A DNA stretch of 62,791 bases, filler included, from Ionaspis alba (Eukaryota): assembly GCA_964255285.1 (NCBI GenBank). It is 4 parts of 4 records of this genome, joined end to end, with 100 filler letters (N's around TTAATTAATTAA, not from the genome) between each part and the next. Parts side by side here need not be neighbours in the genome. Positions count along the whole stretch, not along the records: positions 1 to 15,684 come from CAXUUL010000367.1; 3 more parts are not named here. One strand, written 5' to 3'. The notes below the pieces were generated by a model that searched no databases, had not been told where the DNA came from, and saw only the letters and a list, made by a program, of their open reading frames with translations. The translations under genes and the position numbers were made by a program. This document shows positions 1-62,791 of this stretch, in pieces; the first letter of the stretch is position 1, and every line of letters starts with the position of its first letter.

Positions 1-506
1 GGTGAGGAGGTATGGAATGGTGGGGAAGAGGATTTGGTAGGTGGCAGCGATGGGATGTATAGATACTGGAGTCGGGTATGGTCAAGGTTCACAGTATCTT
101 GCATAGACAGCGTATTTAGATGAATCACATAGTTCAAAGGACTAACTTTTCGAAATGAGTCTGAATTGGAAAGCCTTCGTGTCCGCTCGAGGCTTTGTGG
201 ACAGACAATGCAGGAAACTCAGACCGTCGAAGAAAATTATTATCTACACGCTCAGCGCTCCCATCCAATGAGCTGTCCTAGCCACAAAAAACTGCTGGTG
301 AATGTCTTAGCATCAACCACACATCAAGAGACATTCAAAGCCCTGTCCGACCAAAGCTGACCACACAAAATCGCATATCATAATTCACATGCGCTTCTGT
401 ACGAGTCATAAATCGTAGAAAGAGAAAGAAGGGGTATTCATCCATCCATGCACAAAAGTCCTCCGGAAATCAAGCACGCCAAACAATTAAAAAAAAGTCA
501 AGAAAT

Positions 507-2684
507 TCAAAAGCCTCCAGGGCCAAACTGCCTCTGCGCATCCCAGCCACCGCCACTAGCATCAGTGGTCGCAGACCTGACCGGTACTCTGACTCTGGGA
601 AGTGGGGGCAGATCAGATGCTCCGTAGGAGTCGTAGATAGAATCGTCGTATGTATTGTGTTGTGGGGGTGGCGCAGTGCCAGCCCGAGGTGGTGGTTGTG
701 ACCGTGGGTCAAAAGTCTCGTTTTGTGGTGGTAGACGATTGGGAGTGGAAAAGTTGCGGTAGGGTTGAGGTGGAGGGGGAATGTTTGTAGGAGGCGCGTA
801 TGGGATGTAGCGTGTTGCGGCACAGGAGGGTTGTGGTGGTTGAGGTGTGAATAAGGGATTGCGCTGTGGGTATTGCGCTGGCAAAGTAGTGTTCTGACTG
901 TCTGACCTCGGCAGATTCGGTGTTGAGCGTCCATTGTTTTGGTACGCGCTTATGCCTGTGTTCTGCCGCACCGGAGGGCCAGGTGTTGAACGTCCCGATG
1001 GCTGATTATCGAAATACCCTGTACTCGGATGCATTTCAGGAATGGGACTTGCACGTCCGAACATTTGGTAGTCACTGGTTCCAGTATTCTGTCGCATAGG
1101 AGGACCGCGAACTGAACGACCGGCGGATTCGTAGTCGCTCATACCTGTGTTCTGGCGACTGGGTGGACCAGGCGTTCTTTCCCTGCCTGGTGCCGCTCCA
1201 TATCCAGATCTGTATGATCTTTGGGTGCTGCCAGTGGCACTTCTGTCCATAGGCGAAGGTCGGTTGTAAGGCATCGTACTGTCCGATGCCATCCTTGATA
1301 TCGGTGCTGGAGAGTATGTCCGTCCTGGAGAAGCTTGCCCCATGGACTGCCCTGACCCAATTAAAGGTGTATTTGAGGAATAGCTTGCACTCGACGTAGC
1401 TGAGGTCTGTGTCGTTGACCTTGTAGGCACATTTCGTTGTTCACGGTCAAGTGACACGTCTGGAATTGTGGGTTGCCGTTGAGGTCTGGGTAGAAACACA
1501 TCGTGGTGTTTAGGTGGTTCCGAAGAGTAAGGTGGTAAAGATGTTTGTGTGGTTTGTCGCGAGACTATGGGCATATCCGGCAGTTTGTCATCTCCCAGTG
1601 GATCCAAGATTGGTAGTGTAGGCTGTCTCTTAAGCTCCTGTATCCCATCTCCAGCCTTGCCAAAGTTCGAGTCACCTTTCGTCTGCTTTACGTTCTCCTT
1701 TGCCAACGCATTCTTCACCTTAACGCTAACAATGTTCCTGAGTCTTCTTTCGGTCTTCCGTTTGCAATATCCGGCAAGACCGCCATCCTCGCCGGGTATG
1801 TAGTGCCACAAGAAGGTGATGTAGAAAATGCATGCGATCAAAAGGCTGATAGCCGATATGATCCATATGATGAGGGTGAACAGCATGCCAAAAAGAATGA
1901 CTGCTTGTTGGGTGTTGGCATCTGCCAGGATCTTGACATTCACGAAGAATTGAACGATAGGTGTGTGGCCTGAGCTTGCGGCGTGTTTTCCAGTAGGGAT
2001 GATGTCCGCCGTCATGACCGAATAGAGTGTAATGGCATTGATAACAATTCTAGGCCCTTCGGCAAAGACAATGCGTAGCCAAGCTGTAAGACATTAGCAG
2101 CTTGATAAACAAGAGAGTGCTGAAGGGTCTTACCTTCAAAGTTGTAGTATGTAAAAAGGGCAACATACTCGCTGCCTTTCTTGCTCTTTGTGAGTTCTGC
2201 GAAGACTAGGAATCTTCTCCAGCCACGACCTCTGGCGCCCATGCGGACACTTTGTATGCGCACAGCCAAAGGATCAAGGTAGCTCTGAGCAATGCCACCA
2301 GTGCGCATCGCCCGTACAGCTCGTAGCCATCGATGTACCAGAAGAATCCAACTGAGTATAATGCAACCAGCGAAAATCCATTTCGTAACTGTGAAAGGTA
2401 CAGCAGGTTGGATTTGACCGCTCCAATGGTTGAATGCCAATAAGTTCACAGCCGTGAAGACGTCAACAGCATAGACCGCGATCGATACGATCAAGCATAT
2501 GTAGAGTATGCCATAGGAGAGTGGGGTGAAGCAGGATGAGGATTTGAAGTCAGACAGGTTCTAAAGAATAAGAGGTCAGCATTGGCCGGGTCCAAGATGA
2601 ACGTCACGGATAGCTTACGATGTAGTCCCACTTCTCCTCATTTGAAACTTCCTCGATCTTTTCTCTACCTCCGCAGAATCCCAT
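507..2684 (-). CDS. Kch1/Prm6-family low-affinity potassium transporter / membrane protein with a long Pro/Ser-rich C-tail (spliced, ~3 exons)
   Basis: The spliced N-terminus reads MGFCGGREK...EKWDYI|NLSDFKSSSCFTPLSY, followed by TM segments (AVYAVDVFTAVNLLAF, KWIFAGCIILSW, YVALFTYYNF). This matches my recollection of the fungal KCH family. ORFs 2012-2494 and 507-2015 join through an intron at ~2085-2133. Confidence 0.8.
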
Positions 2685-3458
2685 GTTGCTCGTTTCCCGA
2701 CGGACGTAGATGAGTGACGGTATTATGCGCTAGGTCAACTTAGACCAAGTGATTGACCGACAGGCCGGATGGTGCGATCTCAAATGAGTGTGGCTGCGTA
2801 CGACAACAGGGCCCAGCCGCTGATGTGATCAAAGAGTGAATGCAAATGAATGTATTGGTAGGTGTTGTGTGGTGAAGAAGACGTGGTCTTGTCGGAAGTC
2901 CATTTAGTTGGGATGTGATTCGAATTGAGTCATTGTGATATGATGAATGTTGATGGCGCTGTTTTGCGTCTCGAGTCTTTGTTCTCTGTTCAAAGAGATG
3001 ATTGCTAGCTGGCTGTTGATTGCGTTGAAGAAAGGGAGTCCGACAATGGTGGCGCTTTAAGCGCTTTCGAACACGAAGGTAGCAAGAGGTTGGTTTGGAA
3101 TGCGACCGTCCCAATTCAATGAATGCGTCCGACAGAAAAGAAATGACAGGTAGAACTCGCATGCAGAGACAGCACGAAAAGAGGGAATGATTGTAATGAG
3201 TGTAATGTGTATCGGTATGTGATGGGAGTCCAAAGTAGTTTCCTTCCTAGTAAGGATGGAGTTGAAAGAGGGAGTTGAGGTTCAAAGCATGATGGTCAGA
3301 ATAAGGTTGAGTGTTTCACCAATCATGGTCCGCTACGCGTTCTAGACGTTTCATTAGCTTGAGGCTTCTCCTGGCGCATGCCGAGCCGCCAAACTCGGGA
3401 TGAAAGGGATCCTCACCAAGCAAGACGTCTCATTCTTTCCTGATACGTAGCTCTGCCA

Positions 3459-5947
3459 TCACTTCTTCGTCGAACCCGCCATCTTGAGCCTCTCGACTGT
3501 ATCCACCAGTGTAGTCACCATCCGTTGCCTCTCCGCCTGGACTTCTTTATTGTTGGTTTGTCCTTTCAAGATCTCCAGCGCCGTCTTGATTTTCCCTAGA
3601 GCCCGTGGGAAGTAGCGGCAAGCTGAAAACAGGTGTTCCTGATCTCGAGGAATTGTGTCCAGTACGTGTCTAGCATATCTGCAGGAATTACATACTGCTG
3701 CCAACTCTTTCTCAATGATCTTATTTTTGGTAAACCAGTTTTCGATAGGCCTCACTATCTTTACGTGTCCGAACTGCTTTTCGATGCTGTCTACAGCTTC
3801 GTTCCAAGGCAAGTCGACAAAAGGATTACCGGTCCGGAACAGATCTTGAGGTACCTTTTCTAGTCCGTTCGACGCGTTCTCAGACGGCTGAGTTTGTTCC
3901 ACTATATGGCTGGTATTGGTTGCAGTCGTGGTGGAACAATCGCTTGGTATTGCGGCTAGAGACTCGCTCGTGCATGTTTTCTTAGTTGACGAAGATACTT
4001 GAGCGGTCCAGCTTGCCAGGATATCGATCTTCTCGGATTCACAGTCTCCAGCCTTCGTGTCGAAAGCAGCCACACTTCGCTCGGCATGGCTTTCTGTAGA
4101 GGCGTCCCCATCGATTTCGTTGGAATGGGAGACTTGCGGCTCAGCATCGTCTTCGTCCGCTCCTCTCTTGTTTCTTGACTCTGGCTGGACACAAACCTCC
4201 GGTCCAGCATCGTCTTCGTCCGCTCCTCTCTTATTCTTTGTCTTTGGCTGGACACGAACTTCCGGTTCAGCATCTTCTTCGTCTGCTCCTCTCTTGTTCC
4301 TTGACTTAGGCTCTGGTTCAGCATCATCTTCGTCTGCTCCTCTCTTGTTCTTTGACTTTTGCTGGACACGATGAACCTTGACTGGCGTGATCTTTGGTTT
4401 CTCTATCTGTGGCGCTTGCAAGGTTCCGACACCAGGAGCGGACCGTCTGACTGGTGCAAATTGCTTCAATTCTGAAGGCGAATTTTTCAACTGCATTGGC
4501 GTCATAAGGTTTAGGCTGATCGCTGGAAATCTCCTCGTAAGTTCTTCCTCAACCACCTCATCCGACACGGTCACCATGGACATTGATGCCTGATTTTCCA
4601 AAATGCTGGATGAAATCATGGGTGGGCAAGAGTCTTCAACTTCCACCTTGCTGGATACAGGGTCCTCAATCTTCATCTCGCCAGCGGGAGGAGGCTCTGG
4701 TGCGAAGGAGGTGTCCATGATCGATTCCGCGCTTATATCAGTATCCCCAAGCGGTGGTGCTAGCTCCATCAAGACTGTCCTGTCTTCGATCCTCAACTGT
4801 GAGAAAAGGTCCGAAAGCATAGAGCTCTCAACACCGCTGCAATCGTGTCGCTCGGAACACAAGTCAACATCTTCGCTATCTTCTTCATCCTTGCCTTCAT
4901 CAGCTTCGTCTTCGTCGCACCAGTCGGATTCTGGGACTTCACGTCCATTGACGAATGCCCGATTNNNNNNNNNNNNNNNNNNNNNNNNNNNNNNNNNNNN
5001 NNNNNNNNNNNNNNNNNNNNNNNNNNNNNNNNNNNNNNNNNNNNNNNNNNNNNNNNNNNNNNNNAGGGACTCCAGAAGCGTTGCGATCTGCACGTTCAAG
5101 CCCCAGATCTAGGGAATGTAAGTATCTTTGTCGAAGACGTCCGTATTGTTTTGAACTTACCTTGCTTTCAAACTTTTGTTCCACCTTCTTTTGTTCTTGG
5201 GCTACAGCTGTCTCAACAGCGAAAGCCAGCTCCTGTTTGCTTGTCTCCTGTGTGGCTTTCAACTGCTCAATCGCATTGTCCCGCTCGCTCCTGAGCACAG
5301 GATTGGCTTCAGCCAATTCTTCTCCTCTCTTGCGAGATACTGTTAGCTCATTCCTAGCTTCGTCAAGCTCTCTCATCCACTTCTCCTTCTCTTTGTGCAA
5401 CGTTTGCACTTCCTGACGTTCGATTTCGATGTTATACCACTTCGAATAAGTCTCAGCTTGACGCTGGCCGTTGCGTCAGTGCTGGTTCAAGAAAAATAAA
5501 GTTCATATTTACAAGGTAATGATTGGCAAGCTCTTCCAGGGCACGATATTTCTTGTCGTGATTTTTTTTCATCGTGAGCATGTTCGTTTCGTACATCGAC
5601 TTCGCTGCTTTTAGGGCTTGCTCGTTGTGGTTTTCGAGCCGTTCCTTTTCAGCCTGGTAACTTCGTGTCAGTCTGGTCCCGTTCATATGGCTTGTACAAC
5701 TTACCTCGTAGGAGCGCTTGAGTTCTTCCCTGTCTCTCTCGTACTCGCTCTGGTCACGTTCATGCTTTGTCTTGAGACTGATGTGGTCACAGTTGTTGCA
5801 CCACTTGGGGTCGTGAATGTCGATGAATTTTGCGGAAATCCATTCTACGACAGAGAGCCGTATCCAACATGCATATCGTGTAAATGAGAGGTTAATACAG
5901 AAAAGCCACAGACTGATCCTGACGAATACTTCCCACAAAGTGGCCAT
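3459..5947 (-). CDS. Hypothetical protein: hydrophobic N-terminus, coiled-coil region, acidic region and internal tandem repeat (spliced, spans an N gap)
   Basis: Consecutive minus-strand ORFs (5453-5947, 4939-5409, 3459-~4964) show heptad-like E/K/R-rich segments and GT..AG junctions. The gap at 4965-5064 prevents confirming that this is a single gene. Confidence 0.55.
4141..4370 (-). repeat. Coding tandem repeat, 4 units of ~51-63 bp encoding (K/E)x(K/R)NKRGADE(D/E)DA(E/G)P(E/Q)
   Basis: Four copies of cagcatc(g/t/a)tcttcgtc(c/t)gctcctctctt are visible on the + strand, all in frame with ORF 3459-5099. Confidence 0.9.
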
Positions 5948-6086
5948 CGTGGAGATGAGAAAAGACAGTTGCTCGAAGCTAGCAGCCTGATGTCAATTCT
6001 GGTATCGTCTGAGACAATGGAACACGTTGTGACGGAAAAGTAGGACGAGAGCTAGCTGACTGCAGATGGTTTTGGGAAGGAAGCAC

Positions 6087-6176
6087 TTCGTGCAAGCTGA
6101 TCACTGAAGTGGAAAAGTGGGATGGTCTTCGGTACAGTACAGTTCGTGCAAGTTGATCGTCGAAGTGGAAAAGTGG
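6087..6176. repeat. Imperfect direct repeat (2 x ~34 bp, period 56) upstream of the 3459-5947 gene
   Basis: ttcgtgcaagctgatcactgaagtggaaaagtgg versus ttcgtgcaagttgatcgtcgaagtggaaaagtgg. Confidence 0.75.
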
Positions 6177-6947
6177 TGGTGAAGGAAGAAGGTTTGTGCA
6201 GCAAAGAAGTGAAATTATCTAAAGTCGTGGCCGCAAGGTGGACTAATGCAGCAATTAGCTCTATGACAATAGCGTTTTCGCGGTTCTCGGTCTGATATCA
6301 CGCGTATCGCAGCTATTGAAGCAACCAGGTCACGGGAAATAAAGCTACACAATCCCTAAGGGAGTCTTGAGCCATTACGCAATTGCGAGGAACAATGAGG
6401 CTGGTTCTAAAATCGGAGGACTTGGTACCTTGATTGCTTCCCATTGTTTCAATGCTACTGCGAGAGTTTTATGGCCGATATTGTGAATGGTCACCCCATC
6501 TCGGTTACAAGCCAAGCCCGATGGAGCCAACACCACTTCCACAACACGTTTCTGAGCATGCTTTCTTAAAAGTATCTGTTGCATCTCAACACCTCCACGC
6601 CTTCATCCTGCAACCATGTCCCAAAGGCCCGGGCCTTTGTGACGAACCACGTTCAATGTTCCACTCACAAAGTCTACGGTCCTTTAGACGGCCGCAAGCG
6701 GGATCGATAAAAGCTCTCTGCTTGCTGAACATCTGGAAGCTTTGGAAGCCCTATGTTATACAGTCTTCGAAAAGTTCAAGACATAGCTATCCCGGAGACT
6801 CATCGTCTTCAGCCATTGGAGGAGTGGTACTGGCGGGTTCGAGCGCACCAGAGACGCGCCGGAAAATTCCCAACATTGTTGAGAGCTTGATTGAGGTAAT
6901 GCAAAAACAGCACCTTAGGTATATGACAGTATGAGAAGGTGGTCTGC

Positions 6948-7981
6948 TTAGAATTCTATGGTTTGTCTTATGCTATCATAAATTCCTGTAGTACCAGTTG
7001 TCAGCTAGTACCAATATGGACCATGTTCGAAGGGCTTACTTGTCACATCAGGAATATTGAATCTTTCATACACCAGTCCCATGTGTGTACTCCAACCCGC
7101 AACTCTCCGCACTGGGGCCTCAAGCCTCAGAAAGGCCCCTTCCTGTATGCTAGCAGCTACCTCAGCTCCGACTCCAGCATTTACCATGCTTTCGTGCACA
7201 ACGACTGCTCTGCCTGTCTTGTGNNNNNNNNNNNNNNNNNNNNNNNNNNNNNNNNNNNNNNNNNNNNNNNNNNNNNNNNNNNNNNNNNNNNNNNNNNNNN
7301 NNNNNNNNNNNNNNNNNNNNNNNATGAGTGAACAACGACTCTGGCGACTGCGAATGATATCTTTCCTAAGATCAGCTGCATTCCTATACTACAACAAAGG
7401 ACTACATACAAAGCGCCATGTCCCACTCCACCGCAGGGCATCCTGACCACCAGTCCGCCGACATTACCACCCGTAGCCCCCTCCCTAAACCTCCACTTCG
7501 CTGCCTCATTTACCAACTGATCAAAAGCTGGGTATACATAATCCGCAAACTGGATCTCGGCCACGGGTCTCATTCCTTGTGCTGCGCAGCCAATCGCAAA
7601 TCCGACAATACCCTGTTCGCTCAATGGTGTGTTGAAGACTCTTTCTGATCCAAATTCTGTCGCTAGGTTCATGCTGCATCGGAAAACACCGCCAAAGGCT
7701 ACATCCTCGCCAAAGAGCAAGACCCGCTCGTCGCTCCGGAGGGCGTGGGTGAGGGCACTGTTAATGGCTTGGAAGAGGTTGAGCCGGGTGGTGGTGGAGG
7801 ATTGGGGGAGCTCGGGGTTAGAGGAGAGGAGGGAGGACGACGACTGGTGCAGGAGGGGGTGGGAAGAGTAGTCGATGGGGAGGTTCAGGCGGGCGTTTGG
7901 AGGGTGTGTGGAGTAGGTGCGGAGGGCGACGTTGTGAAGGATTTGGAGTGTAGGGAGGGACCGGAGAAGAGGGGAGCGCAT
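6948..7981 (-). CDS. BCKDHB: Branched-chain alpha-keto acid dehydrogenase E1 beta subunit, mitochondrial (middle part lost in gap)
   Basis: Motifs [54 protein letters not shown] and GHGALY are present. The C-terminus reads [29 protein letters not shown], with a last exon [12 protein letters not shown]. The N-terminus is Arg/Ser/Leu-rich like a presequence. Confidence 0.93.
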
Positions 7982-8234
7982 TGCTGAAAATTTATGATAC
8001 TATCATGTCGAAGAGCTCATCAGATTTTCGAGGAAGCTTTCCTGGAAGATGTAGGCAGTCTGACCATTCGTCGTTATATCATGCCCTTGTTTTCTGAGTG
8101 GATGAACACGGTTGGTGTCGGGATGACATGCTTGGTCCGTGCTTCGCCTGATGTATCATCGACTATGGCAGCATGAGATATCAGCATTGCCATCGGGCTT
8201 AGCCTCAATTCGCCCAAGTCGTCCTGCTTCGACT

Positions 8235-9711
8235 ATGGCATCCGTCTTTCAGTCTCTACCTTTGCTACGGAAAGCCGCACCCAGGCTATCGAAGCAGTTT
8301 TTCACCTGCCATGCTGCACGAGGGACTGCCGCAGCTCCCAAAAATGCTCCGAAGATTCTCCCCCTATCCACTTTCCTTCGAGCTTTCAGATCTAGCGGAC
8401 GGCAGCATTCTACAGCGGTCTCTGAAGTCTTTCCAGCTCGGCAACCTTCACCACTCGCGTCCTTGAGCAGGACTATCAGCAAGGAGAAGGCGAAGAGACG
8501 GTTCTTCCCCGAAACGAGCGACAAAGTTGTGGCGTATTGGCTATTAGGCAGTGCAGCGAGTGTCTTCGGCATTGTAGTCTTCGGAGGCCTGACACGACTC
8601 ACAGAGTCGGGGTATGCCCATATATTGCCCATGTCACACAAGCTGGACTGACAGTACTCCAGCCTCTCAATCACAGAATGGCGTCCGGTCGCTGGCTCCA
8701 TCCCACCTACCACAGCCGCAGCCTGGGACTCCGAATTCACAAAGTACAAATCCTCGCCTGAATTTCGACTTCTAAACCCCAACATGACGCTCGACGAATT
8801 CAAATCAATCTACTACATGGAATGGATTCACCGCATCTGGGGCCGAGTCGTCGGCCTCTCCTTCCTCCTTCCCGGACTCTACTTCGTGGCTCGCCGAAAT
8901 GTCTCCGCGCCCATGGCAGGCAAAATCCTTGGTATCGCTGGTTTGATTGGGTTCCAAGGATTTCTGGGTTGGTGGATGGTGAAGTCAGGGCTGAAAGATG
9001 ATCTCTTTGCGCCAGGCAGCCACCCTCGAGTGTCGCAGTACAGATTGACAGCGCATCTGGGGACTGCGTTCCTCTGCTACACGGCCATGCTCTGGAATGG
9101 ATTAGCCATACTGCGTGAACACAAACTGCTCGCAGATCCTGCCGCAGCGGCAAAATCGCTCTCCCTTCTCCGAAGTCCGGAGCTGAAGATCTTCCGTCGA
9201 TCTGTCGCTGCTCTGGCTGTGCTCGTCTTCTGCACTGCCATGTCCGGTGGTCTTGTTGCCGGTCTAGATGCTGGTCTTATCTACAATGAATTTCCGTACA
9301 TGGGTAATGGGCTTACGCCACCGAAAGCAGAGCTCTTCTCAGATTTCTACTCGCACAGACCAGACAAGTCCGATATATGGTGGCGGAACATGCTTGAGAA
9401 CCCATCACTAGTCCAACTCGATCATCGCATACTAGCCACCACGACTTTCACATCCGTCATGGGCTTATGGGCGTATACTAGGATCTCGCCGACTCTACGG
9501 AAAATGCTACCCGCTGCGTGTAAGAAAGGAATGCATGGTGTTGTGGGCTTTGTGTGGTTGCAGGTCATTTTGGGTATCAGTACCTTGATATATCTGGTGC
9601 CTTTGCCACTGGCTTCGGCGCACCAGGCGGGAAGTCTGGCGCTTCTTTCGTGGGTCTTGGTCTTGGGTGGGCGGACGTGGGTTCCGGGGAGGGTGTCGAG
9701 ACTAGTTGCGC
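8235..9711 (+). CDS. COX15: Heme A synthase (cytochrome c oxidase assembly protein Cox15); 3' end falls in gap
   Basis: Motifs VVFGGLTRLTESG|LSITEWRPV, EFKSIYYMEWIHRIWGR, PRVSQYRLTAHL, LVAGLDAGLIYNEFP, VQLDHR and ASAHQAG are present. There is one intron at ~8612-8662. Confidence 0.96.
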
Positions 9712-9811
9712 NNNNNNNNNNNNNNNNNNNNNNNNNNNNNNNNNNNNNNNNNNNNNNNNNNNNNNNNNNNNNNNNNNNNNNNNNNNNNNNNNNNNNNNNN
9801 NNNNNNNNNNN

Positions 9812-12724
9812 CAAGGACTCCTGTTCCTTCTTCAGCTCAATACGCTTCTCCTCTACACGAGGGTCAACAGCCAATAACAAAGCACACCGTTCATCGGCTT
9901 TGTTTCATGTTAGCTTTGTCCGAAAATGAGAAGCAGTAAGCATACCATCAGGATGCTCAAGGCCCAATTCGCGTACAAGTGCTCCTAAAAGCTCATTCCG
10001 ACACTTGTGGAACAATTCACACCTAATGCTTTGGCAGATGTTGTCTAAGAAGCGGGAGTATGCACAAGTGTAATAGCCTCGAACGGTCTGGTGCATGAGT
10101 TAGCTATCTCGTACAATGGACGTTCTGTTCTCACGTACCGCCATTGCCTGGAGTTCTTGGTTATAAGGATCAGGTCCGAGCTGAGCAGGGGTGACTTTCG
10201 CAATCTTGTCCTTGCGCACTGGCTCTGAGAATAGCTTGCCATTCTGCGCCTCCAACTCGTTTACGAACGCAACAGCCCGGTTACTCTGTCGGGCGAGCTG
10301 CAATGTACTTAACGCCTCTTCCTGAGCTTGCGCCAACGCTTCTTCATTGAACGTCATGGTTTCCTGATGCTCCATCTCGTAGTTGCGCAGAGCGGCTTTC
10401 CTCTGCTCCGCCATGGCCTTCAGGAAGAATTCATCGCAGATGGAGGTAATTCTATTGTATAGTGGCGTTTGTCTCCAAGAGTTGAAAGATTGGACGAGTC
10501 TCTCGGATATCAGGTCCTGACAGAGAGACTGCGTTTGATCCAAAAATGCTGACATGAGTGGCTCCCAATGTTGCATGCTAAGTTGGTTCATTCGCTCAAT
10601 TGCTTTAGAGTCAGTTTGGAATGGAAGTCCAACGTAAACTGCTGTGATGATGTCCCGGATTTCGTCGAACCTGAAACGCTGCGCACCAACTGTAGTAGTT
10701 TCAGCTTTGATATCATCAAAAGGAGCGTATCAGGAACCTTTATCTGCACTGTACAGTGGAATGTCTTCCATCCTCCTGACTCTCTTGCTGCGGTTGACCG
10801 AGCCAGATGAATCGGTCAAACGTTTCTTGCCATGCGGAGCTCTCCTAGGACTTGGCGTGCATGGGCCAGCACCATCATCGGAATCAATGAGAATGGCATC
10901 GGTGGTTTTTTTGACAGCTGTCGGTGTAGATACTCTGGGCGAGCTAGTGAAGACTTCCTCCGTTGTGGGTTCAGCAAAATTTGGACGCGGTGCTGTTGGA
11001 AGAACCAGGACGGGTTTTGTCTGAAGCAGATCATTGCGAAGTTTTCGGGCCTTTGCATGCCAGGTCTTGCGGAAAGGGAACTCGTGAGATCCACCGTCGA
11101 GATGATTTTGCAGGTCGCGGGCAAATGCACCGATTCGAGTATAAATAAGGATTGGGAGGTTGCCAGCTGGGGGTTCCGGTAAACCCTTCAAGTCTCTCTC
11201 CACCGAAGCGATCTTGTCTTTGACATGGTCCGTGTAGGCTGGAAGCCTAAAAGTAAGAGAAGTCAGCAAGTTGAAAGCTACCGAGGAGAATGCTAATTTA
11301 CCCTGAACGTATCTGCGCTGTCAACTGCCGAGAAAGCGCTGTTTGCAAATTCAAGGTTCCAAAACGATGTTCATAGCCCACCAATTGTGTTGCATAAGGC
11401 TCCACGGTACGGAAAAACTCCGCTTCTTCTTTACGGGCAGTAGCGTGACTTACTGTGGGGTCAGGATTATTCTTTACCATATAATACCCGAAGCCAAGTT
11501 TAAAGCGGTGCCCACTAAGGATGCTGGTCCATTCCCTGACGTCTTCACCAGCTTGAACTCGGTCTGGCTTGGTCAAAACACCTTTGATAGTATCAGTATA
11601 GGCTGAGAGAATTTTTTTAGTGACTCACCGAGGGTTCGCTTTTGAGCACCAGGGACTGCTTTGATAATAGCGGCAGCGCTGGAATTAGCAGCGTCGTCAG
11701 TCATCGGCACCGCTAGCAGAACAATACAGTTGTCGGCATGAATGTATTGCTTGACCAGATTTTTCACCAGCTGAACAAGATAATCTTCTTCCCCGAACTC
11801 TGCATTGTTGATAACGCCGGGAAGATCATAGAAAGAAAGATTTGGTAGACCAGGACCAGAAATGTCGATCCGGACAACGTTGGGACTGAATTTAACCTGG
11901 ATAGTGTCCAGCGTTGCATGATTCCTCCCTGGCTTATAAGTCTCCCAATCATTGCCTGGGTTGAGAGTGGCTAATTGGGCCCAGTACAGAACGTCTTGAA
12001 CCTTCTCTTTAGAAGAAACGGTGGCAAAGGGGAAATCCTGTAGCTTTTGAGTGGTCCATGGACCCAGTAGTTTGGTCCGCGGTGCATCTGCAAGTCTAGG
12101 AGTGTCCAAATGTCCTTCGTAGACATACTTCTTGACCAAAGAGACCTTGCAGAGCCAAGGATCTTCAGGACCATTGCTCTCTGTAATGTTGATTTCCAAA
12201 GGGCACTAACTAGTTTAGTTTGTCTCCTTCAGCGTACCGGGAGATGTAAGCTTGGCTTACTCGAGTACAAGTTCCAGCGCTGCGAGGCACCTTGATCTCA
12301 CTGCCACGATTCGTCAGTCGAAAGAACAATCTTAGGAAGCTGGGTCACGCACCTCATGCCTTCAATGAGAGAGCTTTTCCCTGTGCTTTGACCGCCTTGA
12401 TGCTGTCAGACACGCCTCCAGTTGCTGTAATTTCAACATGTACTGACCTACGACGACAATCTTGGGAAGAGGCACAACAAATTCCTCGACTCCTAAGTGC
12501 CGGAGGTTTTGGATCCCCTGAAGAAGCTCCTTCGAGTCCCTTCCCAGTATCTCCAATCCAACGACACCATCGCCGACCTCCGTACGGTTCTCGCTCATCG
12601 AATCTTCGCTGGTCCTCTTGCTCTGTCTGCCTGCTCCAGGGTGTGGTGTGTTAGCTCAAAGTTTGATAGGAATCAGATCTATGAGCTTCATCATACCTGA
12701 TGTGTCCTTCATCTTGCCGTCCAT
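9812..12724 (-). CDS. Dynamin-superfamily (Mx-like) GTPase with middle/stalk domain and GED; 3' end falls in gap
   Basis: G1 LPKIVVVG|DQSTGKSS, G2 CTRCP, G3 DLPG and G4 TKPD are recovered across introns. A GED-like VRGYYTCAYSRFLDNI segment and a C-terminal helix EEKRIELKKEQESL follow. Confidence 0.9.
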
Positions 12725-14500
12725 GGTAGAATAGTATCCTTCGTCTTGTGCGATTTCAAGATCAGAGTATGGAACTGTAGATCCGGAGCTCGGGAGGTGG
12801 GTTGAGATATAAGAAGGCATCTTCTCGTGTTTGTGGCTAGTAAGCTCTCGAAACGTGAGAACGTCTCCACGGGAAGCGATGATCGAAGTTCTAGTAGCAG
12901 AATGGAATAGAACAAATGAATCCCAACTACACTAAGACGGCCAAGTGACTGGTGATGTTCAAGATGAGTGAGGAAGTGCTTGATTGGTGCAGATCGTGCG
13001 AATCATATGCTCGCAAACAAGATGAGAGCAATGAAAATGTCAGATATTGTTAACAGTACAGCTGAGACTCTTCCGAGGAAGTGCACGAATGCAACTGAGA
13101 ACAATAGGCAGTGGGCAGTGATCTTGAATAATGTTGTGTGTTGTGGGCTAGATGTCTTCTGCGTGAGCTAGCGCGACTCTTAGGGCATTACAGCTGGACA
13201 GTATGGAAAGGCTTTCCTCATTATGAGGAGGAATGTGCCCATCTTTATAGCCCAACTGCAGGACTAACACGCTGTTCATGGCGTGATTTGGCACACACGG
13301 CATCCTTGCTATCTAATACAAACCGTGTCTTGTCTGAGATGCTTTCAGGCAGTGGCTATGTCTCAATCCACCAATGATACTCCTAGAGTCTTGGGAGAGA
13401 ATTGATGGTGTGGCATGAACGAATCTCGGTTCCGCGAAATTGTAGCTGCTGTCGCCAAGAAAACAACCTTAATCTGACGTCCTCCGCCAAAATCTGCGGG
13501 GAGGAAGAGACGAGGTTGTTAAGCGCGTTTCGTGTTCTTACAACTCAAGCTTGTGTACCATGCCGGTGTGGCTTGCATGACACTACTCTCTCCCGCATTG
13601 ACCGCTGTTTGCTCATTTTACGAGGTATCGAAGTCAACTCTGGATGTGACGTGCTGGTGTTCTCGAGCCTCAGAGCAATACTACCATCTGCTGAATGTTG
13701 CAGTGGCTGTTATCCCCACCTTGTGGCCTGACTGATCTGGTATCCCCATTGAGTTCAAGACTAAGATGCAGCGTTGTTCTTCTGGATACCGTGACCCCGG
13801 GCTACCTGCTGACCTCAGTGTGCCTGTGGTGGCATCCACACAACCAGATTCCATCTGTGTGTGATCCATGAAGCCCCTTCGTTGGCACAACACGAGCGGA
13901 GAAATCGGGCGATTTGATTTCGCTACAGTCAACTGTACAGCGGGGCCGTCAACCTCTATGGGTCAGATTGAGTCGACAATTCTCAGAAGACCTTCTAGAT
14001 GGTCTAAAAGACCAGGTGTCCCGAAGCCAACGAGTCAAGTTTCTCGAAAGTCCTACTTATTTCAAATGGCAGAAAGGACGCAATGATCTTCGTCACCAAT
14101 ACCTGGTTATCAAGCCCAAATCCAATATGAGACCTCTTTACGTTATTCTCTAGGTCGAGAACCACTTTACATCTTATTTTGGTCTTAGTGTGGAAATATG
14201 TGATAAGGGATTGACTTGCATTAGCCGCTGCAGATTATTCTGTAGGCAAACGGTCAGACCCTCCACTAATTTCGGTTCTCATGGATGATCACGGTGATCG
14301 CGTCTTGTTCAAGCTACGCGTACTATGTTTCCCGTTAAGCCAAATGCGTTGCTTCCAGGTCACTTGTCCTTGCATTCATGTCTAGTTAAACGGATATTGA
14401 ATGGCTTGAATGAACTTATCGATGGCATCAAAGCTCATATCTTACGGATAACAAAGCAAGTCAGGAACGAAACGACGGAGCATTTCCCGAAATCTGGCTA

Positions 14501-15133
14501 TCAAGGTCTCCCAGGATAGCTTCCTTTGCTCCAAACACTCTTATCGTTCTTTGTCGAAGGAATAACATTATACACACTCCTCGAGTTCTTCCACTCCTTC
14601 AGCTGCTCCTCCTTCGATGGAGGATATATCATCTTGTCTATTCCAGTTCTCGTACCGCCCGTCATAGACAGCGACTCCTTCAGATCATCGGGCATTGTCC
14701 CAGGATGGGGGTTGGTGTACCATTTGAAGCCAGGAATCTTGGGATCCGTGTGCCATACAAGGTTGTTCTTCCCACTCCCTCCTTTGCCGTTGGCATTCTT
14801 GCCTTGCTCTTTTGCCATCTTCTTTCCTGCTTTGCCTGGGAGTCTGGTCGCCGCACGACCAATACCTCCAAGGATAGCGCCGAGCTGGGGATCTGGGATA
14901 GCCTCGGCGTATGGGAAAGGGTTACGGCGTTGGAAGCTGGGTGAGGCTCTGGAATCGGGTGGAGCGTATCGGTTGTGGAGGTATTGTGGTTGGGCAAGTA
15001 TGGCATCTCGATGGTACAATGCGTTTGTCATGCCATCTTCGGCGGTACGAGCTTTGTGAAAGCTTCCGGCGAGGACCGTCGAGCTGAAGGTACACACAAC
15101 GGCAAGTACGGCTAGGTGGTTCGGGATGTGCAT
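14501..15133 (-). CDS. Small secreted prepro-protein (210 aa) with signal peptide, Kex2-type sites and an X-P/X-A dipeptide run; effector/toxin-like
   Basis: Intronless ATG ORF with a hydrophobic signal (LAVLAVVCTFSSTVLA), sites LYHR, LHNR and FQRR, then NP-FP-YA-EA-IP-DP and a Lys/Gly-rich segment. Confidence 0.75.
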   Translation of the reverse strand: MHIPNHLAVLAVVCTFSSTVLAGSFHKARTAEDGMTNALYHRDAILAQPQYLHNRYAPPDSRASPSFQRRNPFPYAEAIPDPQLGAILGGIGRAATRLPGKAGKKMAKEQGKNANGKGGSGKNNLVWHTDPKIPGFKWYTNPHPGTMPDDLKESLSMTGGTRTGIDKMIYPPSKEEQLKEWKNSRSVYNVIPSTKNDKSVWSKGSYPGRP

Positions 15134-15684
15134 GGTGCAGTGGTGATAAAGAATTTGCGAGATGTCGATAAGATATGTTTAGTTTGAGCTACGCTCTACC
15201 AGAGGTTGCAGCTTTGTCGGTTCAAGAATGAGATAAGGGAATTCGTCATTAGTCAACATGTTCAGAGAATGAAAGCCTCCATAGCATGGAGACTTTATAC
15301 CTGCAGGAATTCTTCCTATCTGATCCTATGTTGTAACTGTGCCCTACATATTTGGTGAGGGGATGAAGCGACGTGAGGAAACAATATTAGTGCTACTACG
15401 CAAATCCTCTCGGTTTCAGTTGTCTGACAAGGCCGTATGTAGATGCGTTACCGTTCACTGAATTCCAGTTCAAGGACTCCAATTATTGGATGATGATAAA
15501 CAAGGCTTCATGTTCCAACCCTATCTTGGGTTGGGCTTACTCGCTAATTGTAATTTTGGCCATTCAGCTCTAACAGTTGGCCAAGTGGTTTCCAACAGTC
15601 TTCTACAACGAGGTAAGCACGGCGCATTCAATACTGGGGCGACAGTTCAAATGTGCTTGGATCTTTCGTCTGTTCTGCGAGACT

Positions 15685-15784
15685 NNNNNNNNNNNNNNNN
15701 NNNNNNNNNNNNNNNNNNNNNNNNNNNNTTAATTAATTAANNNNNNNNNNNNNNNNNNNNNNNNNNNNNNNNNNNNNNNNNNNN
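15685..15784. other. Artificial scaffold-joining spacer (N44-TTAATTAATTAA-N44)
   Basis: Six-frame stop linker flanked by Ns; identical to the spacers at 31412 and 47112. Confidence 0.97.
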
Positions 15785-17958
15785 CCCCCTCATCCCTCTG
15801 TTCCTCCGCCCTCCTCTCCCTAGCCCTGACCGCCGCCTGAAAACTCGCCTCATCATGCACCCTCTCATCCGCCAACGCCTCCATGATCGCCTCCTGGCGA
15901 CATCGCTCCTTCGCCTCTTCCTTCGTCTCCTCCTTAACAGCCCCATCGTGCCCGGGCAGCGGTGCGGGCGTGCACAGCGTTTCCCAGGACTGGGAGAGCC
16001 CGAGCCAGTTGTGTCCGCGCCGGATGATCTCGATCCAGTCGGCGCGGCTGGGCGAGCGGGCGGCCAGGAAGATGGGGTAGCCGTCGCAGACGCGGGCGAG
16101 GCGGGCCACCATGTGCGCGTGTCGAAGGTGCTCTTTGGGGGAGGTTTGCATTAGGGTGTGGCAGAGGAGGAGGGAGTGCAGGGCGTCGGTCAACAGGGGG
16201 TGGTAGGTTATTGCTTCGTGTCTGTCTACTGAGCTACTGGCGAAGCTGTCGGTGCCGTTGGTAGAGGCTGTCGGGTTGCGGGTCACGAGTGCCTGGGAGG
16301 TGGCTGGGTAGGGTGGGAGGTCGTCGATTGGTGCTGAGGAGAAGAGGGAGGATACTTGATAGACTTTGGGCGTAGGAAGATTTAGGTGCTGGTCGAAAGT
16401 GCCTGTGAAGTTGTGGTCGTGGCTGAAGCCGTTGGTGTTGCTACCAGTGTGCACGAGCGCGTCGGAGAGATTGCCGTGGCTCAGTGTGGAGTTGCTGGAC
16501 ATCTCGAGCAGTCTGTTCGTGGGCTGTTGTTTTGGCTGTGACGCACCTTGTGCCGCGGCTTTTACTTTGCGAAAGAATTCCTCCGTGACGGCGTAGGGTA
16601 GTCCGGGGGTGTAATCGAGATGGGAGAGAAATCCGAGATAGTCCTTCAGTGCACGCTTTGCGTAGGTCTTCACGAGCTTGCGTGCCCGTACACTTGCTTC
16701 GGTTGCCTCGCTCTTCTCAGAGTTCAGGTCAGGAGATGATTCCTCCTGATCTGCAAGTGCAGTTGTGTTCTCCTTGACTTCGGAACTTGCTGTAGCACTA
16801 GCGAGAGCGTCATCGACGTGTTGACAGGCAAGAGTTAAGTAGACATTTGCACGATGAAACAGCAGCTGTGGCTCCAAACTGGCCGGCTTGTCCTCCTCCG
16901 CAATGATGCCGCCGTATTTTGAGCCATCTGCATCCCCATTCTTTCTCTCAGCAGCACCCAAAGCATTTGCCAATTGCAATTGACCGCGACCCGCCTTGTG
17001 CTGATTGTTTGTATATCGGCAGACGGCCAATGCCTCCGTCAAATCTCGTACAGCTCCCAAATGGTCATCTTTGAATATTCGGGTCACAGCTCTAGTCCGT
17101 AGTGGTGCACCTTCCGTAGGTCTCTCGTGTATGACTTCATCCAATGGCGTGAGACTAGTCGATTGAGCAAGCATCCTGGAAGGGATCTTCTCGTGGAAGA
17201 AATGAACGTACTTGGCGTCTGTGTCTTCCGGATTCCTCTGAAGAACCAGTTTCGCCACATCCTCTAGCGACGATGCAGATTGCATGGTAGCCACACTCGC
17301 CGCAATTTCGTCTAAATGATATGCTTCTGAAAGCTTTTGCGTGGCCAGCTCCCGCATTCGATGCTTCCTCTCCCTGCTTAATTTTGCATTGCCTCCGCCA
17401 TTCCTTCCCAGACCAAGTACGTTGGCACCTCCACCGCCCAGAAGCCCGTTTCCAGCATTCAGAGAATTGTTCAACGATGAAGATGTGGTTCCATTCGCTG
17501 CGCGTACAGCCAGATTGGTTGCTTCCTCAACAAGCCGCCGGACTCTGACCAGGTCAAAGAAGACTGCGGGATCGATTGGATGAGGCCGTGGGGAAACATA
17601 GTTACTGTATGCCAGCGATTCAAGCACTTCGGGGGGTAGCTGGAGCCAAGGTCCATGGAAGGACGAAATGTAACGCCAGTGTCTATTGAAGTATTGATAA
17701 GTCCCTGAACTTTGTCCGCTGGCTGCTGAAGCATATGGAGATTGCTCACTTGTTGCGACATATAATCAAGGCTGATGTTGAAGGCTCAATGGCTTTAGAT
17801 GAGGTCGGTGCGGTGGTAGATGAAGCAGATGCTGTGCTACTTGGTGTTCTCGGACTTCCTGGCAATGAGGGTTTAGAAGAATTCGATGCTGCGATAGGTG
17901 AAGGCGAGGTTTCGCTATTGGGCTCCCCAGCACCACGGCCCTTCTTCTTTTTGGTCAT
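15785..17958 (-). CDS. Conserved fungal hypothetical protein, possibly TPR-like helical (family often labelled 'histidine kinase group protein'); 3' truncated at scaffold end
   Basis: Exon 1 MTKKKKG...SALIICRNK is followed by an intron (~17684-17747), then HWRYISSFHGPWLQLPPEVLESLA..PIDPAVFFDLV and GYPIFLAARSPSRADWIEI. No H-box or ATPase motifs are visible. The family label is from memory. Confidence 0.75.
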
Positions 17959-18378
17959 GTCTCAATTATGGATATCAAATGACACGCATAAATAAGTAAC
18001 TTATTTTCCTACTTTGCTAGTGCTAGAACTTTTCTAGCGAGACATAGTCAACACGACCATGAAAGCCAGTTACAAAAGTGGCAATCACGACGTCCTCGCG
18101 CCTTCTAAATAGCCTAGCTTGATCTTTGGAACATAGCTTTGCTTATATCGTTATAGCAATGGACTCATAACGCTGATGATGAGGAGCTAACCGATTCACG
18201 GAATACAAGAGCAACTCTTCCAAACCACATCTTCCCTTCAAACCTGATCTGTGCGAAGCGACCCATGACCCTCCGCCTCAAACCTAATATTATTTGATGA
18301 TCCCCTTCTGCTTTTCCTTCCACCATGGTTCGTGCGCGAACAGACCTGTTGGTAATAGACTGGCTCTCGATTTGACAT

Positions 18379-20391
18379 TCAGTATGAGGCATATCTTGTT
18401 GTATTCTGCCGAGGATCCCAAGATGAGGTGATACCCGATTGGCTGTGAACCCCGTGGATGGCCTGGAGTGACGGAGGTTGTGGACCATATTGGCCCGAGC
18501 GATCCTGTTGCTGTTGTAAAGCGCGAAGATTCTGCCGCACAACAGCGGATCGAGCCCTGAGAAGCTCGTACTTGGCCTTGACTACAAAACTAAACTTGGT
18601 GGCCAAAATATCAATTACCTGATCCATTTCCATGACGCTGGTGATCGCTTCTGTGAAATTCTCTGTAGGACTTCTCCTCTGCAAAGGTGGCAGAAGCACG
18701 CAACCTTTTGGAGCTGGAGGAGCTTGTGGTGCCATCGAATCAAAGATAGAACTCGGCGAATCTTGCAGTACGTCGAGCAGTCGCTCTCCAACTATCATTG
18801 TGCGCAGAACATCGTAGCTGGTACAGTACACAAAGCTGTGTGGAGATTCGCAGATTATCCACAAGGTCTTCATGTACTCGACAGCATAGTCAAACACTAA
18901 GGCTTTGCCATACGCACACAATGTGACAGTCGTGCCTGGAGGCCATATGAGAAGAATGTTACCACACAGAACCTCCAAGCGGTACACACGCTTCAGAGCG
19001 TTAGGGGTGGAGTCCGGTAAGCTTGACAGCCAGCTGTACATGTTGCCTAGAGCATTGGATCTGTACTGCCAAGGCGCAGCCAAAGCATCCCTGTTTGATT
19101 GAAATAGTGTTTGATACCAGCTTGACTCAATCTTCCGCAACTCCAAGATTTGGCGCGAAGGCTCAACCGCATCGACTGACTGACTCGACGATCTTCGTCT
19201 CGGTTCGAACGCTGAAGAATGGTTGGTGGATAGAGACGGAGGCTCGACATTCGTGGAGTCATCACCGAATGAAAATGAACGAAGGTGCGCGATAGAGATT
19301 GTCCTTATTCGGTTAGCAGAGCTATCATTGTATCTGTTGAATTGTTATCCACCTATCAAGGGAATAGACGCAATAGAAGATACGACGTCGTAATTCTTGT
19401 TGCGATTCCTTGATTCGCAATTCCTCTGGAGGTTCCTGATGCAAGCCAAGATCGACCATTATCCGGGAAGCCACTCCTATAAGATACCAGCTCTTGAAGT
19501 GCGAGGGATCATACATGGAGTAAAGCACTAGGAGGAGGACAGCCTGTACTCCAGCAATAGAGCCGGGCTGTATCACCTTTTCCACATCCTCCAAAGCACC
19601 GCTAACGTGGCGCACGGCTTCGTGATAATTTGTGTCGGTTTTAGATTTTGCTTGGGAGATCAGAGCGATTGCAAGAGTGAGGCGTATGTTCCAGCGGTGA
19701 ATAGCAAGAGAGTCGCTGTCTCTCTGAAGATAGAAGGCTTGGAGTGATCCGTACAATGCGGTGTCGGTCAGAACTGGATAGAGTGCGTAGACGTGCTTCT
19801 GGCAATGCTGTATCAACTCCCTGGTAGCATTTTGAGACGGAAAGGCGTTTCTGGCGAATCTTGGCATTTCATCGGCAGAGGAGGTTGACAACACTAGTCT
19901 CGCAAACGACATCTGCTTGGTGAAACCATGAAAATCTCTCGCAGTCGCATTGACTGATCTGTATCGGTTGGTTCAGTAGTATTCTCAACCAATAAAAAAA
20001 AAGCGAGTACGTACAGGAAGCCAAAGTCGGATACTAGATCGTCCATCTCCGATGCTTCCTTACGCTGAGATCTCCGACGACCAATCTTGGATGCGTTGTT
20101 GGAAAAGACGGTAGGCGTGAAGCTGAAATCTGGCATAGGAGTGGAGCTTGCTCGACGCTTCGTCTGTGCAATCTGGTTTTCGAGTCTCTCGATTCGCGAT
20201 TCGAGTGACGCGACATAGCTTCGTTCCTTGCCTTTCGCAAATTGATCATTGGCACTTGAACACTCGGCTGCTCGATTTGCTCGAACACAAGCAGTACATG
20301 CTGGCAGCAGGCCGTCACACTTGACCTTGGCATTGCGGCAACGAGAGCAAGCCGAGACTGGTCTACTGACACGGAGAAGGGGGGTCTCCAT
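18379..20391 (-). CDS. Zn(II)2Cys6 transcription factor with fungal-specific TF (middle homology) domain, Stb5/Ppr1/UaY-like group
   Basis: Binuclear cluster CSRC-x6-C-x6-CTAC-x8-C, dimerisation helix YVASLESRIERLE, and MHR motif DLGLHQE...ELRRRIFYCVYSLDR. Two introns. Confidence 0.92.
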
Positions 20392-21078
20392 TCNNNNNNN
20401 NNNNNNNNNNNNNNNNNNNNNNNNNNNNNNNNNNNNNNNNNNNNNNNNNNNNNNNNNNNNNNNNNNNNNNNNNNNNNNNNNNNNNNNNNNNNNAAGGCAA
20501 GAGTGGAAGGGAAGGGGAAGAGAAACCAATGTGATAGGCCGAAAAGAGTGCGCGATATGATACGAAGTCCTCAGCTCCTCTTGGCCTACATCAGGATGGA
20601 AGGATGAGGGACTGATTTGACTTAAACAGCGATGCAACGCGGGTCATCCTATGCCTTACGGGGAAGCATCAACGACCAAGATCGACATAACGGGAGCGCG
20701 GGATTAGGCGGCTCGCCTCGTAAGGCAACTCGCTAAACTGTCAGCCCTGTGCCACTATCCGTCATGCTATTCCGTCCCAAGGCGTGGAATGTGCCTGGCC
20801 CGTGGGGTCCTCTTCGCGCACCGTCCATATTTCATTCTATACTACCACCATCTTACCGCACCTGCTTTCTTGTTTCGAAACTCGATGCTGCCATCTCATC
20901 TTGAAGGCACGCCCAGTATATTAATTGTGCCCGCTAAGGGCAACTCATACGATTGTGCGCAATTGCCTTGACCCTGCGACTAAGACTGCTTGGCCAGAGT
21001 AGATCAAAATGCTGGCATGCCTGCTCTGCGATAAACAGGCCCAACGCCGAAGCAAATTGATCTGTTGATGTTGTTCAC

Positions 21079-23704
21079 ATGGCCAACCCTCAACTTGGGG
21101 CGCCACGCTCCTTAAAGGGCCACAAGGAGAAGGAGAACCATGATGACAGCTTTTCCGGCGGGCGTGGGGGAAGTAAGGTGGCGCATACATTGACTGCATG
21201 TTGCCGTTGTAGATTGGTACGTCTCCACACTATCCGCCACAATATACGTGCTCAAGTCTCCGAGACTGTCTCGGTAACCCGGAACAGTGTCGCTGACCTA
21301 TGCTATGCTAGAGGAAAACTCGATGCGATGCCGGACTTCCTCGGTGTGGTCCGTGTGAACGAAGCAATGTTGCTTGTGAATACTTCGATGCTGCGAAAGG
21401 CATGAAGCTGTCGAGAACATATGTCATCCATCTTCAAGACCGAGTCAAGAAGTTGGAGGAGGAGCTAGCGAAAGCTTCTGATGAGCCAAATGAATCCCCG
21501 GATGCTGAGATCCTGATGCGTGGAGCAGGCCTCGTCAGGATGGAAGAGAACGATGAGTCTCGGTTTCTCGGTCCGTCAAGTGGCATTGCGATGACCAGAC
21601 TTGTTATGGAATTAGCGAAGCAGAATGCCAAGGTCACGAGCATCAAGGAGATCGTGCCAGAAAGGCAAGCCCAGGAGATTAAGGACCGCTTCGCAGAGGA
21701 GTCCTCCTGGCCAACCTCGAAGGTCTATCCTCTCATAAGTTCTGTGGCAGCTCCGGATCTGCCAACCAGGGAGCTGACTGACGTACTGGTTGGCGTTTTC
21801 AACAAGAAAGGTGAGCGTTCTTTGACAAGCCTTGATCTCCTCTAGAGTCACTCATTATCAATAGCTCAGTACCTACTGCCCGTCCTCCATGAACCTTCAT
21901 TTCATGAAGCTGTTCATGATGTCTACTCAGGTTCCAAGAACGCCTATAAAAACTTCACTTTACGCATGGTCATTGCTATCAGCATGCAGAAGCTTGATAC
22001 TCAATATGCTGGTCTTGCAGACAGCTACTACTTGGCTGCTCTACCATTCCTGGAGAACGCAATCCGACCTATGGATCTCGGCACTTTGCAGTGTTTCGTG
22101 CTTATCGCCCAGTATTCTATGGTCACTCATACAAGGACAGCTTCATTCTGGGTCGTGGGGTTGGCATCGAAATTGTGTCAAGAGCTCGGAATGACCGATG
22201 AAGAGACGATCACCAAGGACGAGCACGGTAATCCATTGAATGCTTTGGAGGTAGATTTGCGGCGGCGTTTATTCTGGATCATCACCTCATTGGAATTCGG
22301 GTTGGCGCACAGCCTTGGAAGGCCTAGCAGTTATGCAGTGACTCATGATCATATCAACGTGCAGTTCTTCTTACCCTTGGACGACCACCTTATTACCTCA
22401 GCCGGTGTATTACCCGGTAATCCACCCTCGATGAAGAAGCGAATAGCAATTCACTTTCTCAAGATGAGGATATTGCAGTCGGAGATTCGCCACAAACTCT
22501 ACATGAAGAAACAACCTACCCCTCTCGATGACCAAGATCCGTGGTTTTCGCAAATGGAGAATAAGTTGAATGACTGGGTTGCATCAAGTCCGAAGGACGA
22601 TGAGGGCAGCGGCTTAGACGAGACTTGGTAAGTGTTATGAGCTTAATTTTTCGTATTGTGCTCCTTCAATCTGTAATTGTTTTTATTGAAACATTCGCTG
22701 ACCAAATTCTCAGGTTCAAAGTCAGGAATAACACGATGATAGTCTTCCTATATCGTCCCTCACCTCAAGTACCAGAGCCTTCAGTCCGAGCTGCAAATCT
22801 ATGCTTTGAAGCATCGAGATTCAATATCTACGTACAAAGAGAACAGATCCGTGACAAATCAGTCGACTTGACGTGGATTTTTACACAGTCACTGTTCATG
22901 GCTCTCAACACTCTGCTCTGGACATTGTCGTATCCTGAAATACGAAAGGAGCACCCAAAGACTGAGGTTGAGACGCACTTAGATACTGCACAAGAGGGAG
23001 TGTTCTTAGCGTCAAAGAGATGGCCTGGTGTGGCCTCAGCTTTGGAGTTATACACAACCCTCATTCAGGCCTGTCTCAAAGTATATGATGGCAGTAGTGA
23101 AGCCTCCTACGTTGTCGGATCCCCTGCGAAGAGAGCTTCATCTGCTCCACTCAACGACGTCGTTACTCCACCTACTCTGTCAACGCCCTCCACTGTACAC
23201 AGTGCACTCTCATCCACGAACTATGGCACCGATCACGATCATCCGTCGCCGTATGGCTATTTCGTTGAACCCGATCGGCGACCTCCACAGATTTATACCA
23301 CCATGGACCAGTCTGTGTCCCTTCCGGCCAAAGCCCTCCCATCGCCAATCACCCAAGGACCCCCTGCTCCGCCATCATCAGCCTACGCATCCAGTCCGAG
23401 CTACCAGCAACTCATCTTCGATCCAACATCCTACAACAATCCACTTCCTTCTCCCCTCGGCTATGGTACTGGAGCGCAAACATCTATCGCACCAGCCGTA
23501 CCTATATATCCCGATGACAACTTCTTTCTCGGGTCCATCGGCGACCAGTATTCGCAGTACATCAACGCCCAATACACGCCTCAGGAGCCGCTACCGAGTC
23601 TTGATCTGGAGCAGCAGTCTGAGCTAATGAGGACACTGGAGCTGGAACGGCGGAATGGTATCTTCGATCCCATGCAGCAGCCCCAGACGAGCCTCTTCCG
23701 CTGA
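21079..23704 (+). CDS. Zn(II)2Cys6 transcription factor with fungal-specific TF domain, UaY/Ppr1-like group
   Basis: Spliced cluster ACCRCRL|RKTRCDAGLPRCGPCERSNVAC, helix YVIHLQDRVKKLEEEL, MHR QELGM...LRRRLFWIITSLE and a Pro/Ser-rich activation tail. About three introns. Confidence 0.92.
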
Positions 23705-24623
23705 GAAAAGTACAGCATTACGTGCCCGCATGATGAATTTCTACGAATTCTGGGAATAATTGGACAACGACTTTGTGTGGTGAGATTTATGTTCCTTTCA
23801 TTCTCTGACCTGGGAGGAGACACGTTCCTCGAGCGGGGATCCAAGGTTCTTTCCGGACTGCGTATCGACCTAGGCTGAAAGCTGACATCTCGTTCCCAAC
23901 CAGATTCTCCTGGAAAATTCGACCGGCATTGTTTCTAGAACCGAGGACCAGCCAGAAGCCAGGCCACCTTGCCGACACAAGTTTACTCCTCGTTTTCGTT
24001 CTCTTATTCTAGTTCTCCTTTTCTCCAAGGTTGTAGTAAGAGCTCGTAAGGAGGAACGGTTGTAATTAAGCTTGGACTTTTCTATGCATTTTTACACGAG
24101 TCGTAAAGTGAGATGGTAGTACCAACTGGGCATCGCAAGGCGCTCCGTCGGTTTTCGAGGCGGTGATCGGACAACATTCTTACATACAATTACTCTAGCT
24201 ATGTCATGCAGCAATTGCACGACGTAGGATGAACAAGAAATGTGTCGTTCGCCTGACGAGACCGTCATACACCATTTGACTCAGACTTGCCTTTACCACT
24301 TCATTGCCATCTTCATCGTGCCAGAGCAGCAGGAGACAAGTCAACGTCGACCAGGTTATGGGAGTGTGAACCCTCAAAACGCATGGTCGACTTGAACTTT
24401 ACTCGTCGAAGATACTGAAAACACAGCTTCTGGCTCAGCAGTATCTGTGGGACAAGCAAGTGCTAGCTCATCCCGTCATCATCGTCATATCCTCGTTCGA
24501 GCGACCAATCCTTGTTTCCTCAANNNNNNNNNNNNNNNNNNNNNNNNNNNNNNNNNNNNNNNNNNNNNNNNNNNNNNNNNNNNNNNNNNNNNNNNNNNNN
24601 NNNNNNNNNNNNNNNNNNNNNNN

Positions 24624-26224
24624 AACTTCTCATCCAGATACGGATACCGTGCTTCACGACCCCAGTGCGCGATGACGCGATCGTCGCGGCCGAGATTGCG
24701 CTTTCCCAGACGCGAGAAATCGAGCTCCAGCTCATCTAGCAGACCGTTGTAGCCTCTGCGCGTGTAAGCGGTTGCATGACGGGTGTAACCCCCGAAGAGC
24801 TCGTCAGCGCCTAGGCCAGAGAAGAGGACACGAGCGGGCGTGGTGTATGGTTTCTGCGCACCGCTGTCGGGATCGTAGATGGTACCCCGGCCGCGGCTGG
24901 CGAAGTAGAGGGCGCAGGCTATCGAGAAGTCCATTTCAGTTGCATGGGGATGCATTAGAGATATTATCTTGGAGCGGTGAGCACAGGTTTCGATGTAAGG
25001 GATGTTTATGCTGACGAAACGCCAGGTGCGGGAGGGGCAGATGCGGAAGAGTTCGCAGTGGGAGGAGAGGCCTGTGACGCGGTCTGGACAAGTGCTGTAG
25101 GCTGAGAGGTTATCGGCGCCGTCAAGTCTCACGTTGGCTGCGGCCACGACACGAGGATTTTCGAAGGCGACGTTGAGGAGGTCGATCGCTTGGTCGTGGG
25201 GAATGATCTCGTGAATGAGTCGGGCTAGTAGGGTGCAGTCGAGACCGCCCGAGAAGAGAATGGCAAGGCGCGTGCGTCCAGGAATCGTGAGTGGTGGGAT
25301 GGGGATATTGTTTGTACGGAGATAAAGAGAGTCGTGAAGCTCATGCTGTAACTCGGAAACAGCCCTAGATTCATGGTCAAGGCGGAGCAGAATTGTTGAA
25401 GGAACAGTTCGGTTGATGGTTGGGAAAAATCCGCTTGGTTGCTTCAGATCAGGAGTCCCAGCCCCGGCCTTCAAGAACGAAAATGGCGACCCAATATCAC
25501 AACTCATGTTTGACCACGAAAAGAAAATGGTCTTCATATTTCCAACCAATTTGTGGGCAAGGGTGACATCATTAAGCTCTGATGATGGTTCAGGTGATGC
25601 GAGGTCAAGCATATAAATCCCGTCAGCTTCAACTTCGTCCCATGTTTCTCCAGGGGCATCACCCGAAACACTAGAAATAACGATTCTTTCATCCAAATCC
25701 TTTTTCATGAGCAAAGACCGCCTTCCTAAAGGATCACGGCCGTAGAAGATACGTTGGAATATGGCATCGTAAAAAACGAAAGAGAATGGCCCAGATAATG
25801 AGCGAAAAAAAGTCTTCAAGGCAGACAGTGATGATTCACGTTCTTTGCTATCGGCAGCACCACCGAAACTAGACATACTTGTGGGGCTGAGTAGCATGCG
25901 AAAAACAGCTTGAGCATCATTTCCGTTGATACGCTCGTCACCAATTTTCCACGCTTCTCCGTTCCAGCAGAGCAAGGACCCAGACGCTTTATCAATAAGA
26001 GGCTGTTCGACAACCCCATCCCCACGTAGTGCAAGCACTGTGGAAACGAAAACTAAGTGAAGCTTTTCAAGGGTCGAATGTGCGCCAGATGTGGTTCTAT
26101 AACGAGAGACAGCTCGCTCAATGATACTGAGGCTGTCTGGGCCTCGCACTCGAAGATTCCGGAGCAGTTCGCCGCTTGGGAGCTCAGACGTAGAAGGAGA
26201 ACAAGAAAAGAATATACCACACAT
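24624..26224 (-). CDS. Asparagine synthetase domain-containing protein (ASNSD1/YML096W-like); C-terminus falls in gap
   Basis: Ntn N-terminus MCGIF, RGPD, LCWNGE, RDPLGRRSLL, LFSGGLDC, GLGADELFGGY and RNLGRDDR are present. Confidence 0.92.
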
Positions 26225-26742
26225 AGCGAATTCTTGCCAGGCCAGCCACAGTCAGCATCAAGAGAAACCGTTGGTACGAAACGAGATTGATACTAGCGCT
26301 CTTACAAAATGCATAGATAACATTGCTGCTACCTCAAAGAGCCCTGCGTTGAATCAATTGAGCCATTTTGCTTTGCATTGATCACGATGTATCCACACCA
26401 GGGGCTGTTGGAGTAGAAGGGGACCACGCTGGCTCAATCTTCAAGTGACCCAACTGCTGTGCCCGGGGCTTCTCCGGCGGGGAGGCCTCTGGAGCCGCTA
26501 AGCTTTTGGCGGAATGACCTCCGAAAGCTGGAAAGCTTGGTCCTGCGTTGTCGATTATCGTGACAGACCTATGCAGCAAGTTTCAAGATTTCCAACCACG
26601 CTTTCGACGAGTGTCAACATATATCAAGCAACAAGTCCATAAATCTGTCTTGCCTATTTTATAGAGGCTTCGTTACATCTTGCAACAACTGGTGTTCTAC
26701 CTGCCTCCACATCCTTGTTATAACACATGTGTCTACCAGCTT

Positions 26743-29491
26743 ATGTCTCTCCCGGACCAGACTGTTTCACTAGTCGAGAATGCTACACCTTTCAAGCTCG
26801 GACAGTCTACCACGGACTTGGGAGAGAAGAATGAGAACACTCAGGAGGAGCAAAAGAACAACGAGGTATTCAAGGAGGTCGAGCAGCACAATGGTACGAT
26901 AATCGATAGAGCCAGTCACTCTCCTCAAGACTATGGCGATCTGTCCTTCCCCACGGCTACCAGACGAGAAGGAAGTTCAGGCGAGGACGTGGCGAAGAGA
27001 TCACGTCAGTCACACGACAACGAGGATCTGGAGAACCACTTGGTGGCGATGGACCTTTCGAACTCTTCCGCTGCGACGAATTCCTCAAATGAAGCCAACC
27101 TTCCTCCTACAGCTCATGCGAAGGAGACCCGCTTGAGTATTCTTGACGAGCCCAACTCCGAAGAAGTGCCATTCGAGATTAAACCGTTGCCTACTTTACC
27201 AGGCGAACCTCATCCCGATTCCCCAGCTGCCACGAAATACCCCTCACTAATCGACACTGATGATAACGATCCGCGCCCTTCTTTGGGGAAGTCCTCAGAG
27301 GGCGACCACAATATGGAGAACCGAAACATGGAGGCCAAAGAGGACGACACGGACTCGAAGTCTGAGATACAAAGCATAATGGATCAATTTGGTGAAGAGG
27401 AATATGTATCAGATGGACCAGACATGTCTTCGCCCAATCAGCGGACTGAGTCACCACTCCTCAAGAGCCCCTTGCAACATCCACCGAGGAAATCGAGCTT
27501 GGAGCCTTTGCGCTCTGTCAGCCCCCAACCTCACTCAAGCAACATTGGTGGAGTTACCGGGGCTCCAATATCGAATGATATCCAAACATCAAAACCATCG
27601 GAAAGGCCACGGAATGATAGTCTCCATAAGGCATCCTCCATACGCAGCCTGAGCTACTCGCATTCAGGACGGTACGAAGTGGCGGATTCAAATGCGCCAA
27701 CATCTCCCATGTCTCCAGGATTATTGAACAAGTCTTTGCCACCAGCTCCAGACCCAGAGCCTGACTTGCCCTTTGACTTCCACCGTTTCCTTGACCAGCT
27801 GCGTCACCGAACGGCAGATCCGGTGGCGAAATTTCTACGATCATTTTTGGTCGAATTTGGCAAGAAGCAATGGATGGTTCATGAACAGGTGAAAATAATC
27901 AGTGATTTTCTTTCTTTTATCACCACCAAGATGGCTCAATGCGAGGTTTGGCGGGAGGTCTCAGATGCGGAGTTTGATAATGCTAAGGAAGGGATGGAGA
28001 AGCTGGTGATGAACCGACTATATTCTCAGACATTCTCGCCCGCAATCCCACCGCCAGTGCCAGTAGCGGCAGCGAAAGGGAAGCGGAAAGCAGTGGAAAA
28101 GACAGTTGGGCCTGGGAGACGAGGACAGCACCAGGAAGATATAGAACGGGATGAAATTTTGGCTCAAAAGGTCCGCATATATGGTTGGGTCCAAGAAGAG
28201 CATTTGGACATACCCCCTGTTGGCGAGAGTGGGAAACGTTTTCTAGTCTTGGCTCAACAAGGTATCATGAGCACCACTATACTTGCGGGGAAATACGCTT
28301 ACAAAATTCTAGAGATCCTCAAGATGAGGACCTATCGTGCTCCGCGAGATAAGATCATATGTGTCCTGAATTGTTGCAAAGTCATTTTCGGTGAGTTATT
28401 CTCAGCTCTTACTGGAGATATGAGCATACTAATAGTCTAGGTTTGTTGCGGAACGCGAAGAATGCCGACACATCTGCAGACTCATTTGTACCACTTCTAA
28501 TTTACGTGGTCTTGAAAGCGAACCCAGAGCATCTTGTTTCCAATGTACAGTACATCTTACGATTTCGTAACCAGGATAAGCTCAGCGGAGAAGCTGGATA
28601 CTACCTCTCTTCCTTGGTATGATCTTTCCCTGCTAAATTCTTGGTCAGAAGAATCTTACTGTATTAGATGGGAGCCATCCAATTCATTGAGAATATCGAC
28701 CGTACAGCCTTGACCATATCTGACGACGACTTTGAGAAGAATGTGGAGGCTGCGGTGTCGGCCATTGCAGAACGAGAAAAGGAGGATCGCGCTCCTCTTT
28801 CAGCAAATTCGCAGCTATCAGAGAAATCTGAACCGAGCAGGCCAGAAGTCACGCCTCGGAACTCGATGGAAGCCGAACGCTTCACTGTACGTCGGCCCCC
28901 TGAAAAGCCAGATATTGGTGGTTCAGAAGAGGAAGGAGCCGCTGTCTCGGGCCTGCTGCGCTCGATACAGCGACCTCTGTCGAGTATTGGCCGGATTTTC
29001 TCTGAAGATCTCATGTCTCCTTCGTACCCTGGAAATGTTAGAGCTCAAGAAGTTTCTGCACACCCACCAGAAACACCACGGCGACTATCTCCGGCCGTGT
29101 TTCAGCCGCCGAGGAATAGCAGCGAAGGTCAGCGGTCGAGTGAAGATCAAAGACCTGCTCGAAGTCCGCGACTCAGTGCCGAAGATGCTGCAGCTCGTCA
29201 AGCTAGTGCGGAAGCGGCGGAAGCTCAAAGAATCCATAGGGCGGAACACAAAGATATTGTTGAGTACGATATATACTCCTTTCATGCTCTGGAAATCCCT
29301 GCTAACCAAGCTTTGATAGTACCCTTGCAGGCATGTTTCCCGATCTTGGTAGAGATGTGATTGATGATGTTGTACGAATGAAGGAGGGACGGTGAGTTCC
29401 CAACTGCTGTAAATTTGCTACAGAGCGATGCTAATCTTTCACTGCTAGGGTCGGCCTGGCTGTCGATGCTTGTCTTGCATTGAATACATGA
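26743..29491 (+). CDS. VPS9: Vps9-domain Rab5 GEF with C-terminal CUE domain
   Basis: Motifs FDFHRFLDQLRHRTADPVAKFLRSF, EGMEKLVMNRLY, YRAPRDKIICVLNCCKVIF, SADSFVPLLIY and GEAGYYLSSL are present. The CUE-like end reads LAGMFPDL..DVIDDVV..G|RVGLAVDACLAL. The start codon is uncertain. Confidence 0.92.
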
Positions 29492-30099
29492 ACGAAATAT
29501 GGTAACTCAAATTGCTCTACCGTGCAGCACGACTCCTTTACGCTTGATAACGTTCCTGCGGTGGATGTTTGGTTGAAACTGCACCATAACTAATCTATAA
29601 CGGTTGATGTATCATGGTATGCATTGGTGGAGTCGTTTATCTCCAAGTATAGAAACTCGACCATCTTCTATAATGGAGCCCAATAATGTTCACATATCAC
29701 GCAGTCGATACGGTGGTGTTTCGTTTCCGGATGAAAGAAGGAGTCGTGGAAGCATGAACCTACATGACAACTGTAGAAGTCGAAGCATCTCTCAACGCAT
29801 CTGGTACATTAAGTCTGCATAACACTGTCGAGCTTCGCAACAAAATTCAGTTGAGTCTATGTCATCAATGGCGATGAGGTTCAAGATCGCGCTTTCTTTC
29901 ACTCGGGCGACAACCAAAATGCATGGGAGGAAGGTCAAAGGCACTCTTTCTTCCTAGACGAACATCTTCTTGACCGTCTGCATCAAAAACCACTAATTTG
30001 AAATATCCCTATCTCTTCCTCGAGCAATAGATCATGGATCAGACAGAAGAAGCATTTGGTGTTGCTCGTGGAACAGGCTGCCGATTGCCTAGGAGAAGG

Positions 30100-31411
30100 A
30101 TGAGCGACTTCTACTCTCGGCTTGTGCTCCTTGTGGTTATTATTGCTGGTGGTTTGGCGTTGCTGAGCATGGTGGCTAGCCAGATGTATCGAGGTGCGGA
30201 AGATTGGTGATTCTGTTTCAGCAACAACGCATGCTAACGCTCTTAGGGCATTTATCCAACATCGCCAGCGTAGTATCAGACCGGTATTCATTCGATGTGA
30301 CGTTCGTTCCCATCCGTGCCCGACACCTCTACCATGAACCTTTCAACGTTCGACTTCTTTGGGGATCAACAGAAGGACACCACACAATACTAAAGCGCCG
30401 CAACTCCACTTCCACGCGCAAGCATAAGAGTACATATGAAGTGTGCTTGCAAGATACTTGCAACAAAGACCTCAGTTTCTGCACCGACGAAGAGAACCAT
30501 ATGTCGAACGAGGAGACTATGACCTGCAAGATGTGTTATCCGGAAAAGGATGTTTACAAAGTCGACGAGCACTGCAAACAAAAAGACAGTTCAGAATGGA
30601 CTGCTTTTTACACAGTATGCGGTCTGTTCTTTGCAGTACTACTCATAAGTAGCTGCGCCCTCTCGTGCAAGCACGTCCGCCGTGCTCGGCAACGCAGGGC
30701 CAACCGCAAGTCTGAAGCTCCCCCTCTGGTGATTCCACTCCGGCGTGAATCCTATCTTCCCAACATGACTGAAATACCAGAGGAAGAGATCACTCAGATA
30801 GCACTGGACAATAACAAGCCATGGTACTCACGCATGTGGTCCAAAAACTCCAAGAAGGAAAGAACGATATCCGAGAAACCACCTGCAGAAACAGACACTT
30901 CCGAACACAAACGCTGGTACCGTGCCATGTTGCCCAAAGGTCGCCGCTCCCCAGGTCACTCAACCGCCGAACGTGGTCTCAGCCCGACCAAAGTCCGCAC
31001 ACGGGAGTCAATCGCTCAACCCGAATCAGGGATGCTCTGCATCTCCGCTCTGTCCATTGAACGCCGTGTCAGCATACCCAACCGTCCACCCCTGGAACCT
31101 CTTCACCCCAATGAATCCGGCTCCTTCTTCGAGCGTCCCAGCCGCGAGTTTCGTGGAGGCGAGAACGACTCCACCTCTATGCTCGGTCGTACAGCCAGTC
31201 TCCAACGTCGTGGACAGATTGATCGCATCGGCAGTGAGGATGACTCGATCTTCTCGGTCGATAGACCAGTCACTGGTAATGCGCGGCCGCGTTTCGATAG
31301 CCGCGTTAGTGTCAGTGAATCGGTCAATACTCTGGAACGTGCTGCGCTGGGACGACGCCCGTCAAGGGTCGTTAGCTCGGGCGTGGAGGCTAGGGGACCG
31401 GGGGATGTGAG
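30100..31411 (+). CDS. Hypothetical membrane protein: N-terminal hydrophobic segment, Cys-rich loop, second TM and basic/Ser-rich tail; truncated at scaffold end
   Basis: Exon 1 MSDFYSRLVLLVVIIAGGLALLSMVASQMYR, an intron at ~30195-30247 (gtgcgg..ctaac..tag), then 6 Cys, TM WTAFYTVCGLFFAVLLISSCALSC and a stop-transfer KHVRRARQRR. Confidence 0.65.
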
Positions 31412-31511
31412 NNNNNNNNNNNNNNNNNNNNNNNNNNNNNNNNNNNNNNNNNNNNTTAATTAATTAANNNNNNNNNNNNNNNNNNNNNNNNNNNNNNNNN
31501 NNNNNNNNNNN
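31412..31511. other. Artificial scaffold-joining spacer
   Basis: N44-TTAATTAATTAA-N44. Confidence 0.97.
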
Positions 31512-31912
31512 GAGGTCATTGTGAAGGTGAGTGAATGCTTGTTATCATTCAACACTTACCTGTGCACGGAGTCAGTCTTGAGCAGTGAATGTGGAGGGGA
31601 AGTGCAGAGATCCCTGCAGTGGTGTGAATGAAGCTTGCCAGTGCGTCTACTTAAAGGCGGATTTCTTACACGAACTTCCTTTCTTCCTTTCATCTCAACC
31701 TCTACAATTTTCTCTTACACAGTGTTAGCTTTCATCAAGATTACACTTGCTTACCTCTGCTTCTCGCTGCTTCTGCTAGACTTGCTCCCTCGCGCACCGA
31801 GAGGAGCCGTTGCTTTTGCTCACTTGCACCGACACCGTGCACACTCGTAAGTGTCCGAGAATTTGTGGAAGTTTCGAGAATCATTGCTCACCAAATTTCT
31901 CCAACAGCAGCA

Positions 31913-33561
31913 ATGTCTTCGAACAAGAAGACCGGCGGCAAGACGGTGCTGCCGTGGAGAAGCGCCCATGGGGGCCCATCCGGAACAAGGCGCCAAGAGG
32001 TAAGCTAAACCCAACCCTTAGCAGTGTTGTCTTCTCGCTTAGCACCACATTCTACTTGCAACCATTTACTAACATCGCGCTGCTCACAAAGACGCCACCA
32101 CAACAAGCATCACCAAAGCCAGCAGAGAAGATGAACTCACAAGGGCTAACTATATATGACCAGGAGAGGGAGGAGGTGGCGGGGCTTCGCCTCCAGTTGG
32201 AGGCAAGCCGGGAGGAAGTGGAGGAGGGGAAGAGGAACCTGGCGGCGTGCGAGGAATCGTACGTCATAAGCCAGCGGGAGGTGCGCCGCCTGGAGGGCGT
32301 TGTGAAGGAGCGGGAGACGGAGATTGCGGCCCTCGAGGTCCGGGTGGCAAAGATGGACAAGACCATCAAGGTCCAGAGCGAGACCATTGCCTCCAATCCG
32401 TCTCCCCTCCGACGCACGCCACAACACCAGGTGGACACAGCCCGTGCGGCTGCAATGACGGCCGGTGGCCCACCACCGGCATTTAATCCTCGTCGCCACC
32501 AGGCGTCCTCTTCCTTCGCGGCGCCGGCTCTGCCCCGACAGGCGTCGTCGTTCGTCCCGTCGGCTGCTGAGCCAGTGTCGACTTCTTCTGCTCCGGCGCC
32601 GCGCAGAGCGGCAGTCAATCCGTTTGCTGATCCGCCGGTGAGAGCAGGCGTGCACATGGGCTTGGCTGGCAAGAAGTGGGAGAACGTCGTTCCACACGGC
32701 GTTCATTCTCGCGGATTGCCAGCTCCTGCTCCGAAGCCTGGCTCGGCTGAGATGAGCAGCTCGCTCGTGGTGATGGACGCGGATAGGAACGGGTTCAAGT
32801 TTGGTGATGAGCTCGACCACCTCTTCAAGACGACGAAGGAATGGGTGAGGAGCTTTGCGAACGTACCAACATCTAATGACAGCAAGCTTCCTCGCCATCT
32901 CTTCAAGCACCTCGGCAGTTTCTGCCATGAGACGATGGTCCTAAGTCTTCTGAGCGCAGGCTCAACACGTCACCAGCTGATCTGTCGATACCTCGTCTCC
33001 TTCTTCACGTCTGAAGTATTGACAGTGAACCTGGTCCGCACCTATGACGCCCCGAAAGAGCAGTTCGAAATCTCAGCAGCTCTCGACAAGATCCAGCCTG
33101 GCTTATCCAACAACGACTTACGCACCTACCACCAAGTGCGTTCTGATGCCGTCCTTGCGATCATGAGCATGCCGGGCTACGAGAACTGGATCACGTCGAA
33201 AGCTCAGCGCTCAGCCAAAGCCATGATGCAGAACCTCGCTCCTCTTCTCGCGCCCGGAGCTGACAGAGCTGAAGCGGAACTTGGGTATATCTGGGAAGAA
33301 GCCTTCAAACTTGGTGTGAAGATGTACAGCGTCCCATGCACCTACAAGTGGGATTACGTGAAGCACGGTCAAAACGCGTTTTTCAATCCTTCCACCATGG
33401 TGAACCAGGACGTCAATATACAGGGAACACCGAAGGACATCAGGAACGCACAGTGGCGAGTTCGTTGCTGCATCACGCCTGTCGCAGTAATGACCGACAT
33501 GATGAAGCCGACTCTTGCACCGATGACGGTGAGGTTGGCGGAGGTACTGCTGTGCAAATGA
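31913..33561 (+). CDS. Hypothetical protein with coiled-coil, Ala/Pro linker and a globular C-terminal domain
   Basis: Long open frame with GC-biased third positions. The probable start is MSSNKK at 31913, with an intron at ~32000-32090 (gtaagc..ctaac..aag) and a 5' UTR intron beginning gtaagt at ~31847. A heptad segment EEVAGLRLQLEASREEV...LEVRVAKMDK is present. Confidence 0.75.
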
Positions 33562-33752
33562 TCCAACGCAGAAGTTCTCGTCTAACTCATTCGATCGTGT
33601 TGCTGGTTCTTCCTCGCTTGTCTCGTCATACGCATCTTCGACTTCGCCATTCTTCCCATTCCTCTTGTGTGCAGAGCTCAGCTAGCTGTGTCACGGACTT
33701 CCTCATCTCTATCAACATCTCCACCCTTTACATTGAGTGCTTCTTCTTATTA

Positions 33753-34376
33753 GTCATGTCACAGACTCTTCTAACTTCCATCGACTCCAGCGATCTTTCC
33801 AGCATGAGGAAAGGCCATGGTTTGGGTCATGTCATAGACCGTTCGACTCTACTTACGATACATTCCGGCAATCTTTCCAGCATAGAGAAAGGCCATAAAC
33901 CACGCGAAGTCACAGATATCTCTCCCATCTCTACCCGCGCCGGCGATCCTTCCAACATAGCGAAGGGCCATGGAACTCAGTCGTGTCACAGACTCCTCTC
34001 CCCTCACCTTATCAATGCCCGGTGATTCTTCCAGCATAGCGAAGGATCATGGACCACACGTCAACCACAGACATCTCTCCTCACTCATCAATGCCGGCGA
34101 CCCTTCCGCGATAGCGAAGGGCCATGGACCCAGTCATGTAACAGACTTCTTCGTCTCTCCTCACCACTTCCGGCGATCTTTCTGACATCAGGAAAGGCCA
34201 TGGACACCAAGTCAGGTCACAGACTCCCCTCCCACCTCCCCGACTCCGGCGATATTTCCCAGCATCAGGAAGGGCCATGGAACTCAGTCATGTCATAGAC
34301 TTCATTCTCTCACCTCCAGTCTCCGGCGATCTTCCCAGCATCGAGGAAGACCATGGAATCCGGTCATGTCACAGAC
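33753..34376. repeat. Degenerate tandem array, ~8 units, period ~75-78 bp (conserved ~53-bp block plus variable pyrimidine-rich linker)
   Basis: The by-eye consensus ccggcgatcttcccagcatagcgaagggccatggaactcagtcatgtcacagac recurs, with the ggccatgg core near 33813, 33891, 33966, 34044, 34119, 34196, 34272 and 34349. Confidence 0.9.
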
Positions 34377-35205
34377 CTTCCGACTTTGCGCACGATTATC
34401 GGTTGTCGGTTTCCACTCTCAATCATCAACTTCAGTTTCTCGGTGGCTTTCTCGAGTTTCTCTCTACTTTTCTCTGCTTCTAAAACCATGGAATCTTTGG
34501 TTGAGCAAAACGATCTGCGATGGTTTGCGGCGGTTACATACCTTCTGTGTTGGCGCGATGGACGGCGGGTGCGTGTGCGGTTACTTGGCGGGTTGGACCG
34601 GAAGGAAATGGATTGAAAAGTTTGTGCTTTCTCCTCTGCTAATCAGAGCTTTGTGATTGCGTGCTGGGCAGGATAGGAAGGGACGGCACGGGATGAAAAG
34701 TTTGTGTTTTCTTTTCTCTACGGATGAAAGCTCTGCGGTTGTGGGTTTCAGCTCTGGTAGACAGGGTTCTGAATGAAAATTCTGTGCTTCTTCTCTCCAC
34801 ATGTTAGACCTGTGTAGTGTGAACTATGTGACTGTAATTGCTATGTGCGTAGATGCAACTCAGTGATGCCCTTGGCGAGTGAACTACCTTAATGTCCACC
34901 ATCATTTCTCGACAATGTCCATCTCACCACGGCCACCAGTACAGTACACTCCATGCTGACGTCGGATGCGGAAGACCGTCATCATGTTTGACTGACCTAT
35001 CGAGGCAGTTGCCAATTACGGATGGTCAAACACTAAGTGGCAAGAGAAATTATCTCCTGCAGTGATACTATAGTTTGGCGCTGACTGAGAATTCAATTGC
35101 GAAGGTCGTCTCTTTCTACCAAGACCTATCCATCCATCCACCACTGCATCCCAAGCTCTATTCAATACGCTTTCTCCCCTTCCAGCCTCCTCCACATGAA
35201 CCCCT

Positions 35206-37480
35206 CTACAAGTCCTCCTGATTCTCCATACTAATAAAATACTTATTCGTCTCCGTATCCCTCGTCANNNNNNNNNNNNNNNNNNNNNNNNNNNNNNNNN
35301 NNNNNNNNNNNNNNNNNNNNNNNNNNNNNNNNNNNNNNNNNNNNNNNNNNNNNNNNNNNNNNNNNNNTCCTCCTGATTCTCCATACTAATAAAATACTTA
35401 TTCGTCTCCGTATCCCTCGTCAAATTCGTCTGTACCGTCTTCCCGACCTTCAGCGCTCCATTCTCAACCGACTGAAACGGTCTCTTGAGCGCATTTGCGC
35501 CGCTCAGAATCGTGAAATTCGCAATACTGATTTCGTTCGGGTTCCTGTTCACAATCGTGGGCATCCCGAAGAACTCCGCCTCGGCCTTGTCGTGGCCGAC
35601 GCGTAGCTCGTAGTAGCCCCGGTAGTAGACCTCGGACCATTGCAATTCGCGGTTGGCGCCTACGAGGGCCCGGGAGGCGTTGTTGGCTTTGGCGAGGGTG
35701 ATGTTTTGACCGTAGGGGGATTGGGAGGAGACGGCTGTGCCGGCGAGCTCTGCGAGGGGAGTTAGTATGGAGTAGAGATTCGGAGGGAAAGGGGGCAAGG
35801 GGGATGAAACTCACCGACTCCAATGGAACCTTTTCCTGTGGCGGGGTCGTAGGGGTGGTTGTCGAGCCAAACAAGGTCGCTGACCCAGTTAGCGTGGGAG
35901 TCGCCGGAGATGACAATGTTGTTGCCGATGTTGTGGTCGTAGAGGGTTTGGAAGGTGCGATTGCGGTTGGCTTGATATCCTGGAGTTCGATGTCAGATAG
36001 TTTGCCATAAAAAGCGTATGGTAGGGAAAGACATACCATCCCACGCGTCATAGTCCAGGGGATTGACGTTGCCATATGAGATCGATTCGTTGACGCGCGA
36101 GAAGACAGTTTGGCTACCGATGACACGCCAAGCGGCCTTTCGCTGAGCGGACGAGATCAGGGAATTGTAAAACCAGTTCTCCTGACGGCTGCCCATCATC
36201 GTCCGTGATGCGTCATTCGAGATCTGATGGATGTAGTCGGTGTTGTAATATAGATCGGTGATACTTCGGTCGTACTGACGGGTATCAAGCATCATCAAGT
36301 CCATCAGCGAGCCAATTGAGAAACTTCTCCAGATCCGTAGGTTGTCGTCCATCTCGACTTGGCGAATAGGCATCCACTCGAAGTATGCACGCACTGCGTT
36401 CATTTTGCGTTGGTCAACACTAACTCCACCATCTTTGATAAAAGAGGCCTCGGTATTGTTGAGATCGGCCTCTCCATCTCTGTACGTATTGTCGGCAACT
36501 TCATGGTCATCCCATACAGGTATCCAGGGGAAATTTTGATGGCTCAAAACAAGATCCTTGTCAGTACGGTAGGTAGCATGCCTCTTGCGGTAGTCGTAAA
36601 GAGTATAGATAGTGCGATCTGGAAGAGGGATTCTCTGTATAGTCTGTCCATATCCATAATCACCGTTCTAGATCCGAGCAAATCAGCTTTCAAGCTCCTC
36701 ACTTGAAGAATACACCATGACGTACCTTGTACTCGTAGATATAGTCACCAAGATGAATGACATAGTCGACAGAGTCCTTGCGAACCGGGTTTCCGTATGC
36801 ATTGAAGTACCCAAACGGATAATTGCTGCACGAATAAATGGCAAGCTTAATCGTTGATACCATATCATTGGGTGCCGGAGTGGTTTTTGTTCGACCAAGA
36901 GGGCTCTTCTTGTCGGAACCGCAGACAGTGAATTGATAATAGTATTGCGTGTACGGCTTCAGCTTGTGCGCCTCGATCTATAGAACAGTAAGTAGACTAT
37001 AATGTTGAGGCATTTCCAGATGCAATGTACCTTCATTGTATAGTCGATATCGGAGCTGGTGTATGCTTTGCCAGAATCGGCCACCTTCTTCATGTCCTTG
37101 TCTGAGGCGACCTTGTACTCGAGGCAAACCGGTGAAGTGGAAGGCGGAAGGTGCTCGTCCGTGTCGTTGTGAATTGGAACTGGATTGAACAATGGTTTGT
37201 ACCCACTAACCGTGCTATTGTCATCGACATCGTCGAACATGGGAGCGCATCTTGTCCATATGATAACAGAATTGGGATAAGGATCTCCTGATGCTACTCC
37301 ATGGGTGAAATTGAGCTTCGCTGCAGCAATTGGAGCTGAACCTCCATTGCGCTTGTGCACCTTTGGGATGGAGATACCAAGTCCTGGATGGTTGTGAGAA
37401 GGACTTCTGTAATTGATGTTTCCTCCCCAAGACGCAGCAGCAGTGCTCGCAAGAGCGAGAAGAGTCAAGAGATTCCGCAT
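35206..37480 (-). CDS. phoD: Secreted PhoD-family alkaline phosphatase / phosphodiesterase
   Basis: Signal peptide, FTHGVASGDP, HLGDYIYEY, PWIPVWDDHEVADN, MLDTRQY and DAWDG|Y are present. The C-terminus ...SMENQEDL* is recovered across the false gap. About three introns. Confidence 0.93.
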
Positions 37481-37822
37481 TTTCGAGTCTTCCCTTGGAG
37501 TCTTTGTTTTCGCACACCGGACGGGAACTCAAGTGAGGATTCTTCCATCATATATGCTAAGTCGAGTAGTTCGAGCAGGTACATCCCACCTTCAACACGC
37601 TAACGACTCTCTTTTTTCTTCTGTGAGAGCTGCCACAAGCCAGAAAAACCTGTCGTCATAGTTGATTCTAGCCAATGCGCGTTGCATGATCTGGCATGCG
37701 GAGGTAGCTCTTGCATGTTCCCTCTCCGCCGTAGCAGATTGCTTGATTGTCTATTCCACGCTGGTTGTAGTCAACTTCCCCATTCGACAATGGGTCGATG
37801 GAGGAACAACGGTTGTTCCCAG

Positions 37823-37828
37823 CACGTG
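37823..37828. promoter_or_regulatory. Candidate Pho4/NUC-1/PalcA-type E-box (CACGTG) upstream of phoD
   Basis: Perfect CACGTG about 340 bp upstream of the phoD ATG. The function is inferred from known fungal PHO regulation. Confidence 0.35.
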
Positions 37829-38783
37829 GAGATCTCCGATGCCTCTCATTGGTTTCCATGTTGTTTTTCGCCGGCGGGGTACCTTGTATCCACAGGGACG
37901 GGAGTTGCATCGTCAGGCACAACTTCTCCGCTAAGAGAGAAGAATATCAATGGTCTTGTGGTCGCAAGGGGGTTTACAGCTTTTTCTGTCTCATTCAGTG
38001 CGGAGCAAAAGTCTCTGTTTGAGGGAGAAATGGGAAAAGCAGTATTATTGAAGATTCGCGGTCCTTCATGGTCAAATGCGACAGACCCGTTGGTCTCCCT
38101 CCCCACGTTCCGTAGCGGGAGGATTCATCCAATCGCAATCCCTGCCCGATCCTCCCACTTTGCGTCCGACCGTGAAGCCTTTCTTAGAGGAGACGCAGTC
38201 AGAAAGACTAAGCATGCTTTCCTCCCAGTCTCAGCGGTGAAGATTGAATAGCCAAAAAGCCAAGATGCTTCCAGCCTTCTACGAAACCCGTGAACTGTCA
38301 GCGGAGCAGCAACGCCTCCTCCACGCGAACCTTTTAAATTGGCTTGGTACCAGACGTGGATTATTCCTCGTGGCGGGCTGGAGTCCTCAGACTGTGCCTC
38401 TTTTGGATTTGGGGGCGTGATCAGTCGAGCTGCTCGGACGGTTCACCTATGAGGGCGGCCATTCTTCAGCCTCAGATGGCTGTCAGACTGCGCCATCGTT
38501 CGCAGGAGCATGATCATGTAAGAGCTGAAGTCTTGGGAGCAATAGAGTTGCGGGAGTATATGAACACGCTGTAGCACCAGCTTGTCGGGTGTTCACTCTC
38601 CACTCTATGTTTAAGTCGTGTGATTTCCTTTTCTACACTGGACTTCGAGTTCTGAGTCGTTCTTGCGATCAAAGGACTTCCTATATCAAGGTACTTCGTT
38701 GTTGTTACACTACCACTATTTCGAGGCAACGAAAAGGCTCTTCCTTCTCTGTCGATCCCCCTTCTGTACGAAGAGCGAGTACC

Positions 38784-40403
38784 ATGGCCGAGAACAAGCA
38801 CAAGCGTTTGATAGTGGCATGCGATGGTAACAATCTGCCCCTGTCTTCGAGTACTATCGGCTGTTGCATTGCTAACCCAGGCTAACAGGTACATGGATGG
38901 TAAGCACGTCGTCGACAGTTGGCAGGTAGCTGCAACTGGCTAAGTCTTACCAGGATAGTGACAACGGTTTTGAGAAAGATTCTATGTTACCATGGAAGAA
39001 AGATGGCCATCTCCAAGTCCCTTCAAACGTCACTCGGATAGTCCGTGCCCTCCGTTCCGAGGCCGCAGGCGACATCCCTCAAGTTGCGTACTATGAATCT
39101 GGTATTGGGACGGAGAACAGTGTCTATGACCACGTGATCGGTGGTGCAACTGGTCTGGGAATGTCCGAGACCATTCGGTCAGGCTACAACTTTCTCGCAA
39201 CAAACTACGAGCCAGGAGACGAGATCTTTCTGATTGGCTTCTCTCGGGGTGCTTTCACTGCACGAAGTATTGCCGGCTTGATCTCGTCCATCGGGCTGTT
39301 GACCAGAAAGGGCTTGGTTGATTTCTATCCAATTTTCAAGGATTGGGAAAACCAGCTTCAAGATGACTACAAAACTCTGTGGCCAGACCAGCCATATGCC
39401 AATAGACCAAAGATCACAGATCCATCATATTCAGCCAAGCTCAAAGAGGTAGGTTCTATACTGTTGTTACTCCTTGCGGATTTATTCTCATGCTGACCTC
39501 TACCAAAGCTGGGGTTGACTAGGCTCAACATCCCTATCAAAGCAGTTTGTGTGTGGGATACAGTCGGTCAGCATCCACCAAGTGATCGAAGAAGTCCTCA
39601 CCTACTAACACCCATTTCCAGGTTCCCTCGGTATCCCCGATACTGGTCTCTGGCCCAAACCCGTCTCCGAATACGCCTTCGTCGACACCGCCGTCTCCGC
39701 CAATGTCGAATACGCCTTCCAAGCCCTCGCTCTCGACGAACACCGCAAGCCCTTCTCCCCCACCATCTGGGAGAAGCCCGCCGGCCAAGTCCTTCCCAAA
39801 GTTCTCAAACAATGCTGGTTCCCAGGCGTACACTCCAACATCGGGGGCTCCTACCCGGACACCGGCATCGCGGACATCACCCTCGCATGGATGATGTGTC
39901 AATTGCACCCGCTCCTCGAGTTCGATCCCGATTATCTGAACTGGCAGCAGCAACTTCACACCGCCTATTACGGCAAGCTGAAACCGCCACAAGACCCCCG
40001 ACCTTGGGGAATGGGTAAGCTGTATAATTCTAAGACCGGTTTTCAGCGCCTGTCTGGCACGGCGATCCGTACGCCCTCACAGTACGTTGCCGCGAATCCC
40101 AAAACCGGCGCGCCGACAGGTCGTAGGTTGAGAGAGACGAACGAGCATGTGCATATTAGTGTCCGAATGCGGCTTGCACTGCACGGGCTTGGGACGGAAG
40201 ATGCGCCGAAGTATGAGCCCGAGGCGCTGAAGGATTGGAAGCTTGGTCGTGGGCAAGCTGCAGGTAGAAGTGGGTATTCGTGGACGAAGAAGGATGAGAA
40301 GGGAGTGTTGTTGGAGATGCCGGAGGATGGGTTGGGAGATATGGAGATTGAGCTTTTGGAGAAGAGTCCGGACATATATAAGCAGGTCATGGCTGATCGA
40401 TAA
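38784..40403 (+). CDS. DUF2235 (Tle1-like alpha/beta hydrolase) protein
   Basis: KRLIVACD|GTW (11-nt micro-exon at ~38889-38899), SNVTRI, IFLIGFSRGAFTARS, VWDTV|G, ALALDEHR and WFPGVHSNIGG are present. Confidence 0.9.
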
Positions 40404-40696
40404 TTCCGATGATTGGATGGAGATTTCTGTATTGATTTGGAATATGGGACGTGTAAGTCACGGCTGGCGTATTGGGCTTTGGATTGTCGGAGTCCCTACT
40501 GGTGGTATTCCTTTCCACATATTGGTGACAGTTTTTCTGATTATATTATTGGAGCTCTTTCCGTACTCAAAACATACCATTTTCTTCGTCAATCACTCTT
40601 AAATCATGCTGTCTATATGACCATCCATGTATAGATCTACCTCTTGCCTTCTCTATTTATATCATCCTTCCAGCATCCATCCTCTGCACACCTCGC

Positions 40697-41753
40697 CTAC
40701 TGCCCCTCCACCTTCCCCTTCACCAAACCCTCTAACATCCCCTTCCCCTTCTCCTCCTCAAAATCCGGCCTCGGCAACTCAAAACCCTCCACCAACCTCC
40801 CATACGTGATACCGCCCAACCTACTAATCGGTCTCAGAACCCCAGGATCCACCAAATTCCTCTCCTCATTAATCGCATCCTCACGCACCCAAAACCTTGT
40901 CCCCTCCACAATCGCCATAACACCCGTCTTCTTCCCCGGCGTCGCCCGCGACTCAAACTCTTTCGTTTCGACCAGCTTCCCTTCGACGCAAAAGATAGCC
41001 TCCTTGACGCGGGATGCGGCAACAGTGCTCGAGGGCGCGGGGTGGAGTCCGCTGATGGCCCATTCGGAGACGCCGTAGGGAGCGTTGATGGAAGTTGCGT
41101 TGGCGGCTTCGGCGAAGTGCTCGGAGATCACATTGATGGTGCATTCGCGCGTGGAGACGAGGTTCCGCAGGGAGTCTTTGGCGTTGGAGAAGCCGCCTGC
41201 GTAGCCTATTACGAAGAGAGGAGGGTCCTGGTGGGTGGGTTAGCGTTGGCAATGGGGGGCCACTGAAAGGAGGGTAAATGGTACGTGGTTGATGACGGTT
41301 GTGTAGCTGAAGGGTGCGAGGTTGGTTGTTTGACCTGAAGAAGTTCTCAGCGATCAAATCAGCGAATCAATTGCTCATTGTTCTGAGTGATCCGCACTCA
41401 CCATCCTTCGACCTTGTACTCACGAACCCAATAAACCGGGGTATAATCGCCGAAATCAACAACTTGTAATTGAATGCCGCAGGTCTCCCCTCCTCGTACG
41501 GATCAATCTCCACGTGCTCTTTCTTCAAGCTCGCACCTTCGTCATTGCCTCCCTGCCCCGGCTTCCAATTGGGATCTTTGGTCTTGGAGAACTCCCACGG
41601 ATGGTCTTCCCACTTTGGACGGGAGCCTTCAACTTTCTTAAAATCCGGGTGTGGGTTGCGTTTTATCTCTTTCTCGGCATCAGCGCGGTGTTCGTGCTCT
41701 ACCGCCGTGGCATCTTCCGCGCGTTGCTCGTCGTCGCCAAAGTTCTTGGTCAT
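40697..41753 (-). CDS. Flavin reductase-like FMN-binding protein (DIM6/NTAB family)
   Basis: NYKLLISAIIPRFIGFVSTRS, TNLAPFSYT, KDSLRNLVSTRECTINVISEHF and LRPISRLGGITYGR are present. Two introns. The start could lie further upstream. Confidence 0.88.
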
Positions 41754-42308
41754 GGTTGAGGAGGAGTGGTTTCTAAAATGGCGAGCTGGAAGAGGCCGAG
41801 AGAAGGGGGACTCGAGGGCGCTAGAGATCGTGAGTTAGTGATTACCTTGCCTTATAGCAGTACGAGGTTGTTGTACCGAGATATCCTTGCGATTATGGCG
41901 ATGTTCACTGTTTTTATCGGCATTGATTACGTCCACAAATTTGAGGGGATCCGGACGAGGGGCCACGGATATTAGCCGGAGTTTACAATTGTCTTGTTTG
42001 GCTACGTCATTGATGGAACTGGCAATGCCATGTAGACATGCACTCGACGGCGGTCATGTGCATTTCATCAATGGGAAAAGAATTCAGATAGAGACGTAGA
42101 GCCTGTTTAAACCAAGTTCCGTAGTAACGAAATATGTATTTTGTAGTTGGAGCTCGGGAGGAGGCCTTGTAATGCAGAGCCGGTATGAGGGGCTCTAGGG
42201 CTTATCGACAACAGGCGGGGTCGAGGATCAACAAAAGATCTTGCTACAATATCCTTTAGATTCCCAATTCATCCGTTGTGTAGATATTTTAGGATTCACT
42301 GATTCAAG

Positions 42309-43748
42309 ATGAGCGATTACGAGACTTACAAACTAGGTGACTGGGATCTCCAATCTGGGGAGTCCATCCCAGATGCGCATATTGCGTACAAGACTTTTGG
42401 TGATCCCAAGTCTCCCGCGATAGTCTATCCAACATGGTATTCTGGAGGTACTAAACAAACCAAAACATTGCTTGCAAGCAACATATACTGATCACTCTCA
42501 GCCATTGCCGATAATGTTTGGCTCATTGGAGAGGACAAAACCCTGAGTCCCAAAGATGTATCGCAACCCCCATCCAAACTCGAGTCAAGAAAGTCAATTG
42601 ATCCTCCTTAGTACTTCATCATAATTCCGGCCTTGTTTGGCAACGGCCAGTCTTCCTCGCCCACAAACCATCCAACAGCTAAACCATTCCCCAATGTGTC
42701 TTTCTATGACAACGTTCGAGCACAGCATAAACTGGTGACCGAGCATCTTGGTATCAAGCACCTACGAGCTGTGCTCGGGTGGTCTATGGGTGCAGGCCAG
42801 GTCGGGCACCCGAGCTTTGAAGGTCCCGCAGTTGATGCTAATATCGCAGATGGAACGGTAGACCTACCAATGGATCACACAATATCCAGACATGGCGGAC
42901 CTCGCCGTCCCATTCTGCGGATCTGCCAAGACTTCTATACACAACCAGGTCTTCCTCGAAGGAGTGAAGAGCGCAGTTCTCGCTGCGAAGGGCCGCACTT
43001 CTGCAGGGTCGGGTGCGGGTGCGATAGCAGTGAAGGACGAGAAATATCGAACCTGGACGGATGAAGAAAAAGATGTTGCGATGAAGGCCTTGGGTAGAGT
43101 CTATGCTGGATGGTAAGATGACTTCGAGGACTGGAAGAGAATTGATTCTGATGAGCTTTCCAGGGGATTCAGCCAAACCTTCTATCGCGAACGATTGCAT
43201 GAAAAGGTATACGGATTCCCAGACCTGGAGTCCTTCATGGTGGAGTTCTGGGAGGCTTGGGCTTGCTCGAAAGGTATGTCGGATCGTGGTAGTCCCACTG
43301 CCTCGTGAACATCGGTTGATGCATCAAGATCCGGAAAACATGTTGGTCATGCTGCACACTTGGCAGACTGGAGATTGCTCCAAACAGGAACCGTATAATG
43401 GCGACTTTGAGAAATCGATGAAAGCCATCAAGGCAAGAACACTGGTACTACCAGGACAAACGGATCTTTACTTCCCGTAAGTCAAGTGAATCAAACGCGA
43501 ACACTTCTGCTGACAAGCTGTGAAGACCGGAAGACTCGGAGATCGAAGTGGCAAACATGACGCCGGGAATAGGGCAGCTTGACGCTTTCCCTGGTCCTTG
43601 GGGTCACTGGAGCGGAGGTCCGCCTCCTCCGAAGGGGAATGATAACCTCAAGTGGTTGGATGACCGTTTACGAGAGTTTTTCTCATATGGTACCAAGTTT
43701 TCTGAAGGAGTGTCGAGGCTCTCAATCAACGATGAAAGTCTTCACTGA
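42309..43748 (+). CDS. Homoserine O-acetyltransferase-like alpha/beta hydrolase (MetX fold)
   Basis: Nucleophile elbow VLGWSMGAGQ, FGNGQSSSP, acid TDLYFP and His WGHWSG are present. About six introns. Confidence 0.88.
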
Positions 43749-44350
43749 TTGTACCTCGCTAAGCATTTAGCACAGAGAATTTCCACAGCCATTATGGAGA
43801 CTGAGAATCAAGCCTAAAAACGTACAGTTCCTGACCATAGTTTCCAGTAGTATAGTACTTCATTCTTTACGACTGTTTTCGAAATTGTCTCAGCGTCAAA
43901 GGTCGGCAACCAAAGCCGCAATTTAGTTGCAACCCGCTGAATGTGCCCTAAACCTTGGGTGTGGGGCGTCCTCCAGTTGCTCCAAATTGTCCATTTCCCC
44001 GTAATTGGTGGCACGAGTCCTTTTGGTTTGCTAACCTTTTGGCAAGCCGTGTCGCTACCAAATTCAAGTGGTTTCGGGAACTGCAGCAATGCCAAGCCAT
44101 ACTAGACAGCAGTGAACGGACCAATCACATCCATCGTTAAATGTTCTTGTAATAGGCATTTTGTTTAAGCATCACATCACCATCGGCCAGGTGAGAACCG
44201 ACCGTGGAGTGTTGGTAACTGCAGTAGAGCGCTAGTGAGTCAGTGCTGAGGAACGACGGGTCATTCTTCACGCGTCCTCTCACCCATCGGTCACAGTCTA
44301 GCTCAAACACGCCTCTAGCTTCTACGAGCGTACTCACTGCAGCAGCAACC

Positions 44351-46598
<2,248 letters not shown>

Positions 46599-47111
46599 TA
46601 CGAGATGCAATGGTGCCGTGCGATATCATCCTCCCCGCCCAGAATCCCTCGCGCTGTTGAAGGCTGAGAAATCATAGCATCCGCTTTGGTATCCGCTCCG
46701 GGTACCTTCAGTGTGAGAGGGCATCCCGAAGGTCCCCTTGGCTTGCCTACCATTGATTGTCATGCTACCCAGGACTGACTGACCATATATACGGCTTAGC
46801 ACAGCTTTTTCATAAGTGAGAGTGCAGACCACAGCCAAGCAACTCACAGCTTCTTCGAGTCACGGTGTGATGAGAGCGAAAGACAGGCAAAGTGCTGGGT
46901 CAAGATGACTCCTAAGCCACAACAGCAACGCCCTTGTTCGCAGCCACCAAGATGCTTCTGCTGACAATTTGCAGCTTCGATACAAGAGTAGAACGGAAGA
47001 GGATAGGTCGGCTTTGAGCTGGGGAATGGTTTCTTCTAGCATCGTGTTCATATGAGATCACAAAACTGTATTTAGAACCAAAAATAGAAATGGATTTCCA
47101 CGAGTCTACGG

Positions 47112-47211
47112 NNNNNNNNNNNNNNNNNNNNNNNNNNNNNNNNNNNNNNNNNNNNTTAATTAATTAANNNNNNNNNNNNNNNNNNNNNNNNNNNNNNNNN
47201 NNNNNNNNNNN
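47112..47211. other. Artificial scaffold-joining spacer
   Basis: N44-TTAATTAATTAA-N44. Confidence 0.97.
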
Positions 47212-48929
47212 CCTTCACGGTGGTGAGTGTCCCGAATGCGCATGCAGGACAGCCATCACCATCCTCGAGCTTCACAAGATCAACACACGAAGATTTCGAG
47301 GAAGACTCCTCAGTTTTCCGTAATCCACTCTGAGAGACGTATTGGACAGTCATCTCCTTCACAGTATTGAGCGGTATCTGGTAGTCGTAGACCTGTCGCC
47401 AGCGGAACGGACGCTCTATAACGCCCTTAGAATTTGAGCCATTCGAGTGACTATCCTTAACAAGTTGCACGGCCTCTTCGACTGGTAGACCAAGCGAGTT
47501 TGATTCACTTTGTCCTATGGAGAAGTCGATATCCTCAAACACATTCTTCAGAGCATGAAGATTTACACTCGCAGGTCTCAAATGCTCGGTGGAATTCGAT
47601 CTCGTATGCAGCGGGATGATGGCCTGATAGAATGTTTGACGGTCAACACTAACCCCAGTCCACACCTGTACATCCCAGTCGTCTTTTGGCCTAGATAGGA
47701 CCAAGGTTTCCGGCTTCAACACGCGGTAATGACCTGTATCGTAGGCAAAAATCTTCGGCTTCTTCTGCCCTTTCATGGCAGATGGAGCTCGTCGCGTGGC
47801 CACTTCTTCATTGGCAACGTACTCACAAGTATTACATCTCATGATATTGTCTTCTCCCTTCTGTGACGGTAGATGATACTCATGGCTGAGATCGCCTCCA
47901 ATACTGCCTGAGCTGGCTGCAGCAGACAAGATTGGAAGCTTCAAGTCCTGGAAGAAAGCGGAGTAGGCATGCCGTGCTGTTTCATATGCGTGCAGTGCTG
48001 CTTCCTTGGTGGCGTCAAAAGTGTAGAGGTCTTTCATCAAAAATTCCCGTGTCCTCAATAAGCCTTGACGGGGCCGCGGCTCGTCCCGATATTTTCGAGC
48101 TGTGTCTGTCAATCGTTGCCACTATCAAGACCCGTTGAATGAGCGTACTGATCTGATAAAGCCGAAGGGGAAGTTCCCTGTAAGAATGAACAGCTTCGCC
48201 AACGATGGAAGTGATTTCTTCTTCGTGAGTTGGTGATAGTAGGTACTTGGCGCCTTTTCGATCTTCAAGACCAAACAGCTATAATGTTTCACCTTAGCTT
48301 TCAGTTCACTCACGGCATTCGCTCGTTTTTACCTCGGACTTTCCCTCGACCCAACGACCGGACTTCTTCCACAGCTCCTGTGAAGAAAATGTGGAGAGCG
48401 ATAATTTAGAGGCCCCTATTCGATCCCTTAGTCTAATTAAGCATTCAATCGAAGTAAATGGGCTGACCAAGCTGTCTCATGTGCTTGTCAAGCAGGCTCT
48501 CGATCTTCTCCTGGACTCTCAGTCCCAGAGGAAGAAATTGGAAAAGACCTGAATGAGCCTTTTCAGATGCTTAGCGATATGCAAGAAGCGCCACAGTATC
48601 GAGAACGTACTTGACGTATATAGCCTGCCCGTATCAAAGTTGAATGCGAGTCTTCTATATCGACTTTAGAGATGTGGCGTGGAGAGAGTGGACGCGCCAA
48701 CCTTGCACACCCGCCTCCCTAGCTCCGCCATAGGTAGGCGTCCAGATATTAGATAGTCGTTCTCGGCCATCCCTCTGTAGATCCAATTAGACTGAGAAAT
48801 CCGGGAAGGGTAGATGTGCCTCACGTGGATAAATCGCGCCTGACAATTGATACTAGAAGGGATTTTGATTGTGCAAAATTGAGTAGAGTGAAGTCCATAT
48901 AACCCTTGCCAGCGAAAGAGTGAATGCAT
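47212..48929 (-). CDS. Mitochondrial prolyl-tRNA synthetase (Aim10-like); 3' truncated at scaffold end
   Basis: Class II motif 2 RKYRDEPRPRQGLLRTREFLMKDLYTFD, GSIGGDLSHEYH, YLLSPTHEEEIT and FLPLGLRVQEKIE are present. The first exon is presequence-like (MHSLFRWQ...). Confidence 0.9.
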
Positions 48930-49522
48930 TCAAAGACAGTTATTGTTGAGAAGCTTGTAAAATATGTACAAAGACATGTGCTATCGCATCTACCACATTG
49001 ATCTAGTGGCAACCTTTGCTCTGGCAATAGTTAGCCACCGTAGCATCTCAGGGGTCCAGTTCTCCATGGCACCATAGTCTAAACCTCAAACCAGATCGCC
49101 AAGCACGCGCTGAGTGCAAAATGAAGGCGAAAATGATACAAAGTTCTGGTGTCCGATTTACCAAAATGGGAGAGGCATCGCTTAGTCACCTAGCTCCGTT
49201 GCTGCAGGTGACGGAGTGTCCAGAACCGAGACCAATTCAAAGGTTCATGTGCAACCAATTGCTGCACACCATCATCCCAGCGACTTGTAACAAGGTTGCC
49301 CGACAATCTACAGAGACACTGTTGTTCTTTTTCCATCATTGTCGCAATTTTTGCATCGCCGAATCACCTACTAGTCTCTCAAAAATCGTCCCTCTGTGTT
49401 TGATTGGAAAGTCAACAAAGTACTTGCCCCGCCGAGCCTCACCGATCAGATTTCGGCAGAACAACAAGTACAACTGGAACAATACACTGCTCTGATCATT
49501 GCATGACCTCGACCACTTCGAG

Positions 49523-50371
49523 ATGCGCGCATCCGCCGCCTTGCTTTCTTTCCTCCTCTCCATCGCAACGGCAACCTCCCCAACGCCCATCGCCTATCCC
49601 TTCGTCGCTCCTATCGCCCAACAATCTTCTACACCCAGCAATGCCTTCCTCGAGCTGTTCCGACGGCAGACGCAAGGCAGCTGTCAGATAGGCTACCTTG
49701 GTTGCTCGAACCTAGGCCAACCCAATGTCTGCTGCAACGCAAACAGTATCTGCACACCCGATGCTGCAAACCATGTCGCCTGCTGCCCCAACGGGGCATC
49801 GTGTACTGGAACTATAGGCTCTGGAGCTACTGGAACTGGAGCTACAGGAGGCGGCTTCATCTTCGGCAGTGCGACAACCGCCAATGGCGCAACGAGTACA
49901 AGCAACCTCCTCTTCCCCTCATCGACGACGGCTGCCGTGGCTACACCTACAATCACAGCTGGCCCCGTCAGCACGGTGGCCGGAGCCCCTTATCCTTTTG
50001 TCTACATCCCAACCTCTTTCGCGAACGCGGCTGTCTGCTCCTCCTACTACACATCTTGTCAGTCACAATTCTCATCATGCACAGCCTCATTAGGTGGAGG
50101 GGCAAATGGCGTTACGGTCTCAGGAGGTGGAGTGGGCATAACGGTTCAGGGGGCAACGGCTACGGGGTCGGCGGCTTCTATTTGCTCGAGCTTGAGTACC
50201 CAGGCTTGTTACAATTTGCAACCGAGCAATTGTCCTCAATTTGGAACTGCAGGGGCGACTGGCTCGGGAGTTATTGTTAGTGTCAATTCTGCGGGCAGAG
50301 GTTGTGATGGAGTTAGGTATGGAATTGGAGCTGGTGTTGCCATTGGTCTGGCTGGACAGGTGCTGGGATAA
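49523..50371 (+). CDS. Probable GPI-anchored, Cys-rich and Gly/Thr/Ser-rich cell-surface protein
   Basis: Signal MRASAALLSFLLSIATA, two Cys clusters (8 Cys including two CC pairs; then 6 Cys), a Thr/Gly linker and a C-terminal NSA...YGIGAGVAIGLAGQVLG resembling a GPI signal. Confidence 0.82.
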   Translation: MRASAALLSFLLSIATATSPTPIAYPFVAPIAQQSSTPSNAFLELFRRQTQGSCQIGYLGCSNLGQPNVCCNANSICTPDAANHVACCPNGASCTGTIGSGATGTGATGGGFIFGSATTANGATSTSNLLFPSSTTAAVATPTITAGPVSTVAGAPYPFVYIPTSFANAAVCSSYYTSCQSQFSSCTASLGGGANGVTVSGGGVGITVQGATATGSAASICSSLSTQACYNLQPSNCPQFGTAGATGSGVIVSVNSAGRGCDGVRYGIGAGVAIGLAGQVLG

Positions 50372-51345
50372 GTCGATTGTGGAGATCAATACTGGTTGAA
50401 GGTAGGGGAAGGACGGAAAGCTCCGGGTGGTCGGATGGACCACAGACTTTTCTCCGTACTACGAGGGTCTTTCTGCGACGCTGGGAATGTAACACAGTGG
50501 GACAGGCTTTTTTGGACATAATTAAAAGAAAATGAAGGCAGAAGAAGCATAAGGGATCTGTCCTCATAGCGATGGGGTTTGCTTAATATATATGGCCTTC
50601 TGACTAAAAAGCCCATACACAGAGAATTTTCATTTGTGGATGGTCAAGAGGGTGCAACTGCATATCAAATCTTCTTTCCACGATCAACTTACTTGCAAGC
50701 ATGAGCCTTCCTTTGTCTCATTCAAGTCGATCGAATTGTATCACAGGTCTTGGCAATTACATGGCGATGATTAGAATTGTGATCCGTGCACTCGCCTCCC
50801 TTCCCCTCGTCCATCCTTGTCCTCTGGCCGAAGCATTAATATTGTAACTCCCATCATTTTGTCTCGCCGCGCTCCCACAGTTCCTCCTACTGCAATCGAA
50901 GCTCCCAGCGATAGATATCAGTGAGTCATCCTATAGGTGCTCTGGCCATGAGGTCGAGACAAGAGCGCCCGAAGTTCTGCTATCCAGTCCTCCACCACGC
51001 GTGTGGATTGCTCGCAGTCCACTGTTAACCATAATCACTGATTCTGGGATGAACTGTACCGAGTAACCTCTACAACAAGCTCAATACATACCATGTGTTC
51101 ATTGGGATCAGGTGCTTAGACAGTCAATTGAAGATATCGTACCATTCCTAAAATACACAAAAAAATCGCAAGAATTAGAAGAAGTGGAACAAGAGGTGCA
51201 TTTGCTTGCAGCGACGGAAATACATGCAGTCAATACACTCGTCACTACACCTCTGCCTTTGCAGTGCCTCTAAAAGCTCGGTACTGGTACCATGAGCTTT
51301 GTTGCCTTTGACACTCGACCTGCGACGTGTACAACAACCTCTCGG

Positions 51346-51689
51346 TCATGAGCTTCCATTGCCTAGGAAGCTGTCAGCCATTGTATCGGATACCATGTCC
51401 TTAGAAGACGAGTGATCGTCTGGGCCTCTTTTGTGCTCTCGATCCTTTACTTACCTTGTCTGTGCCTCTCGACTTCCAATCGTCTCCAATGTTCTTCCCA
51501 ATTGTTCAAATACTGAGCTGTGGCTTGTTCGTGAGGTTGATTTAGCTGCCCGCTATGTCGACTACCAAGTGATGCATTGAGTTTGTCAACTGCACATGTC
51601 TGTTGTTGTTGGCTTTGTGAGGGCTGGATTGTCGGCGCAAATGGAGCCCTGGAGCCGTTGTGATGATACGAGGGCCGTCTGGAACCCAT
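51346..51689 (-). CDS. Putative small orphan protein (~83 aa, 2 exons)
   Basis: The ATG ORF ends at a perfect G|GTAAGT donor (51454). A 92-nt intron with GCTGAC branch and TAG acceptor (51363) leads to a short final exon GNGSS*. Confidence 0.45.
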
Positions 51690-54540
51690 CTCGAGTCAGC
51701 TATGCTTGCCACTACGGTACGTGTATGTAATCTGAAAAGAGAAAAACTTCATGGACAGCATCGAGTATTGTGCTCTTGGTAGATATGAGTTGGCCAACGG
51801 GAGGGGTACAAAGAACGGAACAAAGGGCACCTACGACATATTGCTTTGGTCGAGCACAAAGAGGTGGCCGGCAGCTCCCTTACACAATTTCGGAAAAAAA
51901 GAGAATTCTGCTCGATAAGAGGTAGTAGTCTAGTACTGACAGTTGTGTTGCTGAAGTTGGATGAGGCCGGGAACCGCCATCATTTTATGGATCGACGGTC
52001 TTGTCCCTGACTTTAGGATGGTGTGGAGATATCAATCCAAGGTCTTGGATTGCAGAAGTCAGTCCTCCAACCAATGCAGGGGATCAAAGCTGGCCGGGTC
52101 AGGCAAGGAACATTCCTACCTGCTTTCTGCAGATCAACCAGACGATTGGAACAATTTTAAGGTTTCTGGGAGCGGCGCGTATAGGTTCGAACGGCGGAAC
52201 CATGCAGACGGTAACGCAATTTGATCCGAACCAATATTTCGGTCCTTTCGAGGACAAGGCCAGCACTCTTACGGTCTGCGCACATGCATCTCAAAGAGGT
52301 GGGCTCCCTCAAAGGCCATGGAGTAAGGATCTGAAGGGGATCGGTCTCCGCGATGCTTCTCCCTTCATGCGGTCAGACTAGGTCGATTAGCCACTGGGAT
52401 GTTGAGCGATGTGTTTTAAGGCGTTTCCAAGGTTTGGATATCTGTTGTTGATTGACGCTGCCGAGGCTTTGGCGTGGACGAATCGGACACGGTAAGGTTG
52501 TATGAATAGTCTATCTATTACACCACTTATCCATCATGTTCGTTGCTGCATTACAAAGTTAACCTATAAGACTCCAAGCCTTGTCGGTGACTATCAAATG
52601 TGTATAGTTGTATGCATATTCCAACCACTATGCAAGTTCCAGAAGGTCATCCTACTGGAGTACAAACATGGGAGGGCGACAAGGCGATAACATGGTGACA
52701 AGTGCTTACCCTGCACATAGAAAGGGGTAGAGCAATCATGGGTCCATTCTCAACGTTTATCTTGTACGACTAAGGTAGACATGATCCTCAAGCAACTCTA
52801 GACGTGGCGGGTCTACCCACGACCATGTTTCTGGGACGGCGGATCACTGCGAAAGATGTCCCCGGGGTGAAGCGTACCTATCAGCTGGGTGTGTTATGGC
52901 ACTCTTAGATTTCGGGACAAAGGTACTGCCAACCGTTCCGTCACATTGCATGGATGCGGCATTGAGCAAAACCCACACATCATTTCCCTCCTGGTTCTAC
53001 CAGATCCTACAGCGCCAATTCGACGGCCGTGCCGCATGCAATGCGGGGCACCCGGAGAGTGGAGGTTGCAGTGGCTGCGGAGGGAGGTACTGTAGGCCGT
53101 GGTTTAGCACGCCAGCCAGTAAATAGATACAGTTGCCTTGAAACGTTGCATACTTATTCGAGCAGTACTTTAGTTTTCCTTTGCAGAGTAACTAAGTGGT
53201 GGCTAATGCCTTTATCCTGATTTTCGAGGCAAGGTGGCTGTGCATTCCTGGTTAGGCGGGTGAAATTGTGTCTACCACTCTCACCAATCCAGTTGAGTGC
53301 CTCCCCTTTGCATGCGAACAGCGGACAGTAGGCAATCCATTGAAGGCTAGAAGTGCTGTGTGTTATTCGGTCAATCCGATGCAGGCCACATTCCTAGCAA
53401 CCCTCAACTTGAAGTCGATGTTGGAGAATCGAAACAACAATTATTCGACCGTGCCTCGGCTCCCGTTCATTTCGAGAAGTTGGTGACACTCGAAGCGGCT
53501 CTGGCACATTACAATGATCATTGCTGACAGGCGCACCACTGAGTTCTGCGTTTCATGTCGTGTCGACCTTGCCAATACCAAGGTCCAGTTTAATGGGTCT
53601 GATAAGCATCATGCAAAATGCAAGAGATGTTAAATGATCACAAATTCACTGCGTCAATCACTTCTCGATGAGTGAACAGCAACAGGCATTGCGGCGGCGT
53701 GTCCGAGGGAATTTTCGGATAGGCAGAAACGATTAGACGTCTATTATGAAGAATAGCGCGAACAGAGAAGAGGCACAAACAGTAGGCAGCCAATCATTTC
53801 ATATTCGATTCCAGCATCGAGCATCGCTAGCAATGCTAGAAACCCTAGCCCTAACATTGTCTCACTAATAACTTTGACAAAACTCGGAAAAATAATTTTT
53901 GACACTGCGTCACCAGCTGCGGGGTGGAAAGAGGGGTTATCGCGACATGCCAACACGCTAGTGGGTCGGAAAGACGCCACCAACGCTGGATCCTCCAGCT
54001 CAAACTCAACTGCTTGAGCCTCAAACAGTTTCAATGAAAAGATTACATGCTGAAATAGATTTAGAGTAAAGAAATTTCAAGATAGAACATCGACTCAAGA
54101 TAAACTGAGTGTATAATCCCAGATATTCGCAACTTTCGTTGTACCAGATCGATCCCTTGGCATGATCACGTCGACCAATTGCAGGCAAAAGAAAAACCCC
54201 CGGTTTGTGAACGGGTAGCGGGGTCGCGGACAGCCGGGGAGCCAAGGGCTTCCCACCTCCTGGTCTCGATCCGAGCAATGGATATGGGACTGAAGTCCAG
54301 TCCCCACCACGAACGAGCTTTGAGCTTTAGCTTCATCACCGGCGTTCCTTGAGCTGGGTTGTACTGCTTGGCTGGTGGGAGGTAGTACGTATTTGTAGTT
54401 AAGGATTCCCTCTTGTCTTTATCTCTGTCCTTCGCATCTCCTTTCTTACGCTCCACCATTGTTGCAGGGGCCGCATAGTTTTTCGACTTTCCGATTACTT
54501 GTTTGTTTACTGTATGCGCACGTAGCGCGCCATTACCACA

Positions 54541-57133
54541 ATGGCATCGACTGGATATGAGCTGTCGGAAGGTGACAAAGCTGGGGAGAAATACCGCTAT
54601 GATTCCACTCCTATGGCACGCGGTGTCAAAGACGAGGAGTTCGCGGCGCCGTATTCTCCCAGAGATTCGGACGAGTTGAAGCCGGTGTACGATAGCACAC
54701 ACCGAAAGCTGAAACCGAGACACATTCAATTGATTGGAATTGGAGGGTGAGTACCATCTCCCACACACACGCGCACACACACACATATCACCGATGCCAT
54801 TGAGCATAGAGCATGCAATGCTTGGCCAAGAAATGCAGCCCAGCCGTCGAGAAAGAGAAGAATCTAAGAGATCGAAAGCGGGACATATTGGAGAAATGGT
54901 GGCTGAGTAGCTTGATGTAGGACGATTGGTACAGCGCTGTTCGTTGGTATTGGTGTATGTTGAGCATTACCAGTGTCTCTGATGAAGCAATGCTGACAGA
55001 AACCCTTAGCGTGGTTTGATCAATGGTGGACCCGGGTCACTGTTTCTGGCTTTCACGATTTGGTGAGTGATCCTATCCAACCCAATCTCTTTGTGCGCAG
55101 AGATTTCGGGAACAACGGCGAGACAAAGTGCAAAAGAACGGAATGATAAAAGATGCGCCGTAAGAAAAACTGAGAGATGAGGGAAACAAATAGGTAGATT
55201 GGTGATATGGAAGAGATGAAGCAGTTACGCTTGCGTCCCCTTTACCATGTGAGGCAGATAGTGTCTCATACAACCATGTGATCTAGGTGTACATTCATAT
55301 TAGCAGTCACAAACTGTACGACTCCTCTCTTTCCGTCATCTCCTTGCAGCTTGTGAGCGTGTGACTCGTCGTCGGCAATATCGAAACGCCAGCCGGCTCC
55401 TCAATCCTCACGGCCCACAAGCGCCATTCAACATGGTCCATATGCGCCAGCCGTCAGACACAACCGCCGAGACGAGAAGCGAATCCGAGTATTTCGCCAA
55501 ACGCCGCGAAGCCGATAGCGCCAATCAAATGTGAGGTCGCGCTCTTAACATGCTGACAAAATGGGCATCTAGGTATGGCTGAAATGGTCACTTACCTGCC
55601 CATCTCTTCGCCCTTCATTCGATTCGCAGGTCGGTACGTCGATGAAGCCTTCGGCGTTGCAGCCGGGTACAACTTCTTCGTCTTCGAAGCTGCTCTCGTA
55701 CCCTTCGAAATCGTCGCCTGTAATGTCATCATCCACTACTGGAGCGCCGCCGTCCCCGCAGGCGGCATCATCGCCATCGTCGTCTTCCTCTACGGGTGGG
55801 CCTCTCTCGCCATTGACACTTTGAATATACTAGAGCTGACCGCATCATTACCAACGCAGCCTCATCAATGTCTTCGCTGTCAAATGGTATGGCGAATCGG
55901 AGTTCTGGCTCGCTCTCGGCAAAATGCTGCTCATCATCGGCTTGATCATCTACACCTTCATCACCATGCTGGGTGGCAACCCTCTAGGTGACCGCTTCGG
56001 CTTCCGCTACTGGCGGGACCCTGGCTCCTTCGCCGAACTCTACTATACCGGGAACCTTGGCCGCTTCCTCGGTTTCCTCCAGTGTCTTATTCAGGCTTCC
56101 TTCACCGTTGCCGGACCCGACTATGTTAGCATGGCAGCGGGCGAGGCCGAGAACCCCAGAAAGGTAATGCCGAAAGCATATAATGCTGTCTTCTACCGAT
56201 TGACCGCATTCTTCGTTTTGGGTAGCTTGGCCGTCGGAATCAACGTCCCGTACAACGACCAGGAACTGCAGGCCGCGTTCAAACAGGGACTTCCTGGTGC
56301 GGCCGCCAGCCCGTATGTGGTGGCGATGAATCGATTGAGAATCAGAGTGCTCCCGGATATCGTCAACGCAATGGTGCTGGCCTCAGCTTTCAGCGCCGGA
56401 AACAGTTACGTGTACTGCGCAAGTCGGAGTCTGTTCGGTCTCGCACTCGAGGGCAAAGCGCCGAAGATTTTGACGAGGTGCACACGTAATGGAGTGCCGA
56501 TCTATTGCGTTGCTGTGACACTGGCGATCAGTCTTTTGAGCTTTTTACAGGTCAGCACGAGTGCTGCCGTGGTGCTGCAATGGTTCGTCAATCTGGTGAG
56601 TCATATGTCGGGCGTAAGAGATTGGGGTCAAGTGGCGATAGCATTGCTGACAAAGAAAACAGGTTACTGCTTCCCAACTCATCAACTTCTCCGTCATGTC
56701 TTACACTTTCATCCGATTCATGAAAGCCTGCGAGGCACAAGGACTGGATCGCAATACTCTCCCGCACAAAGGCTGGGGTCAGCCATATGCGGCTTGGTAT
56801 GCCCTAATTGGATGCTTTGTCATGACTTTTGTGGGCGGCTACACGGTGTTTCTGCCGGGTCAATGGGATGTCCCGACGTTCCTCTTCTCGTACATGATGA
56901 TCGGAGTATTCCCGGTCCTTTTTGTTGGATGGAAGATACTCAAACGGACGAAGTGGCTGAAGCCGAATGAGGTTGATCTGCTGAAGGATGTGGAAGAGAT
57001 TGAAGAGTATACAAGGAACTTTGTGGAGAGACCACCGAAGTAAGCTGAGAAGCGATACGCGCGATGATCATAAGCTGACGCGTATTGCAGGAATAAATTT
57101 GTCAAAGTAGTTGATAAGGTCTTCAATGCCTAG
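54541..57133 (+). CDS. Amino acid permease (APC/YAT family, Agp2/proline-permease-like)
   Basis: HRKLKPRHIQLIGIGG|TIGTALFVGIG|RGLINGGPGSL, MAEMVTYLP, YGESEFWLALGK, AAGEAENPR and SAFSAGNSYVYCASR are present. About eight exons. Confidence 0.93.
54762..54785. repeat. (CA)n microsatellite in intron 1 of the permease
   Basis: cacacacacgcgcacacacacaca. Confidence 0.7.
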
Positions 57134-60100
57134 ATGCGCAGAAGGAATTATTAAGAATCGACGGCCAATGATGTATGAGTGTAGGAGGTATCCTGTTTTG
57201 CAATGGTCCTGTTCGTTGATGTTGGGATGAGAGATTCGTTGCTTACGGAAATGCCGAGGACGTCTCATCTTTTTCCTTTCTGTCGCATTTCGAACTGGTG
57301 CTATTCCTGTCTGCAAGTTTAGATGATCTGTAAATAGAAATCACTGACCACGAGTGCAAAGTAATTGTCTCCAGTGAACCGACTATCTCGTTGCTTCTTC
57401 AATCAATTACCGAACCAGCAGATTTTGATTGGTTGGGATGGCATTTGCTGGCGGTGATGGTAAACTCTGGTCCTTCATACAACGATAGGTGCATTATGAG
57501 ACAGGCTTTCATTAACATCGAAGAACGGCCGAGGTTTCGGTGTACGAATCAGTGCCTCGTACTTGACATCCGGGGGAAATGTGACAAATCTTCTCCATCT
57601 CCCTCCTTTTGCGTGAGGATGATGCAGAGCGAGGCTCAACTCGCTTAACACGAATCGAGATCATGAACTGGGCAGACCACGTGTCCAGAAAGGAAGGATG
57701 CCTGACAGACTAGCACACCACCAAAAGATCGATCAAGGATGAAGTAGCGCTGGGAGGATCAAGGATGAGGGGAAGTGGGAGCAGATTGAGAGCCACTGAA
57801 TCGGGTATGGTCAGATCGAATCTCGAACATGGGCAGGATGGAGAAGGAAGTAGGATGGACGAGTCCTGCCAGGGGCAATAAATGCCAAGATACGCATTCA
57901 ACCACTTTGTTTCGTTCCGGCAGCAGGAATCGAGAAGATCACGGAGGATTACGTGTGCAAATATATGAAGAAAGCATTCCTGTAGACCAGATTTATATGA
58001 TGAGGATGTAGATGATTGGTTGGCGAATGCTGGTTGCGAGAAGCTAAAAATTCAGGCGAGTCGTAAGCCGCGCGTGAGACCGTGGGCCGCGTAAATTTCC
58101 TCCCAAAAGTTCCTGTTCCATCAATGAGGACTTTTCCCCTGGAGAGGGGAAAAATACGATCGATGCGATTCTGGCCCGCCAGCCCTTTGGATTCCTCATC
58201 GCGCGAAGCATTCTACGAGCGCGGAAGATGTTCTGATGGTGTCGTCCTTTGACGTGTCAAAGTCCAACCAAGGATCAACCTCGTTACGAGTAGTCTTGGT
58301 GTACCAACTACACCTCTTTTCTTTTGAATGCAGGTCAAGGTCCATCTTTGATTGTATGAGCGATTTTCAGGAACACAACACCGACTGTCGCTTCATTTTT
58401 CTTCTCGACCATTAAAAAAAACATCTCCGAAGAGGTGGAAGCACCTAGTGCTCGCCCCCGCCCTCCTGGGCTCCTTGGCTTGCTCCTGCGTGATAATGCA
58501 AGGCCCCATGCATGCACCTGCCCACTATCCTCGGAGCATCGTTGATGAAATAGCTTCTAGGATTCGACGGCAGTAACTGCTGGGCTGCTTGGTTTCTCCC
58601 ACTTGCGTGTCAGCTGTGCAGCAATTCGTCCTGCAGGTGCATGTTTTGGTTCTACGGTGAGGAAGAGGGGCCACCATGCAGCTGCCGTGGCTGGGTTGGC
58701 CCCCCATGTCTTTGAGGGGCTGTTGCGAAAAGTATGCAGTGTCGATCGCAGTTCAGCTCTGCTCGTCCGATGCATCAATCTTCTGATCGTGTGATTACTA
58801 TTACAGTCAGGCGTAGGTTATGGAGCAGGGGATGTGGCATACCTTTAAGACATCCATAGAGCTAGGTATACTGGACGGGATACCGAGATCTGAAGCAGCC
58901 AAAAGGAAAATAACAGATATCACCGCAGCGTACCTAGGAGAAGGGTGGGATGCAAGTAAGTCCTGTGGGGTTGATGACAAGCCACAAGGCTTTAAATTTG
59001 AGGAGCAAAAACCATTCTCGATCGACCCCGGTGAGCATGATGACGCGGGTTGGTGATGCAGGTCAAGGGTTTGGCTGAAGCCTTTCACATGCTCGAAAAT
59101 TGCTTTGATCCTGCCTATCCATCTTGATCCAGAGTGTGATTGATGATGTTCTCGAATCTTTCGAATTGTGTTTGGCCAAATCTCTGCTCGCGCTTCACAA
59201 GAATAATCCTGTGCATTCGTTGTCAAAGGAGATGATAATCGGCGAATAACAAATTGTTTGTTTGATTGTCACTCTCCTATGCAGCACTTCCGTAAAAGTA
59301 CTGAATTCAAGAGACTCTGTCCACTAAGATTGCGGGAACATTGGCGATCCGGTACCTTGCGATGCTGGCTATGACTGGGGTGCACTTGCGCCAGATCTGC
59401 TGAGGTGGTGTGGTGGAGGGGACCATCAACTCGCTCGACGCAAGGTGTCAAAGGGCAACGGTCAGGACAGGGACTTCATTGTGTAGCCAGCCAGAAGGTC
59501 CCTCAGCCCTCCATGCCCAGCAAATCCCATTAGTGTGTCACGGAAAGTTCCTGCTGATCATTGCAAGGTGTGCCCTTGCACTCATTGATACGGCTCTAAG
59601 TAGGTACGACGCTGGAAAATCCTGAGGCACCAGCATCAGTCGGGTATTTTCTTGTCCAATTCATTGTTTATCTCGTTACAGGGGAGACATGGAGGGCATT
59701 GGAAAAAACGGGAGGGCGTCACGCCACAGATTTCCAACCCTCCACCGACTAAACATGTGGAGGGCAACCAGAAGTCCTCCACACCACAGGTGTTACCCCC
59801 CTTAGCCGGAGTTCTATGCTCGTGCTAATTGAGGAGATTGGGTTCGTTTCTACCTTGAAATGTCTCACCGTAGTTCTTGAGGCTCTTCTCCGTTTTCTTT
59901 GCGTCTCCTAAACCATATCTATATAATCCGTTGATCAACCCAATATTTTTTCCAACCTTACCCTACACTTCTCGTAATTCACTTATGCACCCAGCTCATT
60001 CTCCATTGTCACGACCGAACAGGCTAATCTGGTGGCCATCATGCCGTATGTCTACCGATGTGACACTACTTGCTGATAGCATTATTGCACGTTGGCATTG

Positions 60101-62236
60101 TGGTTGACGTAGCTAACAAGATTTAATAGATCCGACCGTCAAAATCAAGCTGTGACCACCGGCCCCCAAAAGCTGGCATATGAAGCCATTGCAACTCCAC
60201 ATTCTATACAACGATACTTGGTTGAAGTTGATAAACACCGTGCTTCCCTTGTTGGTTACCCACAGGAGGTCAATGCAAAACTTTTGAATTCTGAACGAGA
60301 TGCGTTGGACAAAGAACTCAAACGTATGCTCGGCAAGCAAAGACGAAGAGGTAATGGAGTCCCCCCAGCTGCTGGTGTGCCTGATACTCATCCTCTGCAG
60401 AGACATCCAAGCTATGAGGAGAGGCAACCACTCGGAGCTCAACAACAATCAATTTGCCTGTTCGTCAGCAGAAGCATTTTCAACAAGCCTTAGTTTCCGT
60501 GCATCCGGCGCTCTTCGGAAGTCAAGGCGCAACTTGATTGACGTCAAGTTACGGGCATTGACAGCGGGCTAGTGGGCAGGCAGTGCGAAGGAAGACCAAT
60601 AAAGCTGATTGTAGCATTGTTCATTTCCTACTTGAGGCAGGCTGCACAGCCTCAACCTATGTCCTTTTCGTCTTTTAGAAGCACCGTCAGTTAGGTGCTG
60701 ACACAATTTGAGCATGGATGGAAACAGGATCAATAGAGCCGAATAGAAGGGTGACAAGCTTGGCGTTCGGTTTGAAGGGCTGACCAATAGTATACATGTT
60801 GCACAGGCTGACGTGAAGCTTACTCTTTGACTTTGATTAAACAATGACGCTCACAATCGACACTGACTTGATGTCCGTACGCTGATCCATTCGAAATTGC
60901 TCAGCCGACTAATTCGTAAATCGGCAAATGTGGTCGCTTCGGCTCAATGGCTTCGACGGAAGTCCGAGCTTGTAGTGACTGTCATGGTTTGCCTAATTTG
61001 AAAGATCGAACTGAAAGTCAACAATCGTTGTTTCGGTAAAGGAGTGGCAAAAAAACACATAATCCAGTCATTCTGACTCATGTGATATGGTTTTGCCGCC
61101 ACGCAAAATCACCGAGACACAGACCAAGGCCACGAATAAGAGCACGACGGTTGAGGAATGTAACATCTCTAAAATCTACTCCAATCGGCAAAGCCATTTA
61201 TCACAGGATCAACGATCAGTTTCGGAAGGCACTGTGTGAGGAGGCTGGTGAGAACACGCGGACAGGCTGCCATGCTGTGAGACATTGAGATCTCTCATAT
61301 GCTTATTAGTAGGATCCTGATGACAGGGCCGCTGCCCCTACCCATGACCTGCTGGAGTGTTGGTGGCGAGATACATGTGGCGAACCTGAGACATACGTGG
61401 GGAGGAGGGCGTTTTGGTGGCAACACGACGACAAATGCAGTGGTCGTCGTGATTGAAGCTGGGAGTGGAATTCTTCCATGTTATTGGTGCGCATAAAGAC
61501 TGCCCTTCCTGGATGGTCCAGGGATGGTACCCATTCATGAGATGAGAGACCGATTTATCATTTGTGTAGCGTGGGATGTTGCATTGGTGAGTGGTTGTGG
61601 TGAAGGGGAAAGAGACTTCAGGGAAAAGCTTCGAGAAGGCTGTCTATCCCTGGGGGGCGGGATTGTGACAGTAACCGGCCGCTTGCCCGCCGGCGTTTGC
61701 GGCATTAGGGCGATCTAGTGGGGAGCGCAAGGGGACCCTAGACGGGCGACTCCCTGAGTTTGAAAAGCGCCACCGCCTGGGGCAGAATCACGAGTGTCCA
61801 ACCAACTCATTGAACTTCCCTACCAAGACTGTACTTCGTCGGAGTTGAAACAAAAGTCCTTTAAATGCCTATACAAAAAGACCCGAGCTTCTAAAGCAAG
61901 GACCCTCTGGCCTATCTTGTTCTGTTTCCGCGTTTCATTCTCCGAGAGTCCTGAGTCCATTTAAGACGCCTTCTCGGTCACATATCATCCTACCAATCAA
62001 ACAATGATGGCAAAGAAAGAACGAGCCTTAGCGGATCGGAAAGGACATCTGTCAATTTCCAGACACCTCGTCATTGAAGGGCGTGACTTATTGGCTGAAG
62101 TGGAGGGAGCGAATCTGCCATGACCTCCGCTGGGAGCCTTAGTAGAAGCCACGCTGTGAGCCTAGACAATCTGGAAGACCATGTAAGTGATATGGAACCT
62201 GTGGGATTTCAGGATCCCTGTTAAGGAACAAAACAT

Positions 62237-62470
62237 TAAAAGTCGCGGAGGCGCTTGGTGAAAGTATCGTCTGCTTGTCAAAAGAGTGCCGATAGGCTAC
62301 CTGTGGTAGCCAGATGCACTAAAAGTCGCGGAGGCGGATCGTTGGTAAAAGTATCCTGTGCTACTGGTTGTGGCAAGACGGGTTAAAAGTCGCGGACACT
62401 ACAAAGGTCGCGGAAACTAAAAGTTGCGGAGTCTGCGGTGGTCTTTGTCAATGGAATTAAAAGTCGCGGA
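62237..62470 (+). repeat. Cluster of six direct copies of a 13-bp motif TAAAAGTCGCGGA
   Basis: Perfect copies start at 62237, 62320, 62384 and 62458. Variants are CAAAGGTCGCGGA (62402) and TAAAAGTTGCGGA (62418). Confidence 0.9.
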
Positions 62471-62791
62471 CGGGGCGCAGAGCAGTTATTGGCAGATCTT
62501 CTCTGCGGTCGCCTTTACCTCGAGGACTGCATGAGCACAGTATAAGGTTGCTTGCAGCTGGAGCATACAGGAAAAGTCTGCGGGCAGCCATCTGCAGCAT
62601 AAGGGGCGATTTACTAGGCTGCAGGCTGAGAGGACCTATGTTTGTTGCAAGCCACCGGATCCAGAGTTTCGAGCTGCTTCCGCTAAATTGGAACCCCGCA
62701 GCGACCTGGTCGGTATGTCAGGTGTGTCTGATGATAGCAATCAGCGCAGGCCACGGATAATAATAGTAGATGGAAAGATTGCTATTCTTGT

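Follow-up and report, generated by a model that had tools for sequence, protein, structure and literature searches.

Predicted Kex2 and dipeptidyl-aminopeptidase maturation of a secreted protein from Ionaspis alba and its small unannotated fungal family

Results

A secreted precursor belonging to a small fungal family

The locus at positions 14501..15133 on the minus strand of the window (the whole 62,791-nucleotide stretch of Ionaspis alba DNA analyzed here, filler included) is a real gene, encoding a pre-pro-protein, P0001, of a small unannotated fungal family. The overall explanation that we favor, on balance, joins this gene to a staged maturation, a functional core at the N-terminus of the mature protein and a surface-directed role. 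The gene has a single exon, with 210 codons running from ATG to a TGA stop at 14501-14503; all features described below lie on the same strand. On a codon model trained on the neighboring exons, the minus-strand frame of P0001 led the six frames with 0.173 per codon; the other five stayed at 0.043 or below, and held-out neighboring exons scored 0.10–0.14 on the same model. Relatives match P0001 in its own frame and in no other, and a tblastn search of the window with all 12 family proteins found the P0001 locus as its sole match. Codon score and homologs together rule out a chance ORF at 14501-15133. An antisense ORF of 177 amino acids was rejected as the gene because its coding scores were only −0.12 to 0.04. 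The genes near P0001 (a KCH channel, a transketolase-like protein, COX15, a dynamin-like protein, Zn2Cys6 factors, an Asn synthase, PhoD and a permease) are ordinary ones, which rules out a RiPP or secondary-metabolite cluster as the setting. Of three sequencing runs compared with the stretch, one contains it letter for letter and may be its source, another contains low-depth pieces that differ by a single letter, and the third contains no part of it; the runs bear neither on expression nor usefully on variation.

The predicted signal peptide (aa 1-22, 15068..15133), recognized by inspection of the sequence, consists of MHIPNH, a 10-residue hydrophobic core (LAVLAVVCTF) and SSTVLA, ending in VLA|GS, consistent with the −3/−1 rule. 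In the alignment, relatives repeat the M-H start, the hydrophobic core and the same N-terminal layout. The sole Cys of P0001, C14, lies inside this predicted signal peptide, so that the mature part has no Cys, as the earlier note had read it.

That note had called the protein an orphan, a label that is wrong because relatives exist. A phmmer search against 1.84 billion representatives yielded three (E 5.5e-5 to 1.6e-4), and profile searches added eight more, giving a family of 12 members: P0001, eight further ascomycete-type proteins and three from Agaricales, the 11 relatives all unannotated. A word-index search with P0001 alone returned no match beyond P0001 itself, a scan of metagenome contigs with the family profile gave 596 pattern matches and 0 confirmed, the ESM Atlas gave no usable match to P0001 or P0002, and P0001 to P0004 received no name from a look-up of sequence clusters. 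Against Pfam-A, P0001 matched 0 families at E≤10 and 11 family members matched none at E≤0.03; one relative reached a non-significant E of 0.33 with Moricin. Sequence and profile searches of the PDB with the family proteins stopped at a best E of 0.64. With the P0002 model, Foldseek returned 0 matches at E≤0.001, and a fold search reached a best VIA Z of 5.9, under the bar for helical models and amounting to generic helical hairpins at most. Four family motifs were absent from the full-text literature searched (subscription journals and supplements lay outside its scope), in which the family appears to be undescribed.

A dipeptide spacer in even register

The last of three Kex2-type sites, FQRR (aa 67-70, 14924..14935), is identified by its motif and by comparison with relatives. 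In the first alignment, of four sequences, R69 and R70 do not vary, and [KR]R stands directly before the spacer in 8 of the 9 ascomycete-type members, P0008 having TR in place of the dibasic site. Exactly after RR in P0001 begin six X-Pro/X-Ala dipeptides, NP FP YA EA IP DP (NPFPYAEAIPDP; aa 71-82, 14888..14923), the proposed substrate of a Ste13/DPAP-type enzyme, and directly after these comes QLGAILGG at aa 83-90. When aa 23-210 were shuffled 100,000 times, 0.368% of the shuffled sequences had at least six consecutive X-[PA] dipeptides.

The same arrangement recurs across the nine ascomycete-type members, where the spacer measures 12, 8, 8, 8, 8, 6, 6, 10 and 6 residues: even in all nine, in four different lengths, as would be expected if the spacer grew and shrank by pairs of residues. 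Among the 36 spacer dipeptides 34 are X-[PA], against a P+A background of 0.18, the two exceptions being Y-L in P0006 and L-S in P0008, and in none is X-P followed by Pro. The first residue past the spacer is Gln in 8 of 9 (Leu in P0008). The spacer of P0001, with 6/6 dipeptides X-[PA], is the longest and cleanest of the family. Ascomycete-type homologs thus keep both the RR and the even-register run, the two features on which the earlier note had made its proposal of Kex2 plus dipeptidyl-peptidase processing depend, and that proposal is supported by the comparison; the LYHR (39-42), LHNR (52-55) and FQRR sites listed there are present, and the position given there for the dipeptide run proved correct.

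The RR-plus-spacer arrangement is absent from all three basidiomycete members, which have a pro-region of only ~15 residues and reach the same N-terminus otherwise, through LESR|Q (n=2) or LDAR|W (n=1). Since these proteins arrive at the same N-terminus by another route, the fixed N-terminus, judged from sequence comparison, seems to be what selection acts on.

A conserved segment at the mature N-terminus

The predicted mature product starts at Gln83 and comprises 128 aa (13.9 kDa, pI 10.0, net charge +12, no Cys). Its N-terminal segment (aa 83-114, QLGAILGGIGRAATRLPGKAGKKMAKEQGKNA, 14792..14887), set apart by conservation, hydrophobic moment and charge, is Gly/Lys-rich, with 7 Gly and a net charge of +6, and is laid out as a helix, a Pro hinge and then the KAGKKMAKEQGKN motif. 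The corresponding post-cut segment, of about 32-34 residues, is the most conserved region of the family, with 63% pairwise identity among relatives; P0001 is 58% identical to them here and shares no other part strongly with the family. K101, A102, G103, K105, K108, E109 and G111 are invariant in an 11-sequence alignment.

The earlier note had suggested an amphipathic N-terminal helix. The moment of the P0001 segment (muH 0.47, H 0.24) exceeds that of shuffles (p 0.016), and over the first 18 residues 8 of 11 members have a helical hydrophobic moment higher than that of shuffles (p<0.05), the other 3 not; but the family's segments are weakly hydrophobic (H 0.02-0.30) with a moderate moment (0.33-0.61), and AlphaFold2 models this segment at pLDDT <50, with a helix of only 6-10 residues. 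The description as melittin-like, given these values and a PDB search with aa 83-114 that returned 0 chains at E≤10, reduces to an analogy. At such short lengths relationships are difficult to establish from sequence, which bears on any comparison of aa 83-114 with melittin, cecropin or moricin. By manual reading, KK follows the segment in 6 of 12 members, and no conserved cleavage site would release it.

Specific recognition accounts for the high conservation of the segment no less well than generic membrane lysis does. The mature protein, produced by the same maturation, might accordingly be a specific ligand or binder (of a receptor, a cell-wall polymer, or a nucleic acid or polyanion) and not be membrane-active, a reading to which we give a minor share of the probability. 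The recognition site would then be the stretch running from the Pro hinge through KAGxKxAKEQGKN, and the spacer would serve mainly to make the Kex2 site accessible, a role also attributed to the EA spacers of alpha-factor. The segment identity, which spans ascomycete-type and basidiomycete members, and the seven invariant residues are in line with such a role, as are a segment predicted to be flexible and weakly hydrophobic and a C-domain that no conserved cleavage site separates from it. Against it, no domain or fold match indicates a binding function or a nameable target, and P0001 itself has lost the features of the C-domain while keeping the N-terminus, which would leave the N-terminal segment as its one possible binding part.

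A divergent C-terminal part

The earlier note had also described a basic C-terminal domain of ~100 aa. A C-terminal part is indeed present (aa 115-210, 14504..14791), as a collinear remnant of the helical, two-Cys domain of the relatives, so that what P0001 carries is a degenerate copy of a family domain. In the alignment both family Cys are replaced, by Thr and Met, and identity over the domain is 18% between P0001 and relatives versus 46% among relatives. An HMM built without P0001 gave 5.1 bits on its C-terminus, a score attained by 3 of 2000 shuffles, and the AlphaFold2 model has a pLDDT of about 40 in this part and a mean of 50.1 over the whole protein, too low to base a fold search on.

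Having lost the two family Cys and the greater part of its similarity over the C-domain, P0001 may be drifting. Taken further, the same losses, together with the low HMM score and pLDDT, could mark a decaying or silent copy with no functional product, its processing signals being left over from recent ancestry. We consider this improbable: the 210 codons are uninterrupted, and the C-terminal 96 codons themselves reach 0.202 in frame, the highest in-frame score, versus −0.08 or less out of frame. The spacer, moreover, is the family's longest and cleanest and the N-terminal segment retains its identity to relatives, and such selective sparing of ORF, spacer and N-terminal segment is not expected of a decaying gene.

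The pro-region and its upstream sites

The pro-region (aa 23-70, 14924..15067), with its three Kex2-type sites delimited by motif positions and relatives, is the least conserved protein-coding part, with 22% pairwise identity among relatives and 10% between P0001 and relatives; family pro-regions diverge in sequence yet retain Kex2-type sites. That of P0001 has a net charge of +3 and is not anionic, unlike many masking propieces. The two upstream L/FxxR sites proposed in the earlier note, assigned by motif, both have counterparts in relatives. At the first, LYHR (aa 39-42, 15008..15019), followed by D-A, an R-ending [LIV]xxR or dibasic site occurs 22-28 residues upstream of the final site in all nine ascomycete-type members. 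At the second, LHNR (aa 52-55, 14969..14980), relatives have LEAR, LASR, LAAR, LEAR and ARR, and manual reading finds LxxR or a dibasic site kept in 6 of 9. In 4 of the 9, again by manual reading, 2-3 X-A/X-P dipeptides come directly after the upstream site as well (KR|DA AA NA, KR|DA WA DA, RR|DA FA, RR|SP LA EA), and a Y-[VLM]-x-x-x-L block between Kex2-type sites recurs in the family alignment.

With three such sites within about 48 residues, dipeptides after the upstream site in those four members, the recurrent block and the peptide-hormone roles that PMC6339444 proposes for STE13-signature precursors, the active products might be small pro-region peptides of a precursor like those of pheromones or of the Kex2-processed repeat proteins (KEPs), the large product being secondary; this is very improbable, since the pro-region is the least conserved part, repeated peptide units are absent from P0001 (every 4-mer and 5-mer is unique) and the pro-region of the basidiomycete members is so short.

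Discussion

Proposed maturation and role

The features above are probably best read as Kex2 cleavage followed by Ste13-type trimming to Gln83, a scheme in which the proteases and the pyroglutamate are deduced from sequence. Signal peptidase would cleave near A22|G23, and a Kex2-type convertase of the late secretory pathway would then cut after LYHR42, LHNR55 and FQRR70, removing the pro-region. A dipeptidyl aminopeptidase of the Ste13/DPAP type would take off NP, FP, YA, EA, IP and DP singly, and trimming would halt at Gln83-Leu84 because Leu in second position makes a non-substrate. The exposed Gln83 may cyclize to pyroglutamate. Neurospora glutaminyl cyclases are reported to be ER-resident (PMC5241404), so cyclization might be only spontaneous for a Gln that first becomes exposed in the Golgi.

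On this staged maturation, the functional core would be the ~32 residues at the free N-terminus, which are rich in Gly and Lys and moderately amphipathic, and the pro-region and slow dipeptide trimming would block that N-terminus while the protein is inside its producer. As to what the core does, we tentatively suggest that the N-terminus may bind a negatively charged surface or membrane outside the cell, making the protein an antimicrobial or partner-interaction factor. A bolder version is speculative and rather unlikely: an unrecognized fungal class, for host defense or directed at a partner, using the strategy of promelittin, in which stepwise dipeptide trimming after the Kex2 cut would be a timer that unmasks a membrane-inserting, glycine-zipper-like, pyroGlu-capped N-terminus outside the secretory pathway, the C-domain of P0001 having been released from constraint and its N-terminal 'warhead' being the sole conserved effector.

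The ascomycete-type members present a STE13 signature in register, in four spacer lengths, on a single-copy secreted protein of ~125 aa, and their family occurs in Ascomycota-type and Agaricales genomes. Conservation of register argues cleanly, by comparison, for the importance of the precise N-terminus, and the scheme makes a concrete prediction, a secreted product beginning with (pyro)Gln-Leu. More generally, on this scheme a mature N-terminus can lie 6-12 residues past the Kex2 site, a point for the annotation of effectors and secretomes and for placing tags, designing recombinant constructs and predicting structures.

Comparison with known systems

Fungal effectors with a Kex2-processed pro-domain (K2PP effectors) are typically disulfide-rich, whereas the mature P0001 protein has no Cys; there is no sequence or fold relation between them, and the producer of P0001 is not known as a plant pathogen. 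The likeness lies in the precursor: according to PMC8528282, fungal effectors undergo processing of a pro-domain at LxxR, KR or RR, and in K2PP effectors (SnTox3, ToxA, SIX1/4/6) a signal peptide is followed by a pro-domain ending in KR/RR/LxxR in the first half of the protein, as in P0001. Like these effectors as described there, P0001 is small and secreted, has no recognizable domain and would give a single mature product from a precursor with no repeat array. It differs in that its family has three conserved Kex2-type sites and a conserved spacer of 3-6 X-Pro/X-Ala units, through which a dipeptidyl aminopeptidase would set the final N-terminus; neither 'dipeptidyl' nor 'Ste13' occurs in PMC8528282.

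Polyprotein processing offers another comparison. Ece1 of Candida albicans is cut by Kex2 at KR sites into short peptides, including the membrane-active candidalysin, and we know of no dipeptidyl-peptidase step in that processing. P0001 resembles it as a fungal secreted precursor with predicted Kex2 cutting, and in a possibly membrane-active product; unlike Ece1, its scheme includes a dipeptidyl-peptidase step and involves no polyprotein of short peptides.

In yeast alpha-factor, Ste13 removes XA/XP dipeptides after a dibasic Kex2 site. P0001 has the arrangement of alpha-factor and the KEPs, a dibasic site followed directly by such dipeptides (RR and all six); XA/XP dipeptides after Kex2 sites are termed the STE13 signature in PMC6339444. 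According to that source, the signature is generally reserved in Ascomycota for alpha-type pheromones, which would make an ascomycete protein other than a pheromone an unusual carrier of it, and for filamentous fungi the same survey describes Ste13-type trimming chiefly in alpha-pheromones and in precursors of repeat peptides. Unlike KEPs, P0001 has no tandem peptide core, its inter-site segments being unrelated, and its product has 128 aa versus the ~10-15 aa of these peptides, behind a family spacer of up to six dipeptides.

Outside fungi, the X-Pro/X-Ala run of honeybee promelittin is removed stepwise by a DPP-IV-type enzyme, exposing an amphipathic, positively charged segment that contains a Pro hinge, and insect procecropins carry an A-P-E-P propiece. 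The P0001 run likewise lies directly before the predicted mature N-terminus, and its six dipeptides are nearer to promelittin's long run than to the two or three of alpha-factor. Unlike in promelittin, it follows a Kex2 site and not the signal peptide, and the amphipathic segment would stay joined to about 95 more residues, giving no free peptide of ~25-40 aa; the PDB search gave the segment no sequence match to melittin, and its hydrophobicity is far below that of a lytic peptide. Should the mature protein prove to be active on membranes, fungi would have in it a counterpart of the insect peptides activated by DPP-IV.

Coding potential of the locus

The window comes from a filamentous fungus; among its genes are COX15, the KCH channel of fungi and others of this kind, together with Zn2Cys6 and fungal transcription-factor domains. 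On the minus strand, a 210-codon ORF running from ATG to TGA at 14501–15133 encodes the precursor P0001. A codon model trained on conserved exons of neighbouring genes gave this frame 0.173 per codon, compared with ≤0.043 for the other five frames at the locus and a benchmark of 0.10–0.14 for held-out exons of those genes; the final 96 codons, scored separately, reached 0.202. The minus-strand frame thus looks coding. An antisense ORF of 177 aa (14526–15059, plus strand) spans nearly all of the gene; with plus-strand scores of −0.12 to 0.04 over the region, compared with 0.173 on the minus strand, it most likely stays open by chance alone.

The upstream neighbour (15729–17765, minus strand) encodes >630 aa and has no Pfam match at E ≤ 0.001; N runs (masked sequence or gaps) at 15685–15728 and 15741–15784 lie by its 3' end and separate it from the P0001 gene. 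In all, 864 positions of the window are N and fall into 12 runs, each 44 or 100 bases long (e.g. 4965–5064, 7224–7323, 15685–15728 and 47112–47155). Several interrupt conserved genes; they represent gaps or withheld sequence, and models of genes that cross them are incomplete. Separately, an exon-sized frame at 39609–40403 (plus strand) matches the T6SS Tle1-like phospholipase effector catalytic domain (PF09994, E 1.1e-25).

Precursor layout and relatives

An earlier note, made from the sequence alone, had described P0001 as an orphan secreted precursor with L/FxxR sites, a dipeptide run and a defined mature start, and each of these elements could be located: LYHR (aa 39–42), LHNR (aa 52–55), FQRR (aa 67–70), the run NPFPYAEAIPDP (aa 71–82, nt 14888–14923) and QLGAILGG from aa 83. 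By eye, the N-terminus (MHIPNH, LAVLAVVCTF, then SSTVLA ahead of GS) also looks like a signal peptide, and the only Cys of P0001 lies inside this predicted segment. Six or more consecutive X-[Pro/Ala] dipeptides arise in 0.368% of 100,000 shuffles of aa 23–210, and the real run additionally begins immediately after Arg-Arg. The predicted mature protein has 128 aa, 13.9 kDa, a net charge of +12 and a pI of 10.0.

P0001 had no match in Pfam, among PDB sequences or in the ESM Atlas, and a word-index search returned only P0001 itself. The orphan label is nevertheless refuted, as phmmer and profile searches found 11 relatives. Exhaustive phmmer over 1.84 billion representative proteins identified P0002–P0004 (E 5.5e-5 to 1.6e-4); a profile of P0001–P0004, for which 8000 candidates were scored, retrieved 10 at E ≤ 0.01, a count that includes the query and seven new proteins (P0005–P0011); and a nine-sequence profile added P0012, with P0004 and P0005 not recovered again. 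The family therefore has at least 12 members, P0001 and at least 11 relatives. Eight of the 11 are ENA/JGI proteins of ascomycete-type layout, and three come from Agaricales, where they are annotated as 'hypothetical proteins' (a near-identical pair from Agrocybe pediades and one from Ephemerocybe angulata). No Pfam domain was found in any member (best E 0.03; one member matched Moricin at E 0.33), a scan of JGI metagenome contigs gave no confirmed locus, and four family motifs were unmatched in a full-text literature search. P0008 (298 aa, contig of 1366 bases) and P0010 (219 aa) have tails that cannot be aligned to P0007 and P0011, the respective members closest to them; these tails appear to come from gene models that run on or are frameshifted, and not to be genuine extensions.

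Conservation of the processing junction

The junction was compared in the nine ascomycete-type members, P0001–P0009. The longest spacer, NP FP YA EA IP DP, follows FQRR in P0001, and P0004 has LARR and DA IP EA YP QP. Four dipeptides are found in P0002 (VLRR, SA LP EP YP), P0006 (VLRR, NA LP EP YL), P0007 (LAKR, DA LP EA SP) and P0008 (ASTR, DA LS EP LP), and three in P0003 (LKRR, DA AP EP), P0005 (LRRR, DA AP AP) and P0009 (LQRR, AA LP SP). The next residues are QL except in P0008 (LL) and P0009 (QV), giving Gln directly after the spacer in 8/9. [KR]R stands directly ahead of the spacer in eight of the nine, and spacer length is even in all nine although it takes four values (12, 10, 8 and 6), the pattern expected if residues were gained or lost in twos. 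X-[PA] accounts for 34/36 spacer dipeptides vs a family P+A frequency of 0.18. Pro after a dipeptide would block a DPP-IV-type enzyme, and no spacer dipeptide in these members is followed by Pro. The exceptions are P0006, whose Y-L unit is predicted to be untrimmable, and P0008, with TR for the dibasic site, an L-S unit and Leu replacing Gln; the P0008 gene model is doubtful because of its short contig and implausible tail. The earlier note had set retention of RR and of the even-register X-P/X-A run in homologs as a test of its Kex2/dipeptidyl-peptidase logic, and the ascomycete-type homologs keep both apart from the exceptions just named ([KR]R in 8/9 members, even spacers in 9/9).

The three basidiomycete members do not have the RR-plus-spacer arrangement; an LxxR site, preceded by AP-TP-AP or AP-IP-EA immediately after the signal peptide, directly abuts the same N-terminus (LESR before QLFALL, LDAR before WLGMLL). 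That two routes, RR plus spacer and LxxR alone, lead to this N-terminus is an argument for selection acting to maintain the exposed N-terminus itself.

By inspection, the two upstream Kex2-type sites also have counterparts in relatives: 22–28 residues ahead of the final site, all nine ascomycete-type members carry a dibasic site or an [LIV]xxR that ends in R, and 6/9 retain LxxR or a dibasic pair in the middle position. Two to three X-A/X-P dipeptides follow the upstream site in P0003, P0005, P0007 and P0009 (pro-region ~aa 49–60; the junctions are KR|DA AA NA, KR|DA WA DA, RR|DA FA and RR|SP LA EA), and a conserved Y-[VM]-x-x-x-L block comes after them, suggesting that trimming may extend to the pro-region, from which a small peptide of defined sequence could result.

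Conservation and structure of the mature protein

Pairwise identity among ten non-redundant relatives is 29% in the signal peptide, 22% in the pro-region, 53% in the spacer, 63% in the first ~34 mature residues, 21% in the linker and 46% in the C-terminal domain; P0001 compared with them shows 10% (pro-region), 47% (spacer), 58% (N-terminal segment) and 18% (C-terminal domain). On these values P0001 preserves its cleavage sites together with the N-terminal segment and has given up most of the rest. The family segment reads Q-L-x-hydrophobic-L-G-G-A-L-R-G-x-G-K-G-x-S-K-x-P-E-K-A-G-x-K-x-A-K-E-Q-G-K-N; that of P0001, QLGAILGGIGRAATRLPGKAGKKMAKEQGKNA, is shorter by four residues, with net +6 and 7 Gly. 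Over the first 18 mature residues, the Eisenberg helical moment is 0.33–0.61 across members and exceeds shuffles (p<0.05) in 8/11 (P0001 0.47, p=0.016), with a mean hydrophobicity of only 0.02–0.30.

AlphaFold2 gave no committed structure for this segment in P0001 (mean pLDDT 50.1; aa 63–170 <50) or P0002 (mean 63.1; segment <50), and placed four helices at aa 117–205 of P0002 (pLDDT ~66–86), with both family Cys within. No search gave a convincing match to this helical domain: Foldseek found 0 matches at E ≤ 0.001 (14 at E ≤ 10), a PDB profile search reached E 2.3, and VIA-align found 4/48,161 chains at Z ≥ 5 and 0 at Z ≥ 8, all generic helical hairpins, of which the best aligned over 49 residues at Z 5.9. 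In P0001 aa 115–210 (14504–14791, minus strand), prolines occupy the stretch that forms the domain's first helix in relatives.

The two Cys are present in 11/11 relatives, and P0001, in which Thr and Met align with them, is the sole member of the 12 to lack both. When P0001 is left out of the HMM of the C-terminal block, its own score is 5.1 bits over ESLSMTGG...PPSKEEQ, a value reached by 3/2000 shuffles; the remnant of the family domain is thus faint, yet collinear, and the fold looks to have been lost specifically in the P0001 lineage.

Proposed maturation and function

The P0001 gene, its family and the conservation of its processing signals are established, and these sequence features support the processing interpretation. 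Kreil et al. reportedly found in 1980 that the promelittin propiece is removed stepwise by DPP-IV. Kex2 cleaves after KR, RR or LxxR (PMC8528282), and Ste13 strips XA/XP dipeptides following Kex2 sites (PMC6339444). From this established enzymology we infer that signal peptidase would cut first, followed by Kex2-type cleavage at up to three sites and finally six rounds of dipeptide removal ending at Gln83-Leu84. Gln83 could then become pyroglutamate, the weakest step of the scheme: Neurospora glutaminyl cyclases are described as ER-resident (PMC5241404), so a Gln that becomes accessible only later, in the Golgi, may have to cyclise spontaneously.

As to function, we favour, though with considerable doubt, action outside the cell, where the free, cationic, Gly-rich N-terminus would bind an anionic surface or membrane. 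The main rival, itself rather unlikely, is that the segment is a specific binding motif, which its strong conservation, flexibility and low hydrophobicity fit about equally well. Decay of the window copy is improbable, being opposed by its codon score and selective conservation, and pro-region peptides as the active products are very improbable, since that region is poorly conserved and repeats are absent.

Comparison with known systems

The interpretation in the earlier note stands in part: the processing logic is conserved, but 'melittin-like pro-toxin' is unproven, and no relation of P0001 to melittin, cecropin or moricin is demonstrable. Nor is P0001 a Kex2-processed repeat protein (KEP), because repeats are absent. 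At the level of sequence it has the characteristics of Kex2-processed pro-domain (K2PP) effectors, and the precursor resembles such an effector to which a Ste13 spacer of the alpha-factor kind has been added, with a length like that of promelittin's run. According to PMC6339444, the STE13 signature in Ascomycota is generally reserved for alpha-type pheromones; its conservation on a single-copy protein of ~125 aa is, on that account, not a new principle but a variant worth recording.
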